The notes under the pieces are model-generated. The model worked only from the letters and a program-made list of their open reading frames with translations, made no database searches and was not told where the DNA came from. Positions 1 through 64,000 of a stretch of 64,000 nt of DNA are shown here, piece by piece (position 1 is the stretch's first letter; every line of letters starts with the position of its first letter). The position numbers and the translations under genes are program-made. This DNA is from an uncultured Planctomycetaceae bacterium (GTDB lineage Bacteria > Planctomycetota > Planctomycetia > Isosphaerales > Isosphaeraceae), in NCBI GenBank assembly GCA_963833985.1, contig CAWIAD010000002.1, positions 3,232,001 through 3,296,000 of the forward strand, given 5' to 3'.

Positions 1-1
1 G

Positions 2-853
2 CTCAGTCCGGAACTGGTGCGGGCGATGCAGCACCCGGCCGCATGCTCCTTCTGGTGGCTCGTCCCCGACGGCGCGATGTGGACGGCCTACGGGTTGTCG
101 ATGATTGTGCTCTTGCTCTTCACGCTCGGCCTCTGGACGAGGATCACGTCGGTCCTCTCGCTGCTGGTGGTGCTCTCCTTCGTCCACCGCGTCCCCCAGG
201 CCACCTTCGGGCTGGACCAGATCAACGCGATGCTGACCCTGTACCTGGCCATCGGACCAAGCGGCCAGGCGCTCTCGCTCGATCGGCTCTTCGCACGGCG
301 GAGACGGGGCCGGTCTGCGCTGCGTCCCGCGCCCAGCGCGGGGGCAAACCTGGCGCTGCGGCTGATCAACGTGCACATGTGCGTCATCTACTTCTTCGCC
401 GGGGTCACCAAGCTCCAGGGAGAGTCATGGTGGACCGGCGAGGCGATGTGGCGCGCCTTCGCGAACCTGGAGTACCAGTCGATCGACATGACCTGGATGG
501 CATGGCATCCCTGGCTGATGAACGTGGCCACGCACGTTTCGGTGCTCTGGGAGACTTTCTTCTGCGTGCTCATCTGGCGCCCGCGCTGGCGGCCCGTGAT
601 GCTAGCGGGAGCCCTGGTCGTGCATCTCGGTATCGGCGCCTGCCTGGGAATGTGGACTTTTGGCCTGATCATGCTTGTTGGCTGTGCCTCGTTCCTGCCC
701 CCGACAGCCGTTTCCGGCTGGCTCTCGGCGCTGCTGCCCGCCGCGCGGCCGCCCCGGGTACGCTCTAGCGCTTCGGCCCGTCTGGCACAGGCCGTTGTTC
801 CCTGGCCCGGTCATCCGCGCGTGACGGAGCCAGCGGAACCAGCCCGGTTCTGA
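2..853 (+). CDS. HTTM-domain (vitamin K-dependent carboxylase-like) membrane protein, 5'-truncated by the window edge
   Basis: Frame is open from the window start. Multiple TM segments; motifs 'GLDQI', 'LSLDR', 'IYFFAGVTKLQGESWWTGEA', 'HLGIGACLGMWTF' are typical of HTTM-like proteins. Confidence 0.75.
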   Translation, partial: LSPELVRAMQHPAACSFWWLVPDGAMWTAYGLSMIVLLLFTLGLWTRITSVLSLLVVLSFVHRVPQATFGLDQINAMLTLYLAIGPSGQALSLDRLFARRRRGRSALRPAPSAGANLALRLINVHMCVIYFFAGVTKLQGESWWTGEAMWRAFANLEYQSIDMTWMAWHPWLMNVATHVSVLWETFFCVLIWRPRWRPVMLAGALVVHLGIGACLGMWTFGLIMLVGCASFLPPTAVSGWLSALLPAARPPRVRSSASARLAQAVVPWPGHPRVTEPAEPARF

Positions 854-1018
854 TCGCCACGCTGGCCAGAAGACAAAGCGGCTGCCACGTCGTATGTTCT
901 TGCTAAACTAGACTTCTTGCAATACTCTGATGGAGTCGTACACCCACGCGCCAGGCTCCCCGCCTCGGATACGACGCGAACATTGCATGGCCCCGACGAG
1001 GCCGCCGGGGACTCGATC

Positions 1019-4000
1019 ATGCAGAGAACCAGTTCTGCTCTTGAGGAAAGACCCGGACTCGCTGTGGTGGCCGACAGAGCCCTGTGGTCGCTCGGGCCCG
1101 TTCTGGTTGTCGTCCCCACCCTGCGGCTCGGGGGATCGTCGCTGGGCGGGCTGGCCAATCCTGCGTGGCTCTGCGCGCTGGCGGTGGTGTTCGCCACGGT
1201 GCGCGGCGGTCTCGCGTCCGGGCTCTGCGCTGCGGCCGTGTCCGCGGCAGCCGTCGGGCTGGACATTGCCGGCGAGCACCCAGGTGTGGCCGTGTCCTGC
1301 GGAGACTGGTTGCCACGGCTGGCGCTTGCGTCGCTCTGGTTCTCTTCTCTGGTCCTGGCCGTGGCGGCGGGCCGCTTCGGCCGTATGTCGGGTCGCGGGA
1401 AGGACGCATCTCGCCTGCGGCTGCTGCTGGAGCAATCGCGTGACGGCATCGTCGTGCTTGACAGCCGTGGGCAGGTCTGCGATGTGAACCGCCGGTTTGC
1501 CGAGATGCTGGGCTACACCGCCGAGGAGCTCGGGCGGCTCCATGTCTGGGATTTCGACGCGCTGCTGGACCGGTCGCAGATCGAGGCCAGGTTGAATGGC
1601 AGGGGTCGGGACGGCGACCTCTTCCACACGCGCCATCGCCGCAAGGACGGCACCGAGTACGACGCCGAGGTGAGCGCCAGTGCCGCGTACGACGGAGGCC
1701 GAAGACTGATCCTCTGCGTTTGCAGGGACATCTCGTGGCGGATCGAGGCTGAGCGGTCGCTGCGTGACGGTGAAGCCCGGTACCGGGCCCTCATGGAGAC
1801 CACGCCCGACGGCTTTTACGTCACGGATCCCATGGGCCGGTTCCTCGAGGTGAATGACGCCTATGTGCGGCTTTCCGGCTATTCGCACGAGGAGCTGCGG
1901 TCGATGCGGATCAGCGACGTCGACTTTCGCGAGAGCGCTGAAGAGACCGAGCGGCACAGATCCCGCATCCGGGAGAGCGGCTACGATTGCTTCGAAAGCC
2001 TGCACCGGGCGCGCGACGGCAGGCTCTGGGCAGTGGAATGCAACGTGTCCTACTGGCCGGGAAAGGGCGGTATTTTCTTCACGTTTCTCCGCGACATCAC
2101 CCAGCGTAACGCGTTACAGACCGAGCTGCGCCGCTGGGCCGATGCGTTCGAGAGCTGTGCACACGGCATCGCGCTGGGCGACCCCGAGACAAGCCGGATC
2201 CTGGCCTGCAACTCCGCCTACGCGCGGCTACAGGGGCGGAAGTCTGGCGACCTGACCGGCGCCGACATCCTCTCGCTCTACGCGCCTGCCGACCTCGAGT
2301 GGGTGAAGACCAGGATCGAGGAGTCCGACCGGGTTGGGCAGGTGGCGTACGAGGCCCGTCTGCTTCACTGTGACGGATCATTGATCCCCGTGCAGATCGA
2401 TCTGGTGAGCGTGCGTGACGACCGCGGCCGGCTGCTGCACCGCGTGGCCACCGTCCAGGACATCCGCGAGCGGAAGCGTGCCCAGCAGAGGCTGCTCGAC
2501 AGCGAGCTGCGACTGCGCAAGCTGGGAGACAACCTCCCCGATAGTTGCCTTTACCAGTACATGCGCTGTCCCGACGGGACAGCTCGGTTCGTTTACATGA
2601 GCGCAGGTGCGGAACGCGTGACGGGAGTCAAGATTGAGGATGCGATGCGCGACGCCCAGCTGCTGTTCGGGCTCGTCGAGCCGGAATCCTTGCCGGCGCT
2701 CCTCGAAGGCGAAGCCGTGTCTGCCCGTGACCTCTCTATCTTCGATATGGAGCTGCCGATCCGCCGTGCCGACGGCCAGCACCGCTGGGTGCGCCTGCGC
2801 TCGCAACCCCGCAGTCTGCCTGGCGGCGAGACGCTCTGGGATGGCGTGCTCATGGACATCACGGAGCTGAAGCTGGCCGAAGCTGAGATCCGCGGCTTGA
2901 ATGCGTCCCTGGAGCGAATGGTTGCGGAGCGCACGGCCGAGGTGGACTCGATGCTCGCCAACGCGACGGTCGGCCTGGCGTTCGCCAACCGGAAGTACGA
3001 ATGCATCCGGATCAACCAGTACCTCGCCGACATCGACGGCATTCCCGTCGAGCAGCACATCGGCCGAAAACTGTGCGAGCTCTTGCCCCATGCCAGCAGC
3101 TTCATCGAGAGCGATCTGGAAAGGGTCTTTGAAACCGGCCGTCCCATCTCGGGGCGAGAACTCGCTCTACAGAACCCGGTCCGGCCCTGGGAGACCCGCT
3201 ACCTGGTCCTCGGGCATTTTCCGGTCTTGCACGCGGACGGCTCGGTGCGCTCGGTCGGCACCTCGGTCACCGACGTCACGACACGGATCCGCTCCGAGAA
3301 GACGCAGGCCGAATTGAACCGCACGCTTCAGGCCGAGATCACGCAGCGAGCAGAGCTGGAAGCCCGGATCCGTATGCTGGCGACGGTCTTCGAGGCCACG
3401 TCCGACTTCGTCGGCATCGCCGATCCTTCCCATCGCGTCATCTACCTGAACCGGGCGTTCAGCGAGGCCCTCGGTCGCTGGCATGATCGCGAGCAGCTGA
3501 CGGTCTCCGACTGTCATCCCCAGGCATCCTTGCAAACGATCGAGAGCGAGGCACTGCCCGCGGCTGAACGGGGCGAGGTCTGGTGTGGCGAGACCCAGTT
3601 CCAGTACCTCGACGGACGCGTGATTCCAATGTCTCAGATCGTCCTGGCGCATCGCGACGAGGATGGCGCGCTCCAATTCTATGCCACGATCATGCGCGAC
3701 ATTTCCGGGCGGAGGCAGATGGAAGGCATGCTTCGCCGCCATTCCGAGGAACTCCTCGAGGCCAATTGCCTGCTCGCCAGGGCCTCCCGCCTGAAGGACG
3801 AGTTCCTGGCCAGCATGAGCCACGAGCTGCGCACCCCGCTCAACGGCATCCTGGCGCTCTCGCAGAGCTTGCTCGACGAGGTCTACGGGCCGATCGACCC
3901 CAGGCAGCGCCGGGCGATGCTCGATGTCGAGGACTGCGGGCGGCACTTGCTCGCCCTCATCAACGACATCCTCGACGTTGCAAAAATCGAGGCCGGTAAG

Positions 4001-4954
4001 ATCGAGCTCCACACCGGGGCGCTGGACGTCGGCGAGGTGGTCCAGGCGTCACTCCGCCTGGTGAAAGAGGCGGCGATCCGCAAGCGCATCTCCATCTCGT
4101 TCTCCCTTGACGGCGCACCCGGCAGGCTGCTGGCCGATCAGCTCCGGGTCAAGCAGGTCCTCGTGAATCTCCTTTCCAACGCCGTGAAGTTCACGAACGA
4201 AAGCGGCAAGGTCGGCATCGACGTGACGGGCGACCCGTCGCGCAAGGAAGTGCGGTTCACGGTTTGGGACACCGGCATCGGCATCAGCCGGGAGGACCAG
4301 GGACGTCTCTTCCAGCCCTTCATCCAGCTCGATTCGGGTCTCGCTCGGAAATACGAGGGCACCGGGCTGGGACTGGTCCTCGTGAAGCGGCTCACCGAGC
4401 TGCACGGCGGCCGGCTGGAGCTCGAAAGCGAGCCGGGCAAGGGGAGTCGGTTCACGGTCGTCATCCCCTGGGTCGAGTACGGCGCCCAGGCACTCTCTGC
4501 CGATCGAAACCTGCCGCCTGAAACGGCGGGCAAGCCGGCGCAGATCGCGACTCCAGACCCACCCGCGGGCCCCGCGGCCCCGCTCATCCTGATCGTGGAC
4601 GACCACCCCCTCAGCGCCCGCAGCCTGAAAGACTACCTGGCCTTCAAGGGCTGCCGGGTCGAGCTTGCCGGCGACGGCGGCGAAGCGCTCCGCCTGGCCG
4701 GGCTGATTCACCCGGACCTGATCATCATGGACGTTCAGATGCCAGGAATGGACGGACTGGAAGCCATCCGGCGGCTGCGCGCCTTGCCCGATATGAAAGC
4801 CACTCCCATCATCGCGCTCACCGCACTGGCGATGCCCGGCGATCGCGACCGTACCATGGAAGCGGGCGCCACCGAATACGTCAGCAAGCCAGCCCGCCTG
4901 GAACAGCTGCACAAGCTGATCCGCTCGCTCCTGCAAAGGGGCGGCTCGTCCTGA
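1019..4954 (+). CDS. Hybrid sensor histidine kinase/response regulator with an N-terminal membrane region and about six PAS domains
   Basis: PAS/PAC repeats ending RDIS/RDIT/QDIR/MDIT/TDVT/RDIS; H-box 'FLASMSHELRTPLNGI'; N-box 'NLLSNAVKFT'; G boxes 'DTGIGI', 'GTGLGL'; C-terminal receiver 'LIVDD...IMDVQMPGMDG...SKP'. Start uncertain (ORF opens at 917). Confidence 0.95.
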   Translation: MQRTSSALEERPGLAVVADRALWSLGPVLVVVPTLRLGGSSLGGLANPAWLCALAVVFATVRGGLASGLCAAAVSAAAVGLDIAGEHPGVAVSCGDWLPRLALASLWFSSLVLAVAAGRFGRMSGRGKDASRLRLLLEQSRDGIVVLDSRGQVCDVNRRFAEMLGYTAEELGRLHVWDFDALLDRSQIEARLNGRGRDGDLFHTRHRRKDGTEYDAEVSASAAYDGGRRLILCVCRDISWRIEAERSLRDGEARYRALMETTPDGFYVTDPMGRFLEVNDAYVRLSGYSHEELRSMRISDVDFRESAEETERHRSRIRESGYDCFESLHRARDGRLWAVECNVSYWPGKGGIFFTFLRDITQRNALQTELRRWADAFESCAHGIALGDPETSRILACNSAYARLQGRKSGDLTGADILSLYAPADLEWVKTRIEESDRVGQVAYEARLLHCDGSLIPVQIDLVSVRDDRGRLLHRVATVQDIRERKRAQQRLLDSELRLRKLGDNLPDSCLYQYMRCPDGTARFVYMSAGAERVTGVKIEDAMRDAQLLFGLVEPESLPALLEGEAVSARDLSIFDMELPIRRADGQHRWVRLRSQPRSLPGGETLWDGVLMDITELKLAEAEIRGLNASLERMVAERTAEVDSMLANATVGLAFANRKYECIRINQYLADIDGIPVEQHIGRKLCELLPHASSFIESDLERVFETGRPISGRELALQNPVRPWETRYLVLGHFPVLHADGSVRSVGTSVTDVTTRIRSEKTQAELNRTLQAEITQRAELEARIRMLATVFEATSDFVGIADPSHRVIYLNRAFSEALGRWHDREQLTVSDCHPQASLQTIESEALPAAERGEVWCGETQFQYLDGRVIPMSQIVLAHRDEDGALQFYATIMRDISGRRQMEGMLRRHSEELLEANCLLARASRLKDEFLASMSHELRTPLNGILALSQSLLDEVYGPIDPRQRRAMLDVEDCGRHLLALINDILDVAKIEAGKIELHTGALDVGEVVQASLRLVKEAAIRKRISISFSLDGAPGRLLADQLRVKQVLVNLLSNAVKFTNESGKVGIDVTGDPSRKEVRFTVWDTGIGISREDQGRLFQPFIQLDSGLARKYEGTGLGLVLVKRLTELHGGRLELESEPGKGSRFTVVIPWVEYGAQALSADRNLPPETAGKPAQIATPDPPAGPAAPLILIVDDHPLSARSLKDYLAFKGCRVELAGDGGEALRLAGLIHPDLIIMDVQMPGMDGLEAIRRLRALPDMKATPIIALTALAMPGDRDRTMEAGATEYVSKPARLEQLHKLIRSLLQRGGSS

Positions 4955-5235
4955 AAGCGATGCACTACTTCAATGCGCTGCGCCACGGCTTGCAAGCGGA
5001 ACTGGCGGTCCGGACTCGCTTGCACGCCGCCGCCCCCTCTTCCCGCCGGGCATTCGGAAAGGCGATCCTTGGCCCGGGAGCGCTGAGGGTGACCACCTGG
5101 GCTTGAAAATCTGGCTGGATCGCGGACGTCGACCGGGCATGGGACGAGGCTCGTGCGAAGCCAGTCATTGATCGGGAAACCGGTACAATCCCGGGCGCGC
5201 ATGTCCTTTTCTCTCGCCGATCGCGGAGAGCCCGT

Positions 5236-7551
5236 TCACGGTGAGTCATTGCCGGCGCCCGCTGCTGCCCGCGCGGCGGGCCGGGCCAGCAGGCGGCACG
5301 ACTCGTCGAGCAGGAAGTCGACATCCATGAACGGCTCGTGCCCGATGTCCCACCAGCGGACGAGACCACTCCCGTCGATCAGGAACGTGCCGTGCAACGG
5401 CTGTGAGGAGACCAGGTCGAAAAGATGATATCTCCTGAACACGGAGAGCGCCTGATCGGAGAGGAGGGGGAACGGGAATGCCTCATCGCCGTAATCCTTC
5501 ATGGATTTCTGGAGCTTCTCACGGCCGTCGGTGCTCACGCCAATCAGAGCGATGCCGGCGGCGGCGAAGTCCCGGGTGCGCGGCGCAATCGCCTCGAGCT
5601 GCTGGACGCAGTGCAGGCAGCCGACGCCCAGGTAGAAGATCACGACAACCGGGCGCCCGCGATAGGAGGAGAGTGAGAGCCGCTTTCCCGTGCCGTCTTC
5701 CAGCGTCCAGTCCGGGGCCTGGGCAGGCTGCCAGCGGGCCGGGCCTAGCGCGTCAAGCTCGGGCCGGTTCTGGGTGTCCGACGGCCGCGGCGTGCGCAGA
5801 CGCCAGTCCGCCGGGTAGCCAAGGGCGCTGGCAATCGGAGCAAGCCGCTTGAACGGGGGAGCGTCCAGGTCGGCCTGCCCGGACTTCTCACGCAGCGCGG
5901 CGAACGCTTGCTCGGCGTCCTGAAGGCGTCCCAGCCGCCAGCGTAGTTCCACCAGAAGAGCGCGGGGCAGGGGATTGCCCGGCTGCCGCGCGATCAGTTC
6001 CATGAGTGCGTTCTCCGCTGCCTCGTTCTGACCAGCCCGGATTTGCGTCCGGGCCAGATCGGCCGGATCGAGGTCTCCGGCCTGGACGAGCAGCCGCATT
6101 CCTCGATCGACCTCACCGCCGGCGATGGCGTCGCGGCCTTCCAGCTCCGCGCAGGCCGCACGCACGGCACGTGCAGCTACCGCGAAGCGAGTGCGGATTC
6201 CGGGCTGATCGGAGTTCGCGGCCCTGGCAAGCTCGACTCGCTCCAGCTCGGGTAGCTTGCTCATCATTCCGGACAGCCAGGCCAGTGCGGCGCGCCCGCC
6301 GTGACAGTCTCCCGTGGCGAAACGAGCCCTTCCCAGGTAGCGTACCTCGAGCCACTCGCCGGGCCGACCGGCGGCCGGCGTGGTTGCCGGCAATCGGCTT
6401 GTCGCCCTCAGGTCGTCCCACAACTCGTAGCGGCTGAGCGACTCGAAACGCAGCCGGGTTCCACGCGTGCTGCAAGCGGGCCGTTGCTCGGTGTCGAAGA
6501 GCGGGTGCCGGGGCATCGCGATCATTGCCTCGGCCTCCTCGATCGCCTGTCGCACGCGTCCGGCTTCCAGCAGGCTCCGCACCAGGCACTCGCTGTTGTG
6601 CGCGTATCCGGGAGCCTGATCGGGAAGCAGCCCGTTGCGCTCCTGGTAAGCGTGGTAGGCCCGCGCCGCCGCTTGCAGGTGCCAGATCGCATCGTCCTGA
6701 CGGCCGAGGCCGGCGTAAAGGTGGCTGGGGAGATGCCAGAGCGGAGGGATCGAAGGTGACACGAGCCCGCAGCGCGCCGCGGAATCGAGCGCCAGTTCAG
6801 GCTGCTCGTCGCACCACAGGAGGACCCGCTCCAGGTGGCTGGGATGCCCGGGGACGCTCTGGATCGTGAGGCGGAGCAGGGCGTCGGCGGCCGCCAGGCT
6901 GCTCCCTTCCCGACCTTCGGAATGGTCGGCCGCAAGCTGGTGGGCGAGGAACAGGCGGGCCGATGCGTCGGCGGGATCATCACGCACGATACGATCAAGC
7001 GCGCGGGCATAGGTGCTGCGCCGCTCCGGGTCGCGCCGCGAGCCGGCATCAAGAAATGCCGCCAGCGCGTCAATATACATGCCCTCATGAGATCGTACTG
7101 TGCGGACGGATGTCTTGATGGCCACGGCCGCGTCAATGAACTTCCGGGCGCGCGGCTCGTCGTCAAGGTTCGCCATGGCCATGCCCCAGCAGGCTGCCGC
7201 GCAGCGCGGGTCCAGAATCGCGGCCTCGCGGAAGCAGCGTTCGGCCTCCTTGAGCCAGCAGGCGTGCAATTGCATCACGCCCAGGTTCATCAGCGCCTGA
7301 GCGCGCGGGCTGGTCGTGCGAACCGGAAACGTGACGACGCAATCGGTGCTCGCTGTGACGGAAAGGTCAGCGGCAAGCTCGCCGGGCCATGCTCCCAGTT
7401 CGCACCTGCCGGTCCACGATCCTGGATGCGCGGCGGAGACAGGGTCCCCTGAGCGGATGGTGGGGCGGTCCTGCTCATCGGCCCGCAGCAAAACTGAAGC
7501 TGTAAGCAGCAGAGCCGGTACACAAGCAAGCACTTTATCCACCTGTCTCAT
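5236..7551 (-). CDS. Secreted TPR-like protein with a C-terminal peroxiredoxin-like/redoxin domain
   Basis: Signal-like N-terminus; helical repeats ('AERCFREAAILDPRCAAACWGMAMAN'); C-terminal thioredoxin fold 'APDWTL...LSSYRGRPVVVIFYLGVGCLHCVQQL...PFPLLSD...HGTFLIDGSGLVRW'. Confidence 0.8.
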   Translation of the reverse strand: MRQVDKVLACVPALLLTASVLLRADEQDRPTIRSGDPVSAAHPGSWTGRCELGAWPGELAADLSVTASTDCVVTFPVRTTSPRAQALMNLGVMQLHACWLKEAERCFREAAILDPRCAAACWGMAMANLDDEPRARKFIDAAVAIKTSVRTVRSHEGMYIDALAAFLDAGSRRDPERRSTYARALDRIVRDDPADASARLFLAHQLAADHSEGREGSSLAAADALLRLTIQSVPGHPSHLERVLLWCDEQPELALDSAARCGLVSPSIPPLWHLPSHLYAGLGRQDDAIWHLQAAARAYHAYQERNGLLPDQAPGYAHNSECLVRSLLEAGRVRQAIEEAEAMIAMPRHPLFDTEQRPACSTRGTRLRFESLSRYELWDDLRATSRLPATTPAAGRPGEWLEVRYLGRARFATGDCHGGRAALAWLSGMMSKLPELERVELARAANSDQPGIRTRFAVAARAVRAACAELEGRDAIAGGEVDRGMRLLVQAGDLDPADLARTQIRAGQNEAAENALMELIARQPGNPLPRALLVELRWRLGRLQDAEQAFAALREKSGQADLDAPPFKRLAPIASALGYPADWRLRTPRPSDTQNRPELDALGPARWQPAQAPDWTLEDGTGKRLSLSSYRGRPVVVIFYLGVGCLHCVQQLEAIAPRTRDFAAAGIALIGVSTDGREKLQKSMKDYGDEAFPFPLLSDQALSVFRRYHLFDLVSSQPLHGTFLIDGSGLVRWWDIGHEPFMDVDFLLDESCRLLARPAARAAAGAGNDSP

Positions 7552-7884
7552 TGCGCACGCGCCTCCGTGGTTCGGAGCAGGGGCCGGGCCAGGAACGCGT
7601 TCAAGGCCCCCGGGGAGACTATCTCGTATTAACGAGACTTAATATTTTTAGCGGTGCGGGGAGGAACGAAGTAGCCCGTGTGCGCGGAATAGACCGCACA
7701 CTCCACACAGAACGATCGGCCTGGTGGCAATGTTGACTTCAGATGTTTGGAGTCTTCACCTGCTATTCCGAAAACAAGTAACAACTCCGGAAGTTACCGT
7801 CCCGAGCACGGGGCGAGACCCCTGACTTTCCATCACCCGAGAACAGCGCCGCGCTCGCCGAGCAACTCACATTCAGAGGAGACC

Positions 7885-8472
7885 ATGGATATGACTATTG
7901 GCCGGTCGTTGCGGATCGCCGTGGCGGCATTGCTCGCCATCGTCCTGATGATGGCGGTCGGCAGCCGCCCCGCGCAGGCCGCCAACGAGAACCACCCTTA
8001 CGGCGTGCTCCCCTATGGCTTCGCCTACCCGACCGATGCTCACATCTGGGCCGCCCTGAACATCGTCTATCACTATGACATGCTCTACACGTTCAACTGG
8101 GGACCTCACGGTCCGGGTTATTACGGCTGTGGACCAGGCTGCCAGGGACCTTACGGTTACAGCGGCTGCTGCGGATTGACTCCACCGCACTACAACGCCA
8201 TCGCGCCGGCCAGCTTCGTCAAGCCGTATAGCGAGACGGCAGGCCTCAGCTACTACAACTTCACTCCCGTCGCGTACCAGCCAATTCCGGGATGGGACAT
8301 TCCCGAGTACCCCCCGGGCGTCTGGCAGCACCCCAGCGGCTACACGTCGATGCACGGCTTCCGCCCCTACACGAAGCGCACGACCACTCCGGGAGGAATC
8401 TGGTACGCGGGTAGAGAGATGGAGATGAACTTCTGGGCGAGCGGGCCAACTTACCCCAGCCAGCGGCCCTGA
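7885..8472 (+). CDS. Secreted Tyr/Gly/Pro-rich hypothetical protein
   Basis: RBS 'gaggag' before ATG 7885; signal peptide ending 'PAQA'; about 20 Tyr and a 'GYYGCGPGCQGPYGYSGCCG' segment. Confidence 0.75.
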   Translation: MDMTIGRSLRIAVAALLAIVLMMAVGSRPAQAANENHPYGVLPYGFAYPTDAHIWAALNIVYHYDMLYTFNWGPHGPGYYGCGPGCQGPYGYSGCCGLTPPHYNAIAPASFVKPYSETAGLSYYNFTPVAYQPIPGWDIPEYPPGVWQHPSGYTSMHGFRPYTKRTTTPGGIWYAGREMEMNFWASGPTYPSQRP

Positions 8473-8808
8473 CCCCTGGCGTGGAGCTTACGCGCTGGAG
8501 CCGTGCCGGGCCGGAGAACCGGGACGATCCGTGGCAACAACCTGTGGAACACGGGTCCGGATCGACGGCAGGAGTAAACCGATACGCGGGTCGGGCGGGA
8601 GGGGCGGGACGCCTGCCTGAGGGAGTGCAATGATCCATCCCGCCTCGCGTCGCCGGATCTCCGCTCAACCTCGGGCACTGCATCCGCCGCGGCTGGTTGA
8701 GTGCGTGCCTTCCTGGACCATGCCCGTAACTGCCAGGGCCGAACGGGGAGCCTCGCTCTCGACCGCCGATCTCGGATGGCGGACCGCAAACACACGGAAG
8801 AAAATGCC

Positions 8809-10985
8809 ATGAGACTCAGTTCGATCCGATCCCTCAGTCCCGCCCGGCGCCCCGGTCCAGCACGGTTGCGGCCCTGCGCGGAATCTCTCGAGGCCCGCAC
8901 GCTGCTCTCGGCCGACCTCCAGATCTCGGAGTCCGCCCTGCCACTCACGGTCCAGGTTGGCCAGCCGGTGCAGCTCTCGATCACCGTGTCAAACACCGGG
9001 CTCAATCCCGCAAGCGCGGTGACCGTGGTCGACGCACTGCCGGAGAACTTCCGGTTCGTCACGTCCACTCCTCCCAGCGGGATCTTCGACCCGAACGCGC
9101 ACGTCGTCTATTTCAATCTCGGCCAGCTCAACGCGGGCCAGAGCCAGACGCTGAACCTCAGCGTGGTTCCCACGCAGGTGGGTGCCTGGTCGGACTGGTC
9201 CAGCGTCTACACCACCACGCCGGGCGGGGGCACGGCCAATACCGGCACGCGCATCACCGCCTTGCCGAACATGCCTGATCAGGCCGACGTCGGCGTGAAC
9301 GTCACCGGCTATCCAACCCCAACCATGCCCGGCAGCCCGGTCACCTACAACTTCGATGTCAGCAACTACGGCCCGAACACGGCCACCGGCGTGGTGGTCA
9401 CCGATGCGCTGCCGCAGTCCTTCACCTATATGTCCTCGAGTCCTGGCGGCACCTACAACGCGGCGAACAACACCGTGACATTCCAGCTCGGTAGCCTGAC
9501 CAACTTGCAGGACATCCCGTTGCAGGTGACGGGCGTTCCTCAGTACGCCGGCGACTACACCAACTGGGTGGACATCCGCTCGCAGCTGCCTGACCCGGTG
9601 GAGTCGAACAACGACGCCAGCATCACGACCTTGGTCCACGGCACGCCCACCACCGGCATCGCCGACGTTGCCGTCTATCAGAACGTCAAGAACACGCCGA
9701 ACTCGGTGGCGCAAGCAACACGTACAATGTGCATGTTCAGAACCTTGGCCCGGGCCCCGCGACCAATGTGGTGGCCATCGACTACCTGCCCGCCGGCGTG
9801 ACATACAACTCGTCGAACGTGCCGGGCACGTATGACCCGGCTACTCGCTCCGTGACGTACCAACTGGGAACGATGGCTTCGGGGGCCAGCCAGGACGTCA
9901 CCATCATGGTAACCGGCGCCGCGACCGGCACGTGGGACAATCGCGTCCAGGTCCGCGCTCTCCAGCAGGACGCCAGCCCCACGTATTACGAAGGAACCGA
10001 GGCGGGCAACGGGCAAGAGAACGGACCGAGCGCCGACGAGAGCAATGTGATGAACGGCCCTGACGACGATGCGGTGCTGAATAACCTGACGTCGTCGCCT
10101 TATGCCATCCTGCCGGCCCCGGCACCCCCCAATACCGACATTGAGATCGCCACAACCGTCTCACCCGTCGGGCCAGTGGTCCAGGGAACCCCGGTGACCT
10201 ACACCTTCACCATCAGCAATAACGGCCCGGCCACGGCGCCCAACGTCATCGTCACTGATCAGCTTGCTTCCAGCGTGCTGTACCAGACCTCGAGCCCGGC
10301 CGGCACGCTGCTGCCCACGCTCGGCATCGTGTACTTCAACCTGGGCAGCCTGGCGGCGATGGGCACAGACACCGTCACCGTCACCGTCACGCCGGTCGCG
10401 ACCGGTGACGTCAACAATGTGGCGATTGTCAGGCCGGGCATCACCGACAGCACGCCGCCGAATAATATCGTCACGAACGATCTATCGGTCATCCCGGCGC
10501 CTCAGGTCCAGAGCACGGTCTGGTACGGTATCCACCAGCAGCCCACCACGCTGGCCGTGACCTACAACCAGCCGATGGATCCGACCTCGGCCGGAACCCT
10601 GAGCAACTACACGCTCGTGCAGATTGGACGATCCGGACGGCTCAACGCCCCGGGCAATCGCACAATCCCGCTGAGATCGGTAACTTACCTCGCGTCCCAG
10701 CAAGCCGTGCTCATCAACCCGGCCATGCACCTGAACAAGCGCCAGCGATACGCACTCCTGATCAACGGCTCTCAGCCCGGCGGCGTGCGGAACATCCTCA
10801 ATGTGCCTCTGCTCGACAACCAGACGTTCACGCTCGGCGGGCAGTACGTGCAGGGCATCAACCGGTTTTATTCCGGAAACCTCGTTTCCGAGGTCCCCGG
10901 CAGCCCATTCACGCCGCCTCCGCAACCGCCGGCCCTGCCTTCCCAGCACCTGCGGCTGGCGGCACGGCACCCACGGCGTGGCTGA
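8809..10985 (+). CDS. DUF11 (OmcB-like Ig repeat) extracellular protein with a planctomycete export motif; frameshift near 9715
   Basis: 'RLRPCAESLEARTLLS' motif; four DUF11-like repeats ('VSNTGLNPASAVTVVDALP', 'VSNYGPNTATGVVVTDALP', 'VQNLGPGPATNVVAIDYLP', 'ISNNGPATAPNVIVTDQL'). The third repeat is split between ORFs 8701-9801 and 9729-10985. Confidence 0.8.
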
Positions 10986-10997
10986 GCCAATGGTTCC

Positions 10998-12720
10998 TCA
11001 GCGCCGCAGTGCCGGCGATGAGGGACGACCGCTTGCGGGAACCGCTCTCGCCTGGATTGTGGGCGGAGCCGGCGCGGCACAGGGAACAATACGCTGGCCA
11101 ACGGTCGAGTTCAGCTTCGTGACACTACGCCGATGGCGGACGACGGCATCGCGGTAAGCTTCCAGGGCATTATCGAGTCTCGCTCTTCGCGCCGCGGTAC
11201 CCGTCCGCTCCAAGCCGGCCGGCCTGTACCGCACGGCCCGCTTCTGCCAGCGCCTCGCTCACCACCGGCAGCACTTGGGCTTCAATCTCTTGCTGGTCTG
11301 CAAGACTGGTCTGAAAATCATTCCAGGCTTCGTGCACCTCATCGGCCACCTGGCGCTCGACATCGGCGACGGCGGACTGCATCTTGGAGATCTCCAGCCG
11401 GGCGCGCTGGATGTTCCCCTGGTTGCGGTCGAAGACCGGTAACGGAGCGAACAGTGCAATGGCCCAGGTGTTGACGCCGCGCTCTCCCTGGTTGGTTTGC
11501 CCGGTCTGGTAATCCCAGGGCTCGTAAAGGATGTACGTGTCGCGAAGGCGCCGGGAGTATTCCATCTTCTCCAGGGCCACCGCGCGGTCAACGCTCAGCC
11601 GCTGGGCGACCAGATCGGCCCGGCAGGACTGGGCAATATGCATGAGCACTTCGATGGGTGGTGCGCCGGATGAGTCGCGGAGCGGCGCATAAGGCTCAAT
11701 CTGGTCGGCGTCCTGGGCCGGGATGCCCAGCAGCGCGGCCAGGTTGCGCCTGGCTCCGTGGAGCCGGTCCTCCGCGTTACGCAGGGACATGATTCGCAAC
11801 GCTCGCTCGGCAGCCTTCCTGCGTCCACCTGGTGGCTGGAGCGATTGCCGGGCCTGTGCATCGTCCGCGGCCTGGGCTGCAGCCCGGCGCGCTGCGCGGA
11901 CGCCGGCACGCGCCTCGAGCAGGTCGACGAATGTTTTGTCCAGGACGTCAATCTTGCGGCGGACCTCGTCCTGGTAGCGCGCGTCGAGCACGCGCTTCGA
12001 GGTCTTGGCCACTTGAACTCGAGCGACTCGCCGGCCCGTGAGGTCCAGCAAGTAAGTGATCACAATCGGGTAGTCGCGGACGCCTGGCTGGTTCGAGAAC
12101 CGGCCGTAAGGCGTACCGCCGGCGCTCCAGAAGATGATGGGATTGCCCCGCAGGCCGGCGGTGAGGATATCGGCCTCCGCCTGCGGAATCTCGTGGAACT
12201 TCGTTCGCAGGTCCTGATTGTTGTGGATCAGCTGACCGATGGCCTGGTCGAGTGTCAGACCGCCGGGCGGGCCGGGGTCAATCAGGTCCCGGGCCACGAC
12301 GGCAGCCAGGCGCGCAGCAGTCGACTCTTTGGGCCGGTTCAGCGGCTCGGGCAGAGGCGGTAATTCCATCGTCCCGCGCTCGGCCGGACCTCCCAGAGCC
12401 TCGCTTCCCGGACGCGACGCGTTCACGCGGGGGGGCTTCAGCGATCTGCCGGCCTCCTCGAGCATGTACCCCTGTCCCGGCTCGAACCGGGTCGATAGCG
12501 GACGGTGAAACGGATCATCTCCCAGGGTGGACTCGTACGGCTCCGGCGGGGTCTTCTCCTCGGGGCGCTCGTCGACCCGGTGCACGTTCGGCAGGTTCAG
12601 CGTCTCGGCCGGTCCGAGCAGGATGATGTTGTCGAGAATCTCCTTCTGCGCCCTGGCGGTGTGGCACCAGGTCGCCGCGACCACAAGCGTGACAAGCGCC
12701 GTCTGGATTGGTCGTGGCAT
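10998..12720 (-). CDS. TolC/CzcC-family outer-membrane efflux protein; probable frameshift near 11190
   Basis: 'LTLDQAIGQLIHNNQDLR...IPQAEADILTAGLRGNP', 'PLPVFDRNQGNIQRAR'. A TolC-like terminal segment 'YRDAVVRHRRSVTKLNSTVGQRIVP' lies in the adjacent frame (10998-11234). Confidence 0.8.
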
Positions 12721-12738
12721 CTCCACTCCCTGTGACTG

Positions 12739-12847
12739 GGGCGGTTTTTGACGGGTCGCAGGCAGTTTCCGAGATCTTGGAAGAGGAGGCAGACATTCCT
12801 GTCTGCCAGGGCAGGACCGCTCCGGCAGGCAGGAATGCCCGCCCCCC
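12739..12847. repeat. REP-like palindromic element, family A (inverted pair plus tail)
   Basis: GGCAGACATTCCTGTCTGCC (12788-12807) faces GGCAGGCAGGAATGCCCGCC (12824-12843). The reverse complement of 12739-12815 matches the last unit and tail of the 29.2 kb array. Confidence 0.8.
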
Positions 12848-12935
12848 GGTCTCGGTCTGCGATCCGAGTGAAAACCGCTCTCGCTGCAATGGATGTGCAG
12901 GCCGCCCCGGCCGCCGGCAGGACGGCGCACCGGGA

Positions 12936-13616
12936 TCAACCGGGATGGAACAACTGAGGAGTCTGCACGAGGAACACCAGGCCGGAAATCTCGGCCGCAG
13001 AGATCCCTCGCTGCACACCGCCGTAGACGATCTGGGTGGGCTGCCGTGCGTTCGGACCGTACTTGATGGCCATCAGTCCGTTGCCGGTTGCGCCGGCATA
13101 AATGCCCGAGCTTGCCGAGCCATTGACACTCCACTTCAGCTCGGTGGGCAAGACGCGATCCTGCGGCTGCACCTGGGTGGTCAGGTACTGCAAGTTCAGA
13201 ATCAGGTTTCCTTCAGGCGCGGTACGGCCAGGGCCCTGGATGGTGGCTGTGAGTTGTGGCGACGCGCCGGGGTCCTTGGGCGTGTAGACCGTGATCGCCA
13301 TGTATCCCGAGTGGGTCTTCACCCAGGTGTGGCTGTCCTGACCCCAGATGACCGTCTGCGAGATGTTGTCGGCGAACTGGGGAGGCCCGACGATGTAACT
13401 GCCCGTAAAGACAGCACCGAATGAGGATTTGAGCAGCTCGTGCGGCAGCGCCGTCTCGGTGTTGCCGGCGATCTCACCGGCCTGGATGGGCGGTGGAAGA
13501 TTGAACGGATTGGGCCGCGGATGGCCGGCGGACGACAGGAGCGCACGACCCTCCAGCCCTTCGATCACCGGGCGGAGTCGGCGCGTCGGTCCTCTGCTCC
13601 GATCGAAGACGGTCAT
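12936..13616 (-). CDS. Hypothetical exported protein with a planctomycete 'LExRxLLS' N-terminal motif
   Basis: 'RRLRPVIEGLEGRALLS'; RBS 'aaggag' upstream; 'SSGIYAGATGNG' beta-rich segment. Confidence 0.75.
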   Translation of the reverse strand: MTVFDRSRGPTRRLRPVIEGLEGRALLSSAGHPRPNPFNLPPPIQAGEIAGNTETALPHELLKSSFGAVFTGSYIVGPPQFADNISQTVIWGQDSHTWVKTHSGYMAITVYTPKDPGASPQLTATIQGPGRTAPEGNLILNLQYLTTQVQPQDRVLPTELKWSVNGSASSGIYAGATGNGLMAIKYGPNARQPTQIVYGGVQRGISAAEISGLVFLVQTPQLFHPG

Positions 13617-13929
13617 CAGAGGTTCACTCCTTGAATATTAATTGTGTTTCATTTTTTGTTAACCTACCCGGTGGAGGTCGCACGATGTACCAGCACGGCC
13701 AGTCCTCCCTTCCATCGGAAGTCAAACGCGGCGCAATGAGACAATCCGGCTTCGCTGGCGTTCCTGCTACCGCCAGGAAGTTCGTTTGCATCCGCATGTC
13801 CGGAAAAACCGCTTCACTGCTCCCATTCGTCTGTCGATAAGCAACACAGGTGATGTAGAGCCAAGACGAATGGCGGCTTGCCTCCATGCGGGCGGCCGGC
13901 CCTGGTCCGTGGGCAGGGAGGAGATGGAG

Positions 13930-15816
13930 ATGAAAAAGAGTTCCCAGGTCCAGGGCGGCCTGCTGGCGGTCGCGCTAGCTGGCTTCCTGGCGGAGCCTGG
14001 AAGTAGCCAGACGGTGCCCCGCGGAGCCGAAGCTGCGGCGTCTATGGACGGCCTTTCAGCCGGCTCGTCCGCACCGTTGACGCCACCGGTGAATCCAGCG
14101 GTCACAGCGCGGCAGCCCGAGCAAGGGGGCCCGCGCTGGTTCAAGCGACTGAAACAAACATCGAGTGCTCCGGCCGGGACGCAGGCCGCACCCGCAGCCG
14201 CGCCGGCAACGCCGCGACGAGATCTGGCCCAGGCACCGCGGCCCGTACCAGTCCCGGCACCACAGCCCGTACCAGTCCCGGCGTTGCGGGTGGCACAGTC
14301 GGTGAAGCCACACGCGGGATCGCCGGACCGGCCGGTCCAGGTTCCCTTGCCACCGCCGCCGGCGGTATCCCCCGGAACCGAAAGCGAGTCGCGGCAGCTC
14401 ATGACTCCACCGCCGCGCGGCACGCCGGTCGATGCCGAGTCGTCAGCGCGCGAGCTCCAGCCGGGCGTCGGCGAGATCTTCGTCCCACCCCCGCCTCTGC
14501 CCCCCGTTCCGCCCGGCATGCGCGCACTTCAGATGGGTGACGCCGAGGCCGCCAAACGCACGCCGCTCACGCTGGAACAACTCGAGAGCCTGGCTTGCCA
14601 GAACAACGCCACCCTCAAGCAGGCGCGAGCCCAGGTGGAAGTGGCGTTCGGCACGGCCATCCAGGCCGGGCTCTGGCCGAACCCCACCGTCTCCTGGATC
14701 GACTCGGGCATCAACCCGAACCTGGGCTTCATGAACATGACCGTCACCCAGACCGTGCCAACCATGGGCAAGATGCGGCTGGACCGGGCGCGCTGGCTCG
14801 AAGTCACCAAGGCGGGCCAGTGGAAGGCCATGGCCGTCGAGTACCGCGTGCTCAACGACATCCGCCGCTACTACTTCCTGACACTCGGCTGGCAGGCCAT
14901 GGCCGAGATCCAGAAAGACCTGGTGAAGAACGCCGAGGACTACATCGTCACCTCGCGCGAAGGTTACAACATGGGCCTGGACAATATGCAGACCATGCAT
15001 CTGAACAACGCCACGCTTCAGGAACAGCGTATCCTCTATTTGCGCTATCAAAACATGTATCGCATGTACTGGCAAAGGCTGATGGCGACCGTGGGCGTGC
15101 AGATGCCCTTCACCCACCTGGCCGGCGTGCTGGAGGGCGATACCACGCCCATCGAGTGGGACCAGGCGCTCGCCCGTATTCTGGAGTACAGCCCCGAGCT
15201 GCACTCGGCCTACGCCAACCTCAGGTTCGAGCAGATCAACCTCAAGTGGCAGCGCGTTCAGCCCTGGCCGAATATCCAGTTCGTGGGCGTGGAAGGATAC
15301 AACTACACAAGCAAGATCCCGCAAACCACCGTGCAGGTTCATCTTCTGGGTGTGCCCATATGGAACTGGAACCAGGGCTTCATCCGCCAGGCCAACGCCA
15401 ACGTGATCCGGCAGCAGGCCGAGATCAAGCGCATGCAGCAGCAGTTCCAGGACGAGCTGGCGGTCGTTTACCAGGCCTATCTCACGGCCATCCAGCACGT
15501 CGAGAGCTATCAAAAGGTGATCCTGCCGGAGCTCCGGCGGAATTACGAGACGGCCCTGGACAGCTACGAGAATGATCGGACCGACTGGACGCGCGTGCTG
15601 GCGGCGCAGCGCACCTACTTCAGCACGCGCCAGTCCTACGCCACGCAACTGATGACCTGGCGCGAGAGCGAAGTACTCATTGTCGGCTTTCTGCTCACCG
15701 GCGGCACCACGCCTGCTCCGGCGGCAGTCCCGGCCGGCCGCGTGCTGCTGACGGCGCCCAACCCCGCTGCGGCTTCCCAGTTCGTGACACCGGGCCAGTT
15801 CCTGACGGCACCCTGA
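13930..15816 (+). CDS. TolC-family outer-membrane protein with a long Pro-rich N-terminus
   Basis: Signal peptide; 'LTLEQLESLACQNNATLKQARAQVE...IQAGLWPNP'; 'VPIWNWNQGFIRQA'. Confidence 0.85.
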   Translation: MKKSSQVQGGLLAVALAGFLAEPGSSQTVPRGAEAAASMDGLSAGSSAPLTPPVNPAVTARQPEQGGPRWFKRLKQTSSAPAGTQAAPAAAPATPRRDLAQAPRPVPVPAPQPVPVPALRVAQSVKPHAGSPDRPVQVPLPPPPAVSPGTESESRQLMTPPPRGTPVDAESSARELQPGVGEIFVPPPPLPPVPPGMRALQMGDAEAAKRTPLTLEQLESLACQNNATLKQARAQVEVAFGTAIQAGLWPNPTVSWIDSGINPNLGFMNMTVTQTVPTMGKMRLDRARWLEVTKAGQWKAMAVEYRVLNDIRRYYFLTLGWQAMAEIQKDLVKNAEDYIVTSREGYNMGLDNMQTMHLNNATLQEQRILYLRYQNMYRMYWQRLMATVGVQMPFTHLAGVLEGDTTPIEWDQALARILEYSPELHSAYANLRFEQINLKWQRVQPWPNIQFVGVEGYNYTSKIPQTTVQVHLLGVPIWNWNQGFIRQANANVIRQQAEIKRMQQQFQDELAVVYQAYLTAIQHVESYQKVILPELRRNYETALDSYENDRTDWTRVLAAQRTYFSTRQSYATQLMTWRESEVLIVGFLLTGGTTPAPAAVPAGRVLLTAPNPAAASQFVTPGQFLTAP

Positions 15817-15873
15817 CGCACCATGCGGCACCCGGTTGCCAGGCCATTACCTAATCGCAGAGAGGAGCGATTC

Positions 15874-17511
15874 ATGTCTGAGCCAGAGAACCGCAGGGGC
15901 TTTCTCAAGAAAGGATCGGCAGTCGCGGCCGCTGCCGCCGTGGCCACCAGCGCCAGGGGAGCCGCTGGCCAGGAACCCGCGCAGGAGAAGGCTCCGCAGG
16001 GAGGTCCCGAGACCCGCAAGGCGCAGATTCCGGTCCAGGAGGGGGTCGTGGAGATCCCGATCCGGCCGGAGAACCAGTTCCAGGGCAAGTTCGACCTGCC
16101 CGACGAATACAAGATCTATGACCGCTACTACCCGACCTTCGGCGGACCTCCCGAGAGCCCGACCTACCTGGGCAAGCTGGTGCCGGGCCTGCGCGCCTCG
16201 GGGTTGCCGCCTGTACCTTTCGTTCAGCCCGACGTGGCCGCGCTCCCCTGGAAGATGGTCGACGGCGTCAAGGAATATCACCTCATCCTCGAGCACGTGC
16301 GCCGCGAGCTCATGCCCGGCCAGTGGTTCGATTTCTACGGTGCCAATGGCAGCATGCCCGGGCCGTACATCGAGCTCACCCAGGGCGACGTGATCCGGAT
16401 CGTTGTGCACAACCATCTCCCCGAGCCCACCTCGGTGCACTGGCACGGGGCCGAATTGCCGATCAACATGGACGGCGTCCCGGGCACCACGCAGGACCTG
16501 ATCGAGCCGGGCTCAAGCTTTGTCTACCAGTTCCGCGTGCACCAGATTGGCACGTTCTTCTATCACGCGCATGTCCCATTCCAGGAAGCCATCGGCATCG
16601 TCGGCTTCTTCATAGTCCATCCCCGGATTGCCTGGGACCCGCCGGTGGACCGCGACTTCGGCTACTTCTTCATGAATACCTCGATCTCGCCGAATACCAC
16701 GGTCGCCACGCCCTTCCCCGAGCATCCCGGGATCGCCTTCACGCCGGGCGGGCAGAACTGGCAGATCGTCAACGGCCGTTCGGCGCCCTACATCACGCCG
16801 TTTGTCTGCAAGCTGGGAGAACGGGTGCGCATTCGCCTGTTCAACTTCAGCGTGGTCGATATCCACGCCATGCACATGCACGGTACGAATTTCTGGATCA
16901 CGGGGCACGAAGGGGCGCGGCAGCCGGTGTCGGGCTGGCAATGCCGCAACACGACGCAGGTCCACGTGGCGCAGGCCAATGACATCGAGTTCATTGCCAA
17001 CGACCCGGGGGACTGGGTCTTCCATTGCCACATGGCCATGCACATGCTGCTGCACCCGTACCCGCAGATGGGCCCGCGCATCCGCTCGGGCGATTCGCTC
17101 TCCCGTTACAAGGCGAATCTGGATACCCGTCCCGACGTCAAGTATCCGCACACCGACCCGGGTTTCCTCGTGCCGGGTTACCCCAGGATGCGCTTCGCCA
17201 AGCTGGAGTTCACGCCGGCCGAGCTGGAGAAGCTGAACGCGAAGCGCGAGGTCCGCGGCATGCGGCACAACTGGTACGAGGCGCCCAAGGCGCTCTTCAA
17301 TATCGTGCGGGTCCTGCCCGAGGACCTCTACGACCTGGTGATGCACAGTGACGAGCCGGTCGGACCGGGCGCCGTGTTCGATGAGATCGTCCGGCGTCGC
17401 AATCGCCAGATCGGCGTCCGCGAGGAGATGCGCCGCCGCGGCCTGAGCCTGAACCAGTGGAACGGCTGGATGCTGGCCAACGAAGGGTTGCGGAAAAAGG
17501 GATTGGCCTGA
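15874..17511 (+). CDS. Tat-exported two-domain multicopper oxidase
   Basis: 'NRRGFLK' Tat motif; Cu motifs 'VHWHG', 'YHAH', 'HAMHMHG', 'FHCHMAMHM'; RBS 'gaggag'. Confidence 0.9.
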   Translation: MSEPENRRGFLKKGSAVAAAAAVATSARGAAGQEPAQEKAPQGGPETRKAQIPVQEGVVEIPIRPENQFQGKFDLPDEYKIYDRYYPTFGGPPESPTYLGKLVPGLRASGLPPVPFVQPDVAALPWKMVDGVKEYHLILEHVRRELMPGQWFDFYGANGSMPGPYIELTQGDVIRIVVHNHLPEPTSVHWHGAELPINMDGVPGTTQDLIEPGSSFVYQFRVHQIGTFFYHAHVPFQEAIGIVGFFIVHPRIAWDPPVDRDFGYFFMNTSISPNTTVATPFPEHPGIAFTPGGQNWQIVNGRSAPYITPFVCKLGERVRIRLFNFSVVDIHAMHMHGTNFWITGHEGARQPVSGWQCRNTTQVHVAQANDIEFIANDPGDWVFHCHMAMHMLLHPYPQMGPRIRSGDSLSRYKANLDTRPDVKYPHTDPGFLVPGYPRMRFAKLEFTPAELEKLNAKREVRGMRHNWYEAPKALFNIVRVLPEDLYDLVMHSDEPVGPGAVFDEIVRRRNRQIGVREEMRRRGLSLNQWNGWMLANEGLRKKGLA

Positions 17512-17549
17512 TGGAACAATGCCTCTGAGCCTGCGATCGCCAGCCGCCC

Positions 17550-17909
17550 TCAGTGGCGGCTGGCGCCGACGCCCGGATTGACCGGATCAAGTTCCGGCGG
17601 GACGTTCTTGCGGATCCAGAGCTTGGTGACGTAGTGCTCCGGATTCTCCTCGACAATGCTGTAGATGCGCTGGCCCTCGAGCGCGTGGATGTCGAGATTC
17701 TCCCTGGTCGTGCCATCGACCATGACGAAAATCGTTTCCGGGTAAAGCCGGATCTCATAGGCCCGGTTGTTGCCGTCCTGGATGAGCGTGATCTTCTGAA
17801 ACCGGGCGTCGATCGACTTCACGCGGCCCCACATCTCGACGGCCGGGGCCGGCAAGGCCGCCATCACAAGCAGTACAGCGCAACCGGCACCACCGCGTAG
17901 CATGGTCAT
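17550..17909 (-). CDS. Small secreted hypothetical protein, possibly OB-fold-like
   Basis: Signal peptide ending 'APA'; 'GRVKSIDARFQKITL' beta pattern; high-GC codon usage. Confidence 0.6.
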   Translation of the reverse strand: MTMLRGGAGCAVLLVMAALPAPAVEMWGRVKSIDARFQKITLIQDGNNRAYEIRLYPETIFVMVDGTTRENLDIHALEGQRIYSIVEENPEHYVTKLWIRKNVPPELDPVNPGVGASRH

Positions 17910-18134
17910 GGTCGGAACCTCCCGGAGCCCCACCCAGCATTGTTATATCTATAGGATCATCCAGAGAACACAGCGGGAATGAGTCCACAGGAAGGGCGAG
18001 GGTCCCGCCGGGCTCCGATCCGATGGGCCGCGGCACGGGCCTCGCTCTACCTTGTCAGTGTCATTCCGATAGTTACTCTAACACCAATACCGTTGAAATA
18101 GCGCTTACGAGAAGAAGGCAAGAGCTTGGCGACA

Positions 18135-18288
18135 GACTTGTTCCCACGCTCGCTCTGCGTGGGAACACCGGTCGGGACGCTCGGCGTCCCATGGATTTCC
18201 CACGGGCACGGGCCAAGTCGACGCGAAGCGTCGCAGACGGCATTCCCACGCGGAGCGTGGGAACGAGGAACAAACCTCTGCCTGCACT
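18135..18288. repeat. REPIN/MITE-like palindromic element, family B, copy 1
   Basis: Terminal palindromes TTCCCACGCTCGCTCTGCGTGGGAA and TTCCCACGCGGAGCGTGGGAACGAG, with internal hairpins GGGACGCTCGGCGTCCC and GACGCGAAGCGTC. Confidence 0.8.
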
Positions 18289-18366
18289 GAACTTATCGCT
18301 ATTTCAACGGTATTGACTCTCTCACAGAGATGATATTCCGCGGAGCGAGCGTGGCGGTGGTTGCCA

Positions 18367-18999
18367 CTAATTCTGTTCGCGCTCCACGGTCACGTGGTAT
18401 TGCGTCTGCCGGAGTCCAAGATTCAGCCGGATCATGGTCTTTCCTTCCTTCTGGGCCTGGAACAGAGCCATGGCGCGCACCATGCCGGTGATGGGCCGGG
18501 GTTGGCCGCCAACCATGGCCACAGGGACCAGCTCGCGAACTCCGATGGGCACCATCTCCAGGATCTCCTTGTCCGCCACGTTGAAGCTGATGTTGCCATG
18601 AATGTTCTTGGGGATGGCACACTCCAGCTCCAGGACATCGCCCGGCCTGAGGGTGAACGAGCCTTCTTCCGGCGCCGATGGCCCGTAATCGCCCGCCGCA
18701 ACCATGGGCCGGATGAGTTTTCCACTGAAGATTTGCGTATCGGCCTTGTTTTGTCCCTGGTCGCCCTGGCTGCCGCTCCCCCCGGCCTTCAACCGTCCTC
18801 CCTGCTGCTGGAACACGTTGCCCGCCTGTGAGCCCTTGGTCTTCCCTTTCTGAGCGTCACTGTCCTTGCCATCCCGTGAGGATTGCTCCTGACGTCCGCC
18901 CTCCTGCGGAGATCCCGAGCCAACCACCGATGCGGTGAGGAAACCTCCCGCTGTAACGAGTGTAAATGCCAGTGTGACGAAGACGCGTCGAATTCTCAT
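18367..18999 (-). CDS. Secreted hypothetical protein with a Q/G/S-rich linker and a C-terminal Ig-like domain
   Basis: Hydrophobic N-terminus, low-complexity linker, beta-rich C-terminus 'FTLRPGDVLELEC...FQAQKEGKTMIRL...YHVTVE'. Confidence 0.65.
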   Translation of the reverse strand: MRIRRVFVTLAFTLVTAGGFLTASVVGSGSPQEGGRQEQSSRDGKDSDAQKGKTKGSQAGNVFQQQGGRLKAGGSGSQGDQGQNKADTQIFSGKLIRPMVAAGDYGPSAPEEGSFTLRPGDVLELECAIPKNIHGNISFNVADKEILEMVPIGVRELVPVAMVGGQPRPITGMVRAMALFQAQKEGKTMIRLNLGLRQTQYHVTVEREQN

Positions 19000-19035
19000 T
19001 GAAAAATACCCCCCATCAGTAACGGCGGTCATCCT

Positions 19036-21477
19036 TCACTCGGCCGCCTGGCTTGACGCGAACGGCTGGCCCGCGGGCCTCCTATCCGGGACCTCGCGGA
19101 GAATCCTCCAGATCACGCCGGTACCGACGTGGGCGTTCATTGTCCAGTCCTTTTCTTGCTGCCGCACCGTGATGGTCCCTATGTCAACGACGTACAGAGC
19201 GCCGTCGGGTCCCCATTCGAGCTGCAATGGCCTCTCGAGCCCGCGGCCGCGCCAGGCCGTGGAGGGACCGGGCAGTTCGTTGACCAGGAAGTTCGCCCTC
19301 TCCCCCGTGTCCAGGTTGATGCGCTGCACCTTGAAGCCGGGCCAGTGCAGCTCGGCATCTGGCGGAATGTTCGTGGGCATGTGCTGCTGGATGAAGTAGC
19401 GCTCCTCGCGGTCGGCGGCCGTCCAGACAAGCTGGTCCCCCTTGAAGAACGGCTCGATGGATCCCATCTCGGCAACCAGGACCTCCCTGGCATCAAGTCC
19501 AAACTCGGGACGGCCGAACACCATGCCCTGAGGCGCCGAGTGGGGCGGCAGCCGCACCAGCGGGGGCCGAGGCCGGTCCTGCCCCTTGAGCAGCCTGCGG
19601 TGCGTATCCTCGGTGAGCAGGAACCGAGGCCGGTCGCCCCCCTCGTGGAACCGCGCATCCGTGACCGGAAGGCCGCCGAAAAAATCGGGCCAGCCGTACC
19701 AGTCCCCGGCCACAACCTCCTTGATTGATGCAGAATCGAACCAGAACCCGCGCGGTCGGGACGGGCCGACGCCGGCTTCGGTGCAATAGAGCCGCCCATC
19801 GGGCGCAACGCGGTAACCGCCGCTGGTGTGAAAACCCCAGGCAATTCGCTGCAAGTCCGAGCCGTCGGGGTTGCATCGAAAGAAAGCGCCGTTGCAGATC
19901 TTCTGACCCTTGATCACCTGCCCCGCCCGGCTCTCGGTCCAGAGCGGCAGGTAAGCACCTGTCCGTGCGTTCTCGCCGGGCGCGACGAGGTTGTTGATGT
20001 GAGTGTACGGGATGGGCGGCATGAAGGGCCGCTGGAGATCGATCGCCACCAGTTCGTCCGGCGCGTACATGAATGGCTCGCCCCGGTTGGCCCGGTCCAG
20101 CGGGACCGAGAAGCTGGCACCAGTGAGCACCACGTCCTCGCCGGGAATGTCATGTGCCTGAAGTTTGTTATAAATCAGCACATGCTGGCACATGTCCTCG
20201 TCCACGATGCCTGTATTGCTTTGCGTGGGCACGAAGAAGACCATCTTGCCGTCGCGGTCGAAGATCGGCTTGCCGTTGATGGACGGGCCCCAGCAGGGGA
20301 GACCGTTGATGATGGTCTTGAACTTCGTTCGCGGATCCGGGTCCTCCGGGTCGAGAACCGAATAACGGCCGCGATGGGCAATATAGATCTTGCCCTTGTG
20401 CCAGGTGATTCCCATGATCGGCGGGATGATGCCCTCGGGAACCTGGTCGACCGTTCGAGCGTTCCGGATATCATCCGTCGACACGGTCCGCTCGTAGACC
20501 ACGCTTCTGGTGCGGTCCGGACGAATCTGGATGATCTGGGGCGGCGGACTGCGCAACGGATCGTTGCTGAAGCCGTGGAAGCCCGATTCGGCAATGTACG
20601 CGTCGCCCTCGTCACTGAAGGTGATGTCACTGGGGAAATGCAAGGACGTGGCGAACAACTCCACGCGGTAACCCGGCGGCGCCAGGACTTCCAGCGGTGA
20701 GGCCTCGCGATAGGAGGGCGTCGCATCAGGCGCCGGCACCTGTGATGCCAGCACGTCCCGTGCAGGCCGGATGCCCCCCTCCGTCGTCTTCTCCTGCCCG
20801 TTCGCCTGGTCCTGGAGGGGCGGCAAGCAGAACACCAGGCACCACGCCAGCAGCCGCGCGCCCACGCCGCGCCCGTTCTCGCTCGAGTCTGCAAAGCCGC
20901 TTGCCGTGTGTCCATGCCAGGCCTCACGTCGCCATGATGTGTCTGTTCCCGGGTGATGGTACAAGACGAAGATCGGGCCGCGGCGGCGCGTCATCGAGGC
21001 GCCAGTCTGCCTGTGGGAGACTGCCGTTTCCAGATGTCCACCGGGGGGTTCACGCGCAGAGCCGTAGCTGTTCCACGAGCCTCGCCCGTACTCGAGCGGA
21101 CGAGCGTCATACTTCTGCGGAAAGTAAGAGGTGACCAGGAACCTCGAGCCGCCGATGACTTCCTGGCCAAACGAATAAGAGCGGTCGAAGACCACGTATC
21201 CACCGCTATAGTGCAGTTTCAGCCAGCCGGCCTCGCCGCCCTGGTAGCCCCAGGGCGTGTACCCGCCCAGGGGCGCGCCACTATGCGGCGGAAAGCCACC
21301 AGGCGGAAGAAAGCCCCCATACAACGAGAGGCGATCCTCAATGCGTGCTCCGGGAAGGGCCTGCGCCTGCGCGTTCGTGTGGGGCAGGACCAGGGCCCCG
21401 GCAACCGCCAGAAGCCAGATCCAGCGCTTCTCCGGGTGCAGACACACAGCAGTCACTCGTGTTTTCGGCATGTGCAC
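19036..21477 (-). CDS. Glucose/sorbosone dehydrogenase-like beta-propeller protein with a ~200-aa Gly/Tyr-rich N-terminal region (may be two genes)
   Basis: 'PPGYRVELFATSLHFPSDITFSDEGDAYIAESG', 'FFRCNPDGSDLQRIAWGF', 'WYGWPDF', 'GLERPLQLEWGPDGALYVVDIG'. Confidence 0.75.
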   Translation of the reverse strand: MHMPKTRVTAVCLHPEKRWIWLLAVAGALVLPHTNAQAQALPGARIEDRLSLYGGFLPPGGFPPHSGAPLGGYTPWGYQGGEAGWLKLHYSGGYVVFDRSYSFGQEVIGGSRFLVTSYFPQKYDARPLEYGRGSWNSYGSAREPPGGHLETAVSHRQTGASMTRRRGPIFVLYHHPGTDTSWRREAWHGHTASGFADSSENGRGVGARLLAWCLVFCLPPLQDQANGQEKTTEGGIRPARDVLASQVPAPDATPSYREASPLEVLAPPGYRVELFATSLHFPSDITFSDEGDAYIAESGFHGFSNDPLRSPPPQIIQIRPDRTRSVVYERTVSTDDIRNARTVDQVPEGIIPPIMGITWHKGKIYIAHRGRYSVLDPEDPDPRTKFKTIINGLPCWGPSINGKPIFDRDGKMVFFVPTQSNTGIVDEDMCQHVLIYNKLQAHDIPGEDVVLTGASFSVPLDRANRGEPFMYAPDELVAIDLQRPFMPPIPYTHINNLVAPGENARTGAYLPLWTESRAGQVIKGQKICNGAFFRCNPDGSDLQRIAWGFHTSGGYRVAPDGRLYCTEAGVGPSRPRGFWFDSASIKEVVAGDWYGWPDFFGGLPVTDARFHEGGDRPRFLLTEDTHRRLLKGQDRPRPPLVRLPPHSAPQGMVFGRPEFGLDAREVLVAEMGSIEPFFKGDQLVWTAADREERYFIQQHMPTNIPPDAELHWPGFKVQRINLDTGERANFLVNELPGPSTAWRGRGLERPLQLEWGPDGALYVVDIGTITVRQQEKDWTMNAHVGTGVIWRILREVPDRRPAGQPFASSQAAE

Positions 21478-21679
21478 CTCCTCGCTGGATCTCCCAGGAC
21501 CCGCAATTCCACATGCAGGTCATTCGACAGCAAGGCGGATGCCATGATCAAGTTAACTTTGATTCATGAAGATTTACAAGGAAGTGGGCGGCTGCCGTTG
21601 AGGTGTCTGAACTTCCGATCTTCGGGAGTGCGCGGTTCCCGCCCGCCCTGGTTGCGATCCAGGTTGGCGCACACGCTCT

Positions 21680-22429
21680 TCACGGGCCGGTTGCTCCGTG
21701 AGCCTGCTGGGTGCTCCAGTCACGCGGGGGTGGGATTGCGCTCGAGGCGCGGGCACGGCCCACCCTGATCGCGGGCGTGCGCGGGGCGGTTGCGCTGAGC
21801 TGAGCCGCAGCGGGCGCAGCACCTGGCGGAGCAGAGACGGCCAGGGTGGCGTCAGCGGGCGCGGCCCCCGATGGGATCTCACCCGGGCTAGGAGCGGGCC
21901 TCGGTTCAGCAGGCCGGCTGGCAGTCGCGGTTGCGGCCGTGCTCGCGGCGCTGGATGCGACAGCCTGCGCGGGGTTGGGCCGGGCAAGCTTCCTGGCCAG
22001 GCCGTCGAGGTTGATTCTGAGATCCAGCGCGCGCAATTCCTTGCGAGCGGCTGCCACGCGGGCCTTGCGCCTGGAAAGCGGCTCGCCGGACTTCCGCGCG
22101 CCCGGCTGGCCAGGCGGACCACCAGGCACGGCAGTCCCCGGGCCGGTGGAGGCCGTCCGGGCACCCGGATCCAGCGTCGCCGCTCCGAGCGGCATGTCTG
22201 CGCTTGCGGCAGAGCCCGCGGGGAAGGCGCCCGGCTGCGATCCGAAAAGTGCCGGGTCGGTCACGCTGCCCGGCATGCCCGGTCCCGGTGTCAGGCCCGG
22301 TGCGGAAAGCAAGGGACTCGGTTCCACCACTCCGGCCGGACTGACGCTCTGCGCCAGACCGGGCACGGGCGACAAACCCAGCGTCAGAGCCGCGATCATG
22401 GAAAGCGACAGTCGCCTGCAAAGCACCAT
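21680..22429 (-). CDS. Secreted Pro/Ala-rich hypothetical protein
   Basis: RBS 'ggaggg'; signal peptide ending 'GLA'; low-complexity body. The C-terminus is uncertain. Confidence 0.55.
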   Translation of the reverse strand: MVLCRRLSLSMIAALTLGLSPVPGLAQSVSPAGVVEPSPLLSAPGLTPGPGMPGSVTDPALFGSQPGAFPAGSAASADMPLGAATLDPGARTASTGPGTAVPGGPPGQPGARKSGEPLSRRKARVAAARKELRALDLRINLDGLARKLARPNPAQAVASSAASTAATATASRPAEPRPAPSPGEIPSGAAPADATLAVSAPPGAAPAAAQLSATAPRTPAIRVGRARASSAIPPPRDWSTQQAHGATGP

Positions 22430-22513
22430 GGTTCCGTTCCCTCCTGGTTTGCCCGGTACCCTGTTTCGCCCGCGAGGGGCTGGACTCAATACCCTTTAAA
22501 TAAGGATAAATCG

Positions 22514-22668
22514 AGTGTAGGCAGCGGTTTATTCCTCATTCCCGCGCTCCGCGTGGGAATGCCGTCTGCGACGCTCCGCGTCAATCGGGCTTGCGCTCAC
22601 GCTGGAGAATCCATGGGACGCACAGCGTCCTGACGGGTGTTCCCACCCAGAGCGAGTGGGAACAAGTC
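22514..22668. repeat. REPIN/MITE-like palindromic element, family B, copy 2 (inverted relative to copy 1)
   Basis: TTCCCGCGCTCCGCGTGGGAATGCCGTCTGCGACGCT... is the reverse complement of the 18.2 kb copy; the similarity includes the flank (AGTGTAGGCAG vs CTGCCTGCACT). Confidence 0.8.
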
Positions 22669-22839
22669 AGCCTCAGATCTCTCACCTTTCTCGTTTCGGC
22701 CGCGTCCCGGCCGCTGATTCAGCAAAATCGACAAATCCGTGCCCCTGGAGATCCGCCCCTTGATCAGAGGGCCAGGGGACCGGTCGGTCCATTAAGATCT
22801 GTTAGTATGGCATGAATTACCTGGAGCCGGGCTGCCGCG

Positions 22840-23610
22840 CTACATGGCTTCCTTCATGCCGCTCTTGACCAGCCACCAGTTGGCGGGATAGCTCGTCAGG
22901 AATCCGGCGATCATGGCCAGTTGCATCATGAACCAGTAGACCGCCGAGCTCGGCTCGGGCGGTTCGCTGAAGAAAACGAGCTGATTGAGAGCCATGAAGG
23001 CGAACATGCCGATCTCGAACGCGACCAGCGAGATGGTATCAGCCTTCACCGCCGCCCAGACGCCCTCCTTGAATCCAAGATGGCGCATGGGTGCAATGGT
23101 GAAGTACTGGAAAACAATCCCGAAGACGTAAGCCAGCGTGAAGTCCACGACGTACATCGTCATGAGCTTCGATCCGAACCACGTGATTCCCAGCAAGAAG
23201 ATGCCCCATTCACCGATGGTGTCGCCCAGCGTGCAGCCGGCGCCGCAGTGGCTGGTCGCCTTGAATACGGTCTGCCAGAACGGCTTCTGGGGCTTGTCAT
23301 GATCCTCGCCATGAGCCTGCGCCGCGCCCTCCTCATGCGCCGGCTCGCCACCGTGCGGAGCGGCCCGGCCCATGGAGTAGTAGGCCCAGAGCCCGATCGG
23401 CCCGGAATAGAGCGCCGTGATCGGCCAGACCAGGTTCATGATCATCATCTTTTGATGTCTACCGCCGAGGATGTCGATGAGGATGATGCCGGCCGAGATG
23501 GCCGAGAGCATCAGCGACAGGGAAGCAACCATGGTCAGCCAGCCGGAGCCCGAGGAAACGCCCAGGCTACGGGCTGCGGAAAACAGGCTCTCCTGCATCA
23601 TGGACATCAT
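22840..23610 (-). CDS. DUF4396-family membrane protein
   Basis: 'MNLVWPITALYSGP', 'HCGAGCTLGD', 'KADTISLVAFEIGM', 'FWFMMQ'-like 'YWFMMQLAMIAGFLTSYPANWWLV...KEAM'; His-containing loop. Confidence 0.85.
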   Translation of the reverse strand: MMSMMQESLFSAARSLGVSSGSGWLTMVASLSLMLSAISAGIILIDILGGRHQKMMIMNLVWPITALYSGPIGLWAYYSMGRAAPHGGEPAHEEGAAQAHGEDHDKPQKPFWQTVFKATSHCGAGCTLGDTIGEWGIFLLGITWFGSKLMTMYVVDFTLAYVFGIVFQYFTIAPMRHLGFKEGVWAAVKADTISLVAFEIGMFAFMALNQLVFFSEPPEPSSAVYWFMMQLAMIAGFLTSYPANWWLVKSGMKEAM

Positions 23611-23748
23611 TGAACCGCCTCGCTTTCCGCAGCCTCGGTGTTCCAGCGAAATAGCTCCCCGTAAGAGGGAAAGTGTGGAACGGCCGCCCTCGGCCGTCCT
23701 GAGCCAGCCGAGGGCGGCTGGCCCACATTCCAAGAGGCGAGGATCTAT

Positions 23749-24717
23749 TTAGCCCTTCTGCGAGATGTAGACTTCCGGGTTCTTGTGCACGAAGTGAATG
23801 TCGAGCGTGCGCAGGTACGTGTGCAGCCCGGCGTCCTGGATGGGCATCAGGTGCGCCGGAGCGCCTGATTCGTTGTGATGCGAGTGCCAGTGTCCGGGCG
23901 GTGTCACGAATGCAGACCCCGGTTTCCAGTCGGCGCGGTGGCCCTTGTCGATGTTCCCCTTGTCGTCGAGCCTGGTGCCGACGAGCGTGTAGCATCCTGG
24001 CTGGCAGTCGATGATGAAATCGAGCGCGACCGACTCGTGGCGGTGGGCCGCTTGCACCGCATTCCTGGGCAAGACGCCGAACATTGCCCAGATCACATGA
24101 GTGATGGTGCGGGTCTGGGGAAACGCCGAGTTCGCCAGCAGCACGCTCACGCGGCTCTTCTTCGCGGCGTCGGGATCATGGGCCACCTTCTCCAGCTCCA
24201 TGACCGCCCGCTCCTTGGGATAGAGCGTGGGCTCGAACCGGGGGGTGCTCGCGGTCACGCCCAGGTAACGGAGCAGGGGCTCGTCGTGCACCCAGTAGAA
24301 GGCCGCGTCTTCGTCGCCCTCGGCATGGTGCTCCGCGTTGCTGCCCGCGGGCAGAGCCAGGAAGTCTCCCTCGCTCCAGGGAATGTCCTGCTCCCGAACT
24401 CGCGAACGGCCCTTGCCGCGGATCACGTAGTACAGCTCGGAGGTGGCGTTGGGCGAGGTCCGGATCGATTCGCCCTTCACGATGCGTATGAAGTTCGAGC
24501 AGAGCGCAGGGCTGGTCGCGGGGCCGTCGCAGCCGAGCTTCTCGCTCAGGTCGAAGGGAATGATGCGCGTCGGTCCGCTCTCGTGCAGATGGCAGGGAAA
24601 ATCGGCAAGCGGGACCTTCGGGATGAGTCCCGCGCCGATCGGGTTGGCGGCCCTGCTGTACTCAAAATACTGCCCGTCACGAGTTGAGCGATCCTCGTCG
24701 CGATGTGTGTCCGGCAT
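23749..24717 (-). CDS. Bicupin protein (gentisate 1,2-dioxygenase-like)
   Basis: 'AAHRHESVALD' and 'FVTPPGHWHSHHNE...PIQDAGL' cupin metal motifs; N-terminal cupin 'ELYYVIRGKG...WSEGDFLALP'. Confidence 0.8.
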   Translation of the reverse strand: MPDTHRDEDRSTRDGQYFEYSRAANPIGAGLIPKVPLADFPCHLHESGPTRIIPFDLSEKLGCDGPATSPALCSNFIRIVKGESIRTSPNATSELYYVIRGKGRSRVREQDIPWSEGDFLALPAGSNAEHHAEGDEDAAFYWVHDEPLLRYLGVTASTPRFEPTLYPKERAVMELEKVAHDPDAAKKSRVSVLLANSAFPQTRTITHVIWAMFGVLPRNAVQAAHRHESVALDFIIDCQPGCYTLVGTRLDDKGNIDKGHRADWKPGSAFVTPPGHWHSHHNESGAPAHLMPIQDAGLHTYLRTLDIHFVHKNPEVYISQKG

Positions 24718-24828
24718 GAAAGGACTCCCCTGCATGGCCCCTGGTACACCGGCACGCGGCCGGTTCTGCTTGCCGCCGACAACGAGCCGGCCCGGCTTCT
24801 GATCCGCTTCCGGAAGTGGTAGGGACAG

Positions 24829-27378
24829 TCAGGACACGACCACTCGAAAGTTCCGGCCCTCCCAGCGTTCCGCGTCGGTCCAGAAGAAGGTCAGCTCCAC
24901 GGTCTGCCGGCTCGTGAGCTTCCCCGTATCCAGGTCCGCCACATGGATCCCCAGGCCCGTGTCGCGGGTTTTCCGCTCGTGACTGGTCTGCCAGCCGTCG
25001 CTCGTCCAGTGAACGGCAGCCGGAGCAAGTGCCTCGATGCGCAGCACGTCTCCCGGCGCGATCCAGGTGCGCTGGTTGTCAAACCGCCAGATCACCCGGT
25101 TGGAAGCCGCCTTGTCCTTCAGGTAGCGTGCCACGGTCTGTGGAGGAGTGTCGTAGATGCGATTGTCCTGGAGCGACCGGCGCAGCTTGAGGTACTCGGC
25201 GTGAGCCCAGGCCAGCGGCATGGCCGAGCCCGTGGCATGGCCCTGCAAGAGACCTCGCTCGGGCAGGTCATCGCCATCCCAGACCTGCTCCGGGATCATG
25301 CCCCCGGGGCCGGCGAACAGTTCCATGGCGTGCAGCAGCCGCACGGCCTGCTCACGCCGTCCGGCGGCCAGCTCGAAGTGCGCCCGCTCGCCGGTGAGAA
25401 GCGGCCACGATCGGCCCACTCCCTCGCGGGTGGCTCTCACGAAGGGCGACCCATCCTCCTGCTCGCCGTAGCGGTCGCCGTTGTAACGCCGCCAGGACGG
25501 CCCATAGGGCGTGTCTCGCTTCAGCAAGTCGTCGATTGCCCGCACGGTGGCGACGATCCGCGGGTCGTCCGGCTGGCGCAGGCCAAACCGCACAAGAGCC
25601 AGGGCATCGGGGCTGACCACCTCGGTGGCCGGGATGTCATCGCCGGGAACCGACGTTTCCTTCAGCCGGACGTGGCCCAGCCGGGGTGTCGCGCCCTCGT
25701 CCAGCTCGGGCGGTATGATCCGCGCATAGTATCCGTCGATCCCCAGCCGTTGCGCCAGGTCGGTCCCAGTGACGTACAGCCAGCTCTCGACGGCCGAGTT
25801 CCAGGCATCGGCCGATTCGCGCAGGTAGATACCGGCGTCGGGTTCTCCCTGGCTGTCGGCGTGATCGGCCACCAGCAGCGCGGCGACGGCCGCGGCCACG
25901 GTGAAGGGCGTGTACCCGCGCTGGTTTTCCCAGCGGTCCTGCTGTGTCGAGGGGCCGTTGCGAACGATGTAGCCCGCGCCGCGCCGGACCATGGGCCAGT
26001 AGCGCGCAAGCTCCCCGGCGGAGAGCGCGCCTTCCCTGCGCAGCAGATCCACCAGCAAGAGGGGCAGGGCCGTTTCACCCATCTGGGTACCCGTCTGGTG
26101 GGACGCGGAATCGACCCAGAAATTCTGCGTCCAGTGACCGTCGGCCATCTGGGTGGCGCGCAGGTAAGCCAGCACTTGCCTGGCTTCACGCACGGCCCCG
26201 GCGGCCAGCAGTCCGCCAGCGGACTCGACCAGGTCGCGCGGCCAGACCAGGTGATATCCGCCCGTTCCTCGTTGCGTTTCCGAGTCGCCCCGCGTCTCAC
26301 CCCAGGGCTCGGACAGGCTGGCAATCATCGCCCCAGGGATTGCGTGGTCGCCGTGCGTCCTGAGCACGGCCGTGCTAATGCGGTACAGGTCACGGCCGCC
26401 CGGGGCGCCAGCCGCCCGGGGCGCCGGCAGCGAGCTCTGCCACTCGTTCCAGGCTCGCGCACACTCGGCCTGGGCTGCCTGGAGATCGTCCGCCAGCACG
26501 CTCAGGGTCCGGTGGCCGGCCTCCGCGGCCTCGGTTCCGAACCCGAGAACCAGCACGAAGTTTCCGGCACAGTCCGCCAGGTCCAGCTCGCCTGAGAGCA
26601 TGACGTTGCCGTCCTCGGCACGGTCGTACTCTCGAGTGAGACGCTTGTGCTCCTGCAAGTCGTGCCAGCCGTCGAACGGCCCCACGAAGCCGGCCGAGCC
26701 CGCAGTCCACCGGGCCGAGCACCCCAGCGCCACAGCTTGCTGCGCGCGGCTGGCCATGAGCATGGGATGTCCGCGATGCTCTCCGAGCCAGGCCGTGTTG
26801 CCGCGTCCCCGGTTGTCAATATGGGGCGTCAGCAGGACATGGAGACGGTAATCGCCAAGACTGCCTCGGATGGGCTCAAATCGGGTGGTCTGGACGATCG
26901 CGTCGTGATGCGGATGGGCGAAGATGGTCTTCACCAGACGGTAACGTCCCTGGCGGCAGGTGTTGATCAGCCGGTAGAGCGGAACTCCTTCGATGGGCAG
27001 CTCGATACGATGGTCCGTATCGGTCCGCTCGTCGGAAAAGAACTCCTCGCCGTCGGTGACCACGAGGGCCAGGCTGCGCGTGCAGGCGCGGTCGCAACGC
27101 GGATGAAAGACCTCTGTCAGCATGCCTTGCGCGAGCGTGAACCAGACCCGGCTCGGCTCGCCCGCGCCGGTACCGAGCGCTGTGCCGACGCCGTCCTTGG
27201 CCGAGCTGGACCAGTGGGTTTCGTCTCCCGGACCTCCCGGCGCAAGGAGACGCACGGCAGACTCGGCGTGCCGCGGCAGCCACCCCGAGGACCGCACCTG
27301 AAACACCTGCGCAGGTGCGGCCGGTTTCACGTCCAGGTTGGACTTCCGAGGCCGTTGAGGTCGCTTCGTCCCCGGCAT
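24829..27378 (-). CDS. Glycoside hydrolase family 15 (glucoamylase/glucodextranase-like)
   Basis: 'SRVWFTLAQGMLTEVF', 'GGYHLVWPRDL', 'QDRWE', 'RRYNGDRYGE', 'WPLLTGERAHFEL', 'IPEQVW', 'SAMPLAWAHAEYLKL'. Confidence 0.92.
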   Translation of the reverse strand: MPGTKRPQRPRKSNLDVKPAAPAQVFQVRSSGWLPRHAESAVRLLAPGGPGDETHWSSSAKDGVGTALGTGAGEPSRVWFTLAQGMLTEVFHPRCDRACTRSLALVVTDGEEFFSDERTDTDHRIELPIEGVPLYRLINTCRQGRYRLVKTIFAHPHHDAIVQTTRFEPIRGSLGDYRLHVLLTPHIDNRGRGNTAWLGEHRGHPMLMASRAQQAVALGCSARWTAGSAGFVGPFDGWHDLQEHKRLTREYDRAEDGNVMLSGELDLADCAGNFVLVLGFGTEAAEAGHRTLSVLADDLQAAQAECARAWNEWQSSLPAPRAAGAPGGRDLYRISTAVLRTHGDHAIPGAMIASLSEPWGETRGDSETQRGTGGYHLVWPRDLVESAGGLLAAGAVREARQVLAYLRATQMADGHWTQNFWVDSASHQTGTQMGETALPLLLVDLLRREGALSAGELARYWPMVRRGAGYIVRNGPSTQQDRWENQRGYTPFTVAAAVAALLVADHADSQGEPDAGIYLRESADAWNSAVESWLYVTGTDLAQRLGIDGYYARIIPPELDEGATPRLGHVRLKETSVPGDDIPATEVVSPDALALVRFGLRQPDDPRIVATVRAIDDLLKRDTPYGPSWRRYNGDRYGEQEDGSPFVRATREGVGRSWPLLTGERAHFELAAGRREQAVRLLHAMELFAGPGGMIPEQVWDGDDLPERGLLQGHATGSAMPLAWAHAEYLKLRRSLQDNRIYDTPPQTVARYLKDKAASNRVIWRFDNQRTWIAPGDVLRIEALAPAAVHWTSDGWQTSHERKTRDTGLGIHVADLDTGKLTSRQTVELTFFWTDAERWEGRNFRVVVS

Positions 27379-27669
27379 GAGGGCCTGGTCTCCTGTTACC
27401 GCTTGCCGGACCGGGATGGGACAGTGCAAGCCTTATCCGAAAGCGCATCGGCGGCCGCCCCGGATGCCCCTACAGGCTCTCGGTGATTGACAGGATGATG
27501 AGCAAATGGCATGCCCCGGCATCGATCCGCCTGCCGTCCGGGGCCGATCCGCACCTGCCCAACAATGAAGGCCGCCTCACTTGCACCGGTCGAGCGGCAG
27601 CTTCATGATGACGTTCCGTGCCATATCCCGGAAATCTGCTTCGCTTCTGAGACTCGAGGGCCGAACCGC

Positions 27670-29208
27670 ATGACTCTCCGACGCCTCTGGTTGGCCGCCG
27701 TACTGGGTTACGTCGCCTGCGGCCAGCTTGCCAGCGATCCGGCACACGCGGCCGGCGCGGCAGGGCCGCCGAACATCGTGCTCATCTACGCGGACGACCT
27801 GGGCTACGGCGATGTCGGCTGCCATGGCGCAACGAAGGTTCGAACGCCGAACATCAACCGGCTGGCTCGGGAGGGCCTGCGGTTCCGCGACGCGCATGCG
27901 GCATCCTCGACATGCACTCCCTCGCGGTACGCCCTGCTCACGGGACAGTACGCCTGGAGACGCAAGGGGACGAGCGTGCTGCCGGGCGACGCCGCGCTCA
28001 TCATCGAGCCGGGACGCCAGACGCTGCCCGCGCTCTTGAAGCGCGCGGGGCTGGCCACGGGCATCGTCGGCAAGTGGCATCTCGGGCTCGGGTCCGGGTC
28101 GGTCGACTGGAACGGCGAGATCCAGCCGGGACCGCTCGAGGTCGGCTTTGATGAAGCCTTCATCATGCCGGCCACGGGCGACCGCGTCCCCTGCGTCTAC
28201 GTCCGCGGCCATCGCGTCGAGGGTCTCGATCCCGGCGACCCGATCCGGGTCAGCTACGGCCAGCCGGTGGGAAGCGAGCCCACCGGCGCGGGGCGGCCCG
28301 ACCTGCTGACGCTGAAGCCCAGTCACGGACACGACCAGACGATCGTCAACGGCATCAGCCGGATCGGTTTCATGGAAGGTGGAAAGGCCGCGCGATGGGT
28401 GGATGAAGACATGGCTCGCGTGTACACGCGCGAGGCCGTTGCGTTCATCGAGCGGCATGCCGGAACGCCGTTCTTCCTGGAGCTGGCCACGCACGACGTG
28501 CACGTCCCGCGCGTACCTGGCCCGGGGTTCCGGGGCACCAGCGACTGCGGAGTGCGCGGGGACGTGATCCAGGAGCTCGACTGGTCGGTCGGCGAGGTCC
28601 TGAACGCCCTGGACCGGCTCAAGCTCGCCGGGCATACCCTGGTGATCTTCACCAGCGACAACGGCCCCGTGATCGACGACGGCTACGCCGACGGGGCCGT
28701 GCGCGACCTCAACGGCCATCGCCCGGCGGGGCCGCTCCGCGGGGGCAAGTACAGCCTGTTCGAGGGAGGCACGCGAGTTCCGTTCCTGGTACGCTGGCCG
28801 GGGCGCGTGCGGCCGGGCGAGTCCGATGCGCTCGTGAACCAGGTGGACCTGCTGGCCAGCCTGGCAGCGCTCTGCGGACAGATTCCGGCGGAGAACGTGG
28901 CGCCCGATAGCCAGAACGTGCTGCCGGCCCTGCTGGGAGATTCTCCGACGGGCCGCGACCACTCGGTCCATCACTCGGGGCGGCTGGCGCTGCGGGAGGG
29001 ATCGTGGAAGTACATCCCGGCCGGCCGGGGCGCTGCGGTCATGTCAAACACCGGCATCGAAACGGGTGAAGCCCCCACGGACCAGCTTTATGACCTGGCC
29101 CGCGACATCGGCGAGACGACCAACCTCGCGGCCCGGCACCCGGACCGGGTCCGGCGCATGGCCGCGCGGTTGCAGGCCATGACCACCGCGGGCCGCGACA
29201 CGCCGTGA
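27670..29208 (+). CDS. Secreted Cys-type arylsulfatase
   Basis: 'PNIVLIYADDLGYGD', 'CTPSRYALLTG' (CxPxR), 'GKWHLG', 'FTSDNG', 'RGGKYSLFEGGTRVP'. Confidence 0.95.
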   Translation: MTLRRLWLAAVLGYVACGQLASDPAHAAGAAGPPNIVLIYADDLGYGDVGCHGATKVRTPNINRLAREGLRFRDAHAASSTCTPSRYALLTGQYAWRRKGTSVLPGDAALIIEPGRQTLPALLKRAGLATGIVGKWHLGLGSGSVDWNGEIQPGPLEVGFDEAFIMPATGDRVPCVYVRGHRVEGLDPGDPIRVSYGQPVGSEPTGAGRPDLLTLKPSHGHDQTIVNGISRIGFMEGGKAARWVDEDMARVYTREAVAFIERHAGTPFFLELATHDVHVPRVPGPGFRGTSDCGVRGDVIQELDWSVGEVLNALDRLKLAGHTLVIFTSDNGPVIDDGYADGAVRDLNGHRPAGPLRGGKYSLFEGGTRVPFLVRWPGRVRPGESDALVNQVDLLASLAALCGQIPAENVAPDSQNVLPALLGDSPTGRDHSVHHSGRLALREGSWKYIPAGRGAAVMSNTGIETGEAPTDQLYDLARDIGETTNLAARHPDRVRRMAARLQAMTTAGRDTP

Positions 29209-29221
29209 CGTGAACATTGTG

Positions 29222-29537
29222 GGCCTGCCCTGGCAGACAGGAATGTCTGCCCCCCCCTTCCAGAACTCAGGAACTGCCTTGGCAGACAGGAATGCCTGCC
29301 CCCCTTTCCAGAACTCGGGCCTGCCCGGGCAGACAGGAATGTCTGCTCCCCCTTCCAAAAAGCAGGCCTGCCCTGCAGACAGGAATGTCTGCCCCCCCTT
29401 CCAAAAAGCAAGCCTGCCCTGGCAGACAGGAATGTCTGCCCCCCCCTTTCCAGAACTCGGGCCTGCCCGGGCAGACAGGAAAGTCTGCCCCCTTTCCAGA
29501 ACTCGGGGACTGCCTGCAACCCGTCAGAAAACCGCCC
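29222..29537. repeat. Tandem array of six ~47-bp REP-like units, family A
   Basis: Core (G)GCAGACAGGAATGTCTGCC at about 29232, 29281, 29328, 29375, 29421 and 29470, each followed by a C-run and TTCCAGAACTC or TTCCAAAAAGC. The array lies between convergent genes. Confidence 0.9.
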
Positions 29538-29857
29538 TAGGCAGCCTCCTCCCGGGCCGCATCCGCCGGTTCGTTCTCCTCGCCGCTCTGCTGGCTGGCC
29601 TGCCAGCGGCGATAGAGGACCAGCGCCAGGCCGAACGAGTTGGTGACGATCAGGCAGGCGTTCACCGAAAAGTAGACCCAGTTGCCCAGCATCCAGCTAT
29701 AGATGATCTGCCCGATGGCCCCGGCCAGGGCGAGCACAAAGAAGATGATTTCCGAAGCGGGAGCCTGCTCACTGCGGCTGCGCCACTGTTTGTGAGCCTG
29801 GATCCCGAAGACGGGCAGCGAGACGAGGGCGCTGCCCCAGCCAATAAGCTCTTGCAT
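29537..29857 (-). CDS. Small three-TM PQ-loop/SemiSWEET-like membrane protein
   Basis: 'ELIGWGS...QAHKQWRSRS...FFVL...IIYSWMLGNWVYFSVNA' three-helix pattern. Confidence 0.65.
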   Translation of the reverse strand: MQELIGWGSALVSLPVFGIQAHKQWRSRSEQAPASEIIFFVLALAGAIGQIIYSWMLGNWVYFSVNACLIVTNSFGLALVLYRRWQASQQSGEENEPADAAREEAA

Positions 29858-30243
29858 GATGGAGAATCCTGGGCACGAGACGGCGGGCGGCGCCGCGCGT
29901 GTCGTGAGTGGAGTAAGGCGAATGTCCTTCGTTGCCGTGAAGCCGGAAGGACGAGCCGGTCTGGCTCGACATGCCGGCTCCGGCGGCCCGGCACAAGAAA
30001 CGTCCCTGGAGGAGTGCGGATGGCGTTCCCTGGCGTGGATCCGCACGTGGCCGGTCGGGCCAACCCGACAGATCTGGCTTGCAAGTGCCGTTCCCTTGCT
30101 TTCCCGTGAAGGTTATGCGAACCCGCCCGGCGTTCCGACCGACGTCTTGTGACGGGAGGAGGGCTCGATTACCCTTGGCTCGTCGCCTCTCGTGCGATTC
30201 CTTCCCCACGTTCATCAAAAGTTCCATGAGCTGGAGAGACATC

Positions 30244-30828
30244 ATGAGCAAGCTTGGATTCGTTGCCGGTCTCGCCGTCGCGGCGTCACTGGTGGTCACG
30301 AGCCCCGCCATGGCGCAAGCCGCCAAGAAGAAGGCCCGGCAGCGCGTCAGCCCCCATGAGACCATCACGGCGACCATCGACGGCGACGAGCTGAAGCTGG
30401 TTTACGGCCGGCCCTACACCACGAAGCCCGGCACCACCGAGGCGCGGAAGATCTGGGGGAGCCTCGTCCCCTACGGCAAGGTCTGGCGCATGGGTGCCGA
30501 TGAGGCCACGCTGCTGACCACGAAGGAGCCCATCGAGATCGGCGGCTTCGCGCTGCCGGCCGGCACCTATTCGCTGTTCATGGTGCCGTCCGAGGACGGG
30601 ACCGCGAAACTGATCCTCAACAAGAAGACCGGCCAGTGGGGCGTGCCGTACAACGAGGGCTCGGAGAAAACCAACGAGCTGGCGCGAGTGGACCTCAAGA
30701 AGACGACCCTGGACAAGCCGGTCGAGCAGTACACCATGGCGATCGAGCCGGCGGGCGGGGGCGGGGGAGAGATCAAGATGATGTGGGAGAGCACGCAGTA
30801 TTCCGTCCCCTTCACGGTGAAGAAATAA
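30244..30828 (+). CDS. DUF2911-domain secreted protein
   Basis: 'SP...YGRP...RKIWGSLVPYGKVWRMGADEAT...LPAGTYSLF...QWG'. Confidence 0.9.
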   Translation: MSKLGFVAGLAVAASLVVTSPAMAQAAKKKARQRVSPHETITATIDGDELKLVYGRPYTTKPGTTEARKIWGSLVPYGKVWRMGADEATLLTTKEPIEIGGFALPAGTYSLFMVPSEDGTAKLILNKKTGQWGVPYNEGSEKTNELARVDLKKTTLDKPVEQYTMAIEPAGGGGGEIKMMWESTQYSVPFTVKK

Positions 30829-30925
30829 GGGGCCGGGTTGCTTGCCGGTGTCGCTTCCTTCTAGTGCGGCCAGCGCGGCGGGGTGAACGTGCGCGCTGGC
30901 CGTTTTCAAGACATGGAGACTTGCT

Positions 30926-33533
30926 ATGCCCTCTCCCGGTCGATCGCCTGGGCTGCGCCGGAACCTCTGCTGGATCGTCCTGGTGCTGTCGGCCGGCGTC
31001 CTCCAGGCCGGCGGACTGGCCGCGGCCCGGGCCGCCGATCCGAGCGCTGGCCAGACGGCCCTGCGCGAGCTGCGCGGATTTCGGGAGCTGGGCAGCGTGC
31101 TCTACGTGGCGGCCCATCCCGACGATGAGAACACCCAGCTCATCGCGGCGCTCGCCCGCGGACGCGGTTACCGCACGGCCTATCTCTCGCTCACCCGCGG
31201 CGACGGCGGCCAGAACGTGATCGGCCCGGAGCTTTTCGAGGAGCTCGGCGTGATTCGCACCCAGGAGCTGCTCGCCGCGCCGGCAGGACGGCGGCCAGCA
31301 GTTCTTCAGCCGCGCAATCGATTTCGGCTTCTCCAAGAGCCCGCAGGAAACCCTGCGGATCTGGAACCGCGCGGAGGTTGTGGCCGACATCGTGCGTGTC
31401 ATCCGGGCGTTCCGTCCGGACGTGGTGATCACGCGCTTCTCACCCCAGGGGGGTGGTCATGGCCACCACACCGCGTCCGCCATCCTGACCATCGAGGCCT
31501 TCCCGCTGGCGGGCGACCCCAGCGTGCTTCCCGGCGAGCCCGGGCTGGCTCCCTGGAAACCAAAGCGCCTCTTGCAGAACGGCGGCGGGTTCGGCGGCGG
31601 ACGTGGTGCCGGTGGAGGTAGGGCCGGCGGAGGCGGTGCGGCTACAGGCAGGGGTGGCGCGGGCGGAGCCGGCGCTGGTGCAGGCAGGGGTGGCGCGGCT
31701 TCCGGGACGAACTCGCTTCGCATCGAGATCGGCGGGAATGACCCGGTCAGCGGTGAGCCGCTTGCCGCCATCGCTGGCAAGAGCCGGTCGATGCACCGCA
31801 GCCAGGGTTTCGGCGGGTTCGGTGCTGGAGGCGGAGGCGGCGGCCCGCGCAGCGAGTCGTTCACGCTGCTGGCCGGTGAGCCCGCCAGCAAGGACATCCT
31901 GGATGGCGTCGAGACCACCTGGGCCCGGTTTCCAGGCGGTGCCGGAATCGCCCGGCTGGCCGATGAGGCGGTCACCCGGTTGGATCTGGACCATCCGGAG
32001 GCCAGCGTACCCGCGCTCCTGGCCATCCGCAAGCAGGTGAGCCAGCTCGACCCCGACCCCGTCGTGATCGAGAAACGACGGCAGCTCGATCGCGCCATCC
32101 AGGCGTGCCTGGGCCTGGTGGTGCGCACCACCGTGCCCCGCGCCGACGTGGTGCCGGGTGAAAAAATCGCGCTGCATCACGAGGCGGCGGTCGCGGCCGG
32201 CATCCCGGTGCGCTGGATCTCCGTCCGGTACGGCCTCACGGACCAGACGCTCGATTCGCCCATCGATCTGGCGGCCGGCCGCACCGCCACGCGCGACGGC
32301 GTTCAAACCATCCCCGCGGCGACACCGCTGACCCAGCCTTTCTGGCTGCGCGACGACCATTCCACGGGCATGTTTCACGTGCCGGCCGGCGAGCCGGAGT
32401 ATCGGCCCGAAAACCCGCCGGTGTTCCCGGTCACGCACCGGTTCCAGGTGGGAGACCAGTCGCTGGAGCTTCTTGACCGTGCCGTCCCGTCCGAGACCAG
32501 CGCCGCCGGCCAGCCTTCGCGTGAGCTGGGCGTCATCGCTCCCGTGTCGCTGCGGTTTCTCTCGGACGTGCGGCTCTTCGCGCCGGGGTCCGAGCGTGGC
32601 GTGGATGTGGAGATCACCGCCGCGCGTGACGATGTCTCCGGCACGCTCGGGCTGGGCACGCCGGACGGATGGAAGGCCGCGCCGGAGAGCCAGCCGTTCC
32701 GGCTGAAATCCGCGGGCGACCGCAAGACGCTCTCCTTCACGGTGAAGGCGCCTGCTCAGGCCGGTGCGGCCGTCTTCACGGCCCGGGCTCACGTGGGAAC
32801 GGCAACATGGACCAGCGAGCGCGTGACGCTCGAGCACGAGCATATCCCCGTGCAACTGCTCCAGCCCCCCGCGCGGCTCAAGGCCCTGGCACTGGACCTG
32901 AAGATCAAGGGGAAGCATGTCGGGTACATTCCCGGCGCGGGCGACCGGGTGGCCGAAAGCCTGGCGGAGATGGGCTACCAGGTCAGCCGCCTGGAGGGCG
33001 CGGACCTCACCCCCGAGAAGCTGCGCGGGCTGGACGCCGTGGTGATCGGCGTTCGTGCCTTCAACGTCCGCAAGGACCTGGAGGGGCATCTCCAGGCACT
33101 TTTCGATTACGTCCAGGACGGCGGCACGGTGGTGGCCCAGTACAACCGACCCGGCGGCGGGCGCAGCGCGCGGCTGGCTCCTTACAGCCTGACCCTCTCG
33201 AACCAGCGCGTCACCGACGAAGCCGCGCCGGTGAAGTTCCTGGTTCCCGACCACCCGGCGCTGAACGTCCCGAACAAGATCACCGCGGCCGACATGGAGG
33301 GCTGGGTCCAGGAGCGCGGCATCTACTTCCCCTCGGAGTGGGATCGCGCGCACTTCACGCCCATCGTGGCGTCGGGGGATCCGGGGGAAGTGCCGCTGGA
33401 AGGCGGCCTGCTCGTGGCGAAGCACGGCCGCGGCCATTTCGTGTACACGGGGCTGGTCTTCTTCAGGCAGCTTCCGGCCGGGGTGCCCGGGGCATACCGG
33501 CTCTTCGCCAACCTGGTCGCGCTGGGCCAATGA
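30926..33533 (+). CDS. Secreted PIG-L/LmbE-family deacetylase with Ig-like and C-terminal glutamine-amidotransferase-like domains; frameshift near 31280
   Basis: 'AHPDDE', 'TRGDGGQN', 'RTQELLAA' continue in another frame as '[13 protein letters not shown]...GHGHH'. C-terminus '[10 protein letters not shown]...[19 protein letters not shown]'. Confidence 0.85.
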
Positions 33534-33712
33534 CCCCCGGTGCCGAGACGAGCGCCGGCCAGCCGCACGACTCCGCCGCGCTGGACGAGCCGGCCGAGGA
33601 CGCCACGGGGCTGCCCTGGCCGCGCACCTGGCCCGGGGTTTACCTGCTGGTGATCGGCAGCTTCGTGCTCTGGGTCGTTCTTCTGGTCGTGCTGGAGTGG
33701 GCCTTCTCATGA
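33530..33712 (+). CDS. Small single-TM protein, putative symporter accessory protein
   Basis: ATGA overlaps with both neighbours; 'PWPRTWPGVYLLVIGSFVLWVVLLVVLEWAFS'. Confidence 0.7.
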   Translation: MTPGAETSAGQPHDSAALDEPAEDATGLPWPRTWPGVYLLVIGSFVLWVVLLVVLEWAFS

Positions 33713-35424
33713 GCGTGCTCGACTTCGCGGTGCTGGTCGCGAGCATGCTCGGGATTGCGGCCTATGGAATCTGGCAGTCGCGCGGTCGTTCCGGGCTGCA
33801 TCATTACCTGCGGGGCGACCGCCGCACCGGCTGGGCCACCATCGGCATCTCGGTCATGGCCACGCAGGCCAGCGCCGTGACGTTTCTGTCGATGCCCGGG
33901 CAAGGCTACCAGGACGGTCTGGGGTTCGTGCAGAACTACTTCGGAGCCCCGCTCGCGCTCATCCTCATTGCCGCGGTGTTCCTGCCGATGTACCGCCGGC
34001 TCAACGTCTACACGGCGTACGAATATCTTGGCCGCCGTTTCGACGCCAAGACGCGGCTGCTGGGCGCGGGCCTGTTTCTCTTGCAGCGCGGCCTCCAGGC
34101 GGGGATCACCATCTACGCGCCGGCCATCATCCTCTCGTCCGTGCTGCACTGGCGCACCGACGCGACCATTCTCCTTACCGGGCTGGTGGTGATTGCTTAC
34201 ACGGCCAGCGGGGGAAGCCAGGCGGTGAACGTCACGCAGAAGTACCAGCTCGGTGTGATCCTCTGCGGGATGATCGCGGCCTTCGTGCTGCTGCTTCGAA
34301 GGCTGCCGGAAGGCGTGGGGCTGGAGGGCGCCTTGACCGTGGCCGGCGGCTTCCGCAAGCTGGTAGGGGTGGATTTCTCGGTCGATGTGAACCGCCGTTA
34401 CACGTTCTGGTCGGGGCTGCTGGGCGGCTTCTTCCTGGCCCTGTCGTACTTCGGAACCGACCAGTCACAGGTGCAACGTTATCTCTCGGGTGGTTCTCTG
34501 CGCGAGAGCCGGCTAGGCCTGATGTTCAACGCCGTGCTGAAGATTCCCATGCAGTTCTGCATCCTGCTTCTGGGGACGATGCTCTTCACCTTCTACCAGT
34601 TCGAGCCGCCTCCGCTCTCATTCAACCAGCAGGTCTGGGAGAGAGCATTGAAGCAGGACACGGGCGGCCGCCTGCGGGCGCTCGAGGAACGCTACCGCGA
34701 GATCCACTACCAGAAACGCCAGGCCATCGAGGCCTGGCTCTCCGCGCGGCGGTACGACGATGGGGCGTCAGCGGCCGCGGCGCGGGCCGAGGCTCTGGAC
34801 GCGCACCAGAGCGCCCTGGCGGTACGGGACGAGGCGCGCGCGGCGCTCGGTTCGACCACCTCCGGCGCCCGGTCGCCGGATACCGACTACGTGTTCATCA
34901 CGTTCATCCTCGATCATCTGCCACACGGCATGATCGGCCTGCTGGTCGCGGCCTTCTTCGCCGCCACGCTCTCATCGAAGGCGGCCGAGCTGAACGCCCT
35001 GGCCTCGACCACCACGGTGGATATTTATCGTTTTCTGGTGCGGAAGGACGCCAGCGATGTGCACTACGTCACGGCGTCACGGTGCTTCACGGTGGCCTGG
35101 GGTGCTGTCGCTCTGGGCTTCGCGCTCTTCGCCAGCATGGCCGAGAACCTGATCCAGGCCGTGAACATCGTCGCTTCCATCTTTTACGGCGTCGTGCTGG
35201 CGATGTTCCTGGTGGCCTTCTTCTGTCGCTGGGTCCATGGCACGGCGGTGTTCTGGGCGGCCGTCGCGGCGCAGCTTCTGGTCTTCGCCATGTACTCCAG
35301 CCTTCCCATCAGCTATCTCTGGTACAACGTCATCGGCTGCGGGGCCTGCGTCGCCTTCAGCCTGGCCCTTCAGGCCGTGCTCGGGCCAGGAGCCGCACCC
35401 GCAAAGGAGCTGGAAGCGCCATGA
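33709..35424 (+). CDS. Sodium:solute symporter (SSS family)
   Basis: 'SVMATQASAVTFLSMPGQ', 'TAYEYLGRRF', 'YFGTDQSQVQRYL'; many TM helices. Confidence 0.93.
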   Translation: MSVLDFAVLVASMLGIAAYGIWQSRGRSGLHHYLRGDRRTGWATIGISVMATQASAVTFLSMPGQGYQDGLGFVQNYFGAPLALILIAAVFLPMYRRLNVYTAYEYLGRRFDAKTRLLGAGLFLLQRGLQAGITIYAPAIILSSVLHWRTDATILLTGLVVIAYTASGGSQAVNVTQKYQLGVILCGMIAAFVLLLRRLPEGVGLEGALTVAGGFRKLVGVDFSVDVNRRYTFWSGLLGGFFLALSYFGTDQSQVQRYLSGGSLRESRLGLMFNAVLKIPMQFCILLLGTMLFTFYQFEPPPLSFNQQVWERALKQDTGGRLRALEERYREIHYQKRQAIEAWLSARRYDDGASAAAARAEALDAHQSALAVRDEARAALGSTTSGARSPDTDYVFITFILDHLPHGMIGLLVAAFFAATLSSKAAELNALASTTTVDIYRFLVRKDASDVHYVTASRCFTVAWGAVALGFALFASMAENLIQAVNIVASIFYGVVLAMFLVAFFCRWVHGTAVFWAAVAAQLLVFAMYSSLPISYLWYNVIGCGACVAFSLALQAVLGPGAAPAKELEAP

Positions 35425-36197
35425 CGGGTACCCCGATCATCTGCTTTGGCCAGCAGCCGTGCGGTTTCTTCCCGCGCCGCTACCTCTACGCCAAGATCAT
35501 CACGGCGCGGCGGCTCCGGGAGCGGATTGGCGGCGAGATCGTCTATTTCTGCCACGACAGCGACCACGACTTCCGCGAGACCCGCACCACGCTCGTCCAC
35601 CGCAAGACCGGCGAGCCGCTCCAGCTCAATTTCGCTTTCGACAACCAGATCCAGCGCAAGTTCTCCCCGCTTCACTTGAAGAGAATTCAGGAAGGGTGGC
35701 ACGAGCGGACCGGGCACCAGATTGGTCCCTACGTGGAGCCCGTCTGGGCGCAGGCGTTCCGCGCGGTGCGGGCCCGGCTGGTCGCGGATTTCTGCCTCGA
35801 GATGTACGAGCGAATGGGGCTGCTGGAAAACGTGCGCGTGGCCCGCTCGAGCGATCCGGCCTTCCGCCGCAGTGCCTGCCCCGTGGACGATTACTTCGTG
35901 GACGTGCCGTACCAGGGCGAGATCGTCCGGGCCCGGCTGGTCGACGGCCGGCTCAAGCTCTACAAGGGTGGGGACCAGTACGTTGACCTGCCCGAGCAGG
36001 ACTACACCCCGGAGCAGATCAGCCCGACGCGCGATACCCGGCTGCGATGGATGCAGTCGGTGATCCGATGCACCCACTACGTGGCGGGGGCCAGCGAGCA
36101 GGACTATCTGCGCAAGGAGGACGCGCCGGAGATCACCTACGTCGTCCGCGATAGCATCGAGCGGGCCGAGGACGCCTATGTCGAACCCCCTGGCTGA
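35421..36197 (+). CDS. Short BshC-like protein (putative cysteine-adding enzyme)
   Basis: 'FGQQPCGFFPRRYLYAKIITA...YFCHDSDHDFRE' resembles BshC 'GQQ..LY..K..FW..EDHDF.E'; 'YVAGASEQDY' resembles 'Y.GGPGE..Y'; adjacent to bshB/bshA; only 258 aa. Confidence 0.6.
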   Translation: MTGTPIICFGQQPCGFFPRRYLYAKIITARRLRERIGGEIVYFCHDSDHDFRETRTTLVHRKTGEPLQLNFAFDNQIQRKFSPLHLKRIQEGWHERTGHQIGPYVEPVWAQAFRAVRARLVADFCLEMYERMGLLENVRVARSSDPAFRRSACPVDDYFVDVPYQGEIVRARLVDGRLKLYKGGDQYVDLPEQDYTPEQISPTRDTRLRWMQSVIRCTHYVAGASEQDYLRKEDAPEITYVVRDSIERAEDAYVEPPG

Positions 36198-36906
36198 GCA
36201 CACATTCCTGGTTGCCTTCGGAGCCCATCCCGACGACGTCGAGTTTGGCTGCGGAGGCGTGATCGCGCTGGAAACCCGCGCCGGGCGTGCGGCGCACATC
36301 GTCGTCTGCTCACGGGGCGAGTCGGCCACGCATGGCACGGCCGGGGAGCGGGCCCGCGAATCCGAAGTCGCGGCGCAGGTCCTGGGCGCCAGCCTGGAGC
36401 AGATCGAGCTGGATGGCGACGCCCGCCTGGAAATGAAATCGAAGCACGCGATCCGCATCGCCCAGATCATTCGCAGGCAACGCCCCATGATCGTGCTGGC
36501 CCCGAGCGTGGCGGAGAACCAGCACCCGGACCACTCGCGCCTCGGCCGCCTGGTGCGTGACGCGGCCCGCATTGCGCGCTACGGCGGTGTTGCCGACCTG
36601 AAGCACCTGCCCGCGCACGCGGTGGAGCAGGTCTTCTTCTACGTGCTCTCGCCGGGCGCCGAGCCGCCTGGCGTCACGCCGATCCTCGTCGACGTGTCGG
36701 CGCCCGAGGTCGTCGCGGCCTGGACTGCGGCGATGCAGGCGCATGCCACGCAGGTCAAAGCCCGCAACTACGTCGAGTTGCAGATCGCGCGTGCCCGCGT
36801 GTCCGGTCTTCGCGCGGGCGTCGGCCACGCCATCGCGCTGTACCCGAACGATCCGCCCGTCGTCGATTCGCTGTCCCGGCTAGGCCCCAGTGCGAGTCGC
36901 TTCTGA
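36178..36906 (+). CDS. bshB1: PIG-L family deacetylase, BshB1-like
   Basis: 'AFGAHPDDVEFGCGG', 'SRGE..T.GT..ER..E', 'HPDH'; directly upstream of bshA. Confidence 0.75.
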   Translation: MSNPLAEHTFLVAFGAHPDDVEFGCGGVIALETRAGRAAHIVVCSRGESATHGTAGERARESEVAAQVLGASLEQIELDGDARLEMKSKHAIRIAQIIRRQRPMIVLAPSVAENQHPDHSRLGRLVRDAARIARYGGVADLKHLPAHAVEQVFFYVLSPGAEPPGVTPILVDVSAPEVVAAWTAAMQAHATQVKARNYVELQIARARVSGLRAGVGHAIALYPNDPPVVDSLSRLGPSASRF

Positions 36907-36907
36907 C

Positions 36908-38071
36908 ATGGAACCCGCGCGACCGCTCCGCATTGGGATCACCTGCTACCCGTCCATCGGCGGCAGCGGCATCCTGGCCTCGGCGCTGGGGATCGAGCTG
37001 GCCGGCCGCGGGCACGAGGTGCATTTCATCAGCTACGAGCGGCCGGTACGCCTGCCGTCGCATCTGCCACGGGTGGCGTTTCACCCGGTCGGCATCAACG
37101 CATACGGCCTGTTCAAGTATCCTGATTACACGCTGCCGCTCTCGGTGAAGCTGGCCGAGGTGAGCCGCGAGCACCGGCTGGACGTGCTGCACGTCCACTA
37201 CGCGGTTCCCCATGCGACGGCGGCCATCCTGGCGCGGTCCATGCTGCCGGAGGGCCAGCGCCCAAGGATCGTCACCACGCTGCACGGAACGGATTCCACG
37301 CTGCTGGGCCGCGACCCCGGCTACGGGCCGGCAATCCGCCATGCGCTGGCGGCCTCCGACGCCGTCACCGTGGTCTCGGACTACCTGCGCGAAGAGACGC
37401 GGCAGGTGCTCGGCATCGAGCGGCCGATCGACGTGGTGCACAACTTCTACAAGCCGCGCGCGCCGGAATGGTCGCGCGAGGAAGTGCGCCGCGAGCTCGG
37501 GGTAGGCACCCAGGTACTCGTGCTCCATAGCTCCAACCTGCGGCCGGTGAAGAGGATCGACGTCTTGCTCGAGGCCGCGGCGCGGGTGCGCCCGCGAGAC
37601 TCCTTCCGGCTGCTCATCCTCGCGGGCGAAGATTTCAACCCGTTCGCCGCCGATGTGCACCGGCTGGGGCTGGAAGGCCAGGTGATTGTGCTGGAGCGCG
37701 TCACCGACATCGAGGATTACCTGCAAGCGGCCGACCTGGGTCTCTTCGCGTCGGATTCCGAGAGCTTCTGCCTGAGCATACTGGAGGCGATGAGCTTTGG
37801 CCGGCCCTGCGTCGCGACGGATGTGGGCGGCATTCCGGAAGTCGTCGAGGACGGCGTTTCGGGGCTGCTGGTCGCGCCGGGTGACGCCTCGGCCCTGGCG
37901 CGTGGGCTCGAGTTGCTGATTGCCGACCCCGCGCGACGAAGTGCGATGGGCGCCGTTGCGCAAAGGACTGCGCGTGAACGCTTCTCGGCCGAGGTGATCG
38001 TGCCCAGGTACGAGGCGGTCTACCGGCGCGTGTGCGCTGCGCGAACCGCGGCCGGTGGCGAACTGCCCTGA
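36908..38071 (+). CDS. bshA: N-acetyl-alpha-D-glucosaminyl L-malate synthase (GT4)
   Basis: 'IGITCYPSIGGSG', 'FKYPDYTLPL', 'LHVHYAVPHA', 'TTLHGTD', 'HSSNLRPVKR', 'ESFCLSILEAM'. Confidence 0.9.
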   Translation: MEPARPLRIGITCYPSIGGSGILASALGIELAGRGHEVHFISYERPVRLPSHLPRVAFHPVGINAYGLFKYPDYTLPLSVKLAEVSREHRLDVLHVHYAVPHATAAILARSMLPEGQRPRIVTTLHGTDSTLLGRDPGYGPAIRHALAASDAVTVVSDYLREETRQVLGIERPIDVVHNFYKPRAPEWSREEVRRELGVGTQVLVLHSSNLRPVKRIDVLLEAAARVRPRDSFRLLILAGEDFNPFAADVHRLGLEGQVIVLERVTDIEDYLQAADLGLFASDSESFCLSILEAMSFGRPCVATDVGGIPEVVEDGVSGLLVAPGDASALARGLELLIADPARRSAMGAVAQRTARERFSAEVIVPRYEAVYRRVCAARTAAGGELP

Positions 38072-38153
38072 ACCCCTGGGCGAAAGAGCAGCCGCCCGTA
38101 TTTCTGGCACTCCAGCGGTTACTGAGAGTGCAGGCCGATTGCACGAGGAAGCC

Positions 38154-38856
38154 ATGCCTCTGACCCTGGAATGGAGCGACATCGCGATTCGGCTGGCGCT
38201 GACCGTGCTCGCCGGAACCGTCATCGGCATCGACCGCACTGAGCATGGTCAGGCTGCCGGCCTGCGCACCATGATCCTGGTGGGCCTGGCCGCGGCCGTC
38301 GCGATGATCCAGGTGAACCTGCTCTTGCCGATGGGAGGCAAGACGCCCGACGCATTCGCCAACCTCGACCTCATGCGGCTGCCGCTGGGCATTCTCACGG
38401 GAATGGGGTTCATCGGCGGCGGCGCGATCCTGCGCCGGGGGAACATGATCCAGGGCGTGACCACCGCGGCGACTCTCTGGATTGTCACCGTGATCGGGCT
38501 TTGCTTCGGCGGCGGGCAGCTTGCGCTGGGGCTCGCGACACTGGTCCTGGCCGTGATCGTCGTCTGGGGCCTGAAGCACCTGGAGCGGCGCAGTGCGCTT
38601 CGAGCGCCGCGCGACGCTCTCGCTCAGCCTGACCGCGGAGGGACCCACGGCCGACGACCTCCGGACCATGCTCGCGCGGGCGGGCTTCGAGATCCTCTCG
38701 TGGAGCATGACCTCGCGCCCGGGCGACCAGGACCCGCGCCACAAGGTGCGCTGTGAGCTGAGCTGGCGCGGGCGACGAGACCTCTCCTTGACCCCGCCGA
38801 TTCTCATGCAGCTTGCCGGTCGCACCGGCGTGACGAAGCTGAAGTGGAAAACGTAG
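38154..38856 (+). CDS. MgtC/SapB-family membrane protein; frameshift near 38590
   Basis: 'AGLRTMILV', 'GMGFIGGGAIL', 'GVTTAATLW'; the C-terminal domain is in the next frame (38593-38856). Confidence 0.85.
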
Positions 38857-38881
38857 TGGCAAGTCCGCAGCGGATTCGCGT

Positions 38882-39589
38882 TCAGGGCTGTTCCCCGTGC
38901 GGGGCCGGGCGGATGTCCCTGCGCGTCGGGATCAAGCTGCCCAGGGCGATAAACACGCCGGTGAAGACCGTGGCGAGTGGGCTCCAGGCCGCGGCGTTCA
39001 TGACGCGCAGGAGGACGGCGTCTTCCCCGTCGTCCCGCACGCCGGCCGTGTGCAGCGCCTGCCGCGCGCGGCGGGTCGCATCCAGCTCGATGGGCAGGTT
39101 CATGAGCTGCAACAGCACGGTGATCGAGAACACGGCCAGTCCCCAGACCGTGAACCGGAAGATGCCCAGGAGCAGACCGGCGAAGATCAAGAACCAGGCC
39201 GTGATGGACCCGAGTGTCGCGAGCGGGACGATGGCTACGCGAACCATCAGCCCGGGGAAATGCGCGGCGTGCTGAAAGGAGTGACCGGCCTCGTGGGCCG
39301 CGACGCCGATGGCCGCCGGCGACCGGCCTTCAAACACGCTCCGGGAGAGCTGCAAGACGCGCCGGCTGCGATCATAGTGGTTGGCAAGCGGGCCGGAGGC
39401 GATCACGACCTCGACCGGTTCCATCCCGCCGGCCCGCATCACTTCGCCGGCCGTCTTCGCCCCCGTGAACCCTGACGACGACGCCCGGCGGGCACCTTCC
39501 CGGCCAGCCGAGACGGAGCGCCAGAGTGCCCACAGCGAGAGTGCAATTCCCGGCAGGCCCAGGAGTATATAATCCACATCCAGCAGCAT
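38882..39589 (-). CDS. Neutral zinc metallopeptidase (YugP-like)
   Basis: 'NHYD', 'AAIGVAAHEAGHSFQH', 'LPIELDATRRA'. Confidence 0.85.
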   Translation of the reverse strand: MLLDVDYILLGLPGIALSLWALWRSVSAGREGARRASSSGFTGAKTAGEVMRAGGMEPVEVVIASGPLANHYDRSRRVLQLSRSVFEGRSPAAIGVAAHEAGHSFQHAAHFPGLMVRVAIVPLATLGSITAWFLIFAGLLLGIFRFTVWGLAVFSITVLLQLMNLPIELDATRRARQALHTAGVRDDGEDAVLLRVMNAAAWSPLATVFTGVFIALGSLIPTRRDIRPAPHGEQP

Positions 39590-39762
39590 GGCCGCCTCCC
39601 TTGGGTCCTTCTTCACGGCGGAGCCGGATGGCGGCCGCCCGGGCACGAGCATTTGATTATAATCGACCCCTCGCCGAAGCTCTTGCGGTCGGCTCCTTGG
39701 TCCGATCTGATGGTTTCTGCGTGCCCGCGACGGGAGCAATGCACGAGCACGAGGAACCAGGC

Positions 39763-41208
39763 GTGAACCTGTCGACCGTCATCCGCAGCGAGCGATTCAC
39801 CTTCGCCGACCTGCGCCAGGTCTTCGCGATGGCCAACGAGCCGAAATCAGGCGATGCGCTGGCCGGCCTGGGTGCAGGCCACGAGCGCCAGCGGGTCGCG
39901 GCCAAGCAGGTCCTCTCCGAGCTCACCCTTCAGGAGATCGTCGAGAACCCGCTCATCGACCCGGACGAGGACGAGGTGAGCCGCCTGCTGCTGGACGGTC
40001 TCGATCGCCGGGCGTTCGAGTCCATTCGAAGCCTCTCCATCGGCGAGTTCCGGGAATGGCTTCTCCATGACACGACCGGCGGCGAGGAGCTGGAAGCGAT
40101 CCGGCGCGGCATCACGCCGGAGGTTGCGGCCGCGGTCGCAAAGCTGATGAGCAACAAGGACCTGGTGCTGGCCGCGGTCAAGGTCCGCGTCGTGACCCGG
40201 TGCCGCAACACCATGGGCCAGCGCGGGGTACTGGGCATCCGGACCCAGCCGAACCATCCCGCGGACCGCCTGGAGGGCATCTTGCTGGCGGCCGCCGACG
40301 GTCTGCTGTACGGCTGCGGGGATGCCGTCATCGGCGTGAACCCGGCCGCGGAATCGGTCGACGCGGTGGAGGCCGTTCTCCGCGGGCTGAACCGGCTCAT
40401 CACCGTGCTGGAGATCCCGACGCAGGCCTGCTGCCTCGCCCACATTACGACCCAGCTCGCCTGCCTCGACCGCCAGGCGCCCGTGGATCTGCTTTTCCAG
40501 TCCATCGCGGGAACCGAGGCCGCCAACCGGAGTTTCGGCGTGAACCTGGCCATGCTCCGCGAGGGCCGTCAGCGCGTGCTCGAAGACCACCAGCGGCGGG
40601 ATGTTCGCTGGGCCGGCGCACAGGTGATGTATTTCGAGACGGGCCAGGGCTCGGCGCTTTCCGCCGGGGCGCATCACGGCGTGGATCAGCTCACGCTCGA
40701 GTCCCGCGCCTACGGTCTGGCGCGGGAGCTCGATCCATTCCTGGTCAACAGCGTGGTCGGGTTCATTGGCCCGGAATACCTCTTCGACGAGCGCCAGATC
40801 GTGCGGGCCGGGCTGGAGGACCATTTCATGGGCAAGTTGCTGGGCTTGCCGATGGGCGTGGATGTCTGCTACACCAATCACGCCGAGGCCGACCAGAACT
40901 CGGCGGAGAACCTGCTCATGCTGCTGACCGCGGCCGGCTGCAACTACTTCATGGGCGTGCCCTGCTCGGATGACGTGATGCTCAATTACCAGTCGACCAG
41001 CTTCCACGACGCGCTGGCGATGCGCCGGCTCTTCGGTCTGCGTCCTGCACCCGAGTTCGCTGACTGGCTGGCGGAGCGTGGCTGGCCGGATGGCGGGTCG
41101 CTGGCGGGCGTGCCTGCGGAAGCGGATGCCGGAGCCGTGTCGGCCGATGGAGCGTTACTCCGGCAGCTTGAAACCGTACTGGCGGATGCCCGGAGCCGCG
41201 CGGAATGA
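39763..41208 (+). CDS. eutB: Ethanolamine ammonia-lyase large subunit
   Basis: 'SGDALAG', 'QPNHPAD', 'GDAVIGVNP', 'MYFETGQGSALS', 'VVGFIGPEYL', 'GLEDHFMGKL', 'DDVMLNYQSTSFHD'. Confidence 0.95.
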   Translation: MNLSTVIRSERFTFADLRQVFAMANEPKSGDALAGLGAGHERQRVAAKQVLSELTLQEIVENPLIDPDEDEVSRLLLDGLDRRAFESIRSLSIGEFREWLLHDTTGGEELEAIRRGITPEVAAAVAKLMSNKDLVLAAVKVRVVTRCRNTMGQRGVLGIRTQPNHPADRLEGILLAAADGLLYGCGDAVIGVNPAAESVDAVEAVLRGLNRLITVLEIPTQACCLAHITTQLACLDRQAPVDLLFQSIAGTEAANRSFGVNLAMLREGRQRVLEDHQRRDVRWAGAQVMYFETGQGSALSAGAHHGVDQLTLESRAYGLARELDPFLVNSVVGFIGPEYLFDERQIVRAGLEDHFMGKLLGLPMGVDVCYTNHAEADQNSAENLLMLLTAAGCNYFMGVPCSDDVMLNYQSTSFHDALAMRRLFGLRPAPEFADWLAERGWPDGGSLAGVPAEADAGAVSADGALLRQLETVLADARSRAE

Positions 41209-42689
41209 GGCCATCGAGAGACCAGGACGAGGCCATCCGCAACGATGTCGGGCGGCTTCATGGGCTCGGCTACATCCAGGAGCTCGCCCGCCGCCTGGGC
41301 GGGTTCTCGAACTTCGCCATCTCTCTCTCCGCGATCTGCATTCTGGCCGGCGGCGTGACCTCGTTTCATCTTGGCCTGTGCAGCGTGGGCGGAGCAGCCA
41401 TCGGCGTGGGGTGGCCGCTGGTGGCGCTCTTCTCGCTGGTGGTTGCGGCCACGATGGGCCAGCTTGCCTCGCGATTCCCCACCGCCGGCGGGCTCTACCA
41501 CTGGTCGTCCATCCTGGGTGGACGGGGCTGGGGCTGGGCCACGGCGTGGTTCAACCTCGCCGGGCTGGTGACGGTCCTGGCCGCCATCAACGTGGGCACG
41601 TACCGTTTTGCCCTGGGAGCGTTTGGCTCTTCGGAGGGGGCCGTCTCAATCTGGACTGCCTATGGCATGCAGGCGGCCGTGGTGGTGGCAATCACGGCAT
41701 CACAGGCGGCCGTCAATCACCTGGGAATCGGCGTCACGGCTCGACTCACGGACTTCAGCGGCTACCTCATCGTGCTGGCGGCCGGAACGCTCACGGTCTG
41801 CCTGCTGGCCTTCGCCCCGGCGCTGGACGCCTCGCGTCTTTTCACTTTCGGCAACTTTAGCGGCACGTCCGGCGGCGATGTCTGGCCGCGCAGCGAGCAG
41901 ATACTCCTGCTGTTTGTGCTGGGGGCCCTGCTGCCCGCGTACACGATCACGGGCTTCGACGCCTCGGCGCACGCGGCCGAGGAGACCGTCGGGGCCGCCC
42001 TCAGCGTGCCGCGCGGCATCGTGCGTTCGGTCCTTGTCTCGGGCATCACCGGCTGGATCATGCTCTCGGCCGTCGTCCTGGCCGCGCCCAGCGTGGGCGA
42101 GGCCGCCGGACGCGGTGAAGGCGCGTTCTTGTGGATCCTGAGAACCGTGCTGCCCGGGTCGCTGGCGACCGGGCTGATCATGGCGATCCTGGTGGCGCAG
42201 TACCTCTGCGGGCTGGCCACGCTCACCTCGGCGTCGCGCATGGCCTACGCCTTCGCACGCGACGGAGGGGTCCCGTTCTCCAGGGCCGTGCGCTGGGTCT
42301 GTCCGCGGCGAAGATCGCCGGCCGTGAGCGTCTGGAGCGTTGCGGGCCTGTCGGTGCTGTTCACGCTTTCCACCCCGGTCTACTCCACCATCACCGCGGT
42401 CTGCACGAACCTGCTCTATCTCTCGTATGTCCTTCCCGTCGCGCTGGGCGCTCGAGCGCACGGCCGAACCTGGACCGAGATGGGGCCCTGGCACCTGGGC
42501 GCCTGGTTCCGGCCGCTCGCCTGGATCAGTGTTGCCGGCTGCCTGGCGCTACTGGCCATCGGCATGCAGCCGCCCAATGAGCGAGCGATCTGGGTCATCG
42601 CCGGGACGAGCCTTGTACTCTGGCTCGTCTGGACCTGCCGGGAGCGGCATCGCTTTGCCGGTCCGCCCTGCCTGGCGACAGGCAGTTAA
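41205..42689 (+). CDS. Amino acid/amine permease (APC family)
   Basis: 'LGYIQELARRLGGFSNFAIS', 'FPTAGGLYHW', 'GFDASAHAAEET', 'SRMAYAFARDG'. Confidence 0.9.
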   Translation: MRPSRDQDEAIRNDVGRLHGLGYIQELARRLGGFSNFAISLSAICILAGGVTSFHLGLCSVGGAAIGVGWPLVALFSLVVAATMGQLASRFPTAGGLYHWSSILGGRGWGWATAWFNLAGLVTVLAAINVGTYRFALGAFGSSEGAVSIWTAYGMQAAVVVAITASQAAVNHLGIGVTARLTDFSGYLIVLAAGTLTVCLLAFAPALDASRLFTFGNFSGTSGGDVWPRSEQILLLFVLGALLPAYTITGFDASAHAAEETVGAALSVPRGIVRSVLVSGITGWIMLSAVVLAAPSVGEAAGRGEGAFLWILRTVLPGSLATGLIMAILVAQYLCGLATLTSASRMAYAFARDGGVPFSRAVRWVCPRRRSPAVSVWSVAGLSVLFTLSTPVYSTITAVCTNLLYLSYVLPVALGARAHGRTWTEMGPWHLGAWFRPLAWISVAGCLALLAIGMQPPNERAIWVIAGTSLVLWLVWTCRERHRFAGPPCLATGS

Positions 42690-42707
42690 CCTCAAGAGGC
42701 ACCCCCG

Positions 42708-43538
42708 TTGAGCGGCACCGACCCGATTCCCAAGCACGACCAGGACCGATCTCCGGTGCACCCGGCGGCCGGCTTGCAGCGTCTCCGCGGGGCGACGCCC
42801 GCGCGCATCCTGGCGGGCCGCGCCGGTGCCTCGTACCGCACCGAGACCTACCTGCAATTGCGTGCAGACCACGCCTTCGCGCGCGACGCGGTGCTCGGCG
42901 AGCTCGATCTCGCGCGTGATCTCGGCCAGGAGTTCGTGGACCGCTGGGGCATCTTCGAGGTCGGGACGCAAGCCCTTTTCCGAAAGGAGTTCCTGCTCCG
43001 GCCCGACCTGGGACGAGCGTTCAGCGCGGCGGCACGCGCCGAGGTCGCGCAGCGCTGCCCGATCGGGGTGGACGTGCAGACGGTCATCGGCGACGGGCTG
43101 TCGGCGGCGGCGGTGGCCGCGCAGGTGCCCACGTTCTTGCCCTTGCTGCGGGACGAATGCACACGACTCGGCTGGAGTTGGGGCCAGTTGTTTTTCGTCC
43201 GGCACTGCCGCGTCGGCGTGATCAACGATGTGGGCGACCTGCTCGACCCGGCAGTTGTGATCCTGCTCATCGGCGAGCGGCCCGGCCTGGCCACCGCGCA
43301 GAGCCTCTCCGCCTACATGGCCTACCGGCCGCGCCACGGCCATGACGATTCGCTGCGCAATCTCATCTCCAACATCCACGCCCACGGCGTACGCCCTCCG
43401 CAGGCGGCCCGGAGAATCGCCAGCCTGGCAGGGCAGATGATCCGGTTGCGAACCAGCGGCGTGACCATCAAGGAGGCGGCCATCGCCGGCCCGGCTCCTG
43501 GCCTGGACTCCGAGGCCGCGAAGGCCATCGAGGAATGA
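42708..43538 (+). CDS. eutC: Ethanolamine ammonia-lyase small subunit
   Basis: 'TPARI..GRAG', 'DHAFARDAV', 'LLRPDLGR', 'DGLS', 'LIGERPGL..A.SLSAY', 'RNLISNIH'. Confidence 0.95.
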   Translation: MSGTDPIPKHDQDRSPVHPAAGLQRLRGATPARILAGRAGASYRTETYLQLRADHAFARDAVLGELDLARDLGQEFVDRWGIFEVGTQALFRKEFLLRPDLGRAFSAAARAEVAQRCPIGVDVQTVIGDGLSAAAVAAQVPTFLPLLRDECTRLGWSWGQLFFVRHCRVGVINDVGDLLDPAVVILLIGERPGLATAQSLSAYMAYRPRHGHDDSLRNLISNIHAHGVRPPQAARRIASLAGQMIRLRTSGVTIKEAAIAGPAPGLDSEAAKAIEE

Positions 43539-43560
43539 CAGCTCCCGCCGGATGGTGCCG

Positions 43561-44712
43561 TCAGGCGAGGAGCCGCTCACGCCAGGAAGCCTCGGCCTGG
43601 CCGAGGAGACGCTCGCACGCCTCGATATCATGCCCTGCCGCGAACACGGTGAGAATCGGCTCGCCGGCGGCGATCTCCGTTCCGGGCTGCGGCACGTCCG
43701 CAAAAGCTGGGATAGCGAATCGATCGCCATTCGGCGGACAACCCATGTCAATCTCAGGCGCCACGAAATGGCACCGGGCATAAACGATGGCTTTCCCCAC
43801 GACGCGAGGCCTGAAGCACCCGGACGCATAGCTTGCAGGCCGTGCCGGAGAATCGGCGCGCCCGCTCCCGCAGGTACGCAGGTGCTGGCCCAGGCGCGCC
43901 CGGCCGGTGGCCAGCTCGAGAACCTCCACCGACGCGGTGTATCGGGGATTCAGCTCCACCGGCCAGGGCTGACCGCACTGATCAACAATGTAGTCCACTC
44001 CGAACAGTCCGCGCAGTCCAAAACCCATCTGGATCGCATCGCCAATCCGTTCCAGGACCGATCGCAGCTCAGCGTGCACGGTACACGGTCCAATGCTTCC
44101 CCGGTAGAGAAACGGCGCGCCGGGGATGCCGGTCAACTGCCGGGTAACGCCCACCAGCTCGGCGCCACCGCCAGCGTGCGCGACGAAGAGCGCGGAGTGG
44201 CTTGCACCTTCCATGAACTGCTGAAGGTAGCAGGGTTCAGGGCAGGGGAGCGCGGCCGGCTCGAGCCGCTGGATCCCTCGCCCGCCCGCCGAGGCGACCG
44301 GCTTGATGAGCCACGTTCCGCTGTGTGGTGCTCTTTCCGCGCTGCTCCGGACATCGAGAGCGGGAAGCTCGTGGGATCGCAGGACCGCGACGAGCCGAAC
44401 GGGATCGCGGGCCGAGCGCAGTGTGCAGGCCGCGTTTCCCTGGAGGCGATGGATCGTGGAGATGTGCTCGACGCGATCGGCATGATTCTCGAGCGGGCCG
44501 GTGTAGAGCCAGGGCCCTGGCGCCAGTGCCAGTGCCGCGCGCTCCAGACCGGCGATGCCCTCGCGGGCGTCCACTCGCTGCACGGCACAGGCGGCCGCCA
44601 GGTCGCGGTCGGCGAACCAGTCCACGCACCGCGGCGTGAGACCGGCCCGCAGCGCGGAGAACGCGGCGGCGCGTGTGCTGCCGCCGACGATCAGTATCGT
44701 CTGTACTGGCAT
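43561..44712 (-). CDS. ATP-grasp protein of the type found in bacterial H4MPT/methylofuran C1 clusters
   Basis: 'GGSTRAAAFSA.RAG', 'DWFADRD', 'WLIKPVASAGGRGI', 'GLFGVD', 'ELNPRYTASVE'; next to fae/mtd. Confidence 0.8.
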   Translation of the reverse strand: MPVQTILIVGGSTRAAAFSALRAGLTPRCVDWFADRDLAAACAVQRVDAREGIAGLERAALALAPGPWLYTGPLENHADRVEHISTIHRLQGNAACTLRSARDPVRLVAVLRSHELPALDVRSSAERAPHSGTWLIKPVASAGGRGIQRLEPAALPCPEPCYLQQFMEGASHSALFVAHAGGGAELVGVTRQLTGIPGAPFLYRGSIGPCTVHAELRSVLERIGDAIQMGFGLRGLFGVDYIVDQCGQPWPVELNPRYTASVEVLELATGRARLGQHLRTCGSGRADSPARPASYASGCFRPRVVGKAIVYARCHFVAPEIDMGCPPNGDRFAIPAFADVPQPGTEIAAGEPILTVFAAGHDIEACERLLGQAEASWRERLLA

Positions 44713-44804
44713 CGGTTCATGAAAACCCCGTCCTGGCGGAGGACGGGGCGGGGTGGAATCGTAAACCGGCCACGGCAATGTGTTGCCGTCGGAACGAGTC
44801 TCGA

Positions 44805-45155
44805 TCAGTCGATCTTCTTCAGCTTCTCGGTGAGCGTGAGCACGTTCTTGCCGTCCTTCTCCTCGCATGTGCCGGTGGCTTCGACCTTGATCGGCTCGTC
44901 CTTCGACGCGCCGCAGAAGCCCATGCTCTTGTGCGCCTCGTCGGACAGCTTACCGGCGAGGTAGTACTTGGTTTCCTTGCCGTCCTTCTTGACGACAACC
45001 ACGTTCCGGCACTTCTTGGCATCGGCTTCCTTCAGGCCGCACTTGGCGCACAGGCCTTCGCCCTTGATGGTGATGGTCTTGCCGTCGTCGGCCCGCAACA
45101 GTCCCAGGCCTGAGAACAGCACGCCGGCGGCCAGCAGAGTCAGAATCTTGCGCAT
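44805..45155 (-). CDS. Small secreted Cys-containing protein (DUF6370-like)
   Basis: Signal peptide; 'ITIKGEGLCAKCGLKE...C.NVVVV...YYL...H...C'. Confidence 0.65.
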   Translation of the reverse strand: MRKILTLLAAGVLFSGLGLLRADDGKTITIKGEGLCAKCGLKEADAKKCRNVVVVKKDGKETKYYLAGKLSDEAHKSMGFCGASKDEPIKVEATGTCEEKDGKNVLTLTEKLKKID

Positions 45156-45442
45156 CACTCGATCTCCCAGGTACAAAAAAACGGAAGCGTTCGAGAACGG
45201 GGAGGTCGGGAGGCGAGCAGCTTGAAGACTTCACCTCCGTTCCGGAGCCATTGAACCACCTGGGTTGATCCGCGACAACCGGATTCCCGCGAAACTCAAA
45301 CGGATTTCCGCTCGCTGCCAGGGGTTGCTGCGCATCGGTGGGCCGTCTATCATGCGGGATCGAGCGGCTTGGGAGCGGGCGGCACCGATGCGCAGCACGT
45401 CACCCGGCCGCAGGACACCATCACGACGGAGACTCCTGGAAG

Positions 45443-45949
45443 ATGGCTACCGACATCGTCATGAATATCGGCGAGGCCCTGGCCGGCGAAGGCAACGAGA
45501 TCGCTCACATCGACCTCCTGATCGGCAAGAAGGACGGTCCGGTCGGGGTCGCCTTCGCCAGTGCGCTGGCCAATCAGTCGGCCGGGCACAACAACCTGCT
45601 GGCCGTGCTCACTCCCAACCTGATCGCCAAGCCGGCCACGGTCATGGTCACGAAGGTGACCATCAAGGGGATGAAGCAGGCGGTGCAGATGTTCGGCCCC
45701 GCGCAAGCGGCCGTGGCGAAGGCGGTTGCCGATTGCGTGGCGGACGGAACAATCCCCGCAAGTGCCGCCGAGGACCTGGTGATCATCTGCGGCGTCTTCA
45801 TCCATCCCGCGGCCGAAGACAACGCCAAGATCCTCAAGTACAACCACGAGGCCACCAAGCTGGCCATCCAGCGTGCCATGAAGAACCAGCCGGCCATCGA
45901 CGAGATCACGGCGCAGAAAGACAAGGTCGAGCACCCCTTCGCCAAGTGA
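45443..45949 (+). CDS. fae: Formaldehyde-activating enzyme
   Basis: 'GEALAGEGNEIAHIDLLIG', 'KVTIKGMKQAVQMFGPAQAAVAKAV', 'VFIHP', 'YNHEATKLAI', 'HPF'. Confidence 0.95.
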   Translation: MATDIVMNIGEALAGEGNEIAHIDLLIGKKDGPVGVAFASALANQSAGHNNLLAVLTPNLIAKPATVMVTKVTIKGMKQAVQMFGPAQAAVAKAVADCVADGTIPASAAEDLVIICGVFIHPAAEDNAKILKYNHEATKLAIQRAMKNQPAIDEITAQKDKVEHPFAK

Positions 45950-46061
45950 GGTAAGAGTGCGAGCAATCGTCCGCGGAGCGCCGGGACCAGCGTGCCCCGG
46001 CGCTCCCGGACCTTGCGTTTGAGCCAGCCTGTCCACTTTTGCCGCCGAGCTGCACAGAGCC

Positions 46062-46937
46062 ATGTCCAGCACCAAGCCGACGATCCTGGTTCAACTCGAC
46101 ACGGACGCGCAACCCAGCGTGTTCGACGGGGTCGTTGCCGTGGATGCCGGCGTGCAGCACCTGTTCCGGCACGGCGGCGTCACGCCCGAGAACGTGCGCG
46201 ACCTCGTGTACGGCACCATCTTCACGCGCGGACCCGCCAGTCTGAGGGACACCGCAATCTTCCTGGGCGGATCGAATGTGGCTGCCGGCGAAGCCGTCCT
46301 GGAGGCGGTCAAGAAGACCTTCTTCGGCGCGTTCCGGGTCTCTGTACTGTTTGACGGCAACGGTGCGAACACGACCGCGGCCGCGGCCGTGCTGTCGGCC
46401 CTGCAAGCCTGCGGCGGGTCGCTCAGCGGCTGCCGCGTGGCCGTTCCCGCGGCCACCGGGCCGGTCGGCCAGCGCGTCGCTCGCCTGCTCGGCCGCCAGG
46501 GCGCCACGGTGGCCGTCGGCTCACGTGACCGCGCCCGCGCCGCGGCGCTTGCCGAGCGGATGCATACGATCACCGGGGCCCGCTTCGTCCCGTTCGATAT
46601 GACCAGCGCGCACGACCTGGCCGAGCAGCTCGAGGCGGCTTCCGTGGTCATCAGCACCGGCCCGCTGGGCGTGACCCTGGTGCCGGCCTCGCTCTGGCAG
46701 GGACGGCAGAACCTCAAGGCCGTGATCGACCTCAACGCGGTGCCTCCTCTGGGCATCGAGGGCATCGAGGCGTCCGACAAGAATCAGGATCGCTCGGGCG
46801 TGCGCGCCTGGGGAGCCCTCGGCGTCGGCGGGACCAAGATGAAGATCCACAAGAAGGCCGTCCAGCAGCTCTTCGCCGCCAGCGACCAGGTCCTCGACGC
46901 CGAAGAAGTCCTGGCGCTCGGCATGGAGCTGGCCTGA
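46062..46937 (+). CDS. mtd: NAD(P)-dependent methylene-H4MPT/H4F dehydrogenase (Mtd family; planctomycete members are termed MtdC)
   Basis: 'QLDTDAQPSVFDGVVAVDAG', 'IFTRGP', 'NGANTTAAAAV', 'TGPVGQR', 'DLNAVPPLGIEGI', 'GALGVGGTKMKIH'. Confidence 0.9.
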   Translation: MSSTKPTILVQLDTDAQPSVFDGVVAVDAGVQHLFRHGGVTPENVRDLVYGTIFTRGPASLRDTAIFLGGSNVAAGEAVLEAVKKTFFGAFRVSVLFDGNGANTTAAAAVLSALQACGGSLSGCRVAVPAATGPVGQRVARLLGRQGATVAVGSRDRARAAALAERMHTITGARFVPFDMTSAHDLAEQLEAASVVISTGPLGVTLVPASLWQGRQNLKAVIDLNAVPPLGIEGIEASDKNQDRSGVRAWGALGVGGTKMKIHKKAVQQLFAASDQVLDAEEVLALGMELA

Positions 46938-46969
46938 ACCGCGGCCGGGCTCGAGCACGAGGAACCACG

Positions 46970-47971
46970 TTGCTGCGGGTTGTGGGAACCGATCCTGGAA
47001 CCTCGAGTCTGGACCTGCTCCTGCTCGAGGAAGGCCGAGTCGCCAGCCAGCACCGGTTCCGCCCCGGGGAGCTCCAGCAGGATCCCCACGCACTCGCCGC
47101 GCTCCTGGAAACCTGGGCGCCCATCACGCTGATCGCGGGCCCTTCGGGCTACGGCCTGCCGCTGGTGAGCGGAGACGCGCTCACCGAGGACCATCTCGAC
47201 CAGATGTCACTCGTCCGGCCCGATCAGCGCGGGCAGCAGACGGGCGTCTCCGGCTTCCGCGGCTGGGTGCGGACCCTGTTGAAAACGGGCCTGCCGGTCA
47301 CGTTCCTGCCCGGCGGGTTCCACCTGCCCACGATCCCGCCCCATCGCAAGGTGAACCGGGTGGACATGGGCACCGCGGACAAGGTGGCGATCGCCGCGCT
47401 GGCGCTCTGGTTTGAAGCCCGCGACCGCGGCAGCTTCGCGGATGCAACCTGCGCCGTCGTCGAGATCGGCTCGGCGTTCTCGGCAATACTCGTCGTGCAA
47501 GGTGGCAAGATGGTTGATGCCTGGGCCGGAACCAACGGGCCGATCGGCCTGCGATCCGGCGGCGCCTGGGACGGCGAGATGGCTTACTGGAGAGGCCCGC
47601 TGTCGAAGCAAGACCTGTTTCGCGGTGGGCTGGAAGACCTGGGTGCGCTCGGGCCGGACGCGTTTCGAGAATCGCTGGCCAGGCACCTGGGCGGCTTGAA
47701 AGCGATCACGCCGTTCGACAAGGTCTACCTGTCGGGTGCCGGGCTGGATCGGCCAGACGTGCTCCGGCTGGTCGAGCAGGCTGTCTCCACGATCGCTCCC
47801 TTCGTGCTGCTGCCTTCCTTGCCCGGTGCCTGGGTCAAGCATGCGGCGCAGGGATCGGCCATACTCGCCAATGCCTTGATGGGTGGCCAGTTCGTCGGCC
47901 TGGCCCGATCGCTGGAGCTGCACGCGGCGCAGGGATCGATCTGGGACGCCGTCAACCGCCGCGCGACCTGA
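46970..47971 (+). CDS. DUF1464-family (ASKHA-like) protein
   Basis: 'VVGTDPGTSSLD', 'GPSGYGLP', 'HRKVNRVDMGTADK', 'WDGE', 'KHAAQGSAILA'. Confidence 0.85.
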   Translation: MLRVVGTDPGTSSLDLLLLEEGRVASQHRFRPGELQQDPHALAALLETWAPITLIAGPSGYGLPLVSGDALTEDHLDQMSLVRPDQRGQQTGVSGFRGWVRTLLKTGLPVTFLPGGFHLPTIPPHRKVNRVDMGTADKVAIAALALWFEARDRGSFADATCAVVEIGSAFSAILVVQGGKMVDAWAGTNGPIGLRSGGAWDGEMAYWRGPLSKQDLFRGGLEDLGALGPDAFRESLARHLGGLKAITPFDKVYLSGAGLDRPDVLRLVEQAVSTIAPFVLLPSLPGAWVKHAAQGSAILANALMGGQFVGLARSLELHAAQGSIWDAVNRRAT

Positions 47972-48028
47972 TCTGCTTCCAGACTGCGTGCAGGCGGCGG
48001 GCAGGCACCGCACGCAGTCCTCTGCTGG

Positions 48029-49078
48029 TCAGAATCCCAGCCCCCTGGTGTTCAGCTTGATCCGGCCAATGAACATATCGGCCGTGATGTACAGCACTGA
48101 GCCGTCCTCGCCCCAGTTGCAGTTGGCCGTCGCCTGGCCCGTGGCGAGCGTTCCCAGGTGAGTGCCGTCGGGCGCGTAGATGAGCACTCCGCCAGGGCCG
48201 GTGGCAAACAGGTTGCCGGCCTGGTCCACCTTCATGCCGTCGGGAAGGCCGGGCCGGGTGCCGACCGAATGCGTTACGTCGGCGAAAACGCGGCCGTCGG
48301 CCAGGGTGCCGTCGGCTTTCACGGGGAAGGCCATCCAGATGGCTTTCCTGGGATCCGAGTTCGCCACGTAGAGGGTCTTCTCGTCGGGAGCGAAGGCGAT
48401 ACCGTTGGGGAACGTCATGGCCCGCGTGAGCAGCGTGACCTCGCCGTTGACGGCCGACAGCCGGTAGACACCATTGACGTCGAGCTGCTTGCCGGGGTCG
48501 CTATTCAGGCCGATGAGTCCGTAGGGCGGGTCGGTGAAGTAGAGGTCGCCATTGGACTTGAACACCCCGTCGTTGGGGCTGTTGAACTGCTTTCCCTTGT
48601 ACTTGTCGGCCAGCGTGGTGAAGATCCCGCTGGTCTCCAGCCGGGCCACCCGGCGGTCGCCGTGCTGGCAGAGGACGAGCCGACCCTGTGCATCCATGAG
48701 CAAACCGTTGGACCCCATCTCTCCTCGCCGGGTGATCTTGCCGGTGTAGCCGCTCGGCCTCAAAAAGACGCTCACGCCCTTGCCCGCCTGCCACTTGAAG
48801 ACCGTGTTCATGGGCACGTCGGAGAACAGCAAGTACCCGCCGCGCCGGTCCCAGACCGGGCCTTCCGCCCAGTCGAAGCCCTCGGCGATGCGCTCGACCA
48901 CCGCGTCCTTCGGAACGATCTGGTCGAGCCGCGCATCGAGCCGCTCGATGGTTCCCAGCGGCACCGCCGCCGTCTGCTGGGCATGGACGCCCCTGCTGCC
49001 AATGAAGGTCAGAACCATCCAGCCAAGAACGGCCAGCGCCTGTCCAGAGCGTGACGATCGATCTTTTTCGGTTCGCAT
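48029..49078 (-). CDS. SMP-30/gluconolactonase family protein
   Basis: 'WAEGPVW', 'LLFSDVP', 'GSNGL', 'FNSPND', 'YFTDPPYG', 'PNGIAF', 'PDGMKVD'. Confidence 0.92.
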   Translation of the reverse strand: MRTEKDRSSRSGQALAVLGWMVLTFIGSRGVHAQQTAAVPLGTIERLDARLDQIVPKDAVVERIAEGFDWAEGPVWDRRGGYLLFSDVPMNTVFKWQAGKGVSVFLRPSGYTGKITRRGEMGSNGLLMDAQGRLVLCQHGDRRVARLETSGIFTTLADKYKGKQFNSPNDGVFKSNGDLYFTDPPYGLIGLNSDPGKQLDVNGVYRLSAVNGEVTLLTRAMTFPNGIAFAPDEKTLYVANSDPRKAIWMAFPVKADGTLADGRVFADVTHSVGTRPGLPDGMKVDQAGNLFATGPGGVLIYAPDGTHLGTLATGQATANCNWGEDGSVLYITADMFIGRIKLNTRGLGF

Positions 49079-49299
49079 CACGGGCCGCCTTTGTTTGAGA
49101 GAGGAGTTGCAACGGAGGCGGAGGGCCATGCTCCCGCCTAGATGTTCTGAGGTTATCTCTCCGAGCCGCGGCAAGCAACGGAGTGGCTGCGAATCGGGTG
49201 CAACGCCGGAACACGCTTGCGGGGGCCGCCTGGAATCGATCCAATGCTTTCGGCGCTGCGGCGAAGCACTCCAGAAGATGTCGTTGCGGATCTCGAAGG

Positions 49300-50100
49300 A
49301 TGATGCCCGTGGACGTGATCTTGAACTCTCGGTTTGCTCCGGAGGTGCTGAGGGTACTGATCACCGGCGCGCTGTTCGCGGCGGGAATGGTCCTCGGCTG
49401 GCTGCTTGGCCTGTGGCGCTGGCGGAGACTGCGCAGGCAGGCGGAACGCGGCGAGGCGCGCGAAGTTCTGACCATCGAGAAGGTCGTGCTCGAAAGACGA
49501 CCCGACGGGCCGGAGATCCTCCGTATCCGGTCGTGCGGGCGCGACCCGATCGAGACGGTCTTCCCCAACCACGCCGCGCGCGACGCCTTCCTGGATCGCG
49601 CCCGGCGCACCAGGCCGGTGCAGCCACTGGTCTCGATGGAGGACAAGCTTGGCTCGTACCTGCTTCAGGAACTGGCGATCTGGGTGTGCGGCCAGGTGGG
49701 CGACCGCGATTTCGCCCACGACCTCTGGGTCATGGCGCCGGTGTTCGAGAGCGGCGAGCTGTACCTGGGCGGCCACCACTCGTCGACGGTTTTGCTCGTC
49801 CGCAAGGACGATCTGACGTTCTTCGCCGACTGGGCGCGGTGCCGCGGCGTGCACGTGGAGCACCGTTCGCACGGCGAGCGGATCGTCACCCTGTTCCGGA
49901 TGGCCGCGGAATTCGACCGCCAGGATGCCCTGGTGCGCCAGCGCAGGGCCAAAGGCAAGGGGTCCAGCTACGAGGAGACGATGTATCTCCTGGACCTCTC
50001 CCTCGATACGCGCGCCATGGACCTGCCCGCCGTGCCCGTTCCCTGGGAGCGCTTCGAGGACATCGTGCCGAACGGAAAACGCCATGAAGTGAAACGCTGA
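49300..50100 (+). CDS. Hypothetical protein with an N-terminal TM helix
   Basis: Long ORF with high-GC codon usage and a hydrophobic segment 'VLITGALFAAGMVLGWLLGLW' followed by Arg residues. Confidence 0.65.
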   Translation: MMPVDVILNSRFAPEVLRVLITGALFAAGMVLGWLLGLWRWRRLRRQAERGEAREVLTIEKVVLERRPDGPEILRIRSCGRDPIETVFPNHAARDAFLDRARRTRPVQPLVSMEDKLGSYLLQELAIWVCGQVGDRDFAHDLWVMAPVFESGELYLGGHHSSTVLLVRKDDLTFFADWARCRGVHVEHRSHGERIVTLFRMAAEFDRQDALVRQRRAKGKGSSYEETMYLLDLSLDTRAMDLPAVPVPWERFEDIVPNGKRHEVKR

Positions 50101-50189
50101 TGCGCCACGGCTGTGTGGCTTCACGGCAGAAAAGAGATCCGAGATGAGCAGTCCGAGGGGTCTCGTTCGGTCCGGTGCGTTTCAGAGTG

Positions 50190-50330
50190 TCAGAGGGGCA
50201 GGACAAGCGCGGGGCTGCGAGCCGCTGGATCACTCATTTCAATCCAGTGGATGGCCGGCCAACCGGCCAGCGTAAGTACGTTCGTCCAGTCCACGGACAA
50301 GTTCATATCCACGACGAGTTGAACCCTCAT
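50190..50330 (-). pseudogene. Internally deleted DUF5615/PIN-like (VapC45-type) toxin remnant
   Basis: Manual translation gives MRVQLVVDMNLSVDWTNVLTLAGWPAIHWIEMSDPAARSPALVLPL* (46 aa); its ATG overlaps the DUF433 stop codon. Confidence 0.7.
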
Positions 50331-50557
50331 TGACCCACCAGTTCCTCTTCTCGTTCCTCCAGTCTCCAGGCCGCGTAGGCTAGAGCCTCGTCCAGATCGG
50401 CCGGTTCCAGAGAGGGGTAGGCCTCGAGAATCCGCTCACGCGACTCGCAGGACGCCATCAGCCCGACGACGGTTCCGACTGTCACACGCAGCCCACGTAT
50501 GCATGGTGTTCCGCCCATCACCAGAGGGTCACGAGTGATTCGACTGAATTTGACCAA
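50327..50557 (-). CDS. DUF433-domain protein (antitoxin-like)
   Basis: 'RITRDPLVMGGTPCIRGLRVTVGTVV...ILEAYPSLEPADLDEALAYAA'. Confidence 0.9.
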   Translation of the reverse strand: MVKFSRITRDPLVMGGTPCIRGLRVTVGTVVGLMASCESRERILEAYPSLEPADLDEALAYAAWRLEEREEELVGQ

Positions 50558-50725
50558 GCCTGTTCCACCCTTTCTCTCTTTTTTTATTGCCGGACCATCA
50601 TGTCTGAATCGCGTTAACCCCGGTCGAACCGTTCCAGGCTTCCTGCCATCATCCCGGTCCACGAGGAAGGCCGTCCATATCGCGATCCCAGAGAGGATGC
50701 GATGACGGAGGCCGCGGGGGCGGGT

Positions 50726-50785
50726 CGGGCATCCTGGACTCGGGCCTTCTGGACTCGGGCCTTCTGGGCTCGGGCCCTGTGGGCT
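50726..50785. repeat. 15-bp tandem repeat, four copies
   Basis: CGGGCATCCTGGACT / CGGGCCTTCTGGACT / CGGGCCTTCTGGGCT / CGGGCCCTGTGGGCT. Confidence 0.75.
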
Positions 50786-50952
50786 CGCGGCTCTGGCCGA
50801 ATGTATTGGAATCTCGACTCTGGAAGATCTGGCTGATCGCAAAGAGGATGAGCCACCAGGGCACCTGAAAGAACCATGAGGACGAATGATCGTGCATCGC
50901 CTTGATTCCATCGCGGAAGCAAAATCGTCAGGAAAGACATGGCACCGTGAAT

Positions 50953-52757
50953 TCAAGGTACCACATCAACGGCTGTTGTGAACACCTGCCGCACACCGGT
51001 GCGGCCGTCGATCCAGAGGGCCTGGAAAATACCGCTGGCGGCGGCCGCCAGGCCCGCGGTATGGCCCGGTCCGGTTCGCCAGTAACCTGCCTCCTCCTCC
51101 GGCTGGGCATACTTCTGTTTCACCGCGGCCGTCCAGAGCGTGCTCGGAACGCTGATCGCGACGCTGGGCAGCCAGGTGCTTCCCCCATCGCACGAGGCGC
51201 GAAAGCGGATGGCGTACCCGGCCTGCTTCACGGGCAGGCCGCGGGTGTCATACCAGGAGACACCGACCACCCCGTTCCTGTTCACGGCGATGGCCGGCAG
51301 GTAGGACGCGTGCGTGACCGTGCCGGCCTGCGCGACCTGCCGGCGCCCGAGCTGCTCGGAGAGGATCACGGGCGGTTTCCACGTGGCTCCGGCGTCGCTG
51401 GAACGGGAGAAGAGGACGGGTGAGCCGGTCTCGGGCTCGTCGGATTTCCAGATGACGAAGAGATCGTCCGCATACGGGCAACCGCGCGGCGCCGCGGCGA
51501 TCGACGGCGGTAATGAGGCGATGGGTCCCTCGAAGACCACACGCTCGGGACCGAACGTCGCACCGCCGTCCCGCGAGATGCGCACGGCCAGGTAGGCGGG
51601 CGGGCGTTTCGAGCCGGCCGCGCCGGGATCAGGTCCGCTGCGAACGCCGTTGTAAAGCGCGGCCACCCGGCCGTCCGAGAGCACCACGGCGTTGCCGCAG
51701 CCGACCGGCCCGTAGCCCGGCTGCCGTTCCAGCTTGACGGCCGGGCCGAAGGTCTTGCCCGAGTCCACGGACGTGAAGACCCCGTCCGCGGCATTGCAGT
51801 AGAGACGGCCCCTGTACTTGCCACTGGTGCCGTCGACGGCCAGGAACGGCCGGTCGCACCAGCCGAGAATGCGCGCGGGACGGCCCCAGGTCTCGCCGCC
51901 ATCACGCGAGGAAACAACTTCCACGGCACCCTGCGAGCTGCCCAGCTCTGGACCTCGCAGGTAAGCGACGTGAAGCTGTCCATCGGGTCCGTAGACCGCG
52001 GTCGGGTCGGCGAAGACCTCGTCTCGGGCACCCAGGCACTCGAGCGCAAGCCGCCAGGTCTGGCCGCCATCCGAGGAGGTCGAGAAGACGACCTTGGGAA
52101 CGCCATAGTTGATGGGCGGCGGATTGCAGATCGAGCCCGCGACCAGCCGGCGCGTTCGGCCGGGTCGGCCGCAAGTATGACTTCCCAGTGCGGCACGCTG
52201 CTGCGCTCGCGGCTGACCTGGACATTGGGCGAGCAGGTGTAGGAACCGGGCCTGAACGCAGGCAGCGAAGGACGGTCATAGACGGGCGTGGCCGCGAACT
52301 CGTCCTCCGTTTTCGGTGGAGGTTTCCGTGCCGCCTTCGGCCCGCTCACGTAGGCGCGGCCCTCGGGCGTGCGCTGCGCAACGATGTGCCGGTCCGGCCC
52401 CAGGCGAAAGTAGGTGATCTCGCGCTTGCCGCCCTCGAGCGAGTAAGTGTATTCCTTGCCGTCCCGGGTGAAGGAGAGAGGAATCCGGAACGCCTCGCCC
52501 ACGGGTTTCCCCTCGGGCGAGAGCCGGTGCGCCACGAAATCATCGCCCTCCAGCCGCCAGGAAAACCGGCTGCCATCCGGGTTCTCGCCGGTTCCATCCG
52601 GGCGATAGACGGTGCGGCTGCCCTCCTTGTTCTGCCAGACGCCGACGAGGGAGTGCGCCGGCGCTGGCGTAACCGCCTGAACTTCCGCCTGCGCGGAGGC
52701 GGTGCCGCACGCCGCCAGCAGGACCACGAGCAGAGGCGTGACCCCGGGATGAGCCAT
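50953..52757 (-). CDS. Secreted BNR/Asp-box (sialidase-like) beta-propeller protein; frameshift near 52155
   Basis: Asp-boxes SSDGGQTW, SRDGGETW, SVDSGKTF, SRDGGATF, SSDAGATW, SCDGGSTW. The signal peptide and N-terminal domain are in the frame starting at 52757. Confidence 0.8.
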
Positions 52758-52799
52758 GACGGCACCCTCTTCACGGGCGGGGAGCGGCGGTTTCTTGGC

Positions 52800-54035
52800 T
52801 CACGCTCTCATCCGGCGGTCGGCGCACTGCACCAGCTCCACGACGGGCAGGCCGTGGGGGCACGCTTCGGCGGCGGCCGAGAGGTTGGCCTCCGCCAGGT
52901 TGCGGGCGACCGGCGGCAAGGCCTGGTAGAGCGCCCGGGCTTCCTGGCGCTTGCCGTAGACCTCGTAATAACGCAGATAGCGCAGGACGGTGGCGACGGG
53001 TACGCCTCGCGCGGCGGTCTCGCAGAGATGGCCGCAGCCGTGGCAGTAAAGGTGGGCCGAGGCGAGGCGGTAATCCTCGAGCAGCTTCTGCTCGCGCCAG
53101 GAAAGGGCCGGCGAGCCGGTCGCGGCCACGTTCTCGCGAAGGTCGCTGCGGGTGGTCATCTCGCTCACGGCGACGTGAACCCGCCCGTCCATCCACACGG
53201 TTTTCACGGCGGCCACTTCCTTCTTGAAGCCCTTCTCCTGGAGCTGCTTCATCTTGTCCGGGAAGTTGATGGCGCCGCCCTGGGTCTTCATGGCGATGAG
53301 GCCAAGGTTTGCCTTGGTGGCCTTGTCGATGGCGCGTTGCAGGTCGTCGTGCCGGTCCCGGCCGCCGATATCGCGGAAATTGAACTTGAACATCACCTGG
53401 TCAATCCAGCCGCATTCGGCCGCGGCTTCCAGGATCTCGGGAAGGCGCGCATCGTGGCAGCTCAGGCCGCAGAAGACGGTCTTGCCCTTCTTCTTGAGGT
53501 TCTCGAAGGCGTCCTTCACGATGGGGTCGTGGAGCATGGCGATCTGGTCGCCGGCCAGGCCGTGCAGGTAATAGCAGTCCACATGATCTGTCTTGAGGCG
53601 TTCCAGGCTGGCCGTGAGCCGCTCCTCGAACATCTTGGCCGCCCCGGTGCCCATGCTGCGGCGGTACTTGGTGTTCTTGGTGACGAGGTAGACGTCCTTG
53701 CGCAGCTTCGTCCGGTCCAGTACCTCGCCGAGGATCTTCTCGGCCCGGGTGTTCTCGTAGACCTCCGACGTGTCGATGTAGCGAACGCCCGAATAAATGG
53801 CGGCCTGCACGAAGCTGGGCGACAGCGCCCAGCTTGTGCCCATGCCCAGGATCGTGACCTTCCGTCCGGTGCGGCCAAGCGTGACCGTCGGCACGCCGGG
53901 CTGGCTGGGAACCGGCTCCCCGGCGCCCTCGGCTGGCACGGAGGCCAGGGCTCCCGCCACGCCTCCGGCGGCCGCGGATTTCAGGAAGTGCCGTCGCGAG
54001 GATCCGCTGCAAACCCTTTCGGTCAGCTCGCTCAT
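52800..54035 (-). CDS. Aldo/keto reductase with a Tat-like leader and a C-terminal Fe-S-type Cys motif
   Basis: 'SRRHFLK', 'LGRTG', 'YIDTSEVY', 'SLERLKTDHVDCYYLH', 'AMKT', 'CHGCGHLC...ACPHGL'. Confidence 0.9.
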   Translation of the reverse strand: MSELTERVCSGSSRRHFLKSAAAGGVAGALASVPAEGAGEPVPSQPGVPTVTLGRTGRKVTILGMGTSWALSPSFVQAAIYSGVRYIDTSEVYENTRAEKILGEVLDRTKLRKDVYLVTKNTKYRRSMGTGAAKMFEERLTASLERLKTDHVDCYYLHGLAGDQIAMLHDPIVKDAFENLKKKGKTVFCGLSCHDARLPEILEAAAECGWIDQVMFKFNFRDIGGRDRHDDLQRAIDKATKANLGLIAMKTQGGAINFPDKMKQLQEKGFKKEVAAVKTVWMDGRVHVAVSEMTTRSDLRENVAATGSPALSWREQKLLEDYRLASAHLYCHGCGHLCETAARGVPVATVLRYLRYYEVYGKRQEARALYQALPPVARNLAEANLSAAAEACPHGLPVVELVQCADRRMRA

Positions 54036-54146
54036 GGTCGGTGGTCCTGGTTGGTCGCTTGATACTTGCCGCAACACGCACGGGTCAGGGGCGCGGCGGA
54101 GAGGGCCTGCGCTATGCTCAGTATTGTGGCTGGCCGCGCAGGCTGC

Positions 54147-54190
54147 GGTCAACCATGATCTTGCGCAAGGTCAACCGTGATCTTGCGCAA
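54147..54190. repeat. 22-bp tandem direct repeat containing the palindrome TTGCGCAA
   Basis: GGTCAACCATGATCTTGCGCAA followed by GGTCAACCGTGATCTTGCGCAA (one mismatch). Confidence 0.8.
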
Positions 54191-54194
54191 GGAG

Positions 54195-54230
54195 GAGGGC
54201 CGGCGCCTCAGTGGAGAGGCGCCGGCCCTC
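54195..54230. terminator. Perfect 15-bp GC-rich hairpin, putative terminator of the TolC gene
   Basis: GAGGGCCGGCGCCTC-AGTGGA-GAGGCGCCGGCCCTC downstream of the minus-strand TolC gene; no clear U-tract. Confidence 0.5.
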
Positions 54231-54294
54231 GGCATGACGACAGACGGCGGGAGGAGGGATTGTGGTCGCCCGGCGGCATTGCCGGGATCGGAAG

Positions 54295-56828
54295 TTACCT
54301 GGGCAGCGGAGGCAGGCCGATCTCCGCGGGCAGTTCGGGCAAGTCCTCCGGGGGCGCGGCGCGCCGGCGCCCGCGGCTGGAGCCGCGGAGGGAGGCGGTT
54401 GCGGCGCAGCGGGTGCGGAGGCCGGCAGTGGCGGAAGCGCCGCGCTGTTCCCCACGGGAACACTCGCCGACCCTGCTCCAGGCCCTGTGCCCGGTCCGAG
54501 GATCGCCGGAGTCACGAAGGGAGTATTGCCGCTCATGGGTGCGGAGGGCCCGGCGGCGGGCGTGGTGGAACCGTCGACCCGGGGCCGGGCACTTCCGGCC
54601 AGGCCCGCCGGCAGTTCGCCGGCGGCCGGTGCTGTGCCCGCCGGGCCGCCTCCGGGCGACGGCCGGGCCGGGTTCTGCGAGAGGATCTGGGCCTCGCCGG
54701 CCGGACGGTACGGCGGCAGGGGCGTGGGCGGCGGGCCAAGCGGGCCGACCGGGGCCGGCATCGGCGGGATGATCTCGCGCTTCACGTCCGGCGGCGGATT
54801 GGCCGGCACGGGGTCGGGATTGAGCGGGCCGGTCACTCGCTCTTTATACTTCGTACCGTTGGGCGGAATCGGCAGCCTGCGGTGGGCGTCCTGGATGTCC
54901 TTCGCCTGCACATAGGCCTTCCGCGGGTGCGGCCCCTCGGCGACCGCGATATTGTTGTAGGCCAGCAGCGTTCCCTTGGCTTCCTCCAGGGCAACGATGG
55001 AGATGTTGTACGTGGTCTTGAACTGGGCTTCCTGGGCCACGGCCTGGGCATACTGGCTGACGGCGTCCAGGAAGCGGTCGATGGTGATCCGGCCTTCCTC
55101 GTAGTAGGCGCGCTGGGCTTCCAGCCGCTGGGCGGCCGCGGCACGAAGTCGCGAGGCTGTCTTGAACTGTTTGTAGTTGGCATCCACTTCCAGGAAGAAC
55201 CGGGCCAGCGAGTGCGTCGTCTGGTGGACGATCTGCTGGAGGTAAGCCCGCTGCCGCAAGAGCACGTACTGGGCGCTGCGGACGTTCGCCAGGGGAGACC
55301 TCATGCCCAGCGGCATCTGGAACGAAAAGCCTACCTGCCAGGTGTGAAAGTCGTTGTAGTAGCCGGGATTGGACGTCAGGCCCGCGGCACGCTCCTTGGC
55401 CGCGACCACCGGCTCGAGGGCCTTGATCGTCGCCCCGGTCATCACCGCCTCGGCACTGTCAAGCTGTTGCCCCAGGCCGTTGAGCTGGTAGAGCACGCTC
55501 AGGTTCAACTGCGGCAGCAACTGGTTCCGGGCCACCAGGAGCTGGAGCTCGGCAATCCGCACGAGCAACTGTTCCTGCACGATGTCCGGCTGGAACGTCA
55601 CCATCTGGGCCAGGCTCGATTCCCAGTCTGGCTCCAGTCGGGCCTCGACCGGCGGCGTGACGGGGATGATGCGACGGTTGTCGGCAGGCGGTAAACCCAG
55701 AATGTTCCGGAGCTGGCGTTCGGTCGTGATCACGTCCGAGGTCTTCGTCACCAGGTCGAGGTTGAACTGCTCCAGCCGCTGCTGAGCCTCGGCGACGTCG
55801 GCCACGGTTCCCTTGCCCACGACCAGCTCGGCCTGCTCGCGATTGACGATCTCGCGGGCCAGCTCCACGGCCTTCTCCGAGCTCCAGAGCTGCACGTGCT
55901 GCTGGGCCAGGCTCCAGTATTGCTGCTCGATTGACCGCACATGGGCGAGCACGCCGGCCTTGAACCGCCAGATGGCGGCGTCGGCGTTCAACCGGGCAAT
56001 GACGATCGGCGCCCGGTTGGCTTCCAGACCCACGGGAGGGCCAGCCGCCTGGCCGGGCAGCGGAGCGCTACCCATGAGGGGCTGCGTCAAGCTCATCTGG
56101 ATGTTCGTGGTGTAAGCCGACGGGTACGTAAGGAACGTGCTGTTCTGGTACAGCCAGTTCACGTTGTGCACGATGCCCAGCAAGGCACCGGTCGCGGTTC
56201 GCTTCTGCAAGCCGATCTGGAAGTTCGCCGTATCCTGAACGGAGAGCACCACCGTCCTGGGGCCGGTCAGCGTGAGCGAACCGCCCTGGATGGCGTTGTT
56301 GAACGGCTGCGTGTTCTTGCCCCACGTCATGTTCGTGGTGAACGCGGTATCGAAGACCGAGAGCGCCTGTGCGATCTGGGTCTCCTGGACGGCCGGGTCA
56401 TAGACCGATTCCAGCGAGCCGGAACCAAGGGCACCGGCCACACCGGCACCGGCACCCGTATTCAGAGGCGAAGGCTCGAACCCGCCGATCGGGATGCCCT
56501 GGGCACCGAACGGAATGACGCGGACGATTTCCGAGTTATCCAGGCCGATCCGGATGGCCTCTTGCAAGGTCATCGGCCAGACCTCCTCGGCCTCCGGGTC
56601 GTTGGTGGTCCGCGGCTTGTGCACCTTGGGCATCTGCATCGTCAGCCCGCTGCTCAGGAAGTCGGCCTGCTTGACCTCCTTGTCTTCCAGAGCCGTGGCG
56701 GCCATCGGGTCGTGAGGCACACTCTTGGACTGGTCGATGTAGGGAAGCCGCTGGCAACCGGAGGAAAACGCCCAGGCCGCCAGGACGGCCACCTGAGTCC
56801 ACCGGTTCGTGCATAAGGTCAATCGCAT
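54295..56828 (-). CDS. TolC-family outer-membrane lipoprotein with a Pro-rich tail; probable frameshift near 54350
   Basis: Lipobox-like 'FSSGC'; 'MTLQEAIRIGLDNS', 'ARNQLLPQLNL', 'YYEEGRITIDRFLDA'. An alternative frame gives the plausible end 'EDLPELPAEIGLPPLPR*' at 54295, whereas the ORF track ends at 54171. Confidence 0.85.
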
Positions 56829-57348
56829 GGCCCGCCGTCCTTGACTAAGTTCGCCATGTGACGCGTCAATCAAGCCGTGGGAACGCGCCGCGCCATCCTT
56901 GGCCTGGCTCTTGCCAACCACCGGCCCGCATTCCGGAGTGCCTCAGCCGCATCCCGGACAGTCAGACCGCGACTCTTCCCGATCAACCGCGTGACCCGGG
57001 GTCAGGCCAGAAAGACATGCCAGGCCCGTACCCCCCCACGCCGTCCAGAATCCGTGAACAAACAAACATGACAACGAGGCCGATCTCCGGAAGCGAAGAG
57101 TGCGGAGACCTGGCCTATCGGACTGTATCGGATCTGCCGGGCGCGGGACTTGAATCGATGGGGGGGATCTTACGGATTATTACGATTTGTCCTAGACCAA
57201 ATTCACCGTTCCGCCACCGGAGATGCAGGCGGACGGCACGCCGGTCGAGCGCCGCGGGGCAGCCCTCCACAAGGGGACAGACCCGGCGGCCGCGTTCCTG
57301 TCGGTTCGCAATCCGCACGCAAGCGGCCGGCTTCCACCGGCATTGCCG

Positions 57349-57681
57349 TCAGGCGGCCTCTGCCGGTTCGCGAACCGGCTTGCGGCCCGGCGCGAACTCG
57401 ACATAGGGTAAGCCCAGCTTGCGTTTGAAATAGATGATCTCCCCCGGGTCGGTCCCTTCCAGGGCATGGCCCGCGAACTGTAGCAGGTAGCCCCCGATGA
57501 ACAGGGCCAGGGCGAGTACGAAGACCAGCCGCGAGAACAGGCCGACGTACACGGAGAACAGCAGCACGCCGAGGATCGTGGGCGGGATGCCGATCATGTG
57601 GAGCAGGAAGCTGGCCGGGTTGCGATGCCGTTCAATCCAGTGCTGCACCAGCGGATTGGGGACCTGCGGAGAGTAGACCAT
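57349..57681 (-). CDS. DUF962/Mpo1-like membrane protein
   Basis: 'ERHRNP..FLLHMIGIP', 'GGYLLQFAGHALEG'. Confidence 0.8.
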   Translation of the reverse strand: MVYSPQVPNPLVQHWIERHRNPASFLLHMIGIPPTILGVLLFSVYVGLFSRLVFVLALALFIGGYLLQFAGHALEGTDPGEIIYFKRKLGLPYVEFAPGRKPVREPAEAA

Positions 57682-57873
57682 GAGCCAATGCCCTGTCGGT
57701 GGGTGGGTCCGTGTCGCGCTTGACGGCGGGTGGAGCGAGAACTACCCTTGCCCGCACGATTTCAATCTAGCAGCCCTTCCGCGAATCGCAAGGCGGTGGG
57801 GCACGCGGAGTCGCGGAGATGGGGCTGGTTGGGCGGCCCGGCCGGTCTGTGCCTCGAGCGATTGGAGTGATCC

Positions 57874-58957
57874 ATGCCCGTGGACGCCCAGAGCTTCCTG
57901 CGGCTCATCCGTGGTCCGTCACGCGGACCGGCGGACCGCCTGGCGCGGTTCGGCCTGAGCCTGTGCGCCGGCCTTTACGGCGCCGGTGCAGCGGTCCGCA
58001 ACCGGGCCTATGACCGGAGCTGGAAGCCGTCGCACCGGGCGGGAGTGCCGGTGATCTCGGTGGGCAACATCACGCTCGGTGGAACCGGCAAGACGCCGAT
58101 GGTCGAGTGGATCGGCCGCTGGTATCGCCGGCACGGCGTGCGCGTCGTCCTCATCAGCCGTGGATACGGCCACGCCGGCGGCATCAACGACGAGGGCCTG
58201 GTGCTCGAGGAGAACCTGCCGGACGTCCCCCACCTTCAGGCGCCCGACCGCGTCCAGCTCGCCGCGATCGCGCGGGAGGAGCTCGAGGCCGAGCTGATCA
58301 TCCTGGACGACGGCTTTCAGCACCGCCGGCTGGCGCGCGACCTGGACATCGTGATGCTCGACGCCCTCGACCCGTTCGGGCTCGGCAAACTCTTTCCCCG
58401 CGGACTCTTGCGTGAGCCCGTCGGCTCGCTGCGCCGGGCCTCCGCGGTGGTCCTTGCGCGCGCGGACCTGCTCGAGCCCGCGGCACGAGAGCCGATCCGT
58501 GAGGCGGTCCACCGCGCGGCGCCGCGTGTCCCCTTCCTCACGGCGCGGCATTCGCCCCTGGACCTCGTCGACGGCGACGGCGGAACGTACCCCCTGGACG
58601 AGCTGGCCGGCAAGAGTCTCGCCGCCTTCTGCGGCATCGGCAACCCCGAAGGATTTCGCCGCACCCTGGAGCCGCTGTGCGGGCGGATCGTGGACCTGAA
58701 GGTTTTCCCCGACCACCATCCCTATCTCGCCCCGGACGTTCACGCCCTCGCCGGCTGGGCCAGCCAGTCCGGGGCGGATCTCGCCTTGACCACTCAGAAA
58801 GATTTGGTGAAGCTTCGCACCACGACCCTCGGTCGTGTTCCCCTGCGCCCTGCGCATCGGGCTGGAGATCATGGAAGGTCTGCAAGCCCTGGAACGGCTG
58901 CTTGAAGCGCTCTTGCCGGTTCAGCACGCCGTTCCACCGCAGCAGTCAAAGGATTGA
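57874..58957 (+). CDS. lpxK: Tetraacyldisaccharide 4'-kinase; frameshift near 58845
   Basis: 'VISVGNITLGGTGKTP', 'SRGYG', 'ILDDGFQH', 'PRGLLREP', 'FPDHH', 'TTQKD.VK'; a natural-looking C-terminus lies in the shifted frame ending at 58957. Confidence 0.9.
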
Positions 58958-58978
58958 CCCCGGAACCACGTCGCGGCG

Positions 58979-60142
58979 ATGAAGATCGCGGTTTTCTGCC
59001 CCAACCTGATCGGCGATACCGTCATGGCAACGCCGCTCTTCCGCGCACTGCGGAACCGGTTTCCGGACGCCCAGCTCACCGCGGTGATCCGGCCGCACGT
59101 CGCCCCGGTGCTCGACGGCACACAGTGGTTCGACGACACCATCCTGTTCCACCACCGCTCAAAACGCCGGGACGAGCGCACCTGGGCAGTCATCGGGCGG
59201 CTGCGGCGGATGACTCCCGATGCCGCCGTCCTGCTGCCGAACTCCTTCCGAGCGGCCTGGCTGGCCTGGCTGGCCGGGATCCCCAGGCGCATCGGCTACG
59301 TGCGCTACGCCCGCGGAATGCTGCTCACCGACCGGCTGCAACCGCTGCGCGACGCATCCGGCCGGCTGCTCCCCACGCCCATCGTCGAGTATTACCTGGC
59401 GCTGGCGAAAGTGCTGGGATGCCGGGGCGGCTCGCCACGGCTCGAGCTCGCCACCACGCCTGACGACGAGCAAGCCGCCGACCGTGCCTGGCAAGCGCTG
59501 GGCTTACCGGCGGGTGAGCGCGTGGTTTGCCTGAACACCGGCGGTGCGTTCGGGCCGGCCAAGAACTGGCCTGCGGCCTCGTTCGCGGAGCTGGCACGCC
59601 GGCTCACGGTCGAGACCGGCGTCTCCGTGCTGGTGCTCTGTGGTCCCGCCGAACGGTCCGCGGCCGCCGAGATCACGCGGCTGGCGAATCACCCCCGGGT
59701 GGTCAGCCTGGCCGAGCAGCCGTCCAGCCTGGGACTCTCCAAGGCCTGCGTGCGCCGGGCGGCTCTCCTGGTCACCACGGATTCCGGCCCCCGGCATTTC
59801 GCCGCGGCCTTCGATACGCCCGTGATCACCCTGTTCGGCCCCACGCACATGGCCTGGACGCGCACCGCACACCCGCTGGCACTCCACCTGGCCCACCCGC
59901 TGCCGTGCGGTCCCTGTCAGCGGCCCGTCTGTCCCGAGGGCCACCACAACTGCATGAAACGGCTCACGGCCGACGCGGTGTTCCGCGCGGCCCTGCGGTT
60001 CCTGGAACCCGCGCCGCGGCACCCGGTCACCCGGCGCGTCGACCGCGTCTCGACCGAATCCCTACCGTCCGGAGCACTTGCTTCGCGACCACACGTTTCT
60101 CACGGGCAGGAGGCAACGACCAGGCCATGGCCAGATGGTTGA
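58979..60142 (+). CDS. waaF: Lipopolysaccharide heptosyltransferase II (GT9)
   Basis: 'PNLIGDTVMATP', 'LLPNSFRAA', 'GGAFGPAKNWP', 'TTDSGPRHFAAAF..P.ITLFGPT', 'CGPCQRPVCPEGHHNCM'. Confidence 0.88.
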   Translation: MKIAVFCPNLIGDTVMATPLFRALRNRFPDAQLTAVIRPHVAPVLDGTQWFDDTILFHHRSKRRDERTWAVIGRLRRMTPDAAVLLPNSFRAAWLAWLAGIPRRIGYVRYARGMLLTDRLQPLRDASGRLLPTPIVEYYLALAKVLGCRGGSPRLELATTPDDEQAADRAWQALGLPAGERVVCLNTGGAFGPAKNWPAASFAELARRLTVETGVSVLVLCGPAERSAAAEITRLANHPRVVSLAEQPSSLGLSKACVRRAALLVTTDSGPRHFAAAFDTPVITLFGPTHMAWTRTAHPLALHLAHPLPCGPCQRPVCPEGHHNCMKRLTADAVFRAALRFLEPAPRHPVTRRVDRVSTESLPSGALASRPHVSHGQEATTRPWPDG

Positions 60143-61103
60143 TCACCGGCGCGACGGGTTTCGTGGGCTGTCACGTGCTGGGCACACTCCAGCACGAGCT
60201 CGCGCAGGCGGGCCGAAGTGGCGATGCTGTGCTGGTGCTCGGCCGGCGCTGTCCTCGAGACTGGCCGGAAGCGTGTTTCGTGCATGCCGACCTGGAGGAC
60301 GCCGAGAGCCTGCGCACGGCAATTGACCGCGTTGCGCCGGATCATGTCATCCACACGGCGGGACAGACGCCTCCCGCGCCGGATGAGCACCTCTACCGGG
60401 CCAACTTCTGGTCCACGATCCGCTTGCTGAACGCGCTGCGCGATCTGAACCGGCCCGTCCGCGTGACGCTCACCGGATCGGCCGCGGAGCTGGGCCCGGT
60501 GCCGCTGGCCGATCTGCCGGTGGCCGAGGATTATCCCTGCGCGCCCTGGACGCCTATGGCCGCAGCAAGCAGCTCTCCACGATTGCCGGCCTGGCCGAGC
60601 GTTCGCCGCTGGAGGTGTCCGTCGCCCGGGTGTTCAACCCGATCGGCCCTGGCATGCCCGCAACCCAGGCCTTCGGCGAGTTCGCGGTGCAGTTGCGGGC
60701 TGGCTCGTTCGATCCCTTGCCGCTGATCGTCGGCGATCTGGAAACCCGGCGCGACTTCATCGACGTCCGCGACGTCGCCCGCGCCCTGATCGCGATCTCG
60801 CTGCGCGGCAAGCCCGGCCTGGTCTACCACGTGGGCACGGGCCAGTCACGGTCGGTCGGCGAGGGTCTGGAGCACCTCATCCAGATGAGCGGCCGCCTGG
60901 TGCGGACCTGCATCGACCCCAGCCGGCATCATCGCAAGAGCCCCGTGGACTCCCGCGCCGACATCAAACGCATCGCCACCCACACCGGCTGGACGCCCGC
61001 GATCCCGTTCGAACAGAGCCTGGCGGATCTGTGGGAGGAGCTGGTCCCGGCCGGCCACGGAGCCCCCGAAAGGACTGCTTCGCTCCTGCCCCTGACCGCG
61101 TAG
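60127..61103 (+). CDS. NAD-dependent epimerase/dehydratase (nucleotide-sugar SDR); frameshift near 60545
   Basis: 'LITGATGFVG', 'GSAAELG'; the shifted frame has 'YGRSK', 'RVFNPIGPG', 'RRDFIDVRDVARA'. Confidence 0.85.
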
Positions 61104-61139
61104 GTAAATCTCGGATCCGGGTGAGGCCGGGTCCCTGCG

Positions 61140-61756
61140 GTCACTTTTGGCCGTGCGCACCAACCGCAGGATATGCCGTCTCCAGGAGCGGCTGAGTGCG
61201 GCCCGCGCGACCATGACGGCGCCGGCCGCAGCCGCTAAAACCACCGCCACTTCAAGCCATGACCACCGAGCCGCGGGCACCAGTGCCCGACCGGTCCAGC
61301 TTCTCAAGCGGGGAAGGCGGTCATAGTCTGTGATCTGCGGAGCGTGGGGGGGTCCAGGACCTGGACCATGGTACCAGTCGTGCCGACGGGGCGGAGCACT
61401 GCGAAGTGCCCGCCGGCGTTGTCCATAAGGTACACGATGGCGGGCCTTCCGCGCAGCGACCCGCGGGTTTCAAGGCGGACCCCGCGCAGCCGCACGCCGA
61501 ACGATCGAGCGGCCTCGGACAGCTCGGCCATCGAGCGGCCTTGAGGATGTTGGGCGGGCAGCACAGCCTCGAGCCGAGCCAGCGATACGGGCCTGCCCTG
61601 GAGCTGAAGCAGTATGAACAGCGAGTTCACTCCGCAGTCGAGGCCCGAACGCCCATTCTCCTGACCCGCGGGTGCGAAGCCGACGGAGAAGACGGCTGCC
61701 GCCAATGCCAGGATCGTCGCGCGGCCAGCCGAGGATGACGTCCAGGGGTGCACCAT
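61140..61756 (-). CDS. Stand-alone exported C39-like cysteine peptidase with a probable C-terminal TM helix; frameshift near 61345, 3' end uncertain
   Basis: Signal-like N-terminus; 'DCGVNSL', 'GRSMAELSEAARSFG', 'GGHFAVL', 'VQVLDPP'; the shifted frame continues 'WTGRALV...WLEVAVVLAAAAGAVMVA'. Confidence 0.75.
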
Positions 61757-61805
61757 TGCCGCGACCTTCGCTAGTTTGTCCGGGGTGAGTCACGTGCGAT
61801 TCGGG

Positions 61806-62915
61806 TCAACGCCTGTGCTGCCGGACCCAAAGCAGCGTTGAAGATGCCAACGCAACTGCACCAAATCCCCACGCGAGCCACGTGGTCCACTCGAAAAACC
61901 CGGGCCTCGGGGCTGCGGAAAGGCCCGACTTCTGCTCGTCGGCCTCCGCGAGGTGCTGGCGAAGCATGGCCTCAGCCTCGGGCTTTGTTGGCTTGGTCCC
62001 CAGTTTCTGCTGTCCGAACTCATAGGCCAGCTTTCGTAGGTTATCGGAGACCAGTGTGCCCGGCTTGTACTTGATTGTGAACGATTCGCGGCGGGGATGC
62101 TTGTTGAACTCCATGGTACCTCCTACCACGTGGATCGAGGTGAGCACCGTCGGCGTCTTCGAAACGGGCGGCCCGTCCTTGGACGCGTCGGCGTAGCCGA
62201 CGTTCTGCCCCGCGATGGGCATCCAGACCCTCCTGGCGCCGAGATCGAAAGGCGCAAGCTCGACGTCCAGTCGGGCGGCCAGCACGCCCGCGGGGCCGTA
62301 TCCTTCCTGGCGCACCACCTGCCCGCACTTCCGCAAGTCAATCCAGTACCGGAAGATCGGGGAGCCCGGCAGGCCCTTGAGACCGATGGTCAGAATCTTG
62401 AGCGGTCGGTTATCGACGAGCTCCTCGCCCACGCTGGAATCAAACTGGTCGTCGGCCACCTCTCGCTTGATCTTGTCGATCAGGAAGACGAAGCCGAAGC
62501 TCGCCGGGTCCCATGAGTTCACCAGCTTAGGACTTTGGATGACTGAGTAGCCAATCGGCGCATCGTTCAGCCGGCGGTATTGCTCGGCCTGGTTGTCACG
62601 CGGGCGGACAACGAGTGTCTCGCGGACAATCGTCGAGTCGCCTGCCCGCTGATGGAAACAGTCGTTGCGGGTGTCGCCGTCGCGCCTCCAGATGAACATG
62701 CCGCTAAATGACTCGTAGAGCCCGTCCGGGCCGAGCGCCTGGAGCGCCGCTGCCGCTCCCTGGTACCGAATTGCCCCCTCGAACTCGCACCGAAAGTCCT
62801 CGATCGGCTGCTGGAGCGACTCCATCGTGTCGACCAGCAGCCGTGCCTCCGCGCGGGAGCCTCCGGCATCCACCCCGATGGACGATAGCAGGATGCAAAG
62901 GGCGAGGGACGACAT
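61806..62915 (-). CDS. Exported hypothetical protein with a C-terminal membrane anchor
   Basis: Hydrophobic N-terminus, beta-rich body ('RYWIDLRKCGQVVR', 'VWMPIAG'), C-terminal 'WLAWGFGAVALASSTLLWVRQHRR'. Confidence 0.75.
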   Translation of the reverse strand: MSSLALCILLSSIGVDAGGSRAEARLLVDTMESLQQPIEDFRCEFEGAIRYQGAAAALQALGPDGLYESFSGMFIWRRDGDTRNDCFHQRAGDSTIVRETLVVRPRDNQAEQYRRLNDAPIGYSVIQSPKLVNSWDPASFGFVFLIDKIKREVADDQFDSSVGEELVDNRPLKILTIGLKGLPGSPIFRYWIDLRKCGQVVRQEGYGPAGVLAARLDVELAPFDLGARRVWMPIAGQNVGYADASKDGPPVSKTPTVLTSIHVVGGTMEFNKHPRRESFTIKYKPGTLVSDNLRKLAYEFGQQKLGTKPTKPEAEAMLRQHLAEADEQKSGLSAAPRPGFFEWTTWLAWGFGAVALASSTLLWVRQHRR

Positions 62916-62987
62916 GGACCGCTCCAAAAAGTGCGAGGGCATATCACAAGCCGGAGAACCGTCGTTAAAACGGCATCGGCTCACGCC

Positions 62988-63395
62988 TCATTGAATGGTC
63001 GGCGGGCTCGGTGGGATCGCGCAGTTCGCGCCGCTCATTGTGACCTTGTTGCAGACGCCCGGACCGTTGCAGAGTCCGAGCCAGTTGGCTCCGCAGGAGC
63101 CCGCGCCGGTCCCCTTGTCGTAACCTCCAGTACCAGGCACTGTATCAGTGTACATGCTGCTCGCGCACGCCTTGCAAGGGTCGCCCTGCTTGGCGCATAC
63201 CGGATTTCCCTGAAGGGTGTTGCAAGAGGGATTGCCGAGAGATAATGCGGGGTTGCCGCCACGCGAGACGGTGAGCTCGTCCGCGCTGAGGTACGAGTCC
63301 GCAGACTCGGCCCACACTGCCAAAGCGGATGCGGCCAGAAGAGCCGAGGCAAAAGACACGAAGAGCCCCGAGCTGAAAGGCGCTGAATGCCTCAA
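62988..63395 (-). CDS. Secreted Cys-rich small protein with a double-glycine leader motif (putative peptide precursor)
   Basis: RBS 'aaaggaga' and TTG start; signal-like residues 1-29; 'LSADELTVSRGG' at residues 36-47; 88-aa core with 8 Cys. Confidence 0.75.
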   Translation of the reverse strand: MRHSAPFSSGLFVSFASALLAASALAVWAESADSYLSADELTVSRGGNPALSLGNPSCNTLQGNPVCAKQGDPCKACASSMYTDTVPGTGGYDKGTGAGSCGANWLGLCNGPGVCNKVTMSGANCAIPPSPPTIQ

Positions 63396-63487
63396 TGGAA
63401 TCTCCTTTCATGGTTCACGGTTACGGACAAACACAGAAACGATCTGTGTGGCGGAACCGGGATGCCCGCTCTGATGTCCGGCTCCAT

Positions 63488-64000
63488 TCACTCCACCAGC
63501 TCGTCTCCGTTCCTGGTGCCAAGGCCACGCCAGACCCTGCGGGCGATTGTTTCCCTTGTGAATCGTACCGAGCCGTCGGCCATCAGGCAGTTCACGCCAC
63601 CGGGATGGTGGCTTCTCGCCGTCGTGATACCGATCCATGCTCCGGCCACCAGAGCGTCGGGTATCTTGCCGTTTGGCTCCTGAGCATGGTTGTACGCCGT
63701 ACACTCGAGGTCGCCATAAAACCATGTGAAGCCGCCCATCCGGTAGGTGGGGAAGTTCAGCGATGAAGCTAGCTGGCAACAGGCCAGAGCGTAGTCCGCG
63801 TCCCTTTCCACACAGTACGCTTCGACCTCGATGTACCCATAATCGCGGTCCAGGGCCAGGCCGCCATCCTGCCCCGTGCCCCGCAAGCGTTCGCTGTAGG
63901 CGACCGTGTGAGAGAGGCCGTCCGGGAAAGACTCCGCCCCGAGCACTGCTGGAAAGGTATAGAAGCCATTCCCGCTGTCGTAGGATTGCTGGTTCGTGGC
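63488..64000 (-). CDS. DUF1559 (SBP_bac_10) / H-X9-DG-CTERM planctomycete protein, 5'-truncated by the window edge
   Basis: 'DGLSHTVAYSER', 'YNHAQEPN', 'ARSHHPGGVNCLMADGSVRF...VWRGLGTRNGDE'. Confidence 0.9.
   Translation of the reverse strand, partial: ATNQQSYDSGNGFYTFPAVLGAESFPDGLSHTVAYSERLRGTGQDGGLALDRDYGYIEVEAYCVERDADYALACCQLASSLNFPTYRMGGFTWFYGDLECTAYNHAQEPNGKIPDALVAGAWIGITTARSHHPGGVNCLMADGSVRFTRETIARRVWRGLGTRNGDELVE

What the first reader, a model, noticed from the sequence alone, without database searches (positions are those of the whole stretch)
61140..64000. Candidate extracytoplasmic double-glycine peptide system: DUF1559 + Cys-rich GG-leader precursor + anchored partner + stand-alone exported C39 peptidase
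Seen: four co-directional genes, namely a DUF1559/H-X9-DG protein, a 135-aa protein (signal-like N-terminus, LSADELTVSRGG, 8-Cys core), an exported membrane-anchored unknown, and a C39-like peptidase with its own signal-like N-terminus. Established: C39 domains usually sit on the cytoplasmic side of PCAT ABC exporters and cleave after LSxxELxxIxGG leaders; DUF1559 proteins usually carry a prepilin-type N-terminus and are greatly expanded in planctomycetes. Inference: precursor and protease both appear Sec-exported and no ABC transporter is in view, so maturation may occur in the periplasm. The product could be a disulfide-rich effector, signal or pilus-associated cargo linked to the DUF1559 protein. 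I know of no characterised system with this architecture.
Basis: partly seen in the sequence, partly recalled or inferred. Interest (0 to 1): 0.9.

Follow-up and report, generated by a model that had tools for sequence, protein, structure and literature searches.

The report
Transporter-free double-glycine peptidase cassette, planctomycetes
Many planctomycete bacteria carry a conserved five-gene cassette in which a small cysteine-rich protein with a bacteriocin-type cleavage leader sits beside a protease of the matching family that has no exporter attached and is predicted to face the periplasm, where it likely cuts that leader off; what the released product does is untested.

Summary
Real, and larger than reported. 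The four minus-strand genes belong to a five-gene cassette: Ig-fold (DUF1573-like) lipoprotein just past the window end, DUF1559 pilin-like protein, 8-Cys protein, LolA-fold anchored protein, C39 peptidase. A second copy with an intact C39 lies 9 kb away. The order is conserved across Isosphaeraceae: among partner-selected loci C39 accompanies the Cys gene 25 of 25 times, and 1 of 8 times without it. Distant planctomycete versions show GG in 16 of 17 precursors; in this clade only G(-2) is fixed and -1 is G/S/A in 29 of 39. These C39s keep Cys/His/Asp, lack the usual Gln, carry a signal-like N-terminus plus a C-terminal anchor, and have no ABC exporter. Corrections: the window's C39 is frameshifted (probably an assembly error), and exported C39s have a precedent (Pseudomonas FapD). 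Best reading: Sec export, disulfide folding, then periplasmic leader removal (inferred, about 0.6); co-folding gave weak support only. Display through the DUF1559 protein is speculative. Not found in nine literature searches; this scan noted the same system four times on other genomes.

The parts
63488..64000 (-). 3' half of a DUF1559 (SBP_bac_10) / H-X9-DG protein; whole gene is 351 aa and starts beyond the window (L001 6543) with a prepilin-type N-terminus. The fifth cassette gene, an Ig-fold DUF1573-like lipoprotein, lies just upstream outside the window (L001 6568-7533)
   Evidence: Pfam; NCBIfam TIGR04294 and TIGR02532 above cut-off; ORFs; Ig gene (PF07610 E 1e-4, under cut-off; the paralog reaches it)
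62988..63395 (-). Cys-rich precursor, 135 aa: signal-like stretch, double-glycine-type leader, 88-aa core with 8 Cys
   Evidence: family alignment with 8 invariant Cys and invariant G(-2) in 38 rows; no Pfam or NCBIfam hit
63309..63395 (-). hydrophobic N-terminal stretch (residues 1-29), predicted Sec signal or signal anchor
   Evidence: hydropathy (present in all 39 homologues, best 13-mer 1.7-2.9); no signal-peptide predictor run
63255..63290 (-). leader motif LSADELTVSRGG (residues 36-47; L-12, E-8, L-7, S-4, R-3, G-2, G-1); predicted cut after G47
   Evidence: sequence; position counts; helix predicted over residues 38-44
62991..63254 (-). predicted mature core, 88 aa, Cys spacing 8-6-2-23-7-5-9, net charge +1, Gln near the C-terminus
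61806..62915 (-). 369-aa partner: signal-like N-terminus, LolA-superfamily beta-sheet fold (about residues 18-284), helical stalk, C-terminal membrane helix
   Evidence: model pLDDT 85.8; Foldseek E 1e-10 to P. gingivalis LolA3; Z 16.8, rmsd 3.5 A over 212 residues to 4z48
61304..61756 (-). C39 peptidase, 5' part: signal-like N-terminus, Cys41/His117/Asp135, no Gln at Cys-6; frame breaks near codon 137
61346..61352 (.). run of seven G holding the one-base frameshift of the C39 gene
   Evidence: DNA alignment with two intact homologues
61194..61298 (-). 3' part of the C39 gene in another frame: WTG motif and C-terminal membrane helix
   Evidence: second match piece
60813..61042 (.). left copy of a perfect 230-bp direct repeat (3' part of the neighbouring epimerase gene) that flanks the cassette; right copy outside the window at L001 7749-7978

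Best explanation
This is a five-gene envelope cassette whose small Cys-rich protein is likely exported by Sec, likely folded with four disulfides in the periplasm, and then likely cut behind its double-glycine-type leader by the cassette's membrane-anchored C39 peptidase, without an ABC exporter. Shown: gene order, co-occurrence, leader anatomy, catalytic triad, hydrophobic termini, LolA-like predicted fold of the partner. Inferred: the leader's short helix (hydrophobic -12 and -7) docks in the C39 groove as in LahT, the cut falls after position -1 (G47 here) and frees an 88-aa disulfide-stapled, hypervariable core. More weakly inferred (about 0.3): the LolA-fold protein, the Ig lipoprotein and the DUF1559 pilin-like protein hold the core and present it at the cell surface through the type II secretion / type IV pilus machinery as a variable binding or adhesion module. 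In this assembly the window's own C39 is frameshifted, most likely by a sequencing error.
For: Co-occurrence: of 33 distinct partner-selected loci with enough flank, 25 of 25 with the Cys gene have C39, 1 of 8 without it do (counted from the table); 10 new loci picked by the precursor profile alone have DUF1559 and partner 10 of 10 and C39 9 of 9 where sequence reaches. Leader: hydrophobic -12 in 37 of 39, L/M/I -7 in 39 of 39, G-2 39 of 39, G/S/A -1 in 29 of 39 (the site picker favoured these residues, but the plain alignment also makes G-2 invariant). In 40 loci from other planctomycete hits a rule blind to GG found 17 signal-plus-Cys-rich ORFs, 16 with GG and 1 with GS just before the core, against 11% of background windows; they sit by Gln-less C39s in 13 of 15 loci and by Gln-bearing C39s in 3 of 25 (kin are not independent). 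Enzyme: Cys 150, His 149, Asp 144 of 150 representatives; hydrophobic N-stretch 139 of 145; C-terminal helix 133 of 143. Topology is backed by natural fusions in which the C-terminal helix is followed by a basic stretch and a prepilin start (L122) or a lipobox (L107, L113, L145, L146). Precedent: FapD is a Sec-exported C39 whose Cys is needed (PMC5557850). Gln loss is tolerated in CvaB Q26A (PMC3335142) and the Gln is 4.3 A from the oxyanion in LahT (PMC6363468). Co-folding of a cognate homologous pair (L063): weak support, score 0.56, best control 0.00; the mark was reached by 116 of 157 solved and 2 of 215 mismatched pairs, but at 0.60 or under by only 18 of the 157 and by both mismatches; runs share at least 48% of contacts, partner pLDDT at least 42; like complexes are solved, so the pass may come from memory. 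The genome has 3 secretin and 2 prepilin-peptidase matches.
Against: No cleavage, expression or localisation data. Position -1 is R, L, T, N or K in 10 of 39 close homologues and R or L in 3 of 10 more, outside the GG/GA/GS rule; -4 is Ser in 16 of 39 including the window copy, whereas LahT wants V/L/I/T. Gln at Cys-6 is present in only 3 of 150, a departure from characterised C39s. Four of 47 loci keep C39 without the Cys gene, as does a further cassette in this genome, so C39 may have another job. The DUF1559 link is tight in this family but looser in distant loci, and the genome holds about 82 DUF1559-like ORFs, most outside such cassettes. The window's C39 frameshift could be real: no read set covers it.
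Confidence: 0.6

Rival explanations
1. The C39 domain binds the leader but does not remove it as the main event: it acts as a docking or chaperone module (like C39-like domains of type I exporters), or cuts a different envelope protein, and the Cys-rich protein stays tethered by its N-terminal helix.
For: Gln lost in 147 of 150; non-canonical -1 in 10 of 39; C39 kept without the Cys gene in 4 of 47 loci; FapD's substrate is itself unresolved.
Against: Cys, His and Asp are kept in 150, 149 and 144 of 150, whereas inactive C39-like domains lack the Cys (PMC6363468); distant precursors keep GG in 16 of 17, which a pure docking helix would not need.
Confidence: 0.17
2. The leader is removed by the C39, but in this clade the cut has shifted (after R-G, leaving the variable residue on the product), or the frequent Asn/Asp-Pro just behind the motif is the labile bond.
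For: R(-3) 34 and G(-2) 39 of 39 are fixed while -1 varies; +1 is N/D/S in 35 and +2 is P in 17 of 39.
Against: Spacing from L-12 and L-7 matches the canonical register with G at -2; -1 is still G/S/A in 29 of 39; distant members are canonical. Pro at +2 is absent in 22 of 39.
Confidence: 0.13
3. Processing is as in the best explanation, but the core is a released antimicrobial or signal peptide, and the LolA-fold protein is its immunity protein or receptor rather than part of a display apparatus. (This competes with the display step only.)
For: Cores are hypervariable (17% median identity outside Cys, against 42% for the C39 domains); the cassette is patchy (27 of 121 family genomes searched), multi-copy, lower in GC than its flanks and bounded by a direct repeat; double-glycine leaders are typical of bacteriocins and pheromones (established).
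Against: Cores are neutral to acidic (median -2; -3 to -27 in 16 of 17 distant ones), unlike most membrane-active bacteriocins (own knowledge); DUF1559 plus partner persist without precursor and C39 in 4 loci, so the partner has a role without the peptide; no sensor kinase or exporter was noted as a conserved neighbour.
Confidence: 0.25
4. The precursor is handled in the cytoplasm by a conventional peptidase-containing ABC exporter encoded elsewhere.
For: The genome has one such exporter on the other contig.
Against: All 39 precursors carry a hydrophobic stretch 15-30 residues before the motif, which classical substrates lack; the dedicated C39 is co-lost with the precursor; no such exporter in any cassette.
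Confidence: 0.03

Closest known systems
Double-glycine leader / C39 domain of AMS/PCAT exporters (LahT, ComA, PCAT1, CvaB)
   Same: C39 fold by sequence (best solved relatives ComA, PCAT1, LahT, E 2e-6 to 5e-5), Cys/His/Asp triad, leader with hydrophobic -12 and -7 and G-2 (PMC6363468 passages).
   Different: No membrane exporter or ATPase; enzyme has a signal-like N-terminus and a C-terminal anchor; Gln at Cys-6 missing; substrate has its own signal-like stretch before the leader; -1 often outside G/A/S in this clade; core is 84-139 aa with 8 Cys.
FapD of the Pseudomonas Fap amyloid system (PMC5557850)
   Same: Stand-alone, Sec-exported C39 working in the periplasm on Sec-exported proteins of its own operon.
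   Different: No amyloid repeats or FapF-type pore gene here; Fap proteins lack canonical leaders and FapD's target is unresolved; here the C39 is C-terminally anchored and sits with a DUF1559, a LolA-fold and an Ig-lipoprotein gene. Other planctomycete stand-alone C39s that keep the Gln mostly lack the Cys-rich neighbour.
LolA superfamily (P. gingivalis LolA3, DUF1329 protein 4z48, Vibrio 3bk5)
   Same: Predicted open beta-sheet with covering helices, Z 15.6-16.8 over 207-212 residues; a lipoprotein gene is in the same cassette.
   Different: 9-16% identity; C-terminal stalk and membrane helix; no ligand or partner known; LolA3 itself seems to have a separate, unknown function (PMC13103446 passages).
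Planctomycete N_methyl + SBP_bac_10 (DUF1559) proteins
   Same: Prepilin start and H-X9-DG end; such genes are often flanked by genes with type I or II signal peptides (PMC8567305 passages).
   Different: The passages read describe no linked peptidase or Cys-rich precursor; function of the family is unknown.

Membership tests
Peptidase C39 (PF03412) | Profile match above the curated cut-off | tested here: met
   36.8 bits against 22
Peptidase C39 (PF03412) | Cys/His/Asp triad | tested here: met
   Cys41/His117/Asp135 in the window; 150/149/144 of 150 representatives
Peptidase C39 (PF03412) | Gln six residues before the Cys | tested here: not met
   Gly in the window; Gln in 3 of 150; not essential in CvaB
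Peptidase C39 (PF03412) | Proteolytic activity on a double-glycine leader | not testable with these tools
   needs an assay; co-folding weak
AMS/PCAT exporter system | C39 fused to ABC membrane and ATPase domains, cytoplasmic | tested here: not met
   intact C39 ORFs are about 190-240 aa with hydrophobic ends; no such exporter in the cassettes
Double-glycine leader peptides | Hydrophobic residues at -12 and -7 | tested here: met
   L36 and L41 in the window; 37 and 39 of 39; in distant members -12 mostly kept, -7 in about half
Double-glycine leader peptides | V/L/I (T tolerated) at -4 | tested here: inconclusive
   Ser in the window and in 16 of 39; V/L/I/T in 19 of 39; V/L/I/T in most distant members
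Double-glycine leader peptides | Ends in GG, GA or GS | tested here: met
   GG in the window; 29 of 39 close homologues, 17 of 17 distant ones; 10 of 39 break the rule
Double-glycine leader peptides | Leader is the N-terminus and replaces a Sec signal | tested here: not met
   a hydrophobic stretch precedes it in all 39
Fap amyloid system | Periplasmic C39 with Sec signal | tested here: inconclusive
   hydrophobic N-stretch in 139 of 145; location not tested
Fap amyloid system | Asn/Gln-rich amyloid-repeat subunits and FapF pore gene in the operon | tested here: not met
   the five conserved genes are all accounted for; none is of these kinds
LolA superfamily | LolA-like fold | tested here: met
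   predicted model
LolA superfamily | Carries lipoprotein acyl chains | not testable with these tools
   no ligand data
DUF1559 / H-X9-DG prepilin-type proteins | N_methyl start, SBP_bac_10 domain, H-X9-DG motif | tested here: met
   all above cut-off

The most novel reading that the evidence does not exclude
A phylum-wide, self-contained pathway in which Sec-exported, disulfide-stapled hypervariable mini-proteins are matured by a distinct Gln-less, membrane-anchored C39 subfamily with relaxed P1 specificity, passed through a LolA-fold chaperone and an Ig lipoprotein, and mounted on a dedicated DUF1559 pilin as exchangeable surface binders. It would be a new peptide maturation and display route and would assign cargo to members of the hugely expanded, uncharacterised DUF1559 family.
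Probability: 0.25. Interest if true: 0.9.

Novelty: new variant of a known kind. Interest (0 to 1): 0.68.

Why it matters
The double-glycine leader and C39 protease are textbook partners of cytoplasmic ABC export. A periplasm-facing, exporter-free version with a clear candidate substrate would be such a pair with a defined, testable cut site (FapD's was open in the paper read), and gives a direct assay. A naturally free-standing C39 that accepts Arg, Leu or Thr at P1 would be a useful leader-removal enzyme; excised PCAT domains are often weak (PMC6363468) and more stand-alone enzymes are wanted (PMC10885120). The cassette also supplies a large family of 8-Cys mini-protein scaffolds (353 C39 clusters at 50% identity with E up to 1e-30, hint at its size) and a handle on DUF1559 function.

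Tried and rejected
Fold of the core: model pLDDT 74.9; no Foldseek match at E up to 0.001, best wide-search Z 2.3; this neither shows nor excludes a new fold. ESM Atlas: no usable hit. Direct homologue search with the precursor found only one relative; the family came from synteny. Idea that the precursor's conserved C-terminal Gln (35 of 39) supplies the missing catalytic-site Gln in trans: set aside, because distant precursors mostly lack it although their C39s are also Gln-less; not excluded for this clade. Reads: three DNA runs with 7-8% of words, none covers the frameshift; no RNA holder listed. No match in the plasmid collection. The viral-contig scan could not be run with the alignment, so carriage by phages is open. 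An adjacent PCAT was looked for and not found: ABC matches near cassettes were an ATPase-only gene (L066/L087) and an opposite-strand exporter (L078). Papers PMC5352709, PMC12078418 and PMC3482391 (passages) do not describe this cassette in the passages read. Pairwise identities of precursor and C39 correlate (rho 0.47) but shared ancestry explains that; not used as evidence.
Full report
Observation. Pfam confirms DUF1559 and Peptidase_C39 above cut-off and finds nothing for the other two. Named homologues of the partner are from Isosphaeraceae, so the host is very likely a planctomycete of that family.

Beyond 64000 the DUF1559 gene is complete (351 aa, prepilin start, H-X9-DG) and is preceded by an Ig-fold DUF1573-like gene (L001 6568-7533). 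About 9.2 kb further a second five-gene cassette in the same order follows, about 72% alike in DNA where it aligns, with an intact C39. The genome has two more related cassettes: one with a different gene order and a canonical GG precursor, one with DUF1559, partner and C39 but no Cys gene. It also has one conventional peptidase-containing ABC exporter on the other contig.

The window's C39 is broken in this assembly. It matches the intact paralog in two frames; one base is missing in a G7 run, and the WTG motif with a C-terminal hydrophobic helix lies in another frame. The neighbouring epimerase is likewise split and both Ig genes have their lipoprotein-type signal out of frame, so indel errors are the likelier cause (inference). 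No reads cover the site.

Conservation of the cassette. I gathered 29 metagenome loci and 26 genome loci with the partner alignment and 20 stretches around C39 hits. After removing duplicates, 47 of 66 partner genes had enough flank: 36 have DUF1559, Cys gene and C39; none has the Cys gene without C39; 3 have DUF1559 and C39 only; 1 C39 only; 4 DUF1559 only; 3 none. Restricting to the 33 loci chosen by the partner alone, C39 is present in 25 of 25 with the Cys gene and 1 of 8 without (my count from that table). A precursor profile hit 27 of 121 family genomes searched, many incomplete; I fetched 20 of the hit regions, dropped 10 as duplicates of loci already held, and in the 10 new ones DUF1559 and partner were present 10 of 10, C39 9 of 9 where sequence reaches, Ig 8 of 10. 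Kin are not independent, so these are counts, not a statistical test.

The precursor. In 39 distinct members a hydrophobic stretch ends 15-30 residues before a motif with L/I/V at -12 (37), L/M/I at -7 (39), R at -3 (34), G at -2 (39) and G/S/A at -1 (29; G only 12); 29 have exactly 8 Cys in the core. My site picker rewarded these residues, but an ordinary alignment of 38 members also leaves G(-2) and eight Cys invariant. Outside the Cys, median identity is 17%, against 42% for the cognate C39 domains; cores are neutral to acidic. The model predicts a short helix over residues 38-44, the stretch that forms a two-turn helix in the LahT-leader complex (PMC6363468, passages).

Wider phylum. A C39 profile hit 82 of 401 phylum genomes, PCATs included and with at most 10 candidates scored per genome. 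I picked 40 regions by hand, favouring short ORFs (37, 3). A rule that ignores GG (hydrophobic stretch followed by 8 or more Cys) found such an ORF by 13 of 15 C39s without Gln at Cys-5 to -7 and by 3 of 25 with it. Of the 17 ORFs, 16 have GG and 1 GS within 16 residues before the core, against 11% of background windows (for L111 the script's first pick was an upstream GS, the GG is in the printed segment). Their neighbours include proteins that match the partner profile (probability 96%; 3 of the 11 rows were direct profile hits). Fusions show the topology: C39, membrane helix, basic stretch, then a prepilin start and DUF1559 (L122), or a lipobox and Ig domains (L107, L113, L145, L146). DUF1559 is not always nearby in these distant loci.

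The peptidase. Among the best 150 of 353 representatives at E up to 1e-30: Cys 150, His 149, Asp 144; hydrophobic N-stretch 139 of 145; C-terminal helix 133 of 143; Gln at Cys-6 only 3. Closest solved relatives are ComA, PCAT1 and LahT domains. The missing Gln need not kill activity: CvaB Q26A had a minimal effect (PMC3335142, passages) and in LahT the His may take that role. Co-folding a cognate homologous pair (L063, alignments of 28 rows) gave weak support: 0.56 against a best control of 0.00, contact agreement at least 48%, partner pLDDT at least 42; the mark was met by 116 of 157 solved and 2 of 215 mismatched pairs, at 0.60 or under by only 18 of the 157 and by both mismatches, and similar complexes are solved. 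It adds little.

The partner and the Ig protein. The partner model (pLDDT 85.8) matches the LolA superfamily (Foldseek E 1e-10 to LolA3; Z 16.8, 3.5 A, 212 residues to 4z48) and ends in a membrane helix. Twelve of 23 Ig ORFs show a lipobox by a strict rule; several of the rest are cut or frameshifted. A shared fold shows no function.

Mechanism. Most likely (0.6): Sec export of the precursor, disulfide formation, docking of the leader helix on the anchored C39, cut after -1, release of an 88-aa core beginning at Asn48. All of these steps are inferred. For the fate of the core I favour hand-over to the LolA-fold, Ig and DUF1559 proteins and surface display (about 0.3) slightly over release as an antimicrobial or signal (about 0.25): the cores are acidic, DUF1559 and partner persist as a pair without the peptide, a C39-DUF1559 fusion exists, and the genome has secretins and prepilin peptidases. 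Hypervariability, patchiness, lower GC (about 0.62 against about 0.69) and a perfect 230-bp flanking repeat fit either a conflict or a niche-binding role.

Comparison and novelty. It works like a double-glycine/C39 pair but is not a PCAT system (no exporter; substrate has its own export signal) and is not a Fap system. Nine full-text searches found no description of this cassette; the library lacks most subscription papers, I read passages only, and no supplements, where such loci could be listed. PMC8567305 (passages) notes only that DUF1559 genes are often flanked by signal-peptide genes. This scan's own notes list the same system four times on other genomes (seen after my reading was formed); they are not independent evidence. 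Verdict: a real, apparently undescribed variant of a known chemistry, directly testable, function open. Interest 0.68.

Noticed in passing
window 60813-61042 and L001 7749-7978: Perfect 230-bp direct repeat of the 3' part of the epimerase gene flanks the cassette (spacing 4936), each copy followed by its own version of the gene's end; looks like an insertion scar, or an assembly artefact. The second cassette has an 82% repeat of about 119 bp at its ends.
   Followed up: partly
window 60127-61103: NAD-dependent epimerase split into two ORFs by a frameshift near 60560; lpxK at 57874-58905 also seems to leave frame near its end.
   Followed up: partly
L001 12440-16770: Second complete cassette; its precursor has R-G-N instead of R-G-G and its C39 is intact.
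   Followed up: yes
G000:C2:4688546-4693267: Third cassette with another gene order and a precursor with a canonical GG and a larger Cys-rich core not hit by the profile of the window's family.
   Followed up: partly
G000:C2:212914-215778: DUF1559-partner-C39 cassette with no Cys-rich gene; no orphan precursor found in the genome with the profile.
   Followed up: partly
L122 8095-9714: Natural fusion of C39, membrane helix and a full prepilin-type DUF1559 protein; prepilin peptidase would split it.
   Followed up: partly
L111 12968-13825: Precursor of this type with about 50 Cys in a roughly 240-aa acidic core, upstream of a TPR gene and a Gln-less C39.
   Followed up: no
L126, L127, L129, L134, L135, L141, L142: Other stand-alone planctomycete C39s that keep the Gln, look like lipoproteins and have no Cys-rich neighbour; L134 and L141 sit next to small Ala/Glu-rich exported ORFs. 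Probably a separate system.
   Followed up: no
G000:C1:2972188-2977605: An 1805-aa ORF joining two ABC exporter subunits, probably of the NHLP type, the first with a C39 domain.
   Followed up: no
precursor family: A Gln 7-13 residues after the last Cys is kept in 35 of 39 precursors of this clade, often as P-x-V/I-Q; unexplained.
   Followed up: partly
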